A model generated the notes under the pieces. That model was given only the letters and a program-made list of their open reading frames with translations, had not been told where the DNA came from and did no database searches. A DNA stretch of 63,737 nt, the filler included, from Cercozoa sp. M6MM (Eukaryota > Protista > Endomyxa: Ascetosporea), in assembly GCA_040357565.1 (NCBI GenBank). It is 7 parts of 7 records of this genome, joined end to end, with 100 filler letters (N's around TTAATTAATTAA, not from the genome) between each part and the next. Parts side by side here need not be neighbours in the genome. Positions count along the whole stretch, not along the records: positions 52,888 to 58,885 come from JBDODJ010000807.1; 6 more parts are not named here. One strand, written 5' to 3'. Each line of letters opens with the position of its first letter. Position 1 is the first letter of the stretch. Both the position numbers and the translations under genes were made by a program. Shown here in pieces: positions 1-63,737 of this stretch.

Positions 1-22
1 CTACCCCCTCTTTACCCCGTGC

Positions 23-716
23 AGTCTGGGCGATCGCCTCCGTGTCGACCATGGTGTTGGTCACGGCGAAGGACGAGTATGCCATCTTTACCCCCTTCCC
101 CTTACCTCCCTTCCCCTTACCCCCCCTTTCCCCCCCTTTACCCCCCCCCCCCCCCAGTGACGGTCAGCGAGTGATCGGTTATCGCGAGTCGTTGCAGCTG
201 TGTTGGATTCGCTCTACTGGCAGGTATACACCCTCTTTACCCCCCCCCCTTACCCCCTCTTTACCCCCCTCCCAGTGGCACACCGAACACACTGTCGTGG
301 CTGATGATGTTCGTGCCGACCATCTTGTTTTTCGGAACCTCGTTGTACGCGCTTATCACGGCCGAGTCGTCGTTGCGGTTTTACCCCCCTACCCCTTTAC
401 GCCCACTTTACCCTTTACTCCCCTTTACCCTTTACCCCCCTTACCCCCTACCCCTACTCCTACCCCTACCCCCTACCCCCTACCCCAGGGACGGACTGCC
501 GGAGACGCTGCAGTTGCGACTGCGCATCGTGAAAGAGTCGCGCGTGTACAACGCCCTGTGGTTCGTGTACTGGCTGGTGACGGCGACGCTGTACCTGCTG
601 GTCTTTGTGGAGGGCGACGACGAGGTCAGGGACAACGCCTTGTTGCAGGCCTTTGCCGTCGTCTTTGGGCTCTGTGGTGTCGTCGATTGTGGTGCGTTTT
701 GCCATATGTATAAACC

Positions 717-751
<35 letters not shown>

Positions 752-3542
752 CTACGTATGTATATATACTTACATATATATACTTACATATATATACTTA
801 CATATATATACTTATATATATATACTTACATATATTTACTTATATATATATATATATACTTACATATATATACTTACATATATACACTTACATATATATA
901 CTTACATTTATATACTTACATTTATATATATTTATTTAAATATTTACATATATTCACGTATATATATATAAACCTACGTATATATATATATACTTACATA
1001 TACCCCACACAACACACACGTACATACACGCACATACACATTTAGGCGGGGGCGGGGGGGCGCCGCAGTGGCGTGGACGTGGACGAAGCGGCCGCTGTCG
1101 AGCGAGTCGGACGGCAAGGACGGCGACGAGCCCGAGCAGTTCGACATCAATCGCGTGCTGCGCAAGGAGCTCATCATGGAGACCACTAGGGGCATCGTAC
1201 CTTCCCCTTTACCCCCCCTATGTATATATGGATATATGAGATATGCATATACACACACATACATACACGTACATACAATACAAACACACTTTACCCCCCC
1301 CCCCCCCAGATTCGCGGAATCGAGTCGCTAGCGCGTCGTTCTGAAGCGGAGCATTTGTACCCCTGCTCACCCTTAGTATTATTTAAGGGGGCCTGTCTGT
1401 GTGTTGATTAAGACTGCGTTTTGGACAGACCGGAGACACTGCGTGAAATGAACGATCGCAAGTACCTGTTTTCGGAGGTGTGCCAGTCCGGTGCGTTTCT
1501 CTAGGTTATAGGGAGGGTAGGGTGGGAGGGTAAGAGGGGGGGTAAGAATGCAACGTGCTGCGTAGAGGCGTCGTCGGGCAACTTCCGGAGTTATGCCCCC
1601 GTGGCCTTCTCCTTCATGCGACGTGCCGTGGGAGTGTCGGACGCGGACTTCCTCGTGTCGATCCGAGGTGCCGACTCGGGCATCAACGAGATGCAGGAGA
1701 AGTTCACGGAGGGACGCAGTGGCAGCTTCATGTACTTCACGCTCGACAAGCGGTACATTGTCAAGACTGTCACCAAGCAGGTAGACTCTTTATGCATACA
1801 TATATATAGATATACATTTATATGTATAGATATATAGATATATACACAGATATAACATATATGTCTATATATATATATATATATATTTACCCCCCCCCCC
1901 CCCGCAGGAGCTGCAACTGCTGCTGCAGCTGCTGCCGGCGCTGGTGGCGCATCGTGCCGCCAATGCCGACAGTCTCGTGTACTCCCTTATGTATTTAAAA
2001 GAGAGTGTTCAGGGGTGGCTATACGATTAAGGGTACGGTAGGGCACCCTTCCTGTCGGCTCATTCGATCTCAATGTACCGTACGACGGTACGTTTCGTCG
2101 TCATGAGCTCGGTGTTCTTCTCGCAGGCCTTGCGACAAGCCGTGCCGATGGACGAGACCTACGACCTCAAGGGCAGCTGGGTCGACCGGCATGCCGACCC
2201 GCGTCTGCTTCTCGGCAAGAGGGACATCCCGCCACACCTGCTGCCGCGCAAGGTTTTTCCCCCCCCCCCCCCCCCCCACACAATATAATGTATATATATA
2301 ATATTGTTTGCTGTTTGTTTTACTGTTTATTTTACCGTTTACTGTACTGTTTTTGTATCTTCCAGTTTATACACCACCAATTTACCCCCCCCCCCCTGAG
2401 TTGCGCACACGCAAGGGCACGACGATGAAGGACAACGATCTGCACGTGCCGATGCGACTGGACTGCGAGATGCGCGATAAACTGCTGCGACAGATCCACG
2501 CGGACGCGGAGTTTTTGCGAGACCTCGGCGTCATGGACTACTCGCTACTTCTGGGCGTGTGCTACCGCCGCGAACGACTCGTGCACGATGCAGAACGACT
2601 CCTGCTTCGACGACAGTTCAGTCGGCGACAACGACGCGCCAAAGCACTCCTCGGGGTTATCGACGATCTCGAGGGTACGCACACACTTCCGAGCTCAAGC
2701 TTGCTGGCTTTGTAGTTTTTTGAGGCTTTGAGTTTGTCAGCTCTCTGTTTTCAAGTTTTCAACTTTCCTTTTAGCGATTTTGGCTGAAAGCTATCGGCTG
2801 GAAGAGTCGGTTGAAGCTTGAGCTGGAATGGGAGCGTTTATCTCGATACTGTCACGTTCGAGCTTGCAGTTTTTTCCCTGCTTTCACTGGTTCTGTATGT
2901 GTGGTTTTTGGTCGCTTCCTTTACGATGACACAGTTCAGATCTGGCATTCACTGTGATTTCATTATTCTGCGCGCTCATGCACAGAGTCAGAGGGACCGC
3001 ACGAAGTGTCGACCTTCCAGTTGCACGAGGGTGGCGTGCAAGCAGCTGTGTTGAGTGGACCTGGTGTCTACTACGTCGGCATCATTGACATTTTGCAGAC
3101 CTGGACGTTCAAGAAGAAGTTTGAGCGATTCTTCAAAACTGTGATCCTACGCAAGAGTCGTGATGGTACTTTTTTTGTATTTTGTGCGTTTCTCTGTCGT
3201 CTCTTAAATAACTTTATTTTTTGTTTGGGGCATTTAGGCGTGAGCTGCGTGCCTCCGGAGCCTTACTGTGCCAGGTTTTTGGAGAAGGTTGAGAAGATCG
3301 CGCTGAGCGAGCACTGGGAGGAAAACGACACGCCTGGTGAGGTGCAGCATCTCGAGATTCCCGTTGCTGCCAATGACGACAACGAGAACTCTGCCGTCGG
3401 AAGCAACGCGCTGGCTGGTGCCTCGTCGCCGCAATCGCATGTCTGCATCGAGTTCGAGGACACCTCGTCGTCCGAGCACTCGCAGCACCGCGACGACTCC
3501 GGCTCTGATGCCGACGCTGACCAAGACCAGATACAGTCCTAG
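23..3542 (+). CDS. GPCR-PIPK fusion (7TM receptor fragment + phosphatidylinositol phosphate kinase), 5'-truncated, multi-exon
   Basis: Spliced exons give TM segments ([64 protein letters not shown]), linker [13 protein letters not shown] (1158-1196), then PIPK motifs [77 protein letters not shown]; the GT-AG junctions I checked keep frame. Confidence 0.88.
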
Positions 3543-3988
3543 GCTCACTATCCGTCTGTTTGATTAGCCGAGCTTGATATAGTACTGTACAACTGTACTG
3601 CGATCATGCTTTAAGGCCAACTGTTCAGTTCCGGTCGGGTTCTTCTTCTGTTCTTAATATCCGTTCGTCAGGTGCAGGATTCGTTCGACAGTGATTTCGA
3701 CGTCGAAGGCGGCGACATGTACGACTCTGACGATTTCTTGGTCAACGACGGCGATGGCGACTGATCTTCGGTCGCAACGTTCACTCTAGTAGTTTAAACC
3801 TAATTTAGTACTTTTTTCTCTATTAAGCTGATTTAGATCGGCGATTCAAATCATTAAGCAATTTATTAAAGAAATTTTGGAACTTTCCTAGAACGTATAT
3901 ACTTCTTTTACTTGTACTGCAAAGCAAAGTGACAGTACAGTCAAAGTGCTAGCTAACTAGCTCTACCTGGGTTTCCACGCTGAGGAAC

Positions 3989-5572
3989 ATGTTGTTTGTG
4001 AACGAGAGTTTTGGTGCAACTTTTGGCGCCAGTGTTCTTGAAACCGCCGATGACTCGGGTGCTGTGTCCGACGTCGGAGGCGCTGCCGTTGCCGTTGTTG
4101 GCGGCATGATCGTTGCCGGACTGGGCGGCGCTGCTGTTTGGTGCTTGACTCGAGGACGAAACGTTCAGACAGCGTCTGTCGAATCCGAAAGTGAACCGAT
4201 CGAACTGGAGCTCGAGAAGGAAGCCGTTGCTTCGAAATTCGAAAGCAAAGTGACAGAATATGACGAAGTTGTCGAGTCTGAGAACGAGAACGGACCTGTA
4301 GAAGTCGAGAACAAACTCACTGAAATCGACGAAATCGACGGCGTTCTCGATCGCGTGCTCATGAACAGCAACAAAAACAACAATGAAAACAACAACAACG
4401 ACGCAATCAACAAGGAGGTGCAACAACAGCAGGAGCAGGATGACGCAGACTCGGAAGAGAACGACAACAACCAGAACGACCTTGTCGAAATCGACGACGG
4501 CCTTGACGAAATCGATGACGATCTAGCCGAGTCCGAGACCGAGGAGAACGACCTTGCCGAGTCTGAGATTAAAAAGAACGATCTTGTCGAGTCCGAGACC
4601 TTGGAGAACGAACCTGTCGAGTCCGAGAACGTTGTAGAGTACAAGAACGATTTTGTCGAGTCCGAGACCGAGGAGAGCGACCTTGTCAAAGTCGAGAGTG
4701 AGGAGAACGACCTTGTCAAAGTCCAGAATGAGGAGAACGACCTTGCCGGGTCCGAAACCAAGGAGAACGAACTTGTCGAAGTTCAGAATGAGAACGAACT
4801 GGTCGCAGTTCAGAATGAGAACGAACTGGTCGAAACTGAGACCGAACTTACTGAGACCGAGAGCGAAGTTGTCGAAGGCGAGGACGAGATCCAAGTCAAG
4901 AAGGAGAACGAAATTGCCGACATCAAAGTCGTCCAAGTCAAGAAGGATTTGCTGGAATCCGAAGCGCTCAAAACCAGGAACGAAGCAGTTCGAGAAGGTG
5001 CTCGACGCCGTGCCAAGCGTGTCGGTGCTGCCAAGCGTGCCAGCGCTGCCAAGCGTGTTCTCTCTGCACTCACGAGCAGCCTCGACCTGAACAAACATGG
5101 GCTGTCAGTGTACACCGTGGCGGGTCACAACGGGCACGTGCGCACGGACCTGCCTGGCGAAACGCTGTCGGTCATTGTGTTCCCAACCACTGTCGGTGGT
5201 CGCGGACTTAAAGTGGCACGGCGTGTTCGACGCGACTTGAGTCGTTGCGACCAGTTTTCGCGGGTTCGGAACTTCTTCAAGCGAGGCCGACTCGTCGTGT
5301 CCTGTCGTTTCGAGTGTCAACTCAAGCTGCAGCTCGTTTTCGTCTCGTGCGAAATGGCACGCCGCACCAAGCACAAGCACGCCATCACCGGGCACGTGCT
5401 TGACAAGCTCGACAAGATGTGCTACGGCCGCTTCGGCAGCTCGGCTCGTGCCTATCTGCGCCAGGTAAAGTCGCAGCCGACCGTGAACGGACATCTCGCC
5501 AACAAGGTTCGCCTGCTCACTCGCTTTGGCAGACAGCTCCTTAAGATCGAGTCGAAAACGATGCTGCTTTGA
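3989..5572 (+). CDS. Intronless hypothetical protein, 527 aa: N-terminal TM, acidic repeat region, basic C-terminal domain
   Basis: Uninterrupted ATG ORF; hydrophobic AAVAVVGGMIVAGLGGAAVWCL; ~10-aa repeats (ENDLVESETE-like); Arg/Lys-rich C-terminus; AT-rich upstream region. Confidence 0.75.
   Translation: MLFVNESFGATFGASVLETADDSGAVSDVGGAAVAVVGGMIVAGLGGAAVWCLTRGRNVQTASVESESEPIELELEKEAVASKFESKVTEYDEVVESENENGPVEVENKLTEIDEIDGVLDRVLMNSNKNNNENNNNDAINKEVQQQQEQDDADSEENDNNQNDLVEIDDGLDEIDDDLAESETEENDLAESEIKKNDLVESETLENEPVESENVVEYKNDFVESETEESDLVKVESEENDLVKVQNEENDLAGSETKENELVEVQNENELVAVQNENELVETETELTETESEVVEGEDEIQVKKENEIADIKVVQVKKDLLESEALKTRNEAVREGARRRAKRVGAAKRASAAKRVLSALTSSLDLNKHGLSVYTVAGHNGHVRTDLPGETLSVIVFPTTVGGRGLKVARRVRRDLSRCDQFSRVRNFFKRGRLVVSCRFECQLKLQLVFVSCEMARRTKHKHAITGHVLDKLDKMCYGRFGSSARAYLRQVKSQPTVNGHLANKVRLLTRFGRQLLKIESKTMLL
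4470..4870 (+). repeat. Degenerate ~30-bp coding tandem repeat (GAGAACGACCTTGTCGAGTCCGAGACCGAG-like)
   Basis: Repeated GAGAACGA(C/T/A)CTTG(T/C)CGA units within the 3989-5572 ORF. Confidence 0.8.
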
Positions 5573-5713
5573 TGACGAATGCGAACCGAAGCGCGTAACG
5601 CCGTCGACCCGGCCGTGGCGCGGACGGATGCAAGGACGGCATATTCCGCATTCAGCGTAGCGTAGTACTCCACAGACGAGATAGCGTATGTTTAAATGAA
5701 CACGCGCAGGGCG

Positions 5714-7531
5714 TTAATTCTGAAGGATGCGCTCCAAAATGCGCTGTGGCATGTCTCGCATGCCGTCCGAAAAGAAGAAACTCCGCACGACCGAGACCAT
5801 GTCTGCATCCAGTTGCAGCAGTTCCACATCACTTGCAGCGGCATGCACTTCGAATAGCGTGTGTTGCTGCTTCTGCAGGGCACGCAGCAGAGCCGCTCGA
5901 GCTTGACGTTTCTCCAGGTCACCATCGTCAGCGTTTGACCTGTCTGAGCGGAGGATTTGCAGGGCGCTCTCCAACTCATCGCATAGTTGCGGCGATTCAG
6001 CGCACAAATCACGCTGCAGCAACAATAGAGTCCACGCAACGACTACACCAGACACGAGTGAGTTTGGGTCTTCACTCAGCGTTTTGCTTCGCAAAGCAGC
6101 AGCGGCCCAGCGAGCGATATTGTCTCCCTGCAGCATCGGAAGCAAGCCGCACCGACTGTTCCACTGGGCGGAACACTGCCTTGAGTCCGAGTTGAAAGCA
6201 ACAGTGAGCATCAAGAATTTCTCGCATTCTGCGCGTGCACTGGGATCACTCGCCTGGGGGTGTAAAAACAAAATAATCAAACAAAACTGTTAAAGTGATT
6301 TGGGTTTTGTTTTACCTTGTGGAACACGTCGTACAAAAAAGCAGCGGCAAATTGTAAGAACTGGCGATACGCTTCGTCGGAGGTGTGCGAGTAGGCGTAC
6401 AGCACACGCAACACGGTGAGCATGTCGAGTCGCACCGGCGGCAAGTCGGAAGCGTACTTGTCGCTTTCGACAAACGAGTCGCATATGTCGACAGTGTCAC
6501 TCAAACTCAGCACGATGCTGAAGCAAAACAGAGATAACCAATGATAATATTTTAACAGGAGTCAACTGACCTGCTGAGCAGAAAGGCAGAGTCCATGTGC
6601 AGCAGCTGTAGCAGTCGTCGCAACAACTCGCTTGTTTCGGACTCCGAAAGATCGCTCTGCCAGCAGTGAAGTGACGACACGACGGTTCGAATCAATTCGG
6701 CGCGCACGCTCGGTTCCCATCGCAGCACGTCCTTGTGTGCGAGAAAACTACCGAAACTCTCCGGTCCTAAAAAGCGACAGGCGCGCAAGTGTGCTCGGAC
6801 GCACGGCGGCACCGTCGACGACTCAGACGGCACTGGCCATGTGAACTGTCTTGCCTGGGAGGGACAATAAGATAAAGGGAAGACTAAGGTAAACTAAGTA
6901 CATGAGGTACCAAGCGCACAACGCAAGTCATCGGGTCAAAGTCTGTCTGGCCAGAGTGTCCGCGCGGACGGTGCATTGCGAAAAACGCAGAGTCCAGCAG
7001 CTGCCGAAAAATGCAAAGCTGCACTCGGTGCAGCGTTGAGTGTTCCTCGAACGACTTCAACGCCGAGTTTGGCACATTCACAAGGTTTAGCCACAGCGCG
7101 CGGAAGAAGCCCATTTGCGCTTGCTGTATGGCGAAATGATGAAGGAGGTAAAGGAGGGTAAGGAGTAAGGACAAAAGCCCACCTGAGAAGCCTCAAAGCA
7201 AGTCGACACAAACAAACGGACGACACGCCAGGCATCGTCCGCTGGAAAGTGCAGAAGCCGCAGTCTTCCAGGCGGCACAGCAGTGGCACGCACAGTTTGC
7301 CAGTCGCTGTACGCCAAGATACACACTGTACTGAGGGAAGTACAAGTGACTTCGTGTACCGCGCGGTGTGTTTGAGACATAAGGACAGTCGAATCAACAG
7401 GCGAGTGTCTGCGTCCATACTGTGCCAGACCTCGCACGAACCTAGCGAGGTTCAGGTTATCAAGCGAACAAGAAAAAGCACTGATGGATTGAGTACCTTC
7501 ATCCAGGCCGGCTTCGAGATCATCGACATCA
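5714..7531 (-). CDS. Hypothetical multi-exon protein (helical), 5'-truncated at contig end
   Basis: Successive minus-strand ORF segments (7437-7184, ~7120-6910, ~6855-6570, ~6515-6315, ~6255-5714) separated by GT-AG introns; no recognised family. Confidence 0.55.
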
Positions 7532-7631
7532 NNNNNNNNNNNNNNNNNNNNNNNNNNNNNNNNNNNNNNNNNNNNTTAATTAATTAANNNNNNNNNNNNN
7601 NNNNNNNNNNNNNNNNNNNNNNNNNNNNNNN
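7532..7631. other. Artificial contig spacer N44-TTAATTAATTAA-N44
   Basis: Six-frame stop linker between N runs; identical spacers at 9291-9390, 36232-36331, 39573-39672, 52788-52887, 58886-58985. Confidence 0.97.
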
Positions 7632-7731
7632 TAAACAGGGGGTGAACAGGGGGGTAAACAGGGGGGTAAACAGGGGGGTAAACAGGGGGGTAAACAGGGG
7701 GGTAAACAGGGGGGTAAACAGGGGGGGTAAA

Positions 7732-9280
7732 GCCGTGTGTGCGCCCAGGGGAGCGACGGCGTGGTACTGGTGCACCCACTGACGCAGCGACATGACCTGG
7801 CGTTTCTCGCACTGACCACCGGGTCAGCCGGGTCAGGCAGGTCAGCCGGGTCAGGCAGGTCAGCCGGGTCAGGTCACCCGAGTGCAGTGGCCACGTGGGT
7901 CGGCCACGTGGCCTCGCCGAGACTGCCGACTTTGGTACTGGTGCGACCGACCGACTACGACGTCGGTACATTGTGTTCCCATCTGGGCGGTCTATGCGGA
8001 CAGTCCGAATGGACAGGTCTATCTGGACAGTTCATATGGACCACTGGCTACAAATGTACTGGCTACAGAGAGCGTCCGCGCGGTCGACGTGCTGTCGGAG
8101 TGGGCGCCGCTCGTGCTGCAGCACGCCGACCTCAGCGAGTCCGCCGAGATCACTCTACCTCCACGAGTGGTCACGTGTCCGATCATGCCGATCACACCGT
8201 CAGTGACCACTCCGATCACACCGCCAGTGACACCGTCTGTGACACCGTCTGTGACACCGTCTGCAACTGACTACTTGTCGACCCTCATGGACCCCGCTCT
8301 CATCGGGACCGATATGGTCACCTGGGCGGCCTGGGTATTGCCCCTCCCCCTTTACCCCCCTGTTTACCCCCCTGTTTACCCCCTCCCTGTTAGCCCTATT
8401 TACTCCCCTATTTATTCCCCTGTTTAACCCCCTGTTTATCCCTATTAACCCCCCTATCCCCCCCCCCTGTCTCCCCCTGTTTACCCCTGTCTTATTCCCC
8501 CAGTCTTACCCCTGTATATTATCCCGACAGCCCCTCCTGGATGACGAGATCCAGCAGGCGATGAACACGCCATGTGTCGACTCGTGCGAGCTTCCGCGCG
8601 GACAGCACGCGAAACAAGAAACGGCAGCGCTGCGACTCTTTGTGTCGAAAGTTGAGATGCGGCACGCCGAGCACTTCTTCTCGGTCGGATGTAGTTTTAC
8701 CCCCCTGTTTACCCCCCCCTTCCCCCTCCCTTTACCCCTCCCTTTACCCCCTTCCTTTACCCCCTTTACCTCCCCCCAGACCCGTGGTCACTAACGACGG
8801 TGCAGGAGGCACGCGTGCGGTGTCTGTATCATACCGAACGACAGGAGTATACTCTCTAAACACCACGGCCTTAACCACTCCCTTAACCACTCCCTTAACG
8901 CCCCCTTAACGCCCCCTTAACCTCTCCCTTAACGCCCACTTAACGCCCCCTTAACCCCCACAGGTACCGACACGCGGTGGTGCTGCCGGTGCCGGAGCAA
9001 GCGACGCCGCGAGTCGAGGCGACACTGTCGTGGCGTCAGTTGCACCAGGTGGCACACGTGCAGACACGTGTCACTCTCACTGTGGATCAGTGCGATCAGT
9101 GGCCGCCACTTGACGGGTACACCAGTCACTCAGTGAGCACGTGCTCACTCTCAGTCAGCACGTGTGTCGGTGTAGCCACCTCGTGGTCCAGTTGAGTCGC
9201 ACGCGACAGACACGTGCGGTGCGACTGCTGCACGCGCAGCTGCCGCCGCCCTACGATCTCGCTCGCGTCCTCCAACGGTA
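7732..9280 (+). CDS. Internal fragment of an unknown multi-exon gene
   Basis: Exons such as [74 protein letters not shown] join through GT-AG introns; both ends truncated. Confidence 0.5.
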
Positions 9281-9406
9281 GGGGGGTAAANNNNNNNNNN
9301 NNNNNNNNNNNNNNNNNNNNNNNNNNNNNNNNNNTTAATTAATTAANNNNNNNNNNNNNNNNNNNNNNNNNNNNNNNNNNNNNNNNNNNNGTGTGTGTGT
9401 GTGTGT

Positions 9407-9496
<90 letters not shown>

Positions 9497-9499
9497 ACA

Positions 9500-12400
9500 G
9501 GCAGTGAAACAGGCGACCTTCTTGAGCACTGCTAACGCACCTCGGTCCTGTGTAGGGTCTTCAGTTTGTTGTTTGTTTTTGTTTTTGTTTTATTTTTTGC
9601 TGTTGTTTTTTGTTGTTGTTGTTTTGTTGTTCTTGTTGTTGTTGTTTTTTCTTGCTGTCATTCGTTGTTGTTGTTGTTTTTTGTTAAGGATGTGGTGTAG
9701 CTCGTGGCGGACAAGGTGCTGTGGCTCGAAGTCGGTCTTCTGCGTGGCTACGCGCTGCTGCACTCGGAGGTACTGCTTGAGTGCATTTCCCTTGCCGTCT
9801 TTACCCCCCCCCCCCCCTGTCTGCAGGACGCGACGGGCGCGCTGACGGCCTGTCGTGGCGTGGCCACTGCGTTGGCACGTGGTCTCTCCGATCGTGAGTC
9901 CGATGATCAGCCCGATCATGAGTCTGATCATGAGTCAGACGGTCAGTTGTGTGGTGAGTCGGATGATGATGAGTCGAGTGACCACGTGGGTGACCACGTG
10001 GGCCAGTCGGACGACGGCCTGCGCGTGGTGACGTCGCTGGTGTCGCCGCTGCGCCGCCGCCTGTCGCTGCTGCTGCTGCGTCTGCGCGCCGCCACGACGC
10101 TCCGATCGCTGCTGAGCGCGCGTTATGGTAGTTTTACCCCCCCCCCCCCACCCCCCTTTTACTCCCTCCCTTTTACCTCTCTCCCTCCCCTTTTACCCCT
10201 CCCCTTTTACCCCTCCTCTTTTACCCTCTACCCTCTCCCTCCAGAGGAGGCGGCACGGCAGGCGTACCCGGTGCTGCGACGAGTGCTGCGAACAGACGCG
10301 TTCGTGCTGCGCGATGCGCGACCGGCCGACGTGCAGACGCAGGAGCGCGACTCGCTGAGTCATGTCATGGTCGTGCTCGAGGACGCCGCGCTGCCGTCTG
10401 CTGGTGCTTACCCCCACTCTTACCCCCCACCTTACCCCCCCCCCCTCCCCCCATCTTACCCCTCCTCCCAGATGACACCGAGGACTCCAAGGTGTACCGC
10501 GAGAGTGACAAGGAAGTCCTGGCCAAACATGCTGTTGCTGACACTGACTTGTTGAGGTAGTACTGTACACTATGTATGGTATGTATGTATAGTATGGTGT
10601 ATGTATAGTATGGTGTATGTATAGTATGGTATATCTGTATAGTATGGTGTATGTATAGTATGGTATGGATAGTATGGTATGTATAGTATGGTATGTATGT
10701 ATGTATAGTATGTATGTAAGTATGTATGTTGTATGGTGTATGTGAATGCACCGGAACAGAGTACTGGAAGACGTGTCGAAACACAAGGCAGTGCAGTTGC
10801 TGCGACACTCATCCGCGCGGAGTCTCTGGTAGTCTTCACACGTGTCCACTGACTGACTGACTGACTGACTGACTGACGTGCATATGCATGTGCATATGCA
10901 TGTGCATGTGTGTGTGTCTCAGTGTGACATGTGCCAAGGCACTGGTGCAGCTTCGACGCGACACTCTGGCGCGACTCGTGATCTACCGCACACGTGCCTT
11001 GTGTACCACCGAGAACGGTACTTCCGCAACCTTCCCCCCAGTGAGCACGTGCATGATGGATAACTTGGCACGTGGTGCGACGGTGTAGTCACTCAGCAGC
11101 CGCCGCACCGTCAGCAACTGGCGGAACTCGCGTTTGTTGGCGTCGGTGTCGAATGCGCCGCCGGTCGGCACTCTGCTGCGTGTGGACTTTTTACCCCCCG
11201 GCTTCCCCCCCCCCCCCCCCTGTGGATGCTCCTCATGTGCTCAGGTACGACTTGTTGCGAGACGCGATAGACGCGGCGCCGCACTCGTCGGCGGTGCTGA
11301 CGGAGTTCCTGCAGGTGCTGCACGCCATGCGGTTCCACAGCAAGCTGACGCGGCACGTGCGACGTGCGCTGGACAAGGCGCCCGAGTCGCTGCCGCTGCG
11401 TCTGCTGCTGGCGCACACGCACGGTGTCAAGAAGACCTTCCACCTGGCGCTGCTGGACTACCTGGACGTGCGGCAGCGCCTGCGTCGTCGACGTGCGGCA
11501 CTGGCACGCCACGTGGCACGCATGCAATCACTGGTACCCTCTGACACTGACACCGTCACTGACACCGTCACTGACACCGTCACTCACTGACACCGTCACT
11601 CACTGACACACGTGTCCACCTGTGTGTGTGTGCAGAAGCAGCAGACGGAAACGACGGCGCCGGGTAGTGGCGACGACGGTGACGAGGCCACCATTGATCT
11701 CCTCGTGGCCGTGTGCTTCCTGCAGCAGGTTTCCCCCCCCCCCCCCTCCTGTTTACCCCCCTGTTTACCCCCCTGTTTACCCCCTCCTACCCAGGCAATG
11801 AAGCGATCGGTGGCAGGTCGGCATGCGCACCTGCGTCAGGTGGGTCGGAGTTTTACCCCCCCCCCCCACCTATCGATTGAGTTGGTTGTGCCTACAGGCA
11901 CTGGCCTTCCTGATGCGCTACTGCCAGGCGCACGTCTACTTGCCCGTACTAGTGTTGTTGTTGTTGTTGTTGTTGTTTTTTGTTGTTGTTGTTTTTTTGT
12001 TTTGTTTTGTTTATTTTTGGTTTGTTGTTGTTTTTTTGTTTTTTGTTTTGTTTTTTGTTTTTTTGTTTTTGTTTTGTTGTTTAATTGTTTTGTTTTGTTG
12101 TTGTTTTTTGTTTTGTCTTGTTGTTTAATTGTTTTGTTTTGTTGTTTTTTTGTTGTTTTTTTGTTTTGCTTTGTTGTTTTTGTTTTTCTTGTTGTGTTGT
12201 TGTGTTGTTTTTTTAGTGTTGTTGTTGTTGTTGTGAGTCGAGGGGTCTGTTGTAGTCATTCGAGAGACGCACGCAGTCGCACGGAGGGGCACGTGCGCCG
12301 CCTGCCATGGTGCGCTTACCTCCTTGCTCTCCCCCCCCCCTTGCTGCCTCCCCCCCCCCCTCGGCCAGGCCTTCTGCGCCAACGTCGACGCCGAAGCCAG

Positions 12401-12997
12401 TTTCAACGCGGCGCGTTTCTTTCACTTCCTCGGTTTGCGGTATGGTCCCCTCAAACTCGGCACGTGTACGGTCCAGATGGACAGGTGTGTAGCCACTTGG
12501 CGGTGCCGCTGTACGAACGCGTGTTGTCGCTGGCGCCGCAGTCGCTGCCGCCCGACGTGCGACTCAGGTCTGCCGCTGGCACTGACGGTGCTGACAGTGA
12601 TCACACTGACGGTGAGGATCAGTTGCAGACGGTGCCGCGATCATTCCTCGTGGCAGGAACCGAGCGAGCGCACAGTCCATGTACTCTGTCCTGTGCTACT
12701 CTCTGTCTGCATAATACCAGTCTACTATGCTGTCTAATACTGTGCTGTCTAATACTGTGCTGTCTAATACTATGCAGTCTAATACTTACCCCTTGCATAC
12801 AGTGCTGCTGCCGCACTGCGTGGACCTGTCGCGCGAGGCTGCGCACAATCTCGCCATTATCTACGCCGAGTCGGTACATTTCTGACTGCGTTCTGCTTCT
12901 TGTGTTCTCTTCTAGTCTCTCGATCTGCCACTGACTCGACTTGCAGGGCTCCCCGGAACTCTCGCGTCGACTCATGTCGCAGTACCTCGTGATATAG
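9500..12997 (+). CDS. GTF3C3: Transcription factor IIIC TPR subunit (TFIIIC102/Tfc4), 5'-truncated
   Basis: C-terminal signatures AMKRSVAGRHAHLRQALAFLMRY, EASFNAARFFHFLG, HLAVPLYERVL, DLSREAAHNLAIIYAES-GSPELSRRLMSQYLVI* match the Tfc4 C-terminus. Confidence 0.85.
11950..12235 (+). repeat. (TTG/TTTTG)n low-complexity intron
   Basis: Direct observation; similar tracts at 9565-9685 and (CAA)n at 13770-14010. Confidence 0.9.
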
Positions 12998-13644
12998 CCT
13001 TCGCTTAGCGTACGCGTTAATAGCGACTCCGACTGGCGTGGATAGAGGGAGGGTTCTGGGGGATGTTGAAGCCCACTTTTTTCCGAGCTCTAACGTAACC
13101 CGCTAAATGATCGGATGATCCACGGTGATATCAGGTCGAAAATAAACCTCTCTAACGTCCGCAACGCGGCGTTAAACTGACGGGGATGAACCCAGGCTGA
13201 CCAGTTGGTCCATTGAAGCAGTTAAGAGTGTGTGGCTCTGCCTATAGCTAGCTGTGACTGGACCTGTCTGAAGGCCTGTCCTGTGGACTGAGCCTGCCGG
13301 TTGGCAAAAGAGAAAACCTCATCTACTTTTGGCATTGGTGACGGAGTCGCTCTGCAGTTGGCACTGATATCCACTTCTGCAAGTATACTTCTTATATTTA
13401 GTTCTTTTCACGACGTCAGTAACAAGAGAGTGTCTTAGACTGGCGTTGCTGAGTATCTATCAGTTTTTGTCCAGTTTTTGCAGGGCACAGATTCAGCACA
13501 AGGATGGAACTGAAATCGGTGGTATTTACAGAAACAGAAACCGTCAGTACAAGTACACTCCAGTCGGAATCAAACTGACACTCTGAGACGAAAGCAAAAA
13601 GCAGGATATGAAGATACTTGGACACTCAGTCGGTTTTAATCTCG

Positions 13645-13825
13645 TCAAACACTGTTGCTGACTGGGCCTTCCGCGAGGAGGGCGAAAACTACAGTCTGCC
13701 AGGCGCCGCCAGCGGTGCGAAACTCGCGAACGACGACCGCGCCGGCGCCTAGCAACAGACAACAACATTGCCCAAAAACAACAACCACAACAACAAACAA
13801 CAACCAACAAACTACCACAACCAAC

Positions 13826-13873
<48 letters not shown>

Positions 13874-13883
13874 NNNNNNNNNN

Positions 13884-13929
<46 letters not shown>

Positions 13930-16900
13930 ACAACAACAAAACAACAAACAACAAACAACAAACAACAAACAACAAACAACAAACAACAAACAACAAACAA
14001 CAAACAACAATAGAAGAAACAAGCGAAAAATACAACGACATAGTTTCTGCCGGTCGGTTGCGACTGACGGTTCTGTGTGTTGGAGGAGGTAACGGGGGTA
14101 AAGGGGGTTAAGGGGGTAAAGGGAGTAAAGAGCAAAGCAACCTCGAGTTTCTCCGTCAGCCGAGGCAGAGTGAATTTCTCACTGGGGGGGGGTAAAGGGA
14201 TAGGGAATAAAGGGATAGGGAATAAAGGGATAGGGAATAAAGGGNNNNNNNNNNGGATAGGGAATAAAGGGATAGGGAATAAAGGGATAGGGAATAAAGG
14301 GGGTAGGAATAAAAGGGTAGGGGATAGAGGGGTAGGGGATAGAGGGTAGGGGATAGAGAGGTAGGGGGGTAAAATACGACAGCTTCGGATTCGGCGCCAC
14401 CGTCATCTGCTTGGCCGAGTCGTTGTAGCGCTCCAACTGGACAGGGGGAAGGGGGTGAACAGGGGGTAAACAGGGGGGTAAACAGGGGGGTAAACAGGGA
14501 GGTAAATAGGGGGGTCAGGGGGGTAAACAGGGGGGTAAACAGGGGGGGTATATAAGGTGGCATATAGCAGGGTATATAAGGCGGTATATAGGGGAATAAA
14601 TAGGGGGTAAACAGGAGGTAAACAGGGGGGTAAACAATGGGGTAAACAGGGAGGTAAACAGGGGGGGGTAAACAGGGGGGTAAAACCGCCTCGAGCGTGA
14701 CGGAGGCACCGCGTCGCATCTGCCGCAGCGCCCACACCGCCGTACGCATCTACACGCACACCCTTAAATACACACCTCCTTAATTGCACACCCCTTAAAG
14801 CCCCCTCAATAAAAGCCCTTAATATAAGCCCCCTTAATCAAAGCCCTTCATAAAAGCCCCCTTAATAAAAAACTACGGAGCAGCGTCTTGCGGCGTCGTT
14901 GCGCAGCATGCAGTTCAGCAGAGGAGCCATCTCGGGTGCCTCCGCCGACAGCCTTGTCTGCCAAATCATTTTACATGTACAGACACCGGTCCATTTGGAC
15001 GCAGACTTTGTTAAGGGAGTGCCTACGGAGACACGTCGCTCGTCAATCAGCACCGGCGCCTGCAGAGAGTCCGCGCGGACGACGCCACCGCCCGTCGCCA
15101 CGTTGAACACCGTCGCCGCGAAGCTGTGCATAGGGGAGGGTAAACAGGGGGGTAAACAGGGGGGTAAACTGGAGATGCATAGGGTGGTATAGGGTGGTAT
15201 TAGGGTTTAACCGGGGTACAATAGGGGGGTAAACAGGGGGGTAAAGGGGGAAACAGGGGGGGTAAAGGGGGGGGTAAAACCTAAAGCAGTCGCTGGAGGG
15301 CGCGAAGAAGCGATCGGCGCCGCCAGGCGACAACAAGTCGGCCAGCACCTCGGGCGCCATGAAGGGCACCGACCCAATGGGTGCACCTACAGTTTAGTTA
15401 AGGGGGAGCCATATAATTAAGGGACCATATTGTTAAGAGGGTGTCCATGGCTACAATTTCCTTTTATTAAGGGGACCAAGTTTACCTTTTTCTCCCTGCA
15501 CGCGCGAGGCGCCGAAATCCACGAGAATCGCATTGCCTTTGTGCACCCTGTTGGGGGGGGGGGGGAAAAAGGGGGGGAAAAAAGGGGGGGAAAAAGCGGG
15601 GGTATGCGGGGGCCAGAAGGGTATCAAGGGGTAAAAAGGAGGTCTACATGACATTGGTTGTCTTGATGTCGTTGTGCGTTAGTCCCTACCAACGGAGAGG
15701 TAAAGGGGGGTAAAGGGGGTAAAAACCAATACCGCTGCGTGTACTGCTTGCAGTGCCAACTGTAGCAAAAGGGAGTAACCAGGGGGGTAAACAGGGGGGG
15801 GTAAACAGGGGGGTAAAACCGCCATCTGGAGCGACCAGCGCAGCAACAAAACTCGCTGCGTCGCCGCGTCGAAATCGCGTCGCAACTGTGGAACGAACGA
15901 TTTCCTGGGGTAAACAGGGGGGTAAACAGGAGGGTAGACAGGAAGGTAAACAGAGGGGATGAACAGGGGTAAACAGGAGGTAAATAGGGGTGTAAATAGG
16001 GGAGTGAATAGGGGTTGAAAATAGGGAGGTAAATAGGGGTGTAAATAGGGAGGTAAATAGGGGTGNNNNNNNNNNTGTAAATAGGGAGGTAAATAGGGGT
16101 GTAAATAGGGAGGTAAATAGGGAGCGAATAGGAGGTAAATAAGGTGTGAATAGGGAGGTGAATAGGGGGTAAATAGGGGGTGTAAATGGGGTGTAAAGGG
16201 GGGGGTAAAGTTACAGAGTGTGCGACCCGAGGTACTCCTCCACAATGACAACCTATTGTCCACAAACACAACACACATGCAGGAGAGTAGCCACTCCTGT
16301 ACAATGCGTACAAATGGACCGGTGTACATGTTCATTGTAGCCATCCGATAGCACGTAGGCGTCCGAGTGTCGCACCACACCTGGCGCCTCCGACAGCAGC
16401 GACAGCGCCCGCGCCTCGTCCAGCATCTGCCGGGTTAAAAGGGGGGTAAACAGGGGGTAGGAGAGGGATAGCAGAGGGGTAAACAGGGTAAACAAGGGGT
16501 AAACATGAGGTAAGCAGGGGGGTAAACAGGGGGGTAAAACCGGTCCGGGGCAGAAGGGGGGTAAACAGGGGGGTAAAGAGGGGGAAAGAGAAGGGTAAAG
16601 AGGGGAATAAAGAGGGGGATAAAGAGGGGGATAAAGAGGGGAATTAAAGAGGGGATGAAGAGGAGAATAAAGAGGGGTAAAGCTGCTTCGAACTTTTGAA
16701 GAGCGCTACGACGCCGAAGGAACCGGTGCCGAGCTGTACCCAAAAAACAACACAGTCCATTTGGACTAATCTTGAGGCACCAGTTGGTCCATTTGTACGG
16801 TCTATCTGTACCACTCCTAGTGGCGTGAAGGGCATGCCGTGGAAGTACGACTGCAGCGACGAAAACAAGCGCTGCGGAAACTCGGCCTCGAGGCGTGCCA

Positions 16901-17890
16901 CGCCGCCCTACTGGGAGGTAGGAGGGTAGGGGTAAAGAGGGTCAAACTTCATACTCAAACTGACCTGCTCGATGATGTGCGACGTAGAAGTCAGTTCAAC
17001 CACTTGCTTCATACCCGGCAGGTCTGGCGAAGATGCAGTTAAAAAAGAGAAAAGCTCACAGGTTAGAGCAAAAGCACTCAAATCTGCGTCAAAGTTGTCC
17101 TCATCGACTGTTTTCGAATGCAAGATGGCGACTTGGCTCGTTGCACTCTTCTTCAGTCAGTTTTTTGTTAAATCAAAACGAAAAACTGATCTGTTCAAAT
17201 GGAAGCCCAACTCACTGCTCGAACCGACTCGAGGAAAACTGGCGCATCTCGGAGCATCGCGTTGAGCTCATCAACAGCGCGTTGCGCGATTCCGACAGCC
17301 TCAATGTCGGGGTTCGTGAACTAAACAAAAGAGTTTAAACGCAGGAACCGAAATACCAAAAATGGTAAAATCAGTTTTTAGTTGCCTCCTCAGAAGCTTC
17401 TGAAAGCGAGTCTACCTTGTGCACAGACAGAGCAGTCGCAGTGCGAGATAGTGTGACAAGTGACTACATTTGAGACAGCAAACTACAGGCAGAGCTTTAC
17501 TGGATCGCTCACACGGCTCACCTGTTTTAGTTGTTCCACCGACTGTGCACTGACTGCACTCGACAACATCGCCACATTGTTCCCGGGCACTTCATTGTTT
17601 GAACTGAACTTACCACTACACAGTGTCGCTAGCAAGGCGAGTAAACGCATCTGTTCAAAGTGCCCTACAGAACTGAACGTGCACGTATCTGATACAACGA
17701 GACTAAAAAACTCAGACGACGGAAGAGAGCGAGCACGTGTGTGCGCAAGTGTGTTCGCTCGCCTGTGTTGTTTCTTCAAGTGACTTGGCACATGTGTGCT
17801 CTGACCGAAGTTAGTCAACAAGCTTGTTTCCCCAGAAGACACAACATTCAAAACTGGCGTGTTGGTGGCGTGACAGAACTGAGACAATCA
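13645..17890 (-). CDS. Ser/Thr protein kinase with N-terminal extension (5' end uncertain, possibly to ~18200)
   Basis: LGTGSFGVV (Gly loop), MLDEARAL (alphaC), THNDIKTTNV (catalytic loop), ILVDFGAS, GSVPFMAPEV, SSDCFSF across exons separated by satellite-filled introns. Confidence 0.8.
14445..16680 (-). repeat. Intronic (TG)TTTACCCCC(C) satellite arrays (GGGGGTAAACA on the + strand)
   Basis: Tandem 10-13 nt units fill successive kinase introns; the same unit occurs in PIPK, GTF3C3, ZIP, GGT and other introns. Confidence 0.9.
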
Positions 17891-18281
17891 AAAGACTGTC
17901 TTTCACTTCCCCGCCTTGTGTTACTTAAACTTATTACTGCAATCCTTCATGCGTTGACTAAACGCAGCTTTGTGCCACGGTGAGGCGTGACATCCAGTAC
18001 TCTTAGAGACGGGAAGTTGTGCGATTGCTCGGAGAGGCAAACCCACGTCATTTTGGCGTTTCGCACGCGCACTTCTCCGGCGAAACCATTCGGTGTATCG
18101 CAGTCTTGCTTCACTTCGCTTCGTTGATTAAGTGCAGTACTCGAGAGCAAGCAACAAACGTCCGTTGGTCCCGGAGCTACCGCATCCACTTTTCATATTT
18201 TCGTCGGACGGGAGAGTTTCTTCACCCGAAGCTTGAAATAAGCGACTGTCCTTGGCCCCTACGAACTGAAAGTTGCAAAAA

Positions 18282-20095
18282 ATGGAAGACATACGTGCGT
18301 GGACAACTTCGCTGGCGCAGGCCAACACAGAGGACGGCATCAGTAATGTCGTTTTTGCAGAGTACATCTGGCTCGATGCAGAACAGACCGTGCGCGGCAA
18401 GTCGCGTGTCCTCACGTCGGCCGAGCACTGTAACGCTGTCATGCAGCGCAATGTCAAGGCTTTGGTAAATTTAATTCTTGCTTTCAGTTGCTTGGATAAG
18501 TTGGAGGTGTTCTATGTGCTTTTCGCATTTTTGCTTTTGGTTTTCTTGATTTGTCGCTCCCCATGCTGAGTGAGAAAATATGAAAACTATATATCAATGT
18601 GGGCAGCCTGAGTGGAACTTTGACGGCTCGAGCACTGAGCAAGCCAGCGGGCATGACAGTGAGGTTCTGCTTCGCCCTGTGGCCATGGTTTGTTTGCTCC
18701 TGACCAGACCCGACCCGACTGGACTAGACTTGGCATGTGTATAGTACGACGACCCGTTCCGCAAGCGTCCGCACGTGCTGGTGCTGTGTGAGACGCGTCA
18801 GTCGCACAAGTACGACTGGGGAGCACCTCATGCGAGCAACACGCGCGCCGAGTGTCTCCAGGTGATGCAGCTCGCCAGCGACAGCAAGCCGTGGTTTGGC
18901 CTTGAGCAGGAGTTCACTTTGGTAGGTGGGCCTTTACTCTTCTCTGAGGCCTCACTCTGTCCGTTTTACTTCCTTTCACTCCACCTTCACCTTTCTTGGT
19001 ACGTTTTTTCTCTCCTTGTCAAGTTGGATGGCAAGACGATGCGTCCGCTGGGCTGGCCAGCCAATCCGAGCTGCACACCGGCTCCGCAGGGACCTGTACG
19101 TGACTTCAACCTCCCTTCCCCTCCCGCTATCAGTTTACTGTCTTTCCTACTGGACAGTACTACTGCTCGGTGGGAGCCAACAAAGCCATCGGCCGCGAAA
19201 TCTCGGAGGCGCACGCGCAGGCTTGTGTCTACGCTGGTCTGAAACTCTCGGGCACCAATGCTGAAGTCATGCCTTCGCAGTATGTCCTACCTTGTCCTCC
19301 CTCTCCTTCTGGCTTCCTTGGCCCTTTCTTATTCCCCTGTATAGGTGGGAGTTCCAGATCGGTCCTTGCGAAGGCATCACGGCCGGTGATCAAGTCACTG
19401 TGGCGCGTTACCTTCTGCACCGTGGTAAGGGACCATGGGGGGGGGGGGTAAGTGGATTGAGCGAGGGGGTAAAAAGCTACATTACTGTAGTGGCCGAAAT
19501 GGCGGACGTTGTGGCAACGATACATCCCAAGCCTATGCCGGTCTGTCTTGTCACATTCCTTGCCTTGACTGGAGGTTTTTTATTTGTGCTGGGTGACTCG
19601 CAGGGCGACTGGAACGGCGCCGGATGCCACGTGAACTTCTCGACGGAAGCGATGCGCCGAGACGGCGGTCTCAGTGTCATTGGCGACGCCATCGACCGCC
19701 TGTCGCGCCAGCACGCCGCCTTTCTGGCCCTGTCTGGCACCGACAATGATTTGCGACTCACCGTACAATCTATATTTATATATATATATATATATATATA
19801 TCTGTCTATCTAGCTAACAGTATATATGTCTATCTGACAATTTATATATATTTATATCTGTCTATCTATCCTCTATCCATCTATCAATCTATCTATCCAT
19901 CCATATATCTACCTATCCATCTATCCATTCATCTACCTATCTGTCTATCTATCTATATACCAGTTTTCATCCATCTATCCACTCGCCTTGCTACCTCCGC
20001 AGGGCAAGCACGAGACCTCGGACCCCGACGTCTTTCGCCACGGCGTCGGCGACCGCGGCGCTGCCGTGCGCATTCCCAACGCCACGCATGCGCAG

Positions 20096-20145
<50 letters not shown>

Positions 20146-20155
20146 NNNNNNNNNN

Positions 20156-20210
<55 letters not shown>

Positions 20211-20348
20211 ATCACACACACGCACACACACACACAGGGTCACGGCTACTTCGAAGACCGACGTCCAGCCGCCAATTGCGATCCCTACGAGGTCCTCCAA
20301 CACCTCCTCTCCAGTGTGTGCTCATGTCTGCGCCTGTGTACACGATAG
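18282..20348 (+). CDS. GLN1: Glutamine synthetase type II, 11 exons
   Basis: Fully spliceable: [113 protein letters not shown]. Confidence 0.96.
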
Positions 20349-20667
20349 CATGTGACAGGTTACCCGCGCCATCGTTCAGATCGCTGTGCTGCAGCAGGAC
20401 CTGTGAGCAGACGAGAGAGCTAGCAAGGCGACCCATCACATATTCCTTGTAGTCGAGTCAACTCAGTCTACTAACGAAGACACTAGTTAATTTCAGGTAC
20501 TTGATTTTGAATCAGTTCCGGCCTGACTTTGTGCCACCCAGACTGGCGCAGGGGTATTACTTAGTTGATTCATTTAAGATCCCAGACTCAACTAAGTCTG
20601 GACGGTGCACCAGCCGAGATTAATTCACGCCCCCCCCCCCCACTACCGCTTCAGGGTCGGTGTCACG

Positions 20668-20884
20668 TCAGTGCTCGTGGTGCAGGAAGAGCGCGATGAG
20701 ACAGGGCACAAATGCGCCACCTATCCGCAGCAGTGTCTCCAACCGTTCGTGCTCCTGTCAACACAGTACGACTATATGTGTATTTATATTTTTTACAGTA
20801 TATCTTTATGTATTTTTATACTTATATACTATTAGATTTATATATATGATACTAATACATGTACGTCTACAATTATATATGTTG

Positions 20885-20957
<73 letters not shown>

Positions 20958-22341
20958 CTATATATAAAACCAAATATACATCGACAGATACCTCAGGCAG
21001 CGCGTCGTTCGTGTGGTGTTCGTGCAGAGCCACGCGCACGAAACTGCCGGCGCCGACCAGGAGCGCACGCGACACGGCCGCGTCGCTCTGGACATACTTG
21101 CGCTCGTTTACCCCCCTTCTTGCCCTCCTTGTTACCTTCCTTCTAACCAGTAAAAAAACTACCTGCCAGGAGGAGGCGCAGAGTCGCGTCACAGCGGCAG
21201 CGATAGGCGACACGAGAGCGAAGGCCACCAGGTAGGGCGCTGCCTGTCGTTTGTTACCTGGGGAGGGGGTAGCAAGGGAATACAGGGGGGGGGGGAAGTA
21301 AAGACTACCAAGTACGCGCAGTACTCGCACACTGTAGGCGAAAGCAGTCGGCGCTTTGTGCATCATACTGCATCGATACATACTCACACATACACACAAC
21401 ACAAGGGGAGGGGGTAAAACAGTCTCACACAGCCAAGAAGACCACGCTCGCCAGTGACTCTGCTCCCACTGTGAGAGGTAAACCGGGAGGGGGGTAAACA
21501 GGGGTAAACAGGGGTAACAGGGGGTAAACAGGGGGGTAAACAGAGGGGTAAACCCGAGGCCGTGCCGAGGGCGACGCCGTCGAGAGCGCAGTGCGCGAAC
21601 AGAGCCGCACTGAGTCGCCACACTTCGCGCCGTCCGTCTTGCTGATCCGACACTGTACACAAATGGCCAGTCCAAATAGCCAGTCCAAATAGTCAGTCCA
21701 AATAGTCAGTCCAAATAGTCAGGATGGTCCAGATGGTAGGTCCAGAAGGTCGGTAGTACACAGAGCAGCCTGCGGCGTCGCGAACAGCATCTCCTCGCTG
21801 TCGTCCTCGGCCTCAGCCTGACCCGTATGACCCTGAATGTGACCCGTGTGACTCTGACTGTGACCCGTGTGACCCGGACCCTCCGCGCGGACCGACAGCG
21901 CACCGTGCGACACCTCCTCTAGCACGCGCATGCCCAGGTAGCCCAGCAGCAGGAACACGCCGGCCGACTCGCCGCCTGCGCGCACTCCTTCGGGCACCAG
22001 CACACTGCAAACACAGTCCTTTGCTCTCCCCTCTGTACTCCTTCTTTACTTCTCTTTCCCTTCCCTCTCTTACCCCATCCCTCCCTCTCGTACCCCCCCC
22101 CCCCCCCAAGCCAACCACACTACCCCAAAGCCGTGCCGATCAGTACACCCGACCCGAGCGCATCCGTGAGTCGCAGTGTCCTGCCGCCGATCTCGAGTGC
22201 CAGCGGCGCCAGTGCACAGATCAGAGCACCCAACAGCAGTGCGGAATTCAACGCCACAAACGCAAAGTCAGCGTCGCTCTTCTCGTCCAAGTCATCGATC
22301 AAAATCTCGCCTGCTACTTGCAATATTACGCCACACGACAT
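20668..22341 (-). CDS. ZIP-family zinc transporter (ZIP9/Atx2-like)
   Basis: LGSGVLIGTALGVLVPEGV, His-rich loop, AHCALDGVALG, MMHKAPTAF, LLVGAGSFVRVA, C-terminal LFLHHEH*. Confidence 0.85.
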
Positions 22342-22508
22342 GCTTTTTCATACATTACTCTGAAGTAGCACACGATCACACGCACTCTAGTCACCTGTGG
22401 TGGAGCCAAATTGGACAAAGACAGGTGTAGCCACTGAATAACAAAAAACGTGCTCCCGGTGCGCTAGAGCGCCCAATCGTGAGTCTTGGTGCTTGTTCCG
22501 TAGCCGAA

Positions 22509-23888
22509 ATGAGTGAGCACACCAAGACGCACAAGGAAGAGGCGGCGCAGCAGCCTGAGGAGGAAGCCGCCAGGCAGAACGATCACGAGGAGGGCCAGGT
22601 GGACCAGGAATCGCCGCACGAGGGCGACAGGCCACGAAAGCGTCGCAAGAAGCTTCGCGTCTCGCGCGAGGAAGTCGAAGAGTTCAATCGCCGGGAACGC
22701 AAGAAGGTGTCTCTTGCTCTTGGCTTCCGCGCAGATGGAGTGGAGTCACGTGCATGCTGTCTGCTCTGTGTGCAGGGCGTCGTGTATCTGCCGTCGCTGC
22801 CGCCATTTATGCAGCCGAGTCGTGTGAGGGACCTTTTGGGACAGCACGGCACCGTAACTCGCGTCTACCTGGCGCCGCAGGAGCAAAAGACTGCGTGAGT
22901 CGTTTCTCTGTCTTTCTGAGTCGTTTCTCTGTTTTCTGCTTCTTTTTTTGGACTCGAACAATTTCGATTATTTTTGAGAACTTGCTCCCGGAATTGCAAA
23001 AATCAAAAGCTATACGCACAAGCACTCGAACCTCAATTTTCGAGTTTCAGCAGTTTTAACTCGATTGTTGAAGTCTGAAATTGATGAGGGTTTCTTTTCT
23101 AGTTAAAACTGTGTGTGTGTGTGTGTGTGTGCTATGCCGTGCGAAGCAAGAAGAAGACGAAGCGTGTGCACTATACGGACGGCTGGGTGGAGTTCGAGCA
23201 CAAGAAGCAGGCCAAGCGCGTCGCCAAGATGCTCAATGGACAGCAGATCGGCGGCCCGCGTCGCTCACGCTTCTACTACGGTAGTGCCGTGTCGAGCTTT
23301 CCTTTACCCCCCTGCGCCCTTTGACTTCAATTTATCCCTTACTCCCTTGATGCAGACACGTGGAACATCAAGTACCTCAGTGGCTTCAAGTGGTCGCAAC
23401 TCACGTAGCCTGCCCCTTTACCCCCCTGACCCTCTCCCCTGACCCTCTCCCCTGACCCTCTCCCCTGACCTTCCCCCTGACCCTCCCTTCACAGTGCACG
23501 TGTGGCGGAGGAATCGCACGAGCGCGATCTCAAGGTGCGCGAGGCGATGCGCGAGGCACGTCGCGAGGATCAGTTCTTCCGCACACAGGCTGCCAACGAG
23601 CGCATGGTATTTTGCCCCCCCCCCCCCGTCTTTTTCTTTTGCCTCCTACCCCAGCAACTTTATCCCACCCTTCCTCCCAGATCGGCGATATCAAGAGGAG
23701 AAAGCGCGCGCGCGGACAACAGGAAACCGAGGAGAAACCACTGCGGCAGTTTGCTCAGCGTACTTGTTTCCACACTACTTGCATGACTTCCTGCCCCCCA
23801 TTACTATACCCTTTAACCGATAGGCGAGAGTCGCGCGTCGGACGAAGGCTCGGCGAGTGTCGTACTGCGGCACCTGCGCGATCGCTAA
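22509..23888 (+). CDS. ESF2: Pre-rRNA processing protein Esf2/ABT1 (RRM)
   Basis: GVVYLPSLPPFMQP, VTRVYLAP, YTDGWVEFEHKKQAKRVAKMLNGQQIGG, FYYDTWNIKYLSGFKWSQL. Confidence 0.93.
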
Positions 23889-24069
23889 GATTTGCTTTTA
23901 TTCTTTTATTCTTCTCAACCACCATCCCCAATATCACCGAGCCGGAATGAGCCGGTGGAGGGCAAGCTTTTGCTAACAACTATCGCTGATTTTTTCAACG
24001 TCTAACGTCGACTAAAATAGTGCTTAGTGCGCTTTCGATATGCTTGCAGGTGCTCTAAGCTCATTGTGC

Positions 24070-26660
24070 GATGAACTCCGGGTTGCAACAACCGCTGGCG
24101 TGGTTAGGCTCAAACTGTAAAATGACTTCGCGCGTTCATGTCACTTCTTGTGTGCGTTTTGTATCGGATTGATTGGTAGTGCCAGCACCTCGTCGCTCTG
24201 TGGACTGAGGGCGGCATATCTGAGTGCGCGACTGAGATGCAAGAGCAATGGCAGGCTTCGTTTGCACAAGTTGTTTGATGAAGGCACGCGTCCGTCGTGT
24301 CAGGACGACGTGCTAAGGCAGCTGCGTTGCTTGTTGCTGGTGGCACTCGAGCGATGCGTTGAGCTCGAGTGCTTTCAGGTCTATCCAGTGCTGGAGTCGC
24401 TTGTTGCACGTGTGCTTCGCGTGCCTCGCCTGCACATCCGTGTGGTCGCAACTGGCTCGAAACAGCGACGAGGCTGCGCGACCAGGCATGACTTGGAGCG
24501 CTTGCACAGACTTTTGAGTGCCGTCGATGACACGCATGTGCTCTCCGACTTCGAAGTTTGGACTGCCCAATCGCGCAGTCTCGCTGCTTTTCTAAAGCTC
24601 GTGCGACAACATCAGACTGAGCCGAGTGCTCTGCAGAACACCTTGTGCGTCAAGCCCTACGAGAGAACAATGTCGCTACTCTCGTGCGTCGAGAACTCCG
24701 TCCTTGCTGGAGCAAAACATTCGCTTGGGCAACATCAACAGTGTCTTGAAATGCAGGTACATTTACTTGCGTTGTTTTGTTCCACGACATGCCTTCTTTA
24801 GCAAACAAGTCAAGAGCGACTCATGAAACAGCAGGCACAGTCGCTGCATTTCCTCGCCCTCCGCGATTGTGCGGTAAAGCTATAACTCTCGCTTCGTGTT
24901 CTTGTTGAAACACGGGATGCGTGCTCAGCATTACCAATGGCAAGCTGAAGTTCACATGGTGGATCTTCCCGAACAAGAGGAGTTCCTCCTTGATGTCTCC
25001 CACGATTTGAGTATGGTACTGTGAGTCCGATCGTTCAACCGTTCTGTTGGATAGTTATGTTGGGAGTTATGTTCCAACAGTGCAAGTCATTACGGGTCCT
25101 GTGTGAACCGGGTTTTTCAAGTGAACACTGGCATCGGCGCGACAAATCATTCCGAGCACTCCTCTCAACGCCCGTGTCGCACTTTTTGTAAGTTGTGCTT
25201 TTTCAGTCTACAGTCTTCCTGTATGCCTAGTGTAGAGGGTGCACAAGCGAGTCGATATGTCTGCGGTTAGTGCAAGTGTGTGCGCGTGCGTTGTTGCCGC
25301 GCATCAAGCAGACACCGATGCCAGTGACATGCTTTTCTTTCTCCGTAAGTGCTCTAATTTGAGTGAATTTGTTTGTCTGATGGTTGTTGCATTGTTGCAT
25401 CGTTTCAGAAATTTCAACTGGATGGATGGGTGCTTTCATTTCCTTGTGCATTTCACTCAGTTCAGTTTAGTGGTGCTGTTTTGCATTGTGCAGTTTATAT
25501 GGTACGCAGCTCCGCTGGGCGACGTGTTGCGACATGCCTTGTCGGAGTTGCCGCGTGAGCCGAGTGAGCCGGACTGGTGCCGCATAGAGACTGCATTACG
25601 TTCAGTGTCGCTCGATCAGCGGAGCTATTCGGAAAGCAACGACGTTGCCTTAGTGCTGCTCGTGACAGCGATCGATGTGGCACGACATCACCTGCGATTC
25701 CGCGCTGAGACGCACCATGTGGTCGGTCACTGCCACGGGTGCCTCTTGCGCGATAGCTTGCGACCAGATAGCATGTGGACGCTGCTTACGGATCACATTT
25801 GTGGACGAGTGCAACTTCAGCGGTACACCAGACACTCCCTCTTTCTGCCTTGTTGTATTCCATATGTCCCAGCAAGCTGTTGCGTGATTTGCGGCCGCCA
25901 TTCTTTGTGTGCAACAACGCCACGCAGTCTCAGCTCGACTGGATTGAAGTAAACACTTTATTTTGATCTTCTATTTTTCTAAAACCTATCTTTTCTTTCG
26001 GCTGTTTTTTGACATGGTGTTTTTTGAGATGGTGTTCTTGTCGTAGCATGTGTTTCCGGGCGAAACCAAACTCTTCGAGAGCACTCCGATTCATCGAATC
26101 GGTCATGTGAAACCTGCCCTGTTGTCTGTGTAGGTTCTTGCACCTGTCTGTTATCTCGTGTTAGATTTGTCGATTATTCTCGGCAGTTTAAGGGCACGAA
26201 AGTATGACGTGTGTGCCAATGCGGTTCGACAATACGGGACTAGGCGCTATGGCACACTTCGTGTCGTGCAGTGTCGCAGCGATGCCGACATTGAGAGGTT
26301 TTCTTCTCGAGCTCCACTTCTGTGCGCGGTCACGGCATCTGGAACCGAGTACTCTGCTGTCGGGCTCGTCCGGTGGCACATGCGGCATCTCTGCGAGCTA
26401 GTGGCTGCGTGGATGAACACCCCTACATCGTGTCTGTATCAATGTGGTGTTGACGTCGTCTGTACTCTGTTTGAGTGGCTTCTTCCACTCAATTTCGGTC
26501 GCGTACTCGAAGTTGCTCGGCTCTCACTTCTTTCGCGTGGTATTCCGATCTTAACTTTCCTATTAAGCTCATTCTTTCATTTGCTGGTGCAGATGCCACC
26601 TTAAACATCCACTCCTTAAACGTACTTTCAACGCTGTCTCTATTGTACTGGAGATAGGTA
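24070..26660 (+). CDS. One or two hypothetical multi-exon genes
   Basis: Long plus-strand ORF segments 24148-24801, 25239-25952, 26158-26604 with apparent GT-AG junctions; no motif recognised. Confidence 0.4.
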
Positions 26661-27256
26661 TGATTCTCCTCAACTCAAGTCTTATCTGTAGGCCGCTCAC
26701 CAAGAAATCGTTGAGAACTGCCAGCTTTGCGAAATGTTTCGTGTCCAGCTAACGAACACGCTGGAGCGCATTTCTCATTAACTGACGGATTAGAATAAGT
26801 TGTCTGGTTCTGGACTGTGCTCAGGGAAATGATCGATACTACGCTCGGTACGTTAGTTCCAGTTGGTCTCATGAGACAGACTTACAGCGCAGTACTGTAA
26901 CTAACTCATGATCAGTGTGGGCAATTTCAACTGAACCGAATCCAGCGTTTTGAGTCGATTGACTCACTAGGAAGTCAACCGACAGCACAATGACCGTTGC
27001 CGTGGCAAATGAGTTGATAAAAAACGCTCCGTTGACCGAAATCTCGCTCGGCTATGAGCAACTCGGAGCCTGCTGGCGAAGTCAACCTCAGGGCAACCGA
27101 CGTGGCTTTCGAACTTGCATTTGAATTCCATCAGATTGTATGGTAGTGCTAGAACAGTACCGTACGGACGTGACTCGATGGATCGATAGCTACTCAGCGT
27201 CAGTAAAACTGAACTAACGGAGCAGAAACCGACGTAGGTTCGACTGGCCGGACAAG

Positions 27257-29130
27257 TCACCAGCTGGGCAGCTGCGTGGATGCGCAGGATGCTGCCTTGT
27301 TACTGCAGGTGTCGCACTTGCCGCACGTGCCTGTCTCGGCACCGGTCGCAGTGACTGCGCGGTCGGTGGCCGCAGTGGGAGTGACGGTGACACCGAGCAC
27401 AGCGGCAGGAGTGACGGCGACAGGCACGCCCTCGGTGCTCAGACCGCCGGCGCGGTAGGACAGGTCCGCGCGGAGCTTCAGCAGCGCCGACTCTAGTACC
27501 TCTTTCGCTCGCTCATCGTCTGATACCGTACATATATATTTATATAGATATATATATATATATATATATCGAATGTGTACATGTACATAAGATATATTAT
27601 ATATCCATATATATATATATATATACATAGATACACACACATATATATGTATATATATAGGGACGTGTAGAGCAGGGTAACACACCGATGAAGGCAAAGA
27701 CGTCACATTGTGCGGGAGTGTACAAGTGAACAAAGTCGCCCGGCGTGGCTGTCTTGACCACCTGTGCACATACATACATACATACATACAGACATACTTT
27801 CGTACATACGTACATACGTACATACGTACATACGTACATGTATATACAAAAATACATGTACCATATGAACACAAAATACCGGTATATATATATATATATA
27901 CACATGCATATACATGTCCACATACCTTAGTGCGAAGCAAGCGATCCAACTCGGTGCTCACGATGTTTCCATTCGTCCTGCCGAACAATGTGTCGAGGGT
28001 AAAGTAGGTGCAGTAACGGGGAAGGACATAAGGGGCATGGGGTTACCTCCGATCACACTTGGCTTGCTCGGCCACGCCGAGTTCCTTCAGTGCCTTGTCA
28101 AATGCCTGTTCAGATACACATACATACCATACACACACATGTATAAATAAATCCATTAGACACATAGACAGAGGCACCTTGGCCAAGAAGGGCGTGTCGG
28201 CACTCTGCGGAAGCAGCACGATCGGATCGCGCGATCGCGACACTGTCATCTCCGTCGACACTGCAGGCACACCACGAGCATACATATATATATATACATC
28301 CATACACATACACACAAATATATACCTATATATATAACATGAATATACCAGGAAGCTTGTCGAACAGCAGGTGCGACAGGAAGCGGCGCAGCCGAGCGGC
28401 GTCTGACAGAAGCGTCGGCGGCAGCAGCGACTCGACGAAGGACGGAAACACGCGCACCAGGCCGACCACGTCGTTGGAACTGAGGGCAGCACACAGGTCC
28501 ATATCCATACCTCTGTACAACTATACATCAATACATCTGTACATCTGTACATCTATACACACATATATATATATATATATATTATAGAGCTAGCGGAAAA
28601 CTACAAGGACACGTGGATGACGACTTTGTCGAGTGTGTTGGCCGCCGCTTCCTGAAAAAAAGTAAATTTAAGGGGAGGCAAAGAGAGCGAAGAGGGTAAG
28701 AAGGAGCTAAACACACCAAGTCACGCAGCACGGCCAGCAGCGTCTCCAGCGTTTTCGGTGTCTTGGCGGCCGCCTTGGCGTAACTGGCACCGGCACCGAC
28801 CACCACGTGCATATCACCCTATTCAACATGTATACATACACAACCAAAAGTACATGGCACAGCAACGACAGAAACACAGACACATACTGAGACAAAAGAC
28901 ACACCTCCCAGGCCGGCACCGAAGCACCGCGGCGCGACTCGGCGCGACGACGGAAGCGACGCCGACGCTCGAGCTTCACGAGCTTCCACGTCGCGATCGA
29001 GGTGGCCAGCAACACGCTGGCGCCCACTAGCTACTCACCAACGTAGGTTTTCCACTCTAGTGACACGCGACAAAAAGCGACAAAATACGGTGCTTGGCGA
29101 CCTCGCGGATTGCTTGACGCGATCCCACAT
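27257..29130 (-). CDS. Hypothetical protein with N-terminal hydrophobic anchor and Cys-rich tail (CGKCDTC)
   Basis: About 9 minus-strand exons separated by TA/TAC-microsatellite introns; last exon ends STQLPSW*. Confidence 0.55.
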
Positions 29131-29298
29131 TCTTTCCTGCAAGTACCAGCAGCTGCGCAGGCCCTAACACCTTTCAGTACTCCTAAAAATCAGCTCACAC
29201 GTCTCAGCGCACGAAACTGCGGTTTTCTGGCACTCTGCTGCTCAGGTTTGTCATGATTCGCTCAGCGCGGAAGCTCCGAAAATACAACTGTACTGGCG

Positions 29299-30440
29299 AT
29301 GGCCTTGGCACTTTGCTCGGTAGAAGAGCCAGCTGCGCGGCATAAGATGTTACAGGGGCCACAAAAAATTCCTTCGCGAGCTGATGAAGACGATTATGAG
29401 GACGACTTCGAAAGCAGTGAAGATGAGGTTGAAGTGATTTGTGACGCGAGTGCCTTCAGCGGCAGCGAGTCCGAGGCTGCTCGTGATCATGAATTTAAAA
29501 ACTGCAGTTTCGAGAAGAAAGACAAACCAAAGAGACGATTGGACACGGCGCAAAGCTATACTCAGCTTGGAGAGCAGCGAGCGATGTGTGACGACTTGCT
29601 GTTGCAGCTTGAGCAGCTCTCGCCGAGGCGGTGCGAAAGCGGAAGCTACAGCTTCGACTGCGCGTCAAACAAGCGCAGTTGCAGACGATCTGACTCGATG
29701 GTGGAATTCGCGCGTGCAAGGTGGAAACAACCTCCGTCATATGATGCGGTATTCAATGTGTCTCACGAGATAAACTAAACAATTAAGTTCCAAACAATTT
29801 TATTTAACAGGCCGAGATTCGCATCCCGAGTGCCGAAGCTTTGTTTCAAGCAGCTCGCATAGCGAGTAGTGCCGACAAACGAAGACGGCGAGCGCGACTC
29901 CGGCGACTTGCGACCGCCAAAGTGTATTTTTTGGGTCTCTTGCTCAACCTCCCCCATTAAACTGCCAGTGTTTGCAGACGAGCACGTGCACCCGCGGCAG
30001 GAGTTTATGATAGCTCGGATGAAACCAGTAGTGCCTGCAGCAATGGCAGTGCGGGAAGCAAGCGACCGAACAAAAGGAACCGGGACAACAAGGGTGGTAT
30101 CCTCAGCAGTCGCTCTACCATGCTCGGCGCAGGCATGCGAGGCTACTTTTAATTTTTGTATCATTTTGCTCCACTCCAGTCACTAGAACATCAGTAGCAG
30201 GCGATACAATGGGCGACTGAGCTAGGTTTAGACGTTTATTCCGCTGATTACACCTGGCCCGGCGCCTTTTGCACAGCGCTTGCGTGTTGTGCAAAAGGTA
30301 CAATTTCTGCCGGCCAGCTGGGAACTGATCGGTGCCTCAGGCGGAGCTTGCGTCTCGTTTGGCAATCAGAACGCACTGGTCAGTCTCACAGCATCACCTG
30401 GCTGTGTAGCACGCATGGAGGTAGCTTGGTCCCTCTCATT
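29299..30440 (+). CDS. Hypothetical protein with acidic YEDDFESSEDE motif
   Basis: ATG ORF 29299-29778 plus probable downstream exons; 3' end uncertain. Confidence 0.4.
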
Positions 30441-30871
30441 TTAGTGCCTTTTGGCACTTTCTTTGCGTGTGTGTTTTTTTTGGCGCCCAACCTGTGCTCC
30501 TACGAGCAGCTAGGTTAGCCGTTGCATTTGCGCTCAAACGTTGCGAAACCCGCGATCTGTCTGCATGTGGCCGGTTGGCCATGCACTCCGATCTGGTTCG
30601 CGTGCGATCACTTTTTCGTGTTGGACTGAGTGGCTGGGCTTGTAGAATGACCTTGGTGTTGCCGGAGAAGCCGACGATGGTCGTCTTGGCAAGCAAACGT
30701 GGTCTTATGAGGCGAACCCAGACCCGTTGGCGCTTGGGAGGTGAGCTTTCTCGTTTCATTTGTTGGTATTTGTTTGGCGCGACTGTGATGTGACCTGATC
30801 TGATTGGCTGCTGTGTTACTCGAAGTGAGCTAACGCCTGGCCCGACGGTGGGCGGTGCATCGAGCTTCAGC

Positions 30872-33800
30872 ATGCTACCATCTCCTCTGCTGTCGAATGA
30901 GTTGAGTGGTCTGGGCCTGAGTTCGATCACGCTGACCGGGATGCCATCAATCCCGGTTCTGGGCGGCTCGGTGCGTCGTCCGACATCCATTGTGACCGGT
31001 GCAACGTCGAGACAGCTTCCGCAGTATCAGCAGCAGCAACAGCAGCAAACACCGCTATCGGCACGTGACCTGGTGGGACCGGAGCCGTCGCTGTCGTCAA
31101 TGTCGATGCCGGTGGATTCAGTGCGTGCCACACCGGCCGATGTGATTCTGTCGTCGTCCGTGGACAGGCCGTCGTCGCTGGAGTCGTTGTCGCCTGCTGT
31201 ACAAGAACACAATCTCTACAGGAACAACTATCTCAGCGATCCTCTCTCGTTGGCTTTAAGTAGGCCCACATTCTGTTGCCTGTTGCTTCCTTAAGTACAT
31301 TGTGTCTGGTAGGTCTGGGACAGGCGTCGTCGACGGGAAGCGAACTGACTTCGTTGTTGGGTCAACTGGCGTTGTCGCAGCAGCTGCAGTCGCTGCAGCA
31401 GTCCCTGTTGCAACAGCAGCAACACCAACAACACCAGCAATATGCACCTGCGCCGCCGCCGACTATGCGCAATGCTGTGGTGGATCAGTCGGTAGCTTTA
31501 CTCCCTCCCTTGTTTACTTTCCTTCTTTACTCCCTTTGTTCTCTCTTCTTTACCCCCCCCTTGTGATCCTCTTAACGACAGCAATTATCGCTGCACAACC
31601 TGCTGCAGAGTCCTCTCACGCAACTGGCACTGAGTGGCAATCCGCAGCTGCAGCTGCAACTGCAACTTTCACTGCTGCTGCAGCAGCAACGACAACAACA
31701 GCAGCAGCAGCAGCAACAACTCCAACTTCAGCAACTGCTGCAACAGACGCGTTTTAACAGCAGTAGCAGGAACAGTGACAACACAAATCTTGAAGCTTTC
31801 ATGCAGACACAGCGCGGGGAGAAACGCTCGCGTGAAAGGTGCCTTCATCCTCTCCGCGTCCCCTGTCCCCCCCCCCCTATTGCCTTTCTCACCTTTTGTA
31901 TCTCGGTAGCCTTCAACCAGCTCTCGCGGAGAAACGACAGTTCGCAGTACGTCAATAGTTTTTTGCGCTCGTTGTTTGCATCTTGTGGGAATGTGGAATA
32001 CGCAGGGTTGCGTCGACTCGGAACTGATGAAATCAAGTGGACCAACCGCTGTACTCTCTCTGGTGCTCCTTGATTCCCCTGCCTTGTGAGGCATGTGTGT
32101 GCAGGTACCACAGGTGGGCAGCGTGGTTGCCGACGCAGACCGCGTGCGCCGACTGCAGCAGCAACTGCAGCGACAGCAGCAGCAGGCACGTGCTGCCACT
32201 GACGGTGCTGCTGATGGTATCGACGGTGCTAACACTGACGGTGCTGACACCAACACGTGTGTCGCTGATGTCGGTGTCACCGAGCAACTCACCGATCAGC
32301 TCACCGATAGACTCACCGATCAACTCACCACCGAACCCTCGATCGATCCGTCCATCGATCGGTACGGCGATCAGCTGGAAGTGCACGACAGCGACGGCGA
32401 CGTCGAAGCGCTGCTGCGACGCGTGCGTGCGAAATTCGCACTGCTCAAGCAGGACCCCGACAGTGTAGCTTTGTTCCTACCCTGCCTCTTGCCCCTGCTC
32501 TTGACCCTACCCCTTGCCTTGACTCTGCCTCTTACCCTACCCTCCCCGCAGCGACAGGAACTGAAGCGTCGTCTGCGCATCGCCGATCGTCGCGAACGCT
32601 TTCGGCAACTCGACATGCTCACGCAGCTGCCGCCTGGCACGGTAGACACTTTTACCTTCCTCCGATACCCTTTACTCCTACCCCCTCTGCCACGGTACAG
32701 ATGGAGCAGTGCTCTACGCGATGGACGACACTGGCGGCGGATCGACCCGTGCTGGATCCGGTACTAGCATTACTGTGCTGTGCCTTATCTATATACATAC
32801 ATATAAATGTATAAATATATATATATATATGTGTGTGTGTATAAATGTGTATCTGTGTGAGAATAGGACACGGAAGAACCATCGCCGAAGCGACGCAAGA
32901 TACACGTAGTACTAACCAGTCCACGCGGAGGCACGCAGTGTCTGCACACGGGGTCACTGTCGTCGGCATCGTCGTCGACGATCACGGCCGAGACGACCGA
33001 GCCGCCGATCGTGCCAGAGGCGCTGCCGGGCGCTCCGCGCATCCTGCGGCAGCGCAATCTCTGTTCGATGCAACAGCATGAGATCGGGCGCTACCATCTG
33101 CCGGTGCGCGTGCGGCGACTCCAGATGCTGGCGCAGGTTACTTCCTATCTAGTCCTACCTCTAACTCTACCCTACTCCGTACCCTTGCAGACTAACACAC
33201 TGGGAGCGACACAGACACAATCACAAGTACAGATGGTGCCACCGCTTCCGATAGAAGCAGACAACACCAGCAGCAGCATCGACAGTGGCAACAACAGCAA
33301 CAGCAACATCGGCAACATCAATAACAGCAGCAGCAACTGCAGCGACAGCAGCTGCAGCGACAGAGAGCACAGCAACCAGCACAACCTCCAGACACAACAC
33401 AGGCACTACCAAGACGGCGACAGAGACAACAACAGAGGACAGGACAGAGACAACAACAGAGGACAGGACAGAGACAACAGCAGAGGACAGGACACGGACT
33501 ACAGAGGACAGGGCACTGGCCACGACAGGGATCAAGACCAGAATGACAGGAGGGACTGCAACGAAGCCAAACGCAAACGCAGCGCCGATCGCAACACGCT
33601 GCTCTACGTTGGCGTTGTACCCTCTCACCACCCATCTACATTGAAGTCATGTATTGATGTTTGTCTATATAAGCTGTATACAGATTTATATAAATATGGA
33701 TATAGTTAATCTACACATACAGAAAGCTATATAGTATATATATATATAGATATGTGTTACTGTGTAGTATACATCGGCCGGTGCCTTCCGACGCGTGCGC

Positions 33801-34689
33801 GTGTGGCTGGACCGGCAAGGCCGGCGCTACTACGACTGCGTGTGCGGCAGTCGCATGCCCGTGCATGATTTGCGCAAGATCAAGGTGCACGCCGTCAAGC
33901 ACGAGCGCGACGGACTGGCTGCTCGGCAGGTGCACTTCTGCTGTCTGTCTGTGGGGAGGGAGGGGGGGGGGGTAAACACTGCCTGCTGGTGAGAGTAGTG
34001 CGAGGTGTGCCGCCGACTCTTCCGACACACGCTGGCTCTCAACGCGCACATGCGCGGCCATCGCATCGCTTTCGACAAGGGACGCATGAATGCGACTGAA
34101 CGTATCCTTTACCTTCCTCTCCTCCCCATATACCCTACTGCATCCCTACTTCTTATACCCTGCTCCCTAGACACCCTACTCTACATATACCCCACTCCTC
34201 ATATCCCCTGCCCCCTCAATGCTACCCGATATACCCTCCACGATATGCCTGCTGTACTCCCGAATACTGGACGCAGGGCAAGCGTATCAGTTGTACCTGC
34301 AGAAACTGCAGAGCAACGGCAAGACTCGTCGGCGATTCGACCCGGCCGACCTGGAGAAGGCGTTGCGGGGTAGACCTTAACTGAGCTTTCTCAATGCGTA
34401 ATCGTACTGAAACTGTCCGTCTTGTGAAACAGAGGCTGAGGCACTCGCGCTGGCTGCCGAAACGGAACAAAAGTACTTGCTGTCCCAGTACTACAAACTC
34501 TATGTACTGTGTATGGCATGTGTCAGGCAAGAGGCCACGCACACAGAGAAGTCAACAACAGGGACCGCAACTCCGACGACCAAGACGACAGCACCGCCTG
34601 TGCCGCCGCTGCCGACCGCTGTCTGTGACGGCGCCGGCCCGAGCGACGACACGACGCGACCGCTCTCGGACAATGCGCCGCCGTCCTAG
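30872..34689 (+). CDS. Gln-rich C2H2 zinc-finger protein (probable transcription factor)
   Basis: Poly-Q tracts, then CVCGSRMPVHDLRKIKVHAVKH and CEVCRRLFRHTLALNAHMRGH (C2H2); the final exons splice in frame to a stop at 34689. Confidence 0.7.
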
Positions 34690-34915
34690 CGTCCGCTTCA
34701 ACTCAGTTTCGGTTTCCCTTCAGTTAGAATTCGTTGGTGGCTTGTCTTTACAGGGTTAAGTCTGATCGGCACACTGGAACGATCCAACTCCGGTCCTTCT
34801 TCTTTTGAAGTAGCCCCCCCCCAGGACATCAGCTCGGCAAATCGGACAGTTTGTCGTGTTCGGTCTACTTAGAAACCTGCATGAATCTACTTCGAAAGCC
34901 TGCTGCGGTTAGTGC

Positions 34916-35285
34916 TCACGCGATGCCGATGACGTCATCGCGCAGGAAGGAAAAGTACTGGTTCCAGTCGATGCTGTGGGACATGAGTAAGGACAGGGCA
35001 GAAGGAGAAGGAAAAGGAGAAGGAAAGGGAAACTACCAGGAAACGATGCGCGCATTCGGGTGCTTCTTGCTCTCCTCCGAGTACCTGTCAGTACGAGTAC
35101 ATGCAGTATAAAAAAGAACGAAAGACAGATGAATGCATAGACGGTCATACGTATATATACATATATATATATAGATATACCATACCTATATATCTCCACC
35201 TATATATACACCTATATATACACCTATATATACATATATATATATACTTTTGTAATATTGATCTATATCTATCTACCTATATACA

Positions 35286-35316
<31 letters not shown>

Positions 35317-36070
35317 TTTTAAATATTGATCTACCGATGTATACTTATACATACCTCAACCTACATCTAGATAAAAGACAGGAAATCTACCAGTCGATCT
35401 GCAGCGAGCCTCGCGCGAAACGACCGCTCAGTTCGACGTCGACGCGACGCGCAAAACTGCGCTGCACCTGCGATGACAACAACAACATGCCAGAGGGGCA
35501 AAAGAGGGGGGGGGGGGGTAGACTGGCTACAGCAGAGTCGAAACGCAGATAGGCGAACACGAGGTACAAATCGCAGATCGTAACACCGGCGTCCATGTTC
35601 TCCGTGTGCTCTGTTGTACATTTACCCCCTTCTTTACCCCCTCTTTACCCCCTCTTGACTCCCTATCTATATAAGGTACCAAAGAACATGCGCTCGGCCA
35701 CGTCGGGTGCGTGGTCCTTTTCGCTCTGAGAACACGGGGTAGGGAGGTAAGAAGGTGGGGGGGGGGGGTATACTCTAGACAGCCGGTCGTAATGCCGAAA
35801 CGTCTTCTTCAACCAGTCGGCAGCTATCTCATGGGGAAGGGGGTGAGGGAGGTAGGGAGGCAGGGGGGTAAAGATGCTACCTTCCGTCTCAAGCGCGTAC
35901 AAAACATCCATGTCGGCCCACTGCAGTCGGTAGTGCTCGGCCAGTTCCTACCGTACCAGGGGGGGGGGGGTAAAGGGGTGTGTGTGTGGGGGGGGGGTTT
36001 AAACTACCCATGTCACAATGGTCGTCCTGTCCGTCGCTGCCAGTGCAATGTGCGCTGCCTCTGGGTCTAC
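34916..36070 (-). CDS. 3' part of an unknown multi-exon gene
   Basis: Exons [23 protein letters not shown] ... [19 protein letters not shown]; truncated at contig end. Confidence 0.5.
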
Positions 36071-36331
36071 AGGTTATATGTATGCACGTGTGTATGTATG
36101 TATGTATGTATGTTGTATTTATGTATGTATGTATGTATGATGTATGTATGTATGTATGTATGTATGTATGTATGTATGTATGTGTATGTATGTATGTATG
36201 TATGTATGTATGTATATATATATATATATATNNNNNNNNNNNNNNNNNNNNNNNNNNNNNNNNNNNNNNNNNNNNTTAATTAATTAANNNNNNNNNNNNN
36301 NNNNNNNNNNNNNNNNNNNNNNNNNNNNNNN

Positions 36332-36534
<203 letters not shown>

Positions 36535-36549
36535 TGTGTGTGCGTGTAG

Positions 36550-37565
36550 TTGGTGGCACCATCGTAATGGGTGCTATGTCGGTCTTCACAACGGCTGCCC
36601 TTCAGTTGTATCAGTTGTTCAGTCAGAGTAGCCCTCTCTATTTGTACTCTTGTGGAATCCTGTTGTGCCATAGACTGGGTGACTACGGAGTCGCTTCTGT
36701 GGCACTCTTCTATGGCGGTAAGCTGAGGTTCTTTTTGAGTGTATATCTGGAATCTGTGTGTCTACAGGCGCTTGTGCCCTGTTGGGAAGGTACCTGTGGC
36801 GACATGGTTCCTACGTTGGTGGTGGCGTGGTACCACTCTGTCCCTTCTTTTGCTTCCTTACCATGTCTTACCGAACACCTACCCTCTCGGGTGTGATGCA
36901 GCTTGCATCGGCATCCGTCGGTTTCGCGCCGCTGTTCGCGTTCGGCGTGATGCAGTAAATTTAGCTTGAAAGCCTTTCAGCCTCCCTTCTTTTTGCGCTT
37001 TTTTTACCCTCTCTTGTTCTGCTAGAATGCTGCAATTCTGGGGAAATACGTCGACGAACTTTCAGCGCTTCAGGACAACCATTGTGTGCTTCTCATACTT
37101 TCTGCTTCAACCTCTTTATCCCTCGCCCGTTGCCAGAATGCGCGATACGTGTGGCTGGAGTTGGCCGCACTTGCATGGGCCGCCTTTCTCTTCTTCAACT
37201 GGTGTGTATTGTTTATCTTATCCCCGTAAACGTATTACCTTCCATTCGGGCAGGCGCATTCACTTCCCGTTCTTGTTGTTCCCGGCGTGTTTTGCACTGT
37301 GGTTCTTGAGGTAAACTGAGGCTGCACTGTTGTCTCTCCTGTTTCAGATGTACTCTACTGTGTATGAGTAGTATGGACTTGCTCCCCTGGCTCACACGTC
37401 GTGCAGTGTCGCGTGCATTGCGCCTGCATGTCTCGCTCGTGTTTGGTATCGTGTGTACAGCTTTATCCTCTTGTGACTTCCTTGTGTCTTCCCGACAGGT
37501 ACGGCAATCTTGTTGCTGACGCGTCGACTGGCGGCAGTACAGATGAGCGTTGTATTGGGTACCTG

Positions 37566-37615
<50 letters not shown>

Positions 37616-37625
37616 NNNNNNNNNN

Positions 37626-37674
<49 letters not shown>

Positions 37675-39552
37675 TCTTGGTGTATCCTACCCACGGGGTA
37701 CTGTTGAAAGAGCCCAACGAAGCAGCCTACGAAGTCGACATGGCCTTCTGGCCGTGTGTCTTCTCTATGGTACTACCCGTACCTCTACGGGAGGTTGGTT
37801 GGAGGGCGAGACATGTGAACTCAGGTGCTGCTGCTGCCTGCCCTGGTGGGCTACCTGCTGCTGCCGCTGCCATCGCTGCCGTTGTTGCGCACTCGGAGCC
37901 GAGCAGCGACGTCGACACTCTGCATGCACGTGCTGCTGCTCTCGTTAGGTAGGGGTTAGGGTTGTGTACACTTGTACGTATATGTGTATATGTATTATAC
38001 ACGTGTATATATGTTTATGCATATGTTACTGTATGTATCTGTATATGATTCTGTATCTGTATATGATTATGTATCTGTATATGTATCTATATATGTCTAT
38101 GTATCTGTATATGTGTATGTCATATCTCGATGATGTATGGATGTTGTACAGGCACGTACTGGCAGAGAGATATGCTGCTGTGGGCTGGCACATTCGGCGT
38201 GCTGTTTGCCTGCTCGACTGTCGTCATTAACAACAAGCGAACTCTCATCGATAGCTTCGTTCACATTGCACTCGCGTGGGTCGACCCTTTCATTGTTCTT
38301 TACCTGCACCGCACTTCTTTACCCCCACCACACTCCTTTACCCCCACCACACTCCTTTACCCCCACCACACATTTTATCCTTACACTTTACCCCTCAGAT
38401 GCTACCTGTTGGCAACGAGCACTTCAGAGGTGTCGGTATGGCGCCTGATCTCGTCGTGCTGTTTGCTACTGACGGCGACGGTTGGAGTGGTCGCCCAAGC
38501 GCTGCCGAACTTCACTCTAGTGCATGCTCGGTACGCTTTCCCTCCTGTTCATCCCACTACCCATTTACCGCTTCTCGCCTTCAGGTGGGCACCTCCGGTG
38601 GTCGCAGTTGTGGTGACGACTTGGCAGGTGCTGGCGGCGCCAGTGACGGCGAAGGTGTCAGTGTGGGGACTGCTTGAACTGCGACTACACACGGTCGCCC
38701 ACTGGATCGGTAGTGACTCCGAGTCCTTTAGGTATGAGAAGGCGTGTACAAGTAGTATGAAAGTAGGTGTCGCATGCCTGGTGTCACTGTGCCTGGTGAC
38801 CTGTCTGCACTTGATCGGTCGGAACAAGAGCAGACGACGTATGCGCCTGGCGGCCTTTGCAATCGTCTACGCGGGTACTCTGACTGTACTCTCCGTCGTC
38901 TCGGGGTCGCTGGCACTGCGGCACGCTGGCGCACTCTGTTTGTACGCGCCGCTCGCTGTCGTACCTTTTTTTCTGATACCGCTTACAACAATATTTAACA
39001 GTATTACTGTACAATATTACTGTACAATATTACTGTACAATATTACTGTACAATATTACTGTACGATACGACTGTACTTCTGAATAGTACATGTGTCATC
39101 TATGCGTCTATATGTGCGGACAGGAAGGTGCTCTGCTCAGTCGGAACTTGAGTCGCTCGCGCGGCGACTTGTATCTGGTGTCGGCCGTGATACTGTTCAA
39201 CGCCGTTGCCGTGCAGGCACTGGACGCTGCTGTGACACCTGTCCTGTGTACAGTTGGACCTGTCTATTTGTACCTGTACTTGTACATCTGTACTTGTACC
39301 TTGTGTGTAGTGCTGCGTCTGGCCTCTGTCGCTTTGTGCCTGCGGTTGCGTCAGCACTCGCACCTGTCGCTCATACTTGTGGTATATTTGGCTATTTATT
39401 ATAACGGGTATATACAATATATGTATAGGTATATTTGCAGAGGTTTATTTCTGTTGTGTGCAGTCGACGGCGAGTATCGTGGTGTCACCGCTGCTGCAGT
39501 CGACGGCGCTGGCGGTGCTCGGCGGCGTTGCGCTCTTTTTTGCCGTGTCTAG
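36550..39552 (+). CDS. Internal fragment of a large polytopic membrane protein
   Basis: Many short hydrophobic exons (e.g. LELAALAWAAFLFF, MLLWAGTFGVLFAC, LAAFAIVYAGTLTVLSVV) joined by GT-AG introns; family unassigned. Confidence 0.55.
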
Positions 39553-39742
39553 GTAACTTTACCCCCCCCCCCNNNNNNNNNNNNNNNNNNNNNNNNNNNN
39601 NNNNNNNNNNNNNNNNTTAATTAATTAANNNNNNNNNNNNNNNNNNNNNNNNNNNNNNNNNNNNNNNNNNNNAAAAAAAAATACTCGTAAGACAAACTCG
39701 TTTAGTTAAAAGAGCAGAGGAACGGAGAACACAGTCCCCCGG

Positions 39743-40932
39743 TTAACACAGTCGCACAGCGACGCGCACGATGTAGTCGCCGTGACGACCTGGCTCGCGT
39801 GAAATCGGCATGCCATGACCGGGGAAACGCACCTGGAGACCGCCATGTGGACTGAGTAAATACAAACGGTGAATTGAAGACGAGAGCACATTTCAACCAG
39901 GTGCGTGGTACATCATTGATTGCGGCTTGATCGGCAGGGACAGCGTCTGGCCGCTCGGGTGCGGCACATCAACCTTGAGTCCGGTGTCACGGATCCTGCA
40001 GCACAAAAGGTAAATGTGCATCTGTTTCACCACCGTTAAAACAGAAACATGGCGCATCGTACTTGGTGAGATCAACGACAACGTCGTAGATGAGGTTGTT
40101 GCCGTCCCTGCGCAGACCGTCATCACGCGGCTTTTCCTGTCAGCAAGCCAGAGGAGTGTGTAGTTGACTCGAATATAAATATATATACATAGCTATTGTA
40201 TCTGCAGCGTATGATTTACCTCAATGACAAAGACAACGTCGCCACCCGACTGCTGCTCGTTTTCCTCGCCCTCGCTGTGAAACCGCACCTTGGTACCAGC
40301 CTTCCAACCCGGCTTGACATCAACCGCAAAGTCTTTGGCCTCCTTCTCGTAGGTGCCTACGTGCGCCAACATACTGCACAATACAAATGACACACAGGAA
40401 GAGGGAAGCGCTACCGTTCGGCTGTCGTCTGCGACGGCTGAAACGGCGATTCTTGCGACAGCCCTGGTACAGTTCCTCGAGTCTGCAGAGCACAGGGGCA
40501 TAGATAGTCGCAGAGTTATTTGCACGCATCCTGGAGTGCAAGCAAAGCCTACGTGAGCTTAAGCGGAATGTTAAAGTCGGAGCCCTTGGCAACGCGGCGC
40601 TGGCGACGCATGTTGTGCATGCCATGCATACCGCCCATGCCTGTGTCCCCCCGTGCACACATGATGGCACAACAGTGGATGCTAAAGTGCAAGTACCGCC
40701 CATGCCGCCCATCATGTCAGCGAAAGGATGGCCACCCATGCCACCCATGCCGCCGCCCATGCCTATACCAAAAAAATGCAGGAAGAAACAGTACATATCA
40801 CAAACACACAGCGGCCAAATCCGGTACCTCCACCGCCGAAGAACATGTCGAACAGGTTGAATGCGTCACCCTGAAAGCATTCGTGTACCCGCCAGACAAA
40901 CACAAACACAAACACAAACACAAACACAAACA

Positions 40933-40983
<51 letters not shown>

Positions 40984-41462
40984 GCGAGTTACCTGACTGA
41001 AGTGGAACTGCGAGGCACCCGGGCCACCCGGACCACCACTGCCCTTGAGGGCTTCCTCACCACCAAGATCTGCTCTCATACAGGAAGAAGTCTTAAACCT
41101 ACAAAAACGATATACCGTAGATGCGCTTCTTCTCAGGGTCACTGAGAACGGCATAGGCCTCGTTGATGTCCTTAAACTTGGCTTCGGCCTCCTGTGTCAA
41201 CCAATGATGACGGAAGTGGACAGCACAAAAGGAACATCATACCTCCTTGTTGTTCGGGTTTTTATCCGGATGCCACTTCATCGCCAGCTTGCGATAGGCC
41301 TTCTTCAGCGCTGCCTCGCCGACATCTTCGCAGAGAACACAAATACAATCATCAAAAATGGGCGACGTTTGTTTGCTTCCGGAGTGCTAACAGAGACACA
41401 CACACACACGAACAGAACGCACCCTTGGAAACGCCAAGAATGGCGTAGTAGTCGCGACCCAT
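39743..41462 (-). CDS. Class B (Sis1/DNAJB-like) Hsp40 chaperone
   Basis: [30 protein letters not shown]- and G/M-rich region, [38 protein letters not shown]. Confidence 0.94.
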
Positions 41463-41924
41463 CTGTTCCTCAAACTTGCTGACTCAACAGACGGCAATCA
41501 GAAACAATTTTTGCTTTGGCTTGTTGGGGCCGAATACACTCTCTGTTAGCACCCAAGGTGATACACTGAGAACTCTTGCACACGCGTCAGTATGCTAGCG
41601 ATACGGCTTGTGCGGCCGTGGAATATTCGTTGATTTTCAAGTCCCCAACTTGAAAAAGAAACACTGAACAAAGCACTTCCCAGTTGTCCCTACTCCGGGC
41701 CTCGTCTGAGGGACAACTTTGGCAGGGTTGTTCGAAATCGGTTCGAATGAATAGCAAAACAAAATCAGAAGATGGACTGGGCTTCTATTCGGCTGTCGTT
41801 GGCGTCAGTGTCATGACACCCACGAAAACGACCAGACTCGATGCGCGCAAATCGCACGATCGGCAGCACACAGTGCAACAGACTGCAGCCCACGGTAACT
41901 GGTGACGAGTGACACCGCCGTCGA

Positions 41925-44900
41925 TCAGAAGGCGCGACCGAGTGCGGTGGACAGACGCGACGTATCAGCCACGGCGCAGATCTACAGCAATAGCCCTTAT
42001 TGTGGGCCATGCCACGAGGAGCAAATTGTGATTAACCTCGTTGTCGCGCATCATGACGGACTGCACAAAGCCCTTGGGACGGTCGGTTTCGTACACCGTG
42101 GCCTTGTAGCCGCGCTTCTCCAGGAACTTCATCAAGAAAGCGTCTTCATCGATGAGCTCGCGTTCCACCATGACACCGTCCACGTCTGCACCAAAAGACA
42201 AGTGGTAAATCCTCCTCGAAAAATAAGAGGTCAGGAGACAACGCTCCCGTACCAGCGAACTGCACAGCTTCGTTGCGACTCAGAATGCGACCAGCGTCAG
42301 TTGCAGTCTTGAGTGGCTGCAGCACATCAACATGCAGATGAACAAGATAGCTCGGAGCGGGGTACCTCATCAAAAAAGAGCACTCGCGTGAGAACGTTGA
42401 GGATCGTGCCCGGGATGCGCGCTGCACAGAAACCACGTCGTCCCAAGCAGACCGGGGACCAGGTCCAGATGGACAGCACAGGCAGAAAGAAAGGGTTGCT
42501 ACAGCCACCAGGCGAGCCAAGCGCGAGGAAGGGTCGTTCCTTGCCACTGTTGTCCATCTGGGTGGGGAGGGGGTAAGGAGGATAATGAGTGATGATAATG
42601 AGAATATGAGAACCACAGTAACGATAGTCGGAGCCATGCTGCTCAGCGGACGCTTGCTGCCGAAAGTGTCCTTATCTGCCATACATGACCACACATACAC
42701 ATGCATAGTGATACAGCGATACAGTGATCGATCAATGAGACTTGCACATGGTAGATACCGTCGCCCAGAGCTGTGCGACGACGGTAACGACCTCCGGCGG
42801 GACGGTTCAGCAAGAGTCGACCCTCGTTGTCCTTAGCGAGGGCGCTAAAAGCCAGCAGGCAAGGGTGAAAGGGTGGGGCGCAAAGGGAAGGACAAATAGA
42901 GAAGGCACGTGAAGTCGGTGAGCTCGTTGTTCAGCAGCAGTCCGAACTCAGGCACAACGATACCGGCACCCATGTTCTCCTCTACGCAGAAAAATTACAT
43001 CCACCAGTCAGTGATCAGTTAGCAAGTGGCACTCCCCGCAGTCAGTCAACACGTGTGTGTCTCAGTACCTAGAGTGGTAGTGGCCGACACGAGGTTGCCT
43101 TTCTCGTCTGCCACAACGAAGTGCGTCGTGCCACGCTTGCCCTGTCCATCGGGGGGGGGGGGGGCGGTAAAGAGGATCCAGGCTTAGAGAACATGTATAC
43201 CTCCTCGTGCATGACACCATGCGACTGATCGAGACCCGGCGGCACTTGCATGCCGTCCATGGCTGCCGAAAGGGTATAAGCAAAGGGCCAAGGGGCAAAG
43301 GGGAAGGGTAGCTTACCATTGGCAGCACCGGCACCGCCGACATAAGCACGCGCACGCTGCTGCAGGTAGTTCTTGTCCACGAGCTGCGCGACTGGCACAT
43401 CCTCGACGTCCGGGTCGGCCAGGTAGCTGTTGCGGTCGGCAAAGGCCACTGCGCAGCAAACAAGCGTGTCCACAGCAGAGACCCACGAGGCAGCAGGCAG
43501 TAGATACCGTCCTGCGCATCGACAAAGGCCGTCAGGAACTCGCGCGAATTAGAGGCAACAAAACTCGTCGTGTCCAGATTAGACAGCAACTCGGCCACCT
43601 GCGCGATCACAATGGAACCACCTGCACATGTGCAACACCGTCAAACACTTACACATGTGTTGACACGGACATGTAGTCCGAAAGAAGTCAAAAGTGACCA
43701 GATGGCGGTGGCGGCGCGTACACGAAGAACTCGCGCTCGTTGACGCTGAGTGCGACGCGAAGCGGCTCGCGTTCAACAGCCACGTAGTTCGCAAAGTCAT
43801 CCTGTGGAACATTGTCATTGACACTCACCTTCGTTGATACCTCAGCGACACTGAGTGATTAGTACCTCGGTCAGGAGTGAAGCACGGTCGGTCACCTGGT
43901 TGACACCGTCGACAGCGGTGCGCAGTATGGCAGTCGCCACCTCGCCTTTGTAGAACGCGTGCAGCAACTCATCCAGTGCCTGTGAGGTGGCAAGAGGATA
44001 ACACGATGAGGGAATACAGGGGGGGGGGGGGGGGGCCACACCTCCTCGGAGTCACCAAAGAAACGCTCAAGCAGCACGGCATGTCCTTCGTTGCGGAAGA
44101 TCTCGCCAATCTAAACATGTCGGTGTTAGATGGTCCATATGGACACATCACAGTGTTTCTTTACCTCTACCTTTGGCGCATCACCAGCTTCGTTGAGATA
44201 TAGCTCCTTGGCCGCTTCATCGCGACTGTAGACTCTCACATTGGAAACTCCGGGGAGGGGGGGGGGGGTAAGATTACCTCAGTCGCCAAGCGTTCTTGGA
44301 AATGCGATCGTGCAGCATGGGGTACATTGCGAAGCCTAACGTACAGAACCAGTCCGATGAAGACTCGTGACACCACATGAGAGATAGAATGCTACCTTCA
44401 CGGGCATAATTGAGTGCTGGTGCAGCGATCTGCTTCAGCGTCTGGGAAAGAGGGACAGGACATACGAACATAGTACATACGTACAGCATAGATATACCAA
44501 GGTGCCGTACTCTCGGTGCATACGAGCGAACATGGCAATCTGTTTAAGAGGTAGGACATACACACAGGTGCAGAAGCCAGTGTCCAACAGAGGTACCATT
44601 CCAGGCACGCCAACAGCACCACCACCAGTCTTGCGTTCATTGAATGGAATAGCCTGTGAATAGAGACAGGAGTGGGGGGGGGGGGGAGGGAGGGAGGGGC
44701 TAGTAATAACAGACCTTGTTGTGCAGACACTCGCACGGTGTCTCAGTGTTGCACACCTCCGTGGTACCACTGGTGTCGCAGAAGAAGTTACCCTGGGGGG
44801 GGGGGGCGGCGGTTGACAGAAGAAGGACAGGAAGGCAACACAAGGTACATGCAGAGCAGACGGCGCCTCCTCGCGTCCGTCGAAGGACCGAATTCCTGCC

Positions 44901-45821
44901 CAGCAAGCAGTAGTACCTCCTGCCAAACAAACAGATGTCAGCGCAAGGTACGGCCTTCCGAGTCGAACGAGATCACAAAGCCGCCACCGGCGAGACCAGT
45001 ACTCGTGGGTTGCACCACCTACGTCGGGTCACATAGCAGGTAGGGTCATATAGTAGGGTCACCAAGACAGAGTAGGGTCATATAGCAACACAATGTTACC
45101 GACAGGGCGAGTTGCACGGCAAAGGCGGCGTCATACGCGTTGCCACCCTGCGCCAGAATGTCGAGGCCGGCCTGCGTGGCTAGTTCGTTGGTGGTGCTGA
45201 CGGCACCCTGTCCAGACCCATATCGATAGTCCTCTCTACCAGCACGTTCTGCCCAGCACACTCTGGATACAGACACACACCTTTGTGCCCTTGCTGCCGC
45301 CGCACCAATCAGCTGTGGTATCGTTCTTGAGCTCTGGTCTGTACCGGGAGGGGGGGGGGGGGGTGCAGTTAAAAACAANNNNNNNNNNNNNNNNNNNNNN
45401 NNNNNNNNNNNNNNNNNNNNNNNNNNNNNNNNNNNNNNNNNNNNNNNNNNNNNNNNNNNNNNNNNNNNNNNNNNNNNNGGGGGGGGGTACAGTAACAAAC
45501 AAGCGTTGCTTGTAGAATTAGTACTTGTGCATAAAGATCACGCCGAGTCCAACACCAAGATTCACCAATAATAGCGTCGCGAACCTAAAACACCAAGAGA
45601 TTTTGAGACAACTCACGAAACAGCAGCAGGCAAGAAAAAGAACAGATCGCGCACATGTAGAACAGTCGCCTTCCCTCGCCATTGCGACCACCTGCGGTGC
45701 TGTTCGAGCTGCGCTGCCCGATCAGCTGCTCCTCCTCTGCCAGCATCTCAGCTCTCTGCTCTAGCAAAGCGCTCGTGCGCCAGTCGTCAACAGTGCAATG
45801 ATTCAAGATAAGAGCGACCAT
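41925..45821 (-). CDS. GGT: Gamma-glutamyltranspeptidase with N-terminal membrane anchor
   Basis: AGLDILAQGGNAYDAAFAV, STGLAGGGFV, FDGREEAP, AVGVPGMV, AFADRNSYLADP, HG|TTHFVVADEKGN (autocleavage Thr), GLLLNNELTDF, KRPLSSMAPT, LGSPGG, AVADTSR; spans a 100-N gap at 45379-45478. Confidence 0.93.
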
Positions 45822-46075
45822 CGTTTTTTCGCTACAATAAGAGTAGCCACTCGAGCTAACAAACGCAGCACGGTGCTCCGGTGTGTGCAGATGCACTAAT
45901 GCGACAGTTGGCACGTGCTACGCGTCGTTTCGCGTCGCGCGAGCATGCAGTGCCGGCTTCGCCGCGGAAGGCGTTGCAGGTATTTTGAGTGTTATTCTTA
46001 CGTTCTGTGAGCCTATGTGGTTGGCTGATACATTGAAACCATGTGATAGGGCGACCTAGTTTCACAGTGGGACCG

Positions 46076-46608
46076 ATGCGAGACCTGGCAGCACGTGCGC
46101 GAGCTCGAAATGTCGCTCGCGAGGAGGCGAGTCTCGCTAAGAAACCGTCCACTGACTGCGTGTCTTCACGCTGTCTATGTACCTTGTTAATTCAACGGGG
46201 CTGGGTGTAAGGGTTGATGGAAGGCACACATGTACAGCGCATCTCGGACGAGGCCGGCGCTCTCGAGTTCTACGCACAGCGACGGCGCCTGCAGCAGCGC
46301 ACGTCTACTTTTGATCGAGAGGTGACTCTACTTGGCTACACTTGATATCCGTCCTTTTGTGCGGTCCAAATGTGTTCCGTCTTGTGTGCAGATTAAGGGA
46401 GTCTTTGTTGCCTCGTCGCCAACGGCACTGCGCAACTTTTTGGATGAACTGTATGTGTGTGCCTGACTGTCCGTCCATTGTGTTGATCCTATATTGTGAT
46501 ACTACCTCTGTCGGTACAGACCCGAGAGAAACCTTAATTTGGACGAGCGGCGACGTTTCTTAAATGCCACGCGACAGGCACTCGTGTGCTTCCGCGAGGA
46601 TGCCACCA

Positions 46609-46694
<86 letters not shown>

Positions 46695-49600
46695 CGTGAC
46701 CCGTGTTCTCTCTGCAGGTGCACGGCGACAGTGCCGTGCAGGCGAGGGATCTGCGCAACGCGAGTATTTTGTTGTCGCGTGCTGTGCGGCGATTGCTCTC
46801 ACATGAAGACGTCCAACATGGTACCCTACCTCTCATGCCTTATCCTTTACCCCCTACTCTAACCCCTACCCTTCGACGCTGCCCCTTATTTTACTTCCAT
46901 CAGTAGAACTGCAGCTGCACGAACTGAGTGGCGCTGTGTTCACACTGCGACAGGCCAGTGAGTATCTTGGTGAGGCCAAGGAAACCACATCGCCTGCCGA
47001 GACTGCGCACGTCAGATATGCCGTCGAGATGCTCGTTGGTGCGGCGAGACACTGCATGCGGCAGTTGCAGTTGGTGCCCCTTCCCCATTTACCCCCCTCC
47101 CCAGCGTTAGACCTTCAACATCCCCGTTACGTCTTTAGACCCCTGTTACCCTTTACCCGTATACTCTCCCCTCTGATCAGTACGCGTCGCATGACGACAC
47201 GCAGCGCCGCACGAGTCGACTACTGCACAGTGCCAGTACAGTTCTGAGCGTATGTGAGGACGTCGCTCAGACTGTGCAGTTGGTACCATAGTATACGAGA
47301 CGTGTGAGTACGCAAGTAAGGGAATGACTGTGCCTGAGTAGCATCAGATGGACGGCTCGCGACTTGCGCATGTCACTCACGGCTTTGTCCAACTGCTTCA
47401 TAATGTACACTGTCCCTTAAGGGGGAGGGTAAGGGCAAGGATACCATCCTCTGGTTGTAGCTGCAACAAGGCAACGTAGCACTGCAGACGCTGCGTGTGC
47501 TCTCGGGCGGCACTGTCGAATCCAACTGTGCGTTTCTCTTCTCTGCCCCGTCTGCGTAGACGTGTGGTGATCAACTGGGTCTGCGTAGATTCAACTACGT
47601 GGCCATTCGGTGCGTTGGCACGTGTCGCCACTGGTGCACGTGTCACTGGCTACGATCCCTCCCTGCCAGTGGACGCTGTGCTGAGCAACCTCCGTTTGTC
47701 GGACCAGTCGGTATAGTTGCGTGTGCACCAGGAGTAAAAGGAGGGGGGGGGGGTAGACTAGGGGTAAGAGGAGGTGTGTAGCACCAGTGCTCCATGCTGA
47801 CACGTCTGCTTACTGACGTGGTCGACAACACCCTGCTTGTGCCAGAAACCATCACTGCTGCACTGGACCGTCTCAGCACGTGTGGTACTTTCTCTCACAC
47901 CCTCCACCCACCAACCCCATTATGCACGTGGCATGTGACCACACGCACAGTGACTGCAAGCGGCGACGACTGGGACTGCCAGTTGCGACACGTGCCGAGT
48001 GCGACGCTCGCCAGTGCGCTGGTGCAGGCACGTGTGCGACTGGCGGCACGGCCGCTGCGTGTGCTGCTGCAGGACGCGGACGCACATGGGTATCACCCAT
48101 ACCCACATGCCCCATACTCGCCATACCCTCCGTTGCTGTCCACCTTCGCCCTACTATTCTTATGCAAAGTGTCGACTCGGTGCCGCACAAGCGCATGGCA
48201 GAGACGGCGTTCTTTGCGCTGAAGCACGTGATGGAAGTGGTGGCACGTGGCACCTTTGCACTCAGCGAGTCAAACAGGGACTACTCACTGGGTACACACA
48301 CACACACATACACACACATGCATATTTTCCTGTTATTAATGGCACGGGGGGTACGTATGGCTGTCCGCAGGGGTGCTGTCGGAACTGCACGAGGCACTGC
48401 GCGACGCACTGGCTGTGCTGCGACTGTGCGACCCGCACGCGCACCTAGGCGACGATCACTATGACGGTCGCTCTCTGATCGATCCGAGTGACCACCGTGG
48501 CGAGTGGTGGACGCACTCGCCACTGGCGCGTGTCTTTGATCGCATGTGCGTGCCACTGCAGCGATCGCTGCGCACGCTGGCGGAGCAGGCGGCGGCTTTC
48601 ACGGCCGTGCTGCACCTGTCGCGCCGGCCTTTGCAGGCTGCTGCGGTGTTTACCCATGTTACCCTCCCCATGTTACCCTCTCCCCATGTTACCGTCCTCC
48701 CCTGTTACCCCCTCTTACTCCTTTACCCCTCCGCTGTTGCCCATGCTATTCCAGACACAGACGATGCGAGAAGTAAATCAACTGGAACAGGAGTTCTTCC
48801 GCACTCCCTTATGTCAGTATGTTTGTACTGTCCTACTTGCAACCGAAGCTGGTACATTTGTACCGGTCGTACCTCGCAGGGAGACGTATGAGCCACGGTA
48901 TCCACGTGCGGCCTATTGCCTGGTCAGAAGGGTAGGCTTGTGTTTGTGCCTGTGCCTGCCTTGTACCCACCGGTACCCGTCCCTTCCCCATGACAGGTGG
49001 TCCAAGCCATCGATGCCGTCGTTATTGCCGACGGGCGAAAGGGACGTCTGCGGTTCTCGCACGCCGAACTGCGGCGTTTCGTGCGAAGTCACCACTGCGT
49101 GCACGCTGACCTGTCACCCAGGTAATCTACTACCAGCCTGGTCTGTCGTACGGCCTTACCCCCCCCCCCCCGCGCAGCAACCCGTGGACGGCAGGCGGCA
49201 ACGTACTGTGCTCTGTGCTGCGTGCCGTGTTCCTGGAGAGGCGGCATCACAGGCGACCACACGACACGGCGGCACTCATGGTGGCAGTACAGGAGTCACT
49301 GCGCCACCTGCGAGACTCTGCGTCACTGGGCACCGACATTAGCATCGACATCGACCCTGATAGGACGCACGTGCCCGTTGGTCGCAGTGACGGTGCCACT
49401 GACACTGACACGGACACTGACACTAGCACTGACACCAGTGCTGACACTAGCGCTGATACTAGTGCTGGCACTGGCACTGGCACTGACACCGTCGTCTCCA
49501 GTGACGACGACACTGCTGCCACGTGGCAGCGCATGTTCGACCCGCGGCATCAATACCGCCATCTGGTCCCACTACTCCCATGTTACCCACTACCCATGTA

Positions 49601-50845
49601 CCTTTGTACTCCGCCCTACAGACCGCGGAATCGGTGCCCTTTGTGGAGCGTATGCTGCGCCGATTCATCCGACAGCAGAGCGTGTCGCACTCGCGCGTCA
49701 CTGAGGCACGCGAGCGCCGACTGAGTCTGCTGCGCGCACACGCCAGTGCGCAGAACAGCACGCAGACCTACGGCGCCAGTGACACCGTCAGTGATACGAA
49801 GTCGCACGTGCCAAGGATCCCGACTCAGCACAGTCGGAGCGATCGCACCGTCCCTGCAGTGACCGACACGTTGTTCGACACGACGGAACGGTATGCGCTG
49901 GTGCACCGTCTGCGCGGTCAGGACGACGCCGTGCGCTACGGACTCTTTCGTCTGCCTGCGTTGCAGCACGCTCCCAAGGTACTCCGTGCCTGTCTTCACC
50001 CTGTATTGCCGGCACCCCCCCCCCTGTATCGTGTTATTCGATAGAACGAATTGAGAAGAGTACGTGAGACACGCAAGGTGCTGCGCCGTCTGATTGACAC
50101 ATGCGTGCCGCTCGGTATATCCTACCTCTATCCCTGTCCGTGTAAACAAGCCTTCGCCTTACAGTTTGTCACGACGATGCCTTGGTGCGTGAGATGCGGA
50201 GCACGCTGCTACGAACATTGAGGGTATTTTCATAGACATAGAGAGTCGTCTCTCTGACTGCTGATTGATTTACCTTCCTTCGACAGGTGCTGGCGCGGCA
50301 CGAACAGCACGTGGCGTCGTCGCAGAGCGCAGCGCACTCGCCGCAGCAGCAGCTGCAGTCGCTGGTGCCCGAGGACCGACTGGTGTGCGACTGGCTTGGA
50401 CGTCAGTGGGCAGCGGCTCTGGCCATGGCACTCTGCACCGACTTATCGCAGATGCAGGAGCGTAATTGGTGGCCGCGTCTGGCCTCTCACCTCGGTCTGT
50501 CGGCCAGGAGGTACCCCCCCTCCCGCCTACGCTCTGACTCTTGAATCCCGTCGTCTGCAGGAATCGACACCGCTCTCGTATAGCCCGTGGTATTGGCAGT
50601 GGTGTGCCCACGGACCCAGATGCCGATTTGATGACGCTGTACTTGCAGAAAGACGTGGGAACTGTACCACTTCTATCTAACTCTGTGAGGTTGCCCCATC
50701 CTTCTTTGTTGTGCTGTGCTAGGTGTCCAGCGTCTCACGACAGGTGCTCAACGACGAAGCGCTGTGCGACGCTCTGCTAGATGTGCTTCGCGCGTGTGGC
50801 GGCAGGCACACGCTCCGTTTGTCAACACAGCTCGAAGCGCAATAA
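46076..50845 (+). CDS. Large unknown multi-exon protein
   Basis: Roughly 20 or more plus-strand exons from MRDLAARARARN to ...STQLEAQ*; no confident family assignment. Confidence 0.5.
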
Positions 50846-50888
50846 GTCGGCGCTTAGGGTTTTCAAATTTATCCGAGCGTTAGGTGTG

Positions 50889-52700
50889 ATGAAACGCGAG
50901 AAACTTTGGTTACGCGACCGCAACAACGCAAAAGTAGAACTAGTTTGCCAAAAGCGGTTAAGGGTGGGTACAGCAAAACGTCGATTCTGCCAGAGCGGCT
51001 GGGGGTGGCTGATCGATACAGGATCAATACAGCCTGGAAGTTGTTTAAAACGGCCAGCGATCAGATGCCCACAGAGCAGCGAACTGCTCGTGAAGTTCTT
51101 TTAGTTACGATTGTGTTACCTTTCTGCGTCTAGTGTTACTTCACACGAAAACTCTCGAGTTATCGGCCAACAAGTTTGCGCTTTTATCCAGTCATGCTTC
51201 GCGGAATGCAAAGCACGAGACGAGCGTCGGTGGCTCTGTCAAAGAGCCCACTCCTTGGTGCCCAGGGCAGCCGCAGTGTTACTGCAGACGTCTTCCAGGA
51301 GCGACGCGATACTGCGTTGCTGAAAGAGCTGCGTTCACTCCCGCCTCCGACGCTGTCAAGTATCCGTGAGCACAAGGACGCCAAGGTGCTTGACGTGACT
51401 TCGTTCAGAAACACAGCTGCCTATGCATTTCGGGTGAAACGATTTGTTGAGCAGCTACTGTCCAGAGATCCAGTGGAGGTACATTTATTTGACTTGATCT
51501 TCGGTGTGAGTAATATTGTCTATGCCACTGCAGTCGGAGGCAGCAATCGCTATCGCGTTCTACCAGATGTACCTCCTCAAGATTAACAAAGCCTCGTCGC
51601 AGGCGGTGGCTTGGGAAACTGCCCTGCTGTCTGCCCTCAAGCACGCGTGCGAGAGCCCCCAAGGTATCGTTACCGCAGGTTCTGCATGCCGCTGTTGTGC
51701 AGCTTTTTGCATGCAAACTTCTGAGCAGCCCAAGAGTCCCAGCGACTGATGCTGGAGACTGCACAGAGTGGTGTTTGGAACATGCTGGTCAAGCGACGTA
51801 GGTATAGTACTCAACGCTTATATCTCGTGTGCCTGTGTCTGCATTCGTTGACTTGTTTTGCGTCGATGCAGCAACTACGCGCGCAGTATCGTTCGAGATT
51901 TGATGATGCAGTCGTCGCACGGACGTTTGCCGATGGCAGTGCTGTCTTTCTTGCGTTTGGCGTAACACCTTTTAAAACTTGTTTGCGTGATCACTTGAAG
52001 AGTTTGTGCACGACATCGATACGTGTTTTGTGCCTCGCAGAATGCGAACCGACACTACCATCGATCCTGAGCGCTACTACCTGAGAAACGGGCCAACGCA
52101 TAGGTATATTTAAACTTGCCTAGCCATCTCGTTGGTTTAAATTGCAGTTTTTGTTTTGCGCAGCAAAGCTATGGACAAGGTGAACCGTGCCACTGCTATT
52201 GTTAAGAGGCGTATTCATCGGTACATCCTGTTTCTCTCGCTTGTTTGGAATGTGTGGGAAAAGATAATCTCGAAGTACGTGATGCGTGTGTTTCCAAACA
52301 GTCGCTCGCAAGCGAAGCAGCGACGGCCAGTGGCGAAGCAAATGTCGTTGCGAGCGACGCCTGTGCCTCACAAATCGAAACTTGAAGAAACGCTACTTCA
52401 GCAACCTGTCAAGGCAGAGGCGCAAGCCGCTCCTCAGTCGACCCCGCAGAAACAGAGGCCGAAAACAACTTTAGTCTCGTCGAACGCCACTGTCACCGAG
52501 CATGTCACGAAGAACGGCAAGCTCGCACTTCACCGCCCCGCTCGTTTGCATGTTGTGGAGCAAGAAGACGCTCGCGACAAATTGTACCCAAAAAACCGAT
52601 CGCCGCGCTCTAAGTTTCTGCGGTGGTTGCACTGAGTTTTGTTTTTCAACACAACAGTAGTACTCGACTTGGTTGGCATCAGCTGTAGTACCACAGTTCT
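50889..52700 (+). CDS. Hypothetical multi-exon protein(s)
   Basis: ORF segments 51176-51586, 51516-51749, 52156-52635 with apparent splice sites; basic C-terminal part. Confidence 0.35.
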
Positions 52701-52887
52701 GAGTTGTTGTTGCCAACCGGCTCGTCTTGGCTCGACATGATGATGTGCGCACTGCAGAGTACAAAAAATATGAGCTCAGGCTCGCAGNNNNNNNNNNNNN
52801 NNNNNNNNNNNNNNNNNNNNNNNNNNNNNNNTTAATTAATTAANNNNNNNNNNNNNNNNNNNNNNNNNNNNNNNNNNNNNNNNNNNN

Positions 52888-52934
<47 letters not shown>

Positions 52935-52940
52935 GAACTA

Positions 52941-53858
52941 CCCTCCGATCGAACGAGTCGCAACGTCTGCTCGACGTTCTCCTCCACTGGCTCCTGTCAG
53001 GTCACAGGTCACAGCAGGTCACAGGTCACAGGTCAAGTCACGACTGAAAGCTCAACGAAACCGAACTTAAATGAAAGCTCAAATCAAAAACAACAACAAA
53101 AAACAATAACAAACAAAAACTAGGAAAAACCAAAGAAGCGAAACACAAGAAAAAAACGAAAAAAAACAAAGGCACCCAATTCTGCAGCTCATCGGAAAAA
53201 CGCGTCACACGAACGCCCGATGTCACGTTCAGCACAACTGCACACACACACACACATTGACATTCTTACCCCCACCCCTACCCCCCACCCCGAATGGCAG
53301 CAACGCACTCTTGTTCAAATCGCGTCGCGACGCTTCAAACGGCGTCAGTTTTTTGCTTTTGGCCGCGTTTCGCTGTGTCACACAAACAACAGGGAGTGGG
53401 ACAATAGGGCCTTGGAGGGGTTAAAGGGAGCAAAGGGAGAGATAAAAGGGAGTAGAACACGGCAGGCTACCTCAGCCTCAAGAAGCCAGCGTCGCAGGAA
53501 AAACACGGTAGAATCGCGGCCTCTCAGGTGCGCACCTTTAACCAAAAGCAAAAACACACAATCACTGACTAAACCTTGAGGTCTGCAGAGAAACGCACCG
53601 GCCGGCAGCATCAGTTCGGCCAGTGAATCTGGCGAGAATCCCGTGGCATGGGGGTACTGCACAGCAGGACTCGAATACAATCCAATCCAGTCGCAGTCGC
53701 AGTCCGGTCCAGTCAGTTTACCTGGTGTTTCAGTGTCGAACCCTTGTCAATGTCGAACTCGGACAGCAAAACAAAGTCGCAGTTCTGCGACGATCTGCCA
53801 CCGAAAAGACCATAAAACACGCAAAATCAGCGCACATCCACGTCCGCGCGGACAACAT
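52941..53858 (-). CDS. Afi1/MesA-like uDENN protein, 3'-truncated
   Basis: Spliced N-terminus FVLLSEFDIDKGSTLKHQ-YPHATGFSPDSLAELMLP-GAHLRGRDSTVFFL matches the Afi1 N-terminal domain pattern (EFDIDKGS..QYP..LAELMLPDGAH.R..D.TVFFL). Confidence 0.8.
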
Positions 53859-54364
53859 GCACACATGCAAGTCAAGTCAAGGCACACATCTTAGTTTGAC
53901 GCACCCAGGCATGTCCACAATGACCACTCACACTCTCACGCTGTCTCCACAATCGATCGTCTCTCGGTACAGTAAGTGAAAATACAGCATTGTCAAAAGG
54001 GATCTGGTTAAGTGTGCGTCAGACCAGCGCCGTCGCTGAATATTAATCGCACTGTAGACATCGTTTAGACACGAAAACATGCCTGGATGTCTAAGTAGGA
54101 TGTGGCACGTGCAAATCATTCGGAGATGATGAGATCTGTCATCTCCGGCGCTGCGTTTCGGTGTTTGCCGCGATTTGTCGGGGTTTCGCGTCGAAAGTCC
54201 AAAAAGTGCATCCAACTGCTTCAAAGTGCATTTGTTTTGATTTGCAAACTGCAGCTAAAGGAGTCAAGTCAGTTGACACAGTTCAGCCCAGTCGCTCCGT
54301 CGTGGTTTAAATTAGTCACACAACACCTGTCCAAATCCCACCAGGTCGGTATCGCAGTCCGTTC

Positions 54365-56179
54365 ATGAAACTCGCCCTCCTCGCGGTCGCACTAGCCGCT
54401 GCTGCCGGCGCTGCCGAAGCACGCAGCAAGCATCAATGGACCAAGTCGGTGCTGCGTCGCAAGCTCGCAGGTGGTGCACTCAGCAGTCCGATGTCGATGG
54501 AACTCCTGTCCAAGAAGAGCAAGTCCGGCAAGTCCAGCAAGAGCAAGAGCAAGAGTAAAAGCAAAAGCAAGAGCAAGAGCAAGAGCAAGAGCAAGAGCAG
54601 CAAATCTTCCAAGTCCAAGTCCTCCAAGTCAAGTCGCAGCTCCCGCTCCTCCCGCTCGAGCCACAGCGGCTCTCGCAGCGGCTCTCGCAGTGGCTCTCGC
54701 AGCGGCTCTCGCAGCGACTCTCGATCCCGCAGTCACTCGCGCGACGGCCATCACGGCGGCCATTACGGCGGCCGTCGCAGTTGGCCGCATGTGCGAAAAT
54801 ACCAGGCGCCGGACGGAGTCCAAAAGTCGCGACAGATGGCCTACTTGCTGGGTGATGACTCGGAGAAGGGCTACAAGCACACCGAGCACAGATGGTACAG
54901 CAACTGTACCACACCGACCCCTGTATCTTTGGCTGTCTATGTCTGCCACTGGACCACACTGACAGGAAGGAGCGCGAGAACAAGCACAAGGCCAAGAGAA
55001 ACAAGGGCCACAAGGCGCGCAAGCCAAAGGGTCTTCTGGGCATTCCATTCCGCGCCACTCTGGCAGGTGATGGGCACACCTCGGGCCAGGCCAGGATGCT
55101 CGTCGCTCGTGACCTGCAGAGTCTGCGCTACAAGATCGTGCTGAAGGACATCACGCACAAGCAGTTCGCCGGTCTGAGCATCCTCAAGGGCAGCGGCCAT
55201 GACTTCCACTACGGCGCCGGTAGCGACGGCTCATACAACACAGTGCTCGGCATGTTCAACCCGAATGAGCTGGGCGCTAAAATCACGGAGACTGGCTGTG
55301 GCTACTACCATGATAAAGAAGGCTACTCGGATGGTGCGTTCAGTTTGCCTGTTCAATATATAGTATTCCATGCTTCAACTCAAGACTTTTCCTACCGTCC
55401 AGCAGGTGCCTACGGCTTCGGAGGAAACCATGGCGATGACCAGGGCTACAATGGCATGGAGTACGATGCCTACAACGAGCAGTGGCGGCCGTACTACCAC
55501 GCTCGGCGACACGATGGACACGCCGGTCACGACCACGAGGACTACGACAACTGTCGCATCACTATCCGAGGCACCTGGGACAACCACGGCAAGGCGCCGC
55601 TTGACAAGGTGCTAGACGAGCTGTTCGCATCGCAGCTCTTCCTGAACGTGCGCACCAAGGAGCATCCCAAGGGCGAGCTCTATGGACAGATCCACCCGAT
55701 TCCGCCGCGCGTTCCCAAGAAGTCGCACAAGCCCAAGAAGTCGTACAAACCCAAGAAGCCCAAGAAGAAGTCCAGAAAGTCCAAGGGGCACGGGCAGTAT
55801 GATAGCGACTACTCCAAGCGCAGTGACAACGAGAAGGGCTACATTTCTGCGAGTCGTTCAAAGGTACTGTACCTGCCAGTGTATCGAAACCTACAGCAGA
55901 TTTATCGCTTTACACTCGTTTTTATTCTAGAGCGACAGCGAAAAGGGATACATTTACGCGCCCTCTTCGAAGGTAAATATACTGTTTTGGGCACAGCACC
56001 CAAACGACAGGAAGAACGTGATTCTGTAGAGCAAGTCGTACTCGGAAGAGAAGAACTACTACTCAAAGAAACCGGCAAAGTATTCAAAGCACGCGAATGT
56101 GTACGGCAATGACGGCGTTGGGGTCTCTGTGCGCACGCGTCGCGGACGTCGAGCGACGGACTATGCTGTTGATAAGTGA
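54365..56179 (+). CDS. Secreted Ser/Lys-rich CHRD-domain protein (silaffin/cingulin-like composition), 5 exons
   Basis: Signal peptide MKLALLAVALAAAAGAAEA; S/K tract; CHRD-like SGQARMLVARDLQSLRYKIVL ... LFLNVRTKEHPKGELYGQI; introns approx 54895-54965, 55334-55405, 55864-55930, 55973-56028 restore one frame to TGA at 56177-56179. Confidence 0.8.
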
Positions 56180-56828
56180 ATTCGAATCGACCGACTCTGA
56201 CCACTCTGACAACTGTCGATACTCTCGCGCGTCGATATCTGGAGACTTCTTTTGCACTCTTCGAAAACTCTCCACTCCAGACGTGTCTGTTACTTAATTT
56301 AGGAACTAAACACATGATTCTAATTGTGCCTGTGTTCGCCAGTTCCGTCAGCTACTGGCAGCCGCTGCTATTGAGTGTTGATCAATATACTGCGTCGATA
56401 CACTTTGCATTGCACCTCATAAATATCCCAACTACTACAGCAGATGTCACGGAGGGTGAAGTCTTGATCGACGAAGTAAGTTTATCCTTCAGGTGTTTAT
56501 CACGCGCCCCGATTGGTAATCACAAAGTGAAAACTTTAAAACAAAAACAACCACTTAGTAACGTAACTTTGTCGTCATTTCTTATTACGAATACTATTCG
56601 TAATACTACTGTATTCGTAATCATTTCACAACTGAAACTCTTGCTTCGATGGTGATACGGTAGGAGTCAAACTGGTCAGCGCAGCCTGCGCTAGGTTCAT
56701 CCTCGCGGAGAGCATAACCTAATTCAGTCTGTGACACCGAACTAACTGCGTAGGTATACGCTAGTTGAGCTTCTACGCCGGCCACGTCCGGTCTCGTTCC
56801 GACACGAGGCGTCATAGCGTCGCATCGA

Positions 56829-58865
56829 TCACTTGTCATCAGAAGGCAGCAGTGTCTCGACGGCCCTGCCGATCGACAAGCCTTGCAAGCGCGCCAATCG
56901 CGTCAGCGAGTACCAGACGCGCGGTTTGTCTTGCTCCTGCTCAATTAGGACACGTGAAAGACGCTTGGGCAAGGTAGAGTTTGGCAGAGTCATAAGAGTA
57001 CAACGCTGGCCTGCTCGAGTGCATCAAAGGCGCTCTGCGGGTCCTTGGCGGCACTAGCGTCCAGCACGCCGTCCAACAACTCATGCAGTACCTGCTCGTG
57101 CAGAGAGGCCAGCCAGTCCGGCGAGTTTCGCAGTGCCTGCGCAAACACGCATACATTTATGAATATATATATATGTACATATCTATATACATATATATTT
57201 ATAATATGTGTGTGTGTGCTGTCGGCAGATAGAAGAGAACTCACGGGTCCACGGGTGAATTCGAGGAGCCACAGGTTCGCCTTGGAGTCCATGAGAAAGT
57301 CCACACCAAGCAAGCAGAAATGGCCTGCCAAGAGTCAAGCAAAACGTAAGAGAAAAAGATACAGCACCAAACTGTGCTGACCGAAAGAGATACCGAGAGC
57401 ACTGTCGAGCAGATGCCGTGTGGCCATCACCTGTCCAGAAAGCAACAGTCTCACAACAACAAGTGAGCAGTTTCGTTATCGGATCTTACTGAGTCAGATA
57501 GGATTCTGTTCATGCGCGACATGATCTGACACACGCACACAGATGTGAAGCAAAACACACCAATGTAGGCCAAGCGAGAAAGGCACCTGCTGTTTCGTGG
57601 ACACGCCGCTGTCTTCAACGGCACTGAGGAAGTCATCGAACGACATGCGCACTTCCACGTCGCCGACCGAGTCGGTCTCTAAGTGGCAACACCAATACAG
57701 CAATACACAGCGACAGACACACTCAAGCTGTAAGTACCAGGGTCGTAGTCTGGGTGATCGCGCTGAACGTGAAAGTTCGTAATGTGCGTGCCTCGAGAGC
57801 TCGTTGCCACCTACAGATCCACGATATAGTTGAGGTACATATTATCTACATATGTATAAAGAGTACAGTGGTCGAATGTTTTGGCGGCTTGTATTTCGAC
57901 GCCGACACACGCACGTAGCCGGGTGCGAACCGACCCAACAGCGTAGGTCCTGTCGGTACAGCACCATGCCCCAACACAGAGCAAAAAAACAAACAAACAG
58001 AGAGGCAAGTGCGGTACCCTCTCCCTGCATCGGCGGCAGCCAAGTGAAGTGATTGTGCGCAGGTCGTTCCTGTCGGTTCTCTGGTGAATGACTTTCCGTC
58101 TCCTGTTAATATGCACACATACATATGTACGTATGCACATCTGTATATACGTACGTCCTGAGGCGGGTGAATGATGTTGAGGTAAACGCGAATGTCAAAC
58201 TTGCGGCCATCCAGTAGAAAGGGCTTTCCAAGGTACTTCTGAACGATCACGGTCCGGTGCGTCGGGAAGTTACGGTGCAGCCAGCTGTTGTGACAGACAC
58301 CAGGCGAGGTATCTAGCACACTCATCCCATGTGCCTGTCAGGTGCCTACCGTGCCAGATGTTCGTGTGACTCAAACCTCGCCAACTCGATTCCGTTGCCA
58401 CAGGCACCAGCCACCTGCAAGTACACGTATGTCTCTCTGTTATCTGGTGACACAAGGGTAAAGAAAGACAGAAGGTTACAGGCTTGACAATGCACCACTT
58501 GCCGGCGCGTGCCAGGTGCCTGGCCTTGTAGCTGCACCAGTTGCCTTCCTTGTCGCGACCCACTGTGACACTCTCCGGGTGGAACTTCCACGCCTCGGCA
58601 CCTGAGCAAACACTCTACTCAACGACGCACTGTGAAAGAACGGCACTCAACGTACCCCAGTACTTGAACAGGTTCTGTGCGACGCGCGACTTGTGCACGA
58701 GATGCCGTTGGCCACTCAGGTGCGACATGAACACCACCGGCACTGCTCGGGGCAGTCAAGGCATACGTTGACACTCAATAAACACACACAACATGTCAGT
58801 GGATACCCCTGGCACCGCCTCGCGCATCGAGGTACTCGGAACTGCCGCCTGAATGCGAATGAACC
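56829..58865 (-). CDS. Tubulin-tyrosine-ligase family (TTL/TTLL) ATP-grasp enzyme, 5'-truncated
   Basis: WCIVKP-AGACGNGIEL, IVQKYLGKPFLLDGRKFDIRVY, AHITNF, FCLLGVDFLMD, LWLLEFTRGP. Confidence 0.9.
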
Positions 58866-58985
58866 ATCACATATCACCCCCCCCCNNNNNNNNNNNNNNN
58901 NNNNNNNNNNNNNNNNNNNNNNNNNNNNNTTAATTAATTAANNNNNNNNNNNNNNNNNNNNNNNNNNNNNNNNNNNNNNNNNNNN

Positions 58986-59034
<49 letters not shown>

Positions 59035-60212
59035 CACCTTGCGGGGGATTCAGAACCTGTAAAATACCACAGGTATGAAAATACAAAAATACAAACCTTA
59101 CTTGAAACCGAAAGAACTGAACAGCTGTAAATTTAGTTTCGCAAAGATCAACTCACAAATGGTCCTCCCCACTTTTTGTTGCATGCGGGTGTGTTTTTTG
59201 GGAATGTGATTCGTCGAAAGTAATCCTCGCCCAGCGTCAGCTATAAATGAAATCTAGTTTACAGATTATGAGGGAAGGATAGTGTAAAAGCACCTCCAAT
59301 GGCTCCCACAACGGAGCGAGAACGTGCTTGTTGTTGTTCATCACATCGTAGAGCGTATTCGTCCACTTGTCGTACTCATTCATTGGAATAAGGGTAACGG
59401 GGAAATTAAAATGGTACGCCAGCTGCGTAAACCACGTCTGCACAGAACCATATGGAGGAGTACTCGGAGCTCTGGAAATATGGAGGAGTTTTGGAGACGT
59501 ACCTCCCAAGCGATTGTATTACTAATGATTGGTATACAGTTGTCGCTGTTAGGGTTCGATGTGTTGACACTTGTCATGTTGAGATTGCACGCTGGAGAAA
59601 ACCTATGGGTGGTATAAATTTAGTGAGGGAAAGGGATACGAGATATTAAGGCGAGTAACCATTTTCCTTGGATACAGCCGTGTTCTTCAGTACAGAGACT
59701 GGGATCTCCTTCGTAGGCCGAATCGGGCTCAAAGTAGTCAGAAATGTTGGAAACCCAGAGGTAACTTCGATAGTACTCTTTTACACACTATCTGTGAGAT
59801 TAAATTGCGCCCCAGCACGTGGATACACTTTTGTCAACTGTTCATACCGAGGAAAAGCTCTGGATATGCCACGTCCAATGGAGCGGGAAAGTACAAGCCC
59901 TGCACCGAAAATGCATGGGAAAACGGGTCTCCAAGATCTTCTTACCGACGAACCCAAAAATCCCTGATTTAAAGGCGCTAAACGTAGTTTTCTGATACCG
60001 TTCGTATGAATGTTTCATACCAATGACGAGTATTCTACAAGACTCTGATCAAGCGAGTATTTTTTCAGCTTTCCGGGGTTATCTGGTCTGGGAAACCATC
60101 ACGTTCAGGGTAAGTTTAAATTTACTGTGAGACAACACAATTATGCGAGTTCAAGACAGGTAGCGTACGGCCACACTTCTGGGTTTATGTCGTAGCGGCT
60201 GGAGAAATGGAG

Positions 60213-60262
<50 letters not shown>

Positions 60263-60838
60263 NNNNNNNNNNCACACACACACACACACATGCGCACATT
60301 TACAAACTGAGTGGAACCCTTCTACAACTTGAAGAAATGAGCCGTCCGGGTAGGTGTATTTGTCTGCATATATAAACGCTGTTCTTTGTGGCTGGCCACA
60401 AAGCTGTTTGAAAGACAGAGACACCCAAATCGTAGGCGACAGGAACAGCTCGGAATCCTGATGGGAAGTTGGAAGTAGGAAAAGTACGTAGTTCTTAGGT
60501 ACCTCTCGATATAAACTTAGTACCTAAGGCTTCCCGCAGTATAACACTTACCAACTCGACACTTATATCGGCCGTGAGCCACTGCCCAGGCGATCCGACC
60601 CGTATTTCAATATTCTCATTGACTGGAAACAGCGCTTCTCTCTTGAGCGTGCTTGGGATTCCGCACAGTTCACTTTGCACAAACCGCAAATTTACAAGCG
60701 CGAGGATGCCGACAAACACCGTGGAGCACTGCACTCAGCAGAGGCGTGAAACATGATAAACACAAACTGACTTTGAGATTATACCTTGCCAAAGCGATTT
60801 TTGACACTAAAGTCCTGCTCTAGCAAGTGGAGAACCAT
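59035..60838 (-). CDS. Receptor paralog A: OpuAC/ProX-like (PBP type II) extracellular domain, 3'-truncated
   Basis: ALFPVNENIEIRVGSPGQWLTADISVELVSVILREALG, YDINPEVWP, GFLGSS-GLYFPAPLDVAYPELFL, VLAPLWEP; colinear with the plus-strand paralog. Confidence 0.65.
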
Positions 60839-61000
60839 ATACTTGGAGAGTCACGATGCTGTGGTGAACTGAAAGGCTCACGTTCAGGCAAATTCGGGTC
60901 GACAGTAAGTTACGCCAGACGGATCAACATTCCGCGCGGATTGGACAAACTGGGCCTGTCTACGAAGACCCTTTTTGTGCAAATCCCTTAGGCGCACAGC

Positions 61001-62747
61001 TTGATACTAACGTTTTGCGCAAAAAGTCGCCGCTTTTGCCCAATGGACGCTAGGACCTCCTGTGTTCCAGAATCATTGCTTCGGAAAGCCCTCTTCCCTC
61101 TCAACAATCATATCAAGCTACGCATTGGAGGAAATGGCTACTGGCTCTCTCAGCAGATTAGCATCGAGGTCATGACATTGCTGCTAAGAGAGGCGTTGGG
61201 TAAGACACTCAATGGAGATGAGTCTGTCCCCAAAGAGTGTAGACAACTAAAAAACTGAATCTCTACTTAAATTTTACTGTGTGGGAAGGTTTTCGAGCCA
61301 CCAAAGCGCTTCCTGACACAGGTAACTTAATGAATGTATCAGTTTGTATTACAGTATCAACCTCATTTCTCCCTTGCGTTTTGACGCTATGCCTCTTTTC
61401 TATCCCTTCCACACTCTTGATACCCCCTCCACACCCTTGATACGCCATCCCCTTTCTCCGACTCACAGACCGGTTTACTTATCCGAACGGAACCTTTCTT
61501 CAAATCGCAGAAGGGTACAGGGATAGAGCTTAGCACGCGTTGTTTTCTGCAGATTCACGACAGATGGGTGTTTGTAAAACCTAAATATACTGTAGGCGGT
61601 ACGACGTCGACATGGAGGTCTGGCCGCAGGACAGCGTAGCCTACCCCAAAGATATCGTCAGTATAAATAGAGTCGTAAATTCACATGTCTAATACCATTG
61701 CGTAGCCTGGCAAGCTACACGAGTATGTCGTTGAAAAAGGAGCGCTGGACTACAGTCCTTTGGTATTATACCTTTCCTTCCCAAGCTAAGTTTACTTTTC
61801 TTTTTGGCCCCCCCCCCCCCCCGCCATCGTCAGGGTTTTCTTGGAACGACCGCTCTGTATTTCCCAAAGTTTGTTGGAGAAGCTTATCCTGAGCTCCTGC
61901 TAGGTGCTAAATTTATCAGTGAATTTAGACACTGACCGATAGTTCAATGCCCTATTAAATATACGCGCAGAAGCGTACCGCAGCTACGTCTTGCATCGAA
62001 ACCTGTCGGGGTTGTTTGAGCCAGATTCTGCCTACCAAGGCAACTCATCGAGTTTGATGTGTGCGGAGGATGCAGGTTGCTATGAGGGCAAATGGTGCAA
62101 TTCTGTCAGAATCGTGTCAGCGTTTCAGGAAATTGCTTGTGCGTTGTCGCAGGTTCTCTCCTGCATGCGAAATAAGCGAAGAAAGTCGTAATACGACGAA
62201 TCCATGTAAGATTTACAGTTCCGCTCAGCCCTGTCGCATACCAAGACCATGCATTTGAACAGATAGTCATAATTGCATACCGGTGGTGTGCCATGCTATC
62301 TCCTGGGTGGTAAGAGTGATTCCTTTAATTTATAGATAAATTTATTTCAGATACGAACTTTCTTGAGGCAATCTTACGTTTTCGACAGTCCTGGTTCACT
62401 CAACTAGCCTACCGATACAATTTGACGTTTACATTCATTCTCGTGGATGAGTACAAAGACTGGAAAGCAATAGTCTATGACGCAATTCAAAACCGAAAGC
62501 GAATTCTCGCTACACTTTGGGAACCTCAAGAGGCACTTTGTGGATAAGCAGTCTATTCTTATGCCTGCTTTCAAATGCGAGTTGTATGTGCGAAATAGTT
62601 CACGTTTGGAGAAGACTATTTCCAACAAATCGTGTTCCCACCGCACACACCTGCGTGTTCTGCGAGGTGGAACGAGAGACTGACTCCGGATGGTATTACG
62701 CGCTACATTTGCGTGCCACTGTGTGTGCGTATGTGTGTGTGTGTGTG

Positions 62748-62841
<94 letters not shown>

Positions 62842-63679
62842 GATGACATTGCGCCTTAGGACCCGAAACAGCGGTAAACTGCGGTTACGAGCGCACCACC
62901 ATGCTCAAGGTGTATCGCCAAGATTTGAGGGATCGAAGCGAAATCGCTCACAACTTCATTGACGCGTACCAGTTGAATCGCGATGACTTCACCTTCTGGA
63001 TGAAGAATAGCGAGGTACCGCTCACCTTAACTTGTATAACGTCCCAGGAGCGTCATTATTCTCAATTCTGGTGTAGAACGCCAGCGGAAACATGCCGATG
63101 GAAGAAGTGAGCTTTTGCACACCCGGCACCGAACTCCTTTCGTTGCATGTTTCAAACAAGAATTTATACGAATGATGAAGCTTTACTGTCCGTGTTTTCT
63201 GCAGCTAGTGTGCAGCTACCTTAACGAGTTCGAAATGAAGTTCGCCAAACTTATGCCACAGGTGGAATTGCCTAGCTGCAACGACATTGGGGATTCATTC
63301 TACGAGATAGGTGTTCCCATCCTTTCTCTGTTCTGTTTGTCGTCCCTGCCACTCGCACCGCAGCCCCGTTTGTAGCAAGAGACACACCTCTGCTCGCACC
63401 ATTTGATGCAGCTACACGTCAGTACTTCATCGATCAGTGTTTTGAGACGAGGGTACTGTTGTTGATTGGGGATGTTAACCTTAGTTGAACGAGCACGCGC
63501 GTTTTCCTGTATTTAATTTATTTAGAATTGTAAGTTAGGAAGTAAGCGAGGAGGCAAAAATCATTGGAGTGGTTTTGTTCGCGTGTGGAGCAGTGCTCTC
63601 GCTGCTTTCATCGCTCTGGTTCTTTTGGAAGCGCAGTGAACGGGTCGTCAAGGCTGCTTCACCGACAATGAGTCACATT
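61001..63679 (+). CDS. Receptor paralog B: PBP type II domain followed by class C (7tm_3)-like GPCR TM1, 3'-truncated
   Basis: ALFPLNNHIKLRIGGNGYWLSQQISIEVMTLLLREALG, YDVDMEVWP, GFLGTTALYFPKFVGEAYPELLL; last exon IIGVVLFACGAVLSLLSSLWFFWKRSERVVKAASPTMSHI resembles class C GPCR TM1-ICL1. Confidence 0.7.

Positions 63680-63737
<58 letters not shown>

What the first reader, a model, noticed from the sequence alone, without database searches (positions are those of the whole stretch)
54365..56179. Secreted protein with the design grammar of diatom silica-forming proteins (silaffins/cingulins), built around a CHRD domain
Seen: signal peptide, short pro-region containing R-R-K-L (RXL, 54458-54466), then an ~80-aa Ser/Lys/Arg tract (SKKSKSGKSSKSKSKS...KSSKSSKSKSSKSSRSSRSS, SGSR repeats) with many KXXK motifs (KSGK, KSSK), Gly/Tyr/His/Asp-rich segments (GHHGGHYGG, YGFGGNHGDDQGY, HDGHAGHDHEDYD), Lys-rich KPKK repeats, and a CHRD-like fold. 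Established: signal peptide + RXL processing site + Ser-rich KXXK clusters (phosphoserine, polyamine-modified Lys) and Tyr-rich domains characterise silaffins and cingulins. Inference: a candidate biomineralisation (silica scale/test) or cyst-wall/adhesive matrix protein in a protist whose genome does not look diatom-like; I do not know of a described silaffin-like CHRD fusion.
Basis: partly seen in the sequence, partly recalled or inferred. Interest (0 to 1): 0.8.

Follow-up and report, generated by a model that had tools for sequence, protein, structure and literature searches.

The report
Glue-like secreted protein of naked amoeba
A shell-less marine amoeba carries a gene for a strongly basic, repetitive protein, predicted to be secreted and built around one CHRD barrel, that resembles diatom silica-forming proteins in composition but more likely serves as a glue-like or coat-forming matrix protein than as a silica maker.

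Summary
The gene is real: five exons (54365-56179), four GT-AG introns, 515 aa. It encodes a signal-like start, RRKL (RXL at 54458-54466), a 78-aa Ser/Lys/Arg tract and Lys- and Tyr-rich blocks. It holds one CHRD domain (Pfam 27.9 bits, cut-off 24.1; SOD-like barrel in the model) split by a 60-aa acidic Tyr/Gly/His loop between its only two cysteines. One conserved His is lost, a second displaced or replaced.

A glutamine synthetase in the window is 354/354 identical to a protein of Cercozoa sp. M6MM (Lemnamoeba sinaloensis, Rhizaria). That amoeba is described as naked, without a test, with adhesive filaments, dense bodies and unexplained tubules; its description mentions no silica or cyst.

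The silaffin 'grammar' is weak evidence. The tract is mostly (SK)n, its KXXK count (6) equals the shuffled mean (6.9), and RxL leaders also occur in non-silicifying oomycetes and Plasmodium.

Best reading (0.55): a secreted block-polyelectrolyte adhesive or coat protein that likely coacervates and binds sulfated glycans. Silica formation about 0.08. No homologue with this architecture was found. Expression, secretion and silicon transporters are untested.

The parts
54365..54421 (+). Predicted signal peptide, aa 1-19 (Lys, then Leu/Ala core, A-E-A before the likely cut)
   Evidence: sequence; hydropathy; no SignalP available, cleavage site inferred from the -3/-1 rule (recalled)
54422..54466 (+). 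Short basic pro-region ending in RRKL (RXL at 54458-54466); likely protease maturation site
   Evidence: processing inferred, chance rate about 11%
54509..54634 (+). Ser/Lys tract, aa 49-90 (23 Ser, 18 Lys), with ten consecutive SK units (aa 58-77) and 5 K[SG][SG]K
54635..54742 (+). Ser/Arg tract, aa 91-126 (19 Ser, 10 Arg; RSS and SGSR repeats)
54743..54894 (+). Gly/His/Tyr patch, RR site and linker with the first EKGY repeat (aa 127-176); end of exon 1
54895..54965 (+). Intron 1 (71 nt, GT..AG)
   Evidence: joins the two open frames; not confirmed by RNA
54967..55029 (+). Lys/Arg/His-rich block, aa 178-198 (11 K+R in 21)
55033..55299 (+). CHRD domain, N-terminal part (aa 200-288; six modelled strands; D256-F-H258 at the family's HxH motif; ends at Cys288)
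   Evidence: profile 8.5 bits, reached by 0 of 1000 shuffles; alignment; model
55300..55551 (+). 60-aa acidic Tyr/Gly/Asp/His loop inserted in the CHRD domain (aa 289-348), interrupted by intron 2 (55334-55405, 72 nt, in frame)
   Evidence: 10 Tyr, 13 Asp+Glu, 7 His, 11 Gly in aa 288-348; no profile match, 327 of 1000 shuffles score as well; pLDDT under 50; intron GC3 0.30
55552..55695 (+). CHRD domain, C-terminal part (aa 349-396; starts at Cys349; NVRT in place of NVHT)
   Evidence: Pfam PF07452; phmmer hits
55696..55788 (+). Lys/Pro block with KPKK repeats, aa 397-427 (15 K+R in 31, no acidic residue)
55789..56179 (+). Ser/Lys/Tyr tail, aa 428-515, with two more EKGY repeats and a terminal Arg cluster; includes intron 3 (55864-55930), exon 4 (55931-55972), intron 4 (55973-56029), exon 5 (56030-56179)

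Best explanation
It is likely a secreted structural glue or coat protein of a naked marine amoeba, predicted to work as a block polyelectrolyte rather than as a silica maker. Shown: the five-exon frame, the block layout (net charge about +63, pI about 10.1; basic Ser/Lys, Ser/Arg and Lys/Pro blocks around one acidic Tyr/Asp/His loop), and one CHRD domain that has lost the His of NVHT and has the first His of HxH displaced or replaced. Inferred steps: (1) the signal peptide takes it into the secretory pathway and a subtilisin-type protease removes the pro-piece at RRKL; (2) serines of the tract are partly phosphorylated (14 of 42 would neutralise it), giving a zwitterionic chain; (3) basic blocks pair with the acidic loop, phosphoserines, divalent cations and sulfated or acidic glycans, so the protein condenses in granules; (4) on release into seawater it sets as an adhesive or coat, with Tyr, His and Lys giving surface contact or cross-links; (5) the CHRD barrel is a non-catalytic scaffold that presents the Tyr loop, probably pinned by a Cys288-Cys349 disulfide, and may bind glycans as chordin's CHRD region does. 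Candidate sites are the adhesive uroidal filaments, the cell coat, or the wall of an undescribed resting stage.
For: Organism: glutamine synthetase 354/354 identical to a protein named Cercozoa sp. M6MM; same contig depth for both genes in run X1 (473.2 vs 473). Described as lacking a test, with filiform adhesive uroidal structures and 1-2 dense bodies (PMC13746701 Taxonomy). Composition and charge blocks. Marine cements combine Gly/Tyr-rich or His-rich basic proteins with phosphoserine proteins in repetitive blocks and condense by coacervation in granules (passages of PMC12817120 and PMC4275877). CHRD precedents are extracellular and non-enzymatic: chordin's four CHRD domains are SOD-like barrels without the metal histidines and bind sulfated glycans (PMC13382577); a CHRD protein is a major part of a bacterial spore coat, and ExsM is cited as shaping the exosporium (PMC5335551). 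Model: one barrel, best match yeast CCS domain 2, Z 10.1, rmsd 3.0, 116 aligned. Cys288 follows strand 83-88 and Cys349 opens strand 174-183 of the model.
Against: No expression, localisation or modification data (no RNA holder listed). No homologue with this architecture, so no conservation test of any motif. The analogy to animal glues is by composition only, the same kind of argument as the silaffin one. No cyst or coat is described for the species. The disulfide was not measured in the model (coordinates not available). The middle strands have pLDDT only 59-67, and the model was guided by 39 bacterial CHRD domains. The gene and the glutamine synthetase lie on different contigs of the window, so the organism assignment is indirect.
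Confidence: 0.55

Rival explanations
1. Precursor of cationic antibacterial or prey-handling peptides: dibasic sites release His/Lys/Arg-rich pieces into food vacuoles or onto the surface, where they would bind and permeabilise or agglutinate bacteria.
For: 11 KR/RR or RxxR sites; several basic blocks of 20-40 aa; the amoeba eats bacteria.
Against: The basic blocks are hydrophilic with no amphipathic pattern (by inspection); dibasic sites are expected in a 21% K+R protein; a folded barrel with a Tyr loop is not needed for this.
Confidence: 0.17
2. Lumenal condensing or building protein that stays inside the cell: it packages polyanions (polyphosphate, sulfated glycans) in the dense bodies, or forms the unexplained packed parallel tubules.
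For: Both structures are described and unidentified in this species; polycation blocks suit polyanion packaging; CHRD proteins occur in lamellar spore structures.
Against: No retention signal or membrane anchor seen; nothing links the gene to these structures; it is not stated that the tubules are in the secretory lumen.
Confidence: 0.13
3. Silaffin/cingulin analogue: phosphorylated and polyamine-modified, it precipitates silica in a deposition vesicle for small scales or a cyst wall of an undescribed stage.
For: Signal + RXL + K[SG][SG]K repeats one residue apart + 4 pentalysine-type windows + Tyr-rich region satisfy published screening rules; 46 Ser and 20 Lys in the best 100-aa window; several rhizarian groups silicify (PMC5100055).
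Against: The species lacks a test and no silica or cyst is mentioned; its named relatives are an organic-shelled Gromia and a naked Filoreta; KXXK in the tract is not above shuffles; no internal RXL-ended repeats as in Sil1p (the other two RxL lie inside the CHRD barrel); RxL leaders are not silica-specific.
Confidence: 0.08
4. The gene model is wrong or the gene is silent: exon 1 and the CHRD exons are separate or not expressed.
For: No RNA evidence; neither protein collection returned the protein itself although a neighbouring-contig protein of this organism is there.
Against: Four canonical introns give one long frame with native codon bias (AAG 60 vs AAA 9, TAC 26 vs TAT 4); the EKGY repeat occurs in exons 1, 3 and 4, tying them together; contigs match without differences across the gene.
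Confidence: 0.07

Closest known systems
Diatom silaffins, cingulins and silaffin-like proteins (Sil1p, tpSil1-3, CinY/CinW)
   Same: Signal peptide, RXL after a short pro-piece, Ser/Lys-rich tract with K[SG][SG]K, pentalysine-type windows, Tyr-rich region (definitions from passages; tests).
   Different: No sequence homology found; tract is (SK)n plus (SR)-type repeats; no RXL-ended peptide repeats; contains a folded CHRD barrel; host has no described silica structure.
Secreted microbial CHRD proteins (PF07452): bacterial multi-CHRD proteins, B. laterosporus spore-coat CHRD, B. cereus ExsM, Fusarium FonCHRD
   Same: One CHRD domain, 25-36% identical over aligned columns to 39 domains from the hits; secreted or surface location.
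   Different: NVHT His replaced by Arg and first HxH His displaced or replaced, whereas 585 and 603 of 673 hit domains keep these motifs; 60-aa insert; flanked by polycationic tracts absent from 133 of 133 hits (best 40-aa S+K share at most 0.30 vs 0.975).
Chordin CHRD region (PDB 9IGM, 9QVV, 9RD6)
   Same: SOD-like barrel without a full metal site; extracellular; chordin binds sulfated glycans through it.
   Different: Single domain, no vWC domains, no BMP pathway context; glycan site residues not mapped here.
Marine cement proteins (tubeworm Pc-1/Pc-3 and Sa-1/2/3, mussel foot proteins, barnacle larval lcp2/lcp3)
   Same: Secreted repetitive blocks rich in Lys/Arg, Gly/Tyr, His and phosphorylatable Ser.
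   Different: No homology tested or expected; here basic and acidic blocks and a folded domain are in one chain; DOPA and phosphoserine untested.

Membership tests
CHRD domain (PF07452) | Profile score above Pfam's gathering cut-off | tested here: met
   27.9 bits vs 24.1 on the exon 2-3 frame, covering profile 82-117 only; exon 3 alone scored 22.2
CHRD domain (PF07452) | Whole domain with SOD-like beta-barrel | tested here: met
   N-part beats 1000 of 1000 shuffles; 42.3 bits over profile 24-122 with the insert skipped; model matches SOD/CCS folds at Z up to 10.1; model was alignment-guided
CHRD domain (microbial consensus) | Conserved HxH and NVHT histidines | tested here: not met
   NVRT (Arg382); HxH reads D256-F-H258 in the HMM alignment or H255 with a one-residue gap in MAFFT
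Cu/Zn superoxide dismutase | Full set of metal-binding histidines | tested here: not met
   Only fold similarity (7-18% identity in the SOD rows); His at the NVHT position absent; mapping of these His to SOD copper ligands is recalled, not tested
Silaffins/cingulins | N-terminal signal peptide | tested here: met
   Hydropathy only; no SignalP run
Silaffins/cingulins | RXL after the signal peptide | tested here: met
   aa 32-34; not specific
Silaffins/cingulins | Repeated K[SG][SG]K and pentalysine clusters | tested here: inconclusive
   Present (5 motifs, 4 windows), but 41% of 5000 shuffles pass the motif rule and 36% hold a pentalysine window
Silaffins/cingulins | Sequence homology to a described member | tested here: inconclusive
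   No Pfam match under E 0.01 for exon 1, no usable Atlas hit; no direct comparison with diatom sequences was run
Silaffins/cingulins | Polyamine-modified Lys and phosphoserine | not testable with these tools
   Needs mass spectrometry
Silaffins/cingulins | Association with biosilica in a silicifying cell | tested here: not met
   By literature only: species described as lacking a test, no silica mentioned; figures not seen; undescribed stages not excluded
Silaffins/cingulins | Silicon transporters (SIT, SIT-L) in the genome | not testable with these tools
   No genome held; supplements searched gave 0 hits but are not gene lists
Marine adhesive/cement proteins (functional class) | Secreted, repetitive, charge-blocked chain rich in Lys, Ser, Tyr, His, Gly | tested here: met
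Marine adhesive/cement proteins (functional class) | Present in adhesive material; coacervates; DOPA or phosphoserine | not testable with these tools
   Needs localisation and biochemistry

The most novel reading that the evidence does not exclude
A naked apofilosan amoeba makes hidden silica structures (in an undescribed cyst, or in its unexplained dense bodies or tubule stacks) with an independently evolved silaffin-like protein that is organised by a repurposed, metal-free CHRD barrel: the first rhizarian silica-matrix protein candidate.
Probability: 0.08. Interest if true: 0.8.

Novelty: new variant of a known kind. Interest (0 to 1): 0.4.

Why it matters
The architecture (silaffin-like polycation tracts plus a CHRD barrel carrying a Cys-flanked acidic Tyr loop) was not found in the protein searches or in the papers searched. 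The host is culturable and has a near-complete genome, so the gene is a concrete first candidate for how naked rhizarian amoebae stick to surfaces such as fish gills, or for two unexplained organelles. It is also a useful negative control: a protein that passes diatom silaffin screens in a cell with no described silica shows that 'signal + RXL + KXXK' does not by itself predict biomineralisation. If it did make silica, it would open rhizarian silicification to molecular study. As it stands it is one orphan gene without functional data.

Tried and rejected
Own genome: none held, so paralogues, SIT/SIT-L, secretory kinases and tyrosinases could not be searched. Homologues of the exon 2-3 frame: 0 of 295 candidates at 164-524 aa and 0 of 942 at 525-2000 aa; both are word-seeded and weak for distant relatives. 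Metagenome scan: 1 locus from 319 pattern matches (L001), a short chance match inside an unrelated prokaryote-type ORF; rejected. Atlas: only CHRD clusters at 0.80 for the domain (lead only); no usable hit for exon 1 or for exon 3 without CHRD clusters. No RNA holder listed. Homodimer prediction of the CHRD region: no answer, score 0.00, alignment not used; neither for nor against. Foldseek gave no match at E 0.001 or better, top rows SOD1; chordin was not among the 50 VIA rows shown. Two half-domains instead of one split domain: rejected, as the halves are complementary and fold as one barrel. Horizontal transfer from bacteria: not claimed; the E-values are inflated by tandem domains (best single-domain score 22.5 bits), single-domain eukaryotic CHRDs would be missed, and no tree was built. 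Bacterial contaminant: rejected (four spliceosomal introns, native GC3, equal depth). Nuclear SR protein: rejected as unlikely (signal-like start, Pfam gives no SR or RRM family). No paralogue in the window. Earlier findings: nothing returned. Supplements of two papers: 0 hits in 4 and 4 files; other supplementary files and all figures were not seen.

Full report
OBSERVATION. The region 54365-56179 holds a five-exon gene with four GT..AG introns (71, 72, 67, 57 nt) that splices to one 515-aa frame. Exon GC3 is 0.62-0.78, like the 0.74 of a glutamine synthetase whose exons are fixed by a public protein; the in-frame intron 2 has GC3 0.30 and is best treated as a true intron. An EKGY repeat occurs in exons 1, 3 and 4. 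Contigs of run X1 match the gene without differences, but X1 may be the source DNA and no RNA run was listed, so splicing is inferred.

ANATOMY. Signal-like aa 1-19; basic pro-piece ending in RRKL (aa 31-34); Ser/Lys tract (49-90) with ten SK units; Ser/Arg tract (91-126); Gly/His/Tyr patch and linker; Lys/Arg block (178-198); CHRD domain (200-396) with an insert (289-348); Lys/Pro block (397-427); Ser/Lys/Tyr tail. Net charge about +63, pI 10.1; no membrane helix and no N-glycan site. The 30-residue charge profile is positive everywhere except aa 241-390, which is neutral to acidic; 8 of 30 Tyr have three or more acidic neighbours.

CHRD DOMAIN. Pfam scores the C-terminal third above cut-off. 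phmmer over 1.84 billion representatives gave 133 hits, none at E 1e-30 or better. All 133 hold CHRD repeats (673 domains). Of 20 scanned with Pfam, 20 carry CHRD and 11 a Por-type secretion tail; of 10 looked up, 2 clusters bear a bacterial name and none a eukaryotic one. A profile of these domains matches the N-terminal part better than 1000 of 1000 shuffles and does not match the insert; with the insert skipped the score is 42.3 bits over profile 24-122 (the profile comes from hits to this query). An AlphaFold2 model guided by 39 of these domains gives one barrel with outer strands at pLDDT 80-95, middle strands at 59-67 and a disordered insert (mean 65, pTM 0.60; it includes the 24 intron-encoded residues). 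Its best structural matches are SOD/CCS barrels (Z 10.1, rmsd 3.0, 116 aligned; the first 14 rows are of this fold). The alignment profile finds three chordin structures at E near 1e-24, which speaks for the family more than for the query. The NVHT His is Arg382 and the first HxH His is Asp256 or shifted by one, against 585 and 603 of 673 hit domains that keep the motifs. The only two cysteines flank the insert at the ends of two modelled strands. I infer a non-catalytic scaffold with a disulfide-pinned loop; neither was measured.

ORGANISM. A glutamine synthetase at 18282-20403 matches, 354 of 354 residues, a protein that NCBI names Cercozoa sp. M6MM. It is on another contig of the window, but both contigs have depth 473 in X1 and share intron size and codon bias. 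PMC13746701 (seen: abstract, term passages, Taxonomy and Discussion sections, a search of 4 supplementary files; figures not seen) names this organism Lemnamoeba sinaloensis (Apofilosa, Rhizaria). It is a marine lobose amoeba from fish gills with complete absence of a test, occasional adhesive uroidal filaments, 1-2 dense bodies and unidentified packed tubules; 'silic', 'cyst', 'theca' and 'CHRD' occur 0 times in its main text. PMC11069148 (passages, supplement search, first of 156 parts of one file) adds that it is amphizoic and gives nothing on silicon.

THE SILAFFIN ARGUMENT. From passages of PMC4557024, PMC5501833, PMC5647440 and PMC9650480, diatom screens use signal + RXL + repeated KXXK (X = S or G) + pentalysine clusters. 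The protein passes. But KXXK in the tract is 6 against 6.9 in shuffles; K[SG][SG]K is 5 against 2.5 (P 0.09); 41% of shuffles pass the repeat rule and 36% hold a pentalysine window. One non-random feature does favour a designed spacing: KK pairs are avoided (1 vs 7.3), which follows from the SK alternation. Against that, passages of PMC1464399 show RxL(R) leaders after the signal in hundreds of oomycete proteins and in Plasmodium, and the chance rate here is about 11%. Silicon transport in Rhizaria is reported for siliceous groups and foraminifera; Gromia and Filoreta are not mentioned (PMC5100055 passages). I could not search this genome for transporters.

MECHANISM. Most likely (0.55) the protein is secreted, matured at RRKL, partly phosphorylated, condensed with polyanions in granules and released as an adhesive or coat. 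Precedent for the chemistry: tubeworm and mussel cements (passages of PMC12817120 and PMC4275877). Precedent for the domain: glycan binding by chordin's CHRD region (PMC13382577, abstract and passages), a spore-coat CHRD protein and ExsM (PMC5335551 passages), and a secreted fungal CHRD protein (PMC12825985 passages). All steps after the sequence anatomy are inferred. Physically this 'works like' a silaffin (a phosphorylatable polycation that self-assembles), but it is not filed as one, because association with biosilica is not met on the present description. Rivals: cationic antibacterial precursor (0.17), internal granule or tubule protein (0.13), silica matrix of a hidden stage (0.08), wrong or silent gene model (0.07).

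NOVELTY. No protein with this architecture came from three sequence searches, one metagenome scan or three Atlas look-ups; 0 of 133 CHRD hits carry a comparable Ser/Lys tract. Paper searches for CHRD with protist, adhesive or biomineral terms (40 of 46 titles listed) and for silaffin with rhizarian terms (25 rows each) showed no such fusion at listing level; subscription papers are not covered. PMC6313938 was opened but its single CHRD passage was not shown and is not used. It is a new variant of two known kinds: secreted polyelectrolyte matrix proteins and secreted microbial CHRD proteins.

VERDICT. Observation confirmed; silica interpretation disfavoured by the organism's described biology and by shuffle controls; adhesive or coat role preferred but unproven. 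Interest 0.4.

Noticed in passing
window 7532, 9291, 36232, 39573, 52788, 58886: The window is several contigs joined by N-TTAATTAATTAA-N linkers; the gene's own contig is 52888-58885, so wider gene order here is artificial.
   Followed up: yes
window 56990-58885 (-): Convergent neighbour on the same contig: a tubulin-tyrosine-ligase family gene (PF03133, E 2.7e-9), cut by the contig end; no evident link to the finding.
   Followed up: partly
window 56440-56610: A short dispersed repeat just downstream of the gene: summed contig depth up to about 16,000 per bin against 473 around it, with many diverged copies and a small internal palindrome at 56583-56605; possibly a small mobile element.
   Followed up: no
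window 20247-20330 (+): The public glutamine synthetase model P0142 skips this stretch, which matches the conserved C-terminal part of 3 of 3 other glutamine synthetases tested, and ends in another exon (20362-20403) instead; probably a mis-modelled 3' end.
   Followed up: partly
window 60498-60734 (-) and 60992-61255 (+): Two short frames on opposite strands whose translations look alike by eye, with no Pfam match and no DNA similarity by blastn; perhaps exons of a divergent paralogue pair or element remains.
   Followed up: partly
window 3953-5572 (+): 539-codon open frame with a hydrophobic stretch followed by long acidic Glu/Asn/Val repeats; no Pfam match.
   Followed up: no
window 1505-3539 (+), 40196-40558 (-), 42600-44300 (-): Housekeeping genes on other contigs: PIP5K and a DnaJ (Pfam), and a gamma-glutamyltransferase-like gene (by eye, recalled motif, no call).
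   Followed up: no
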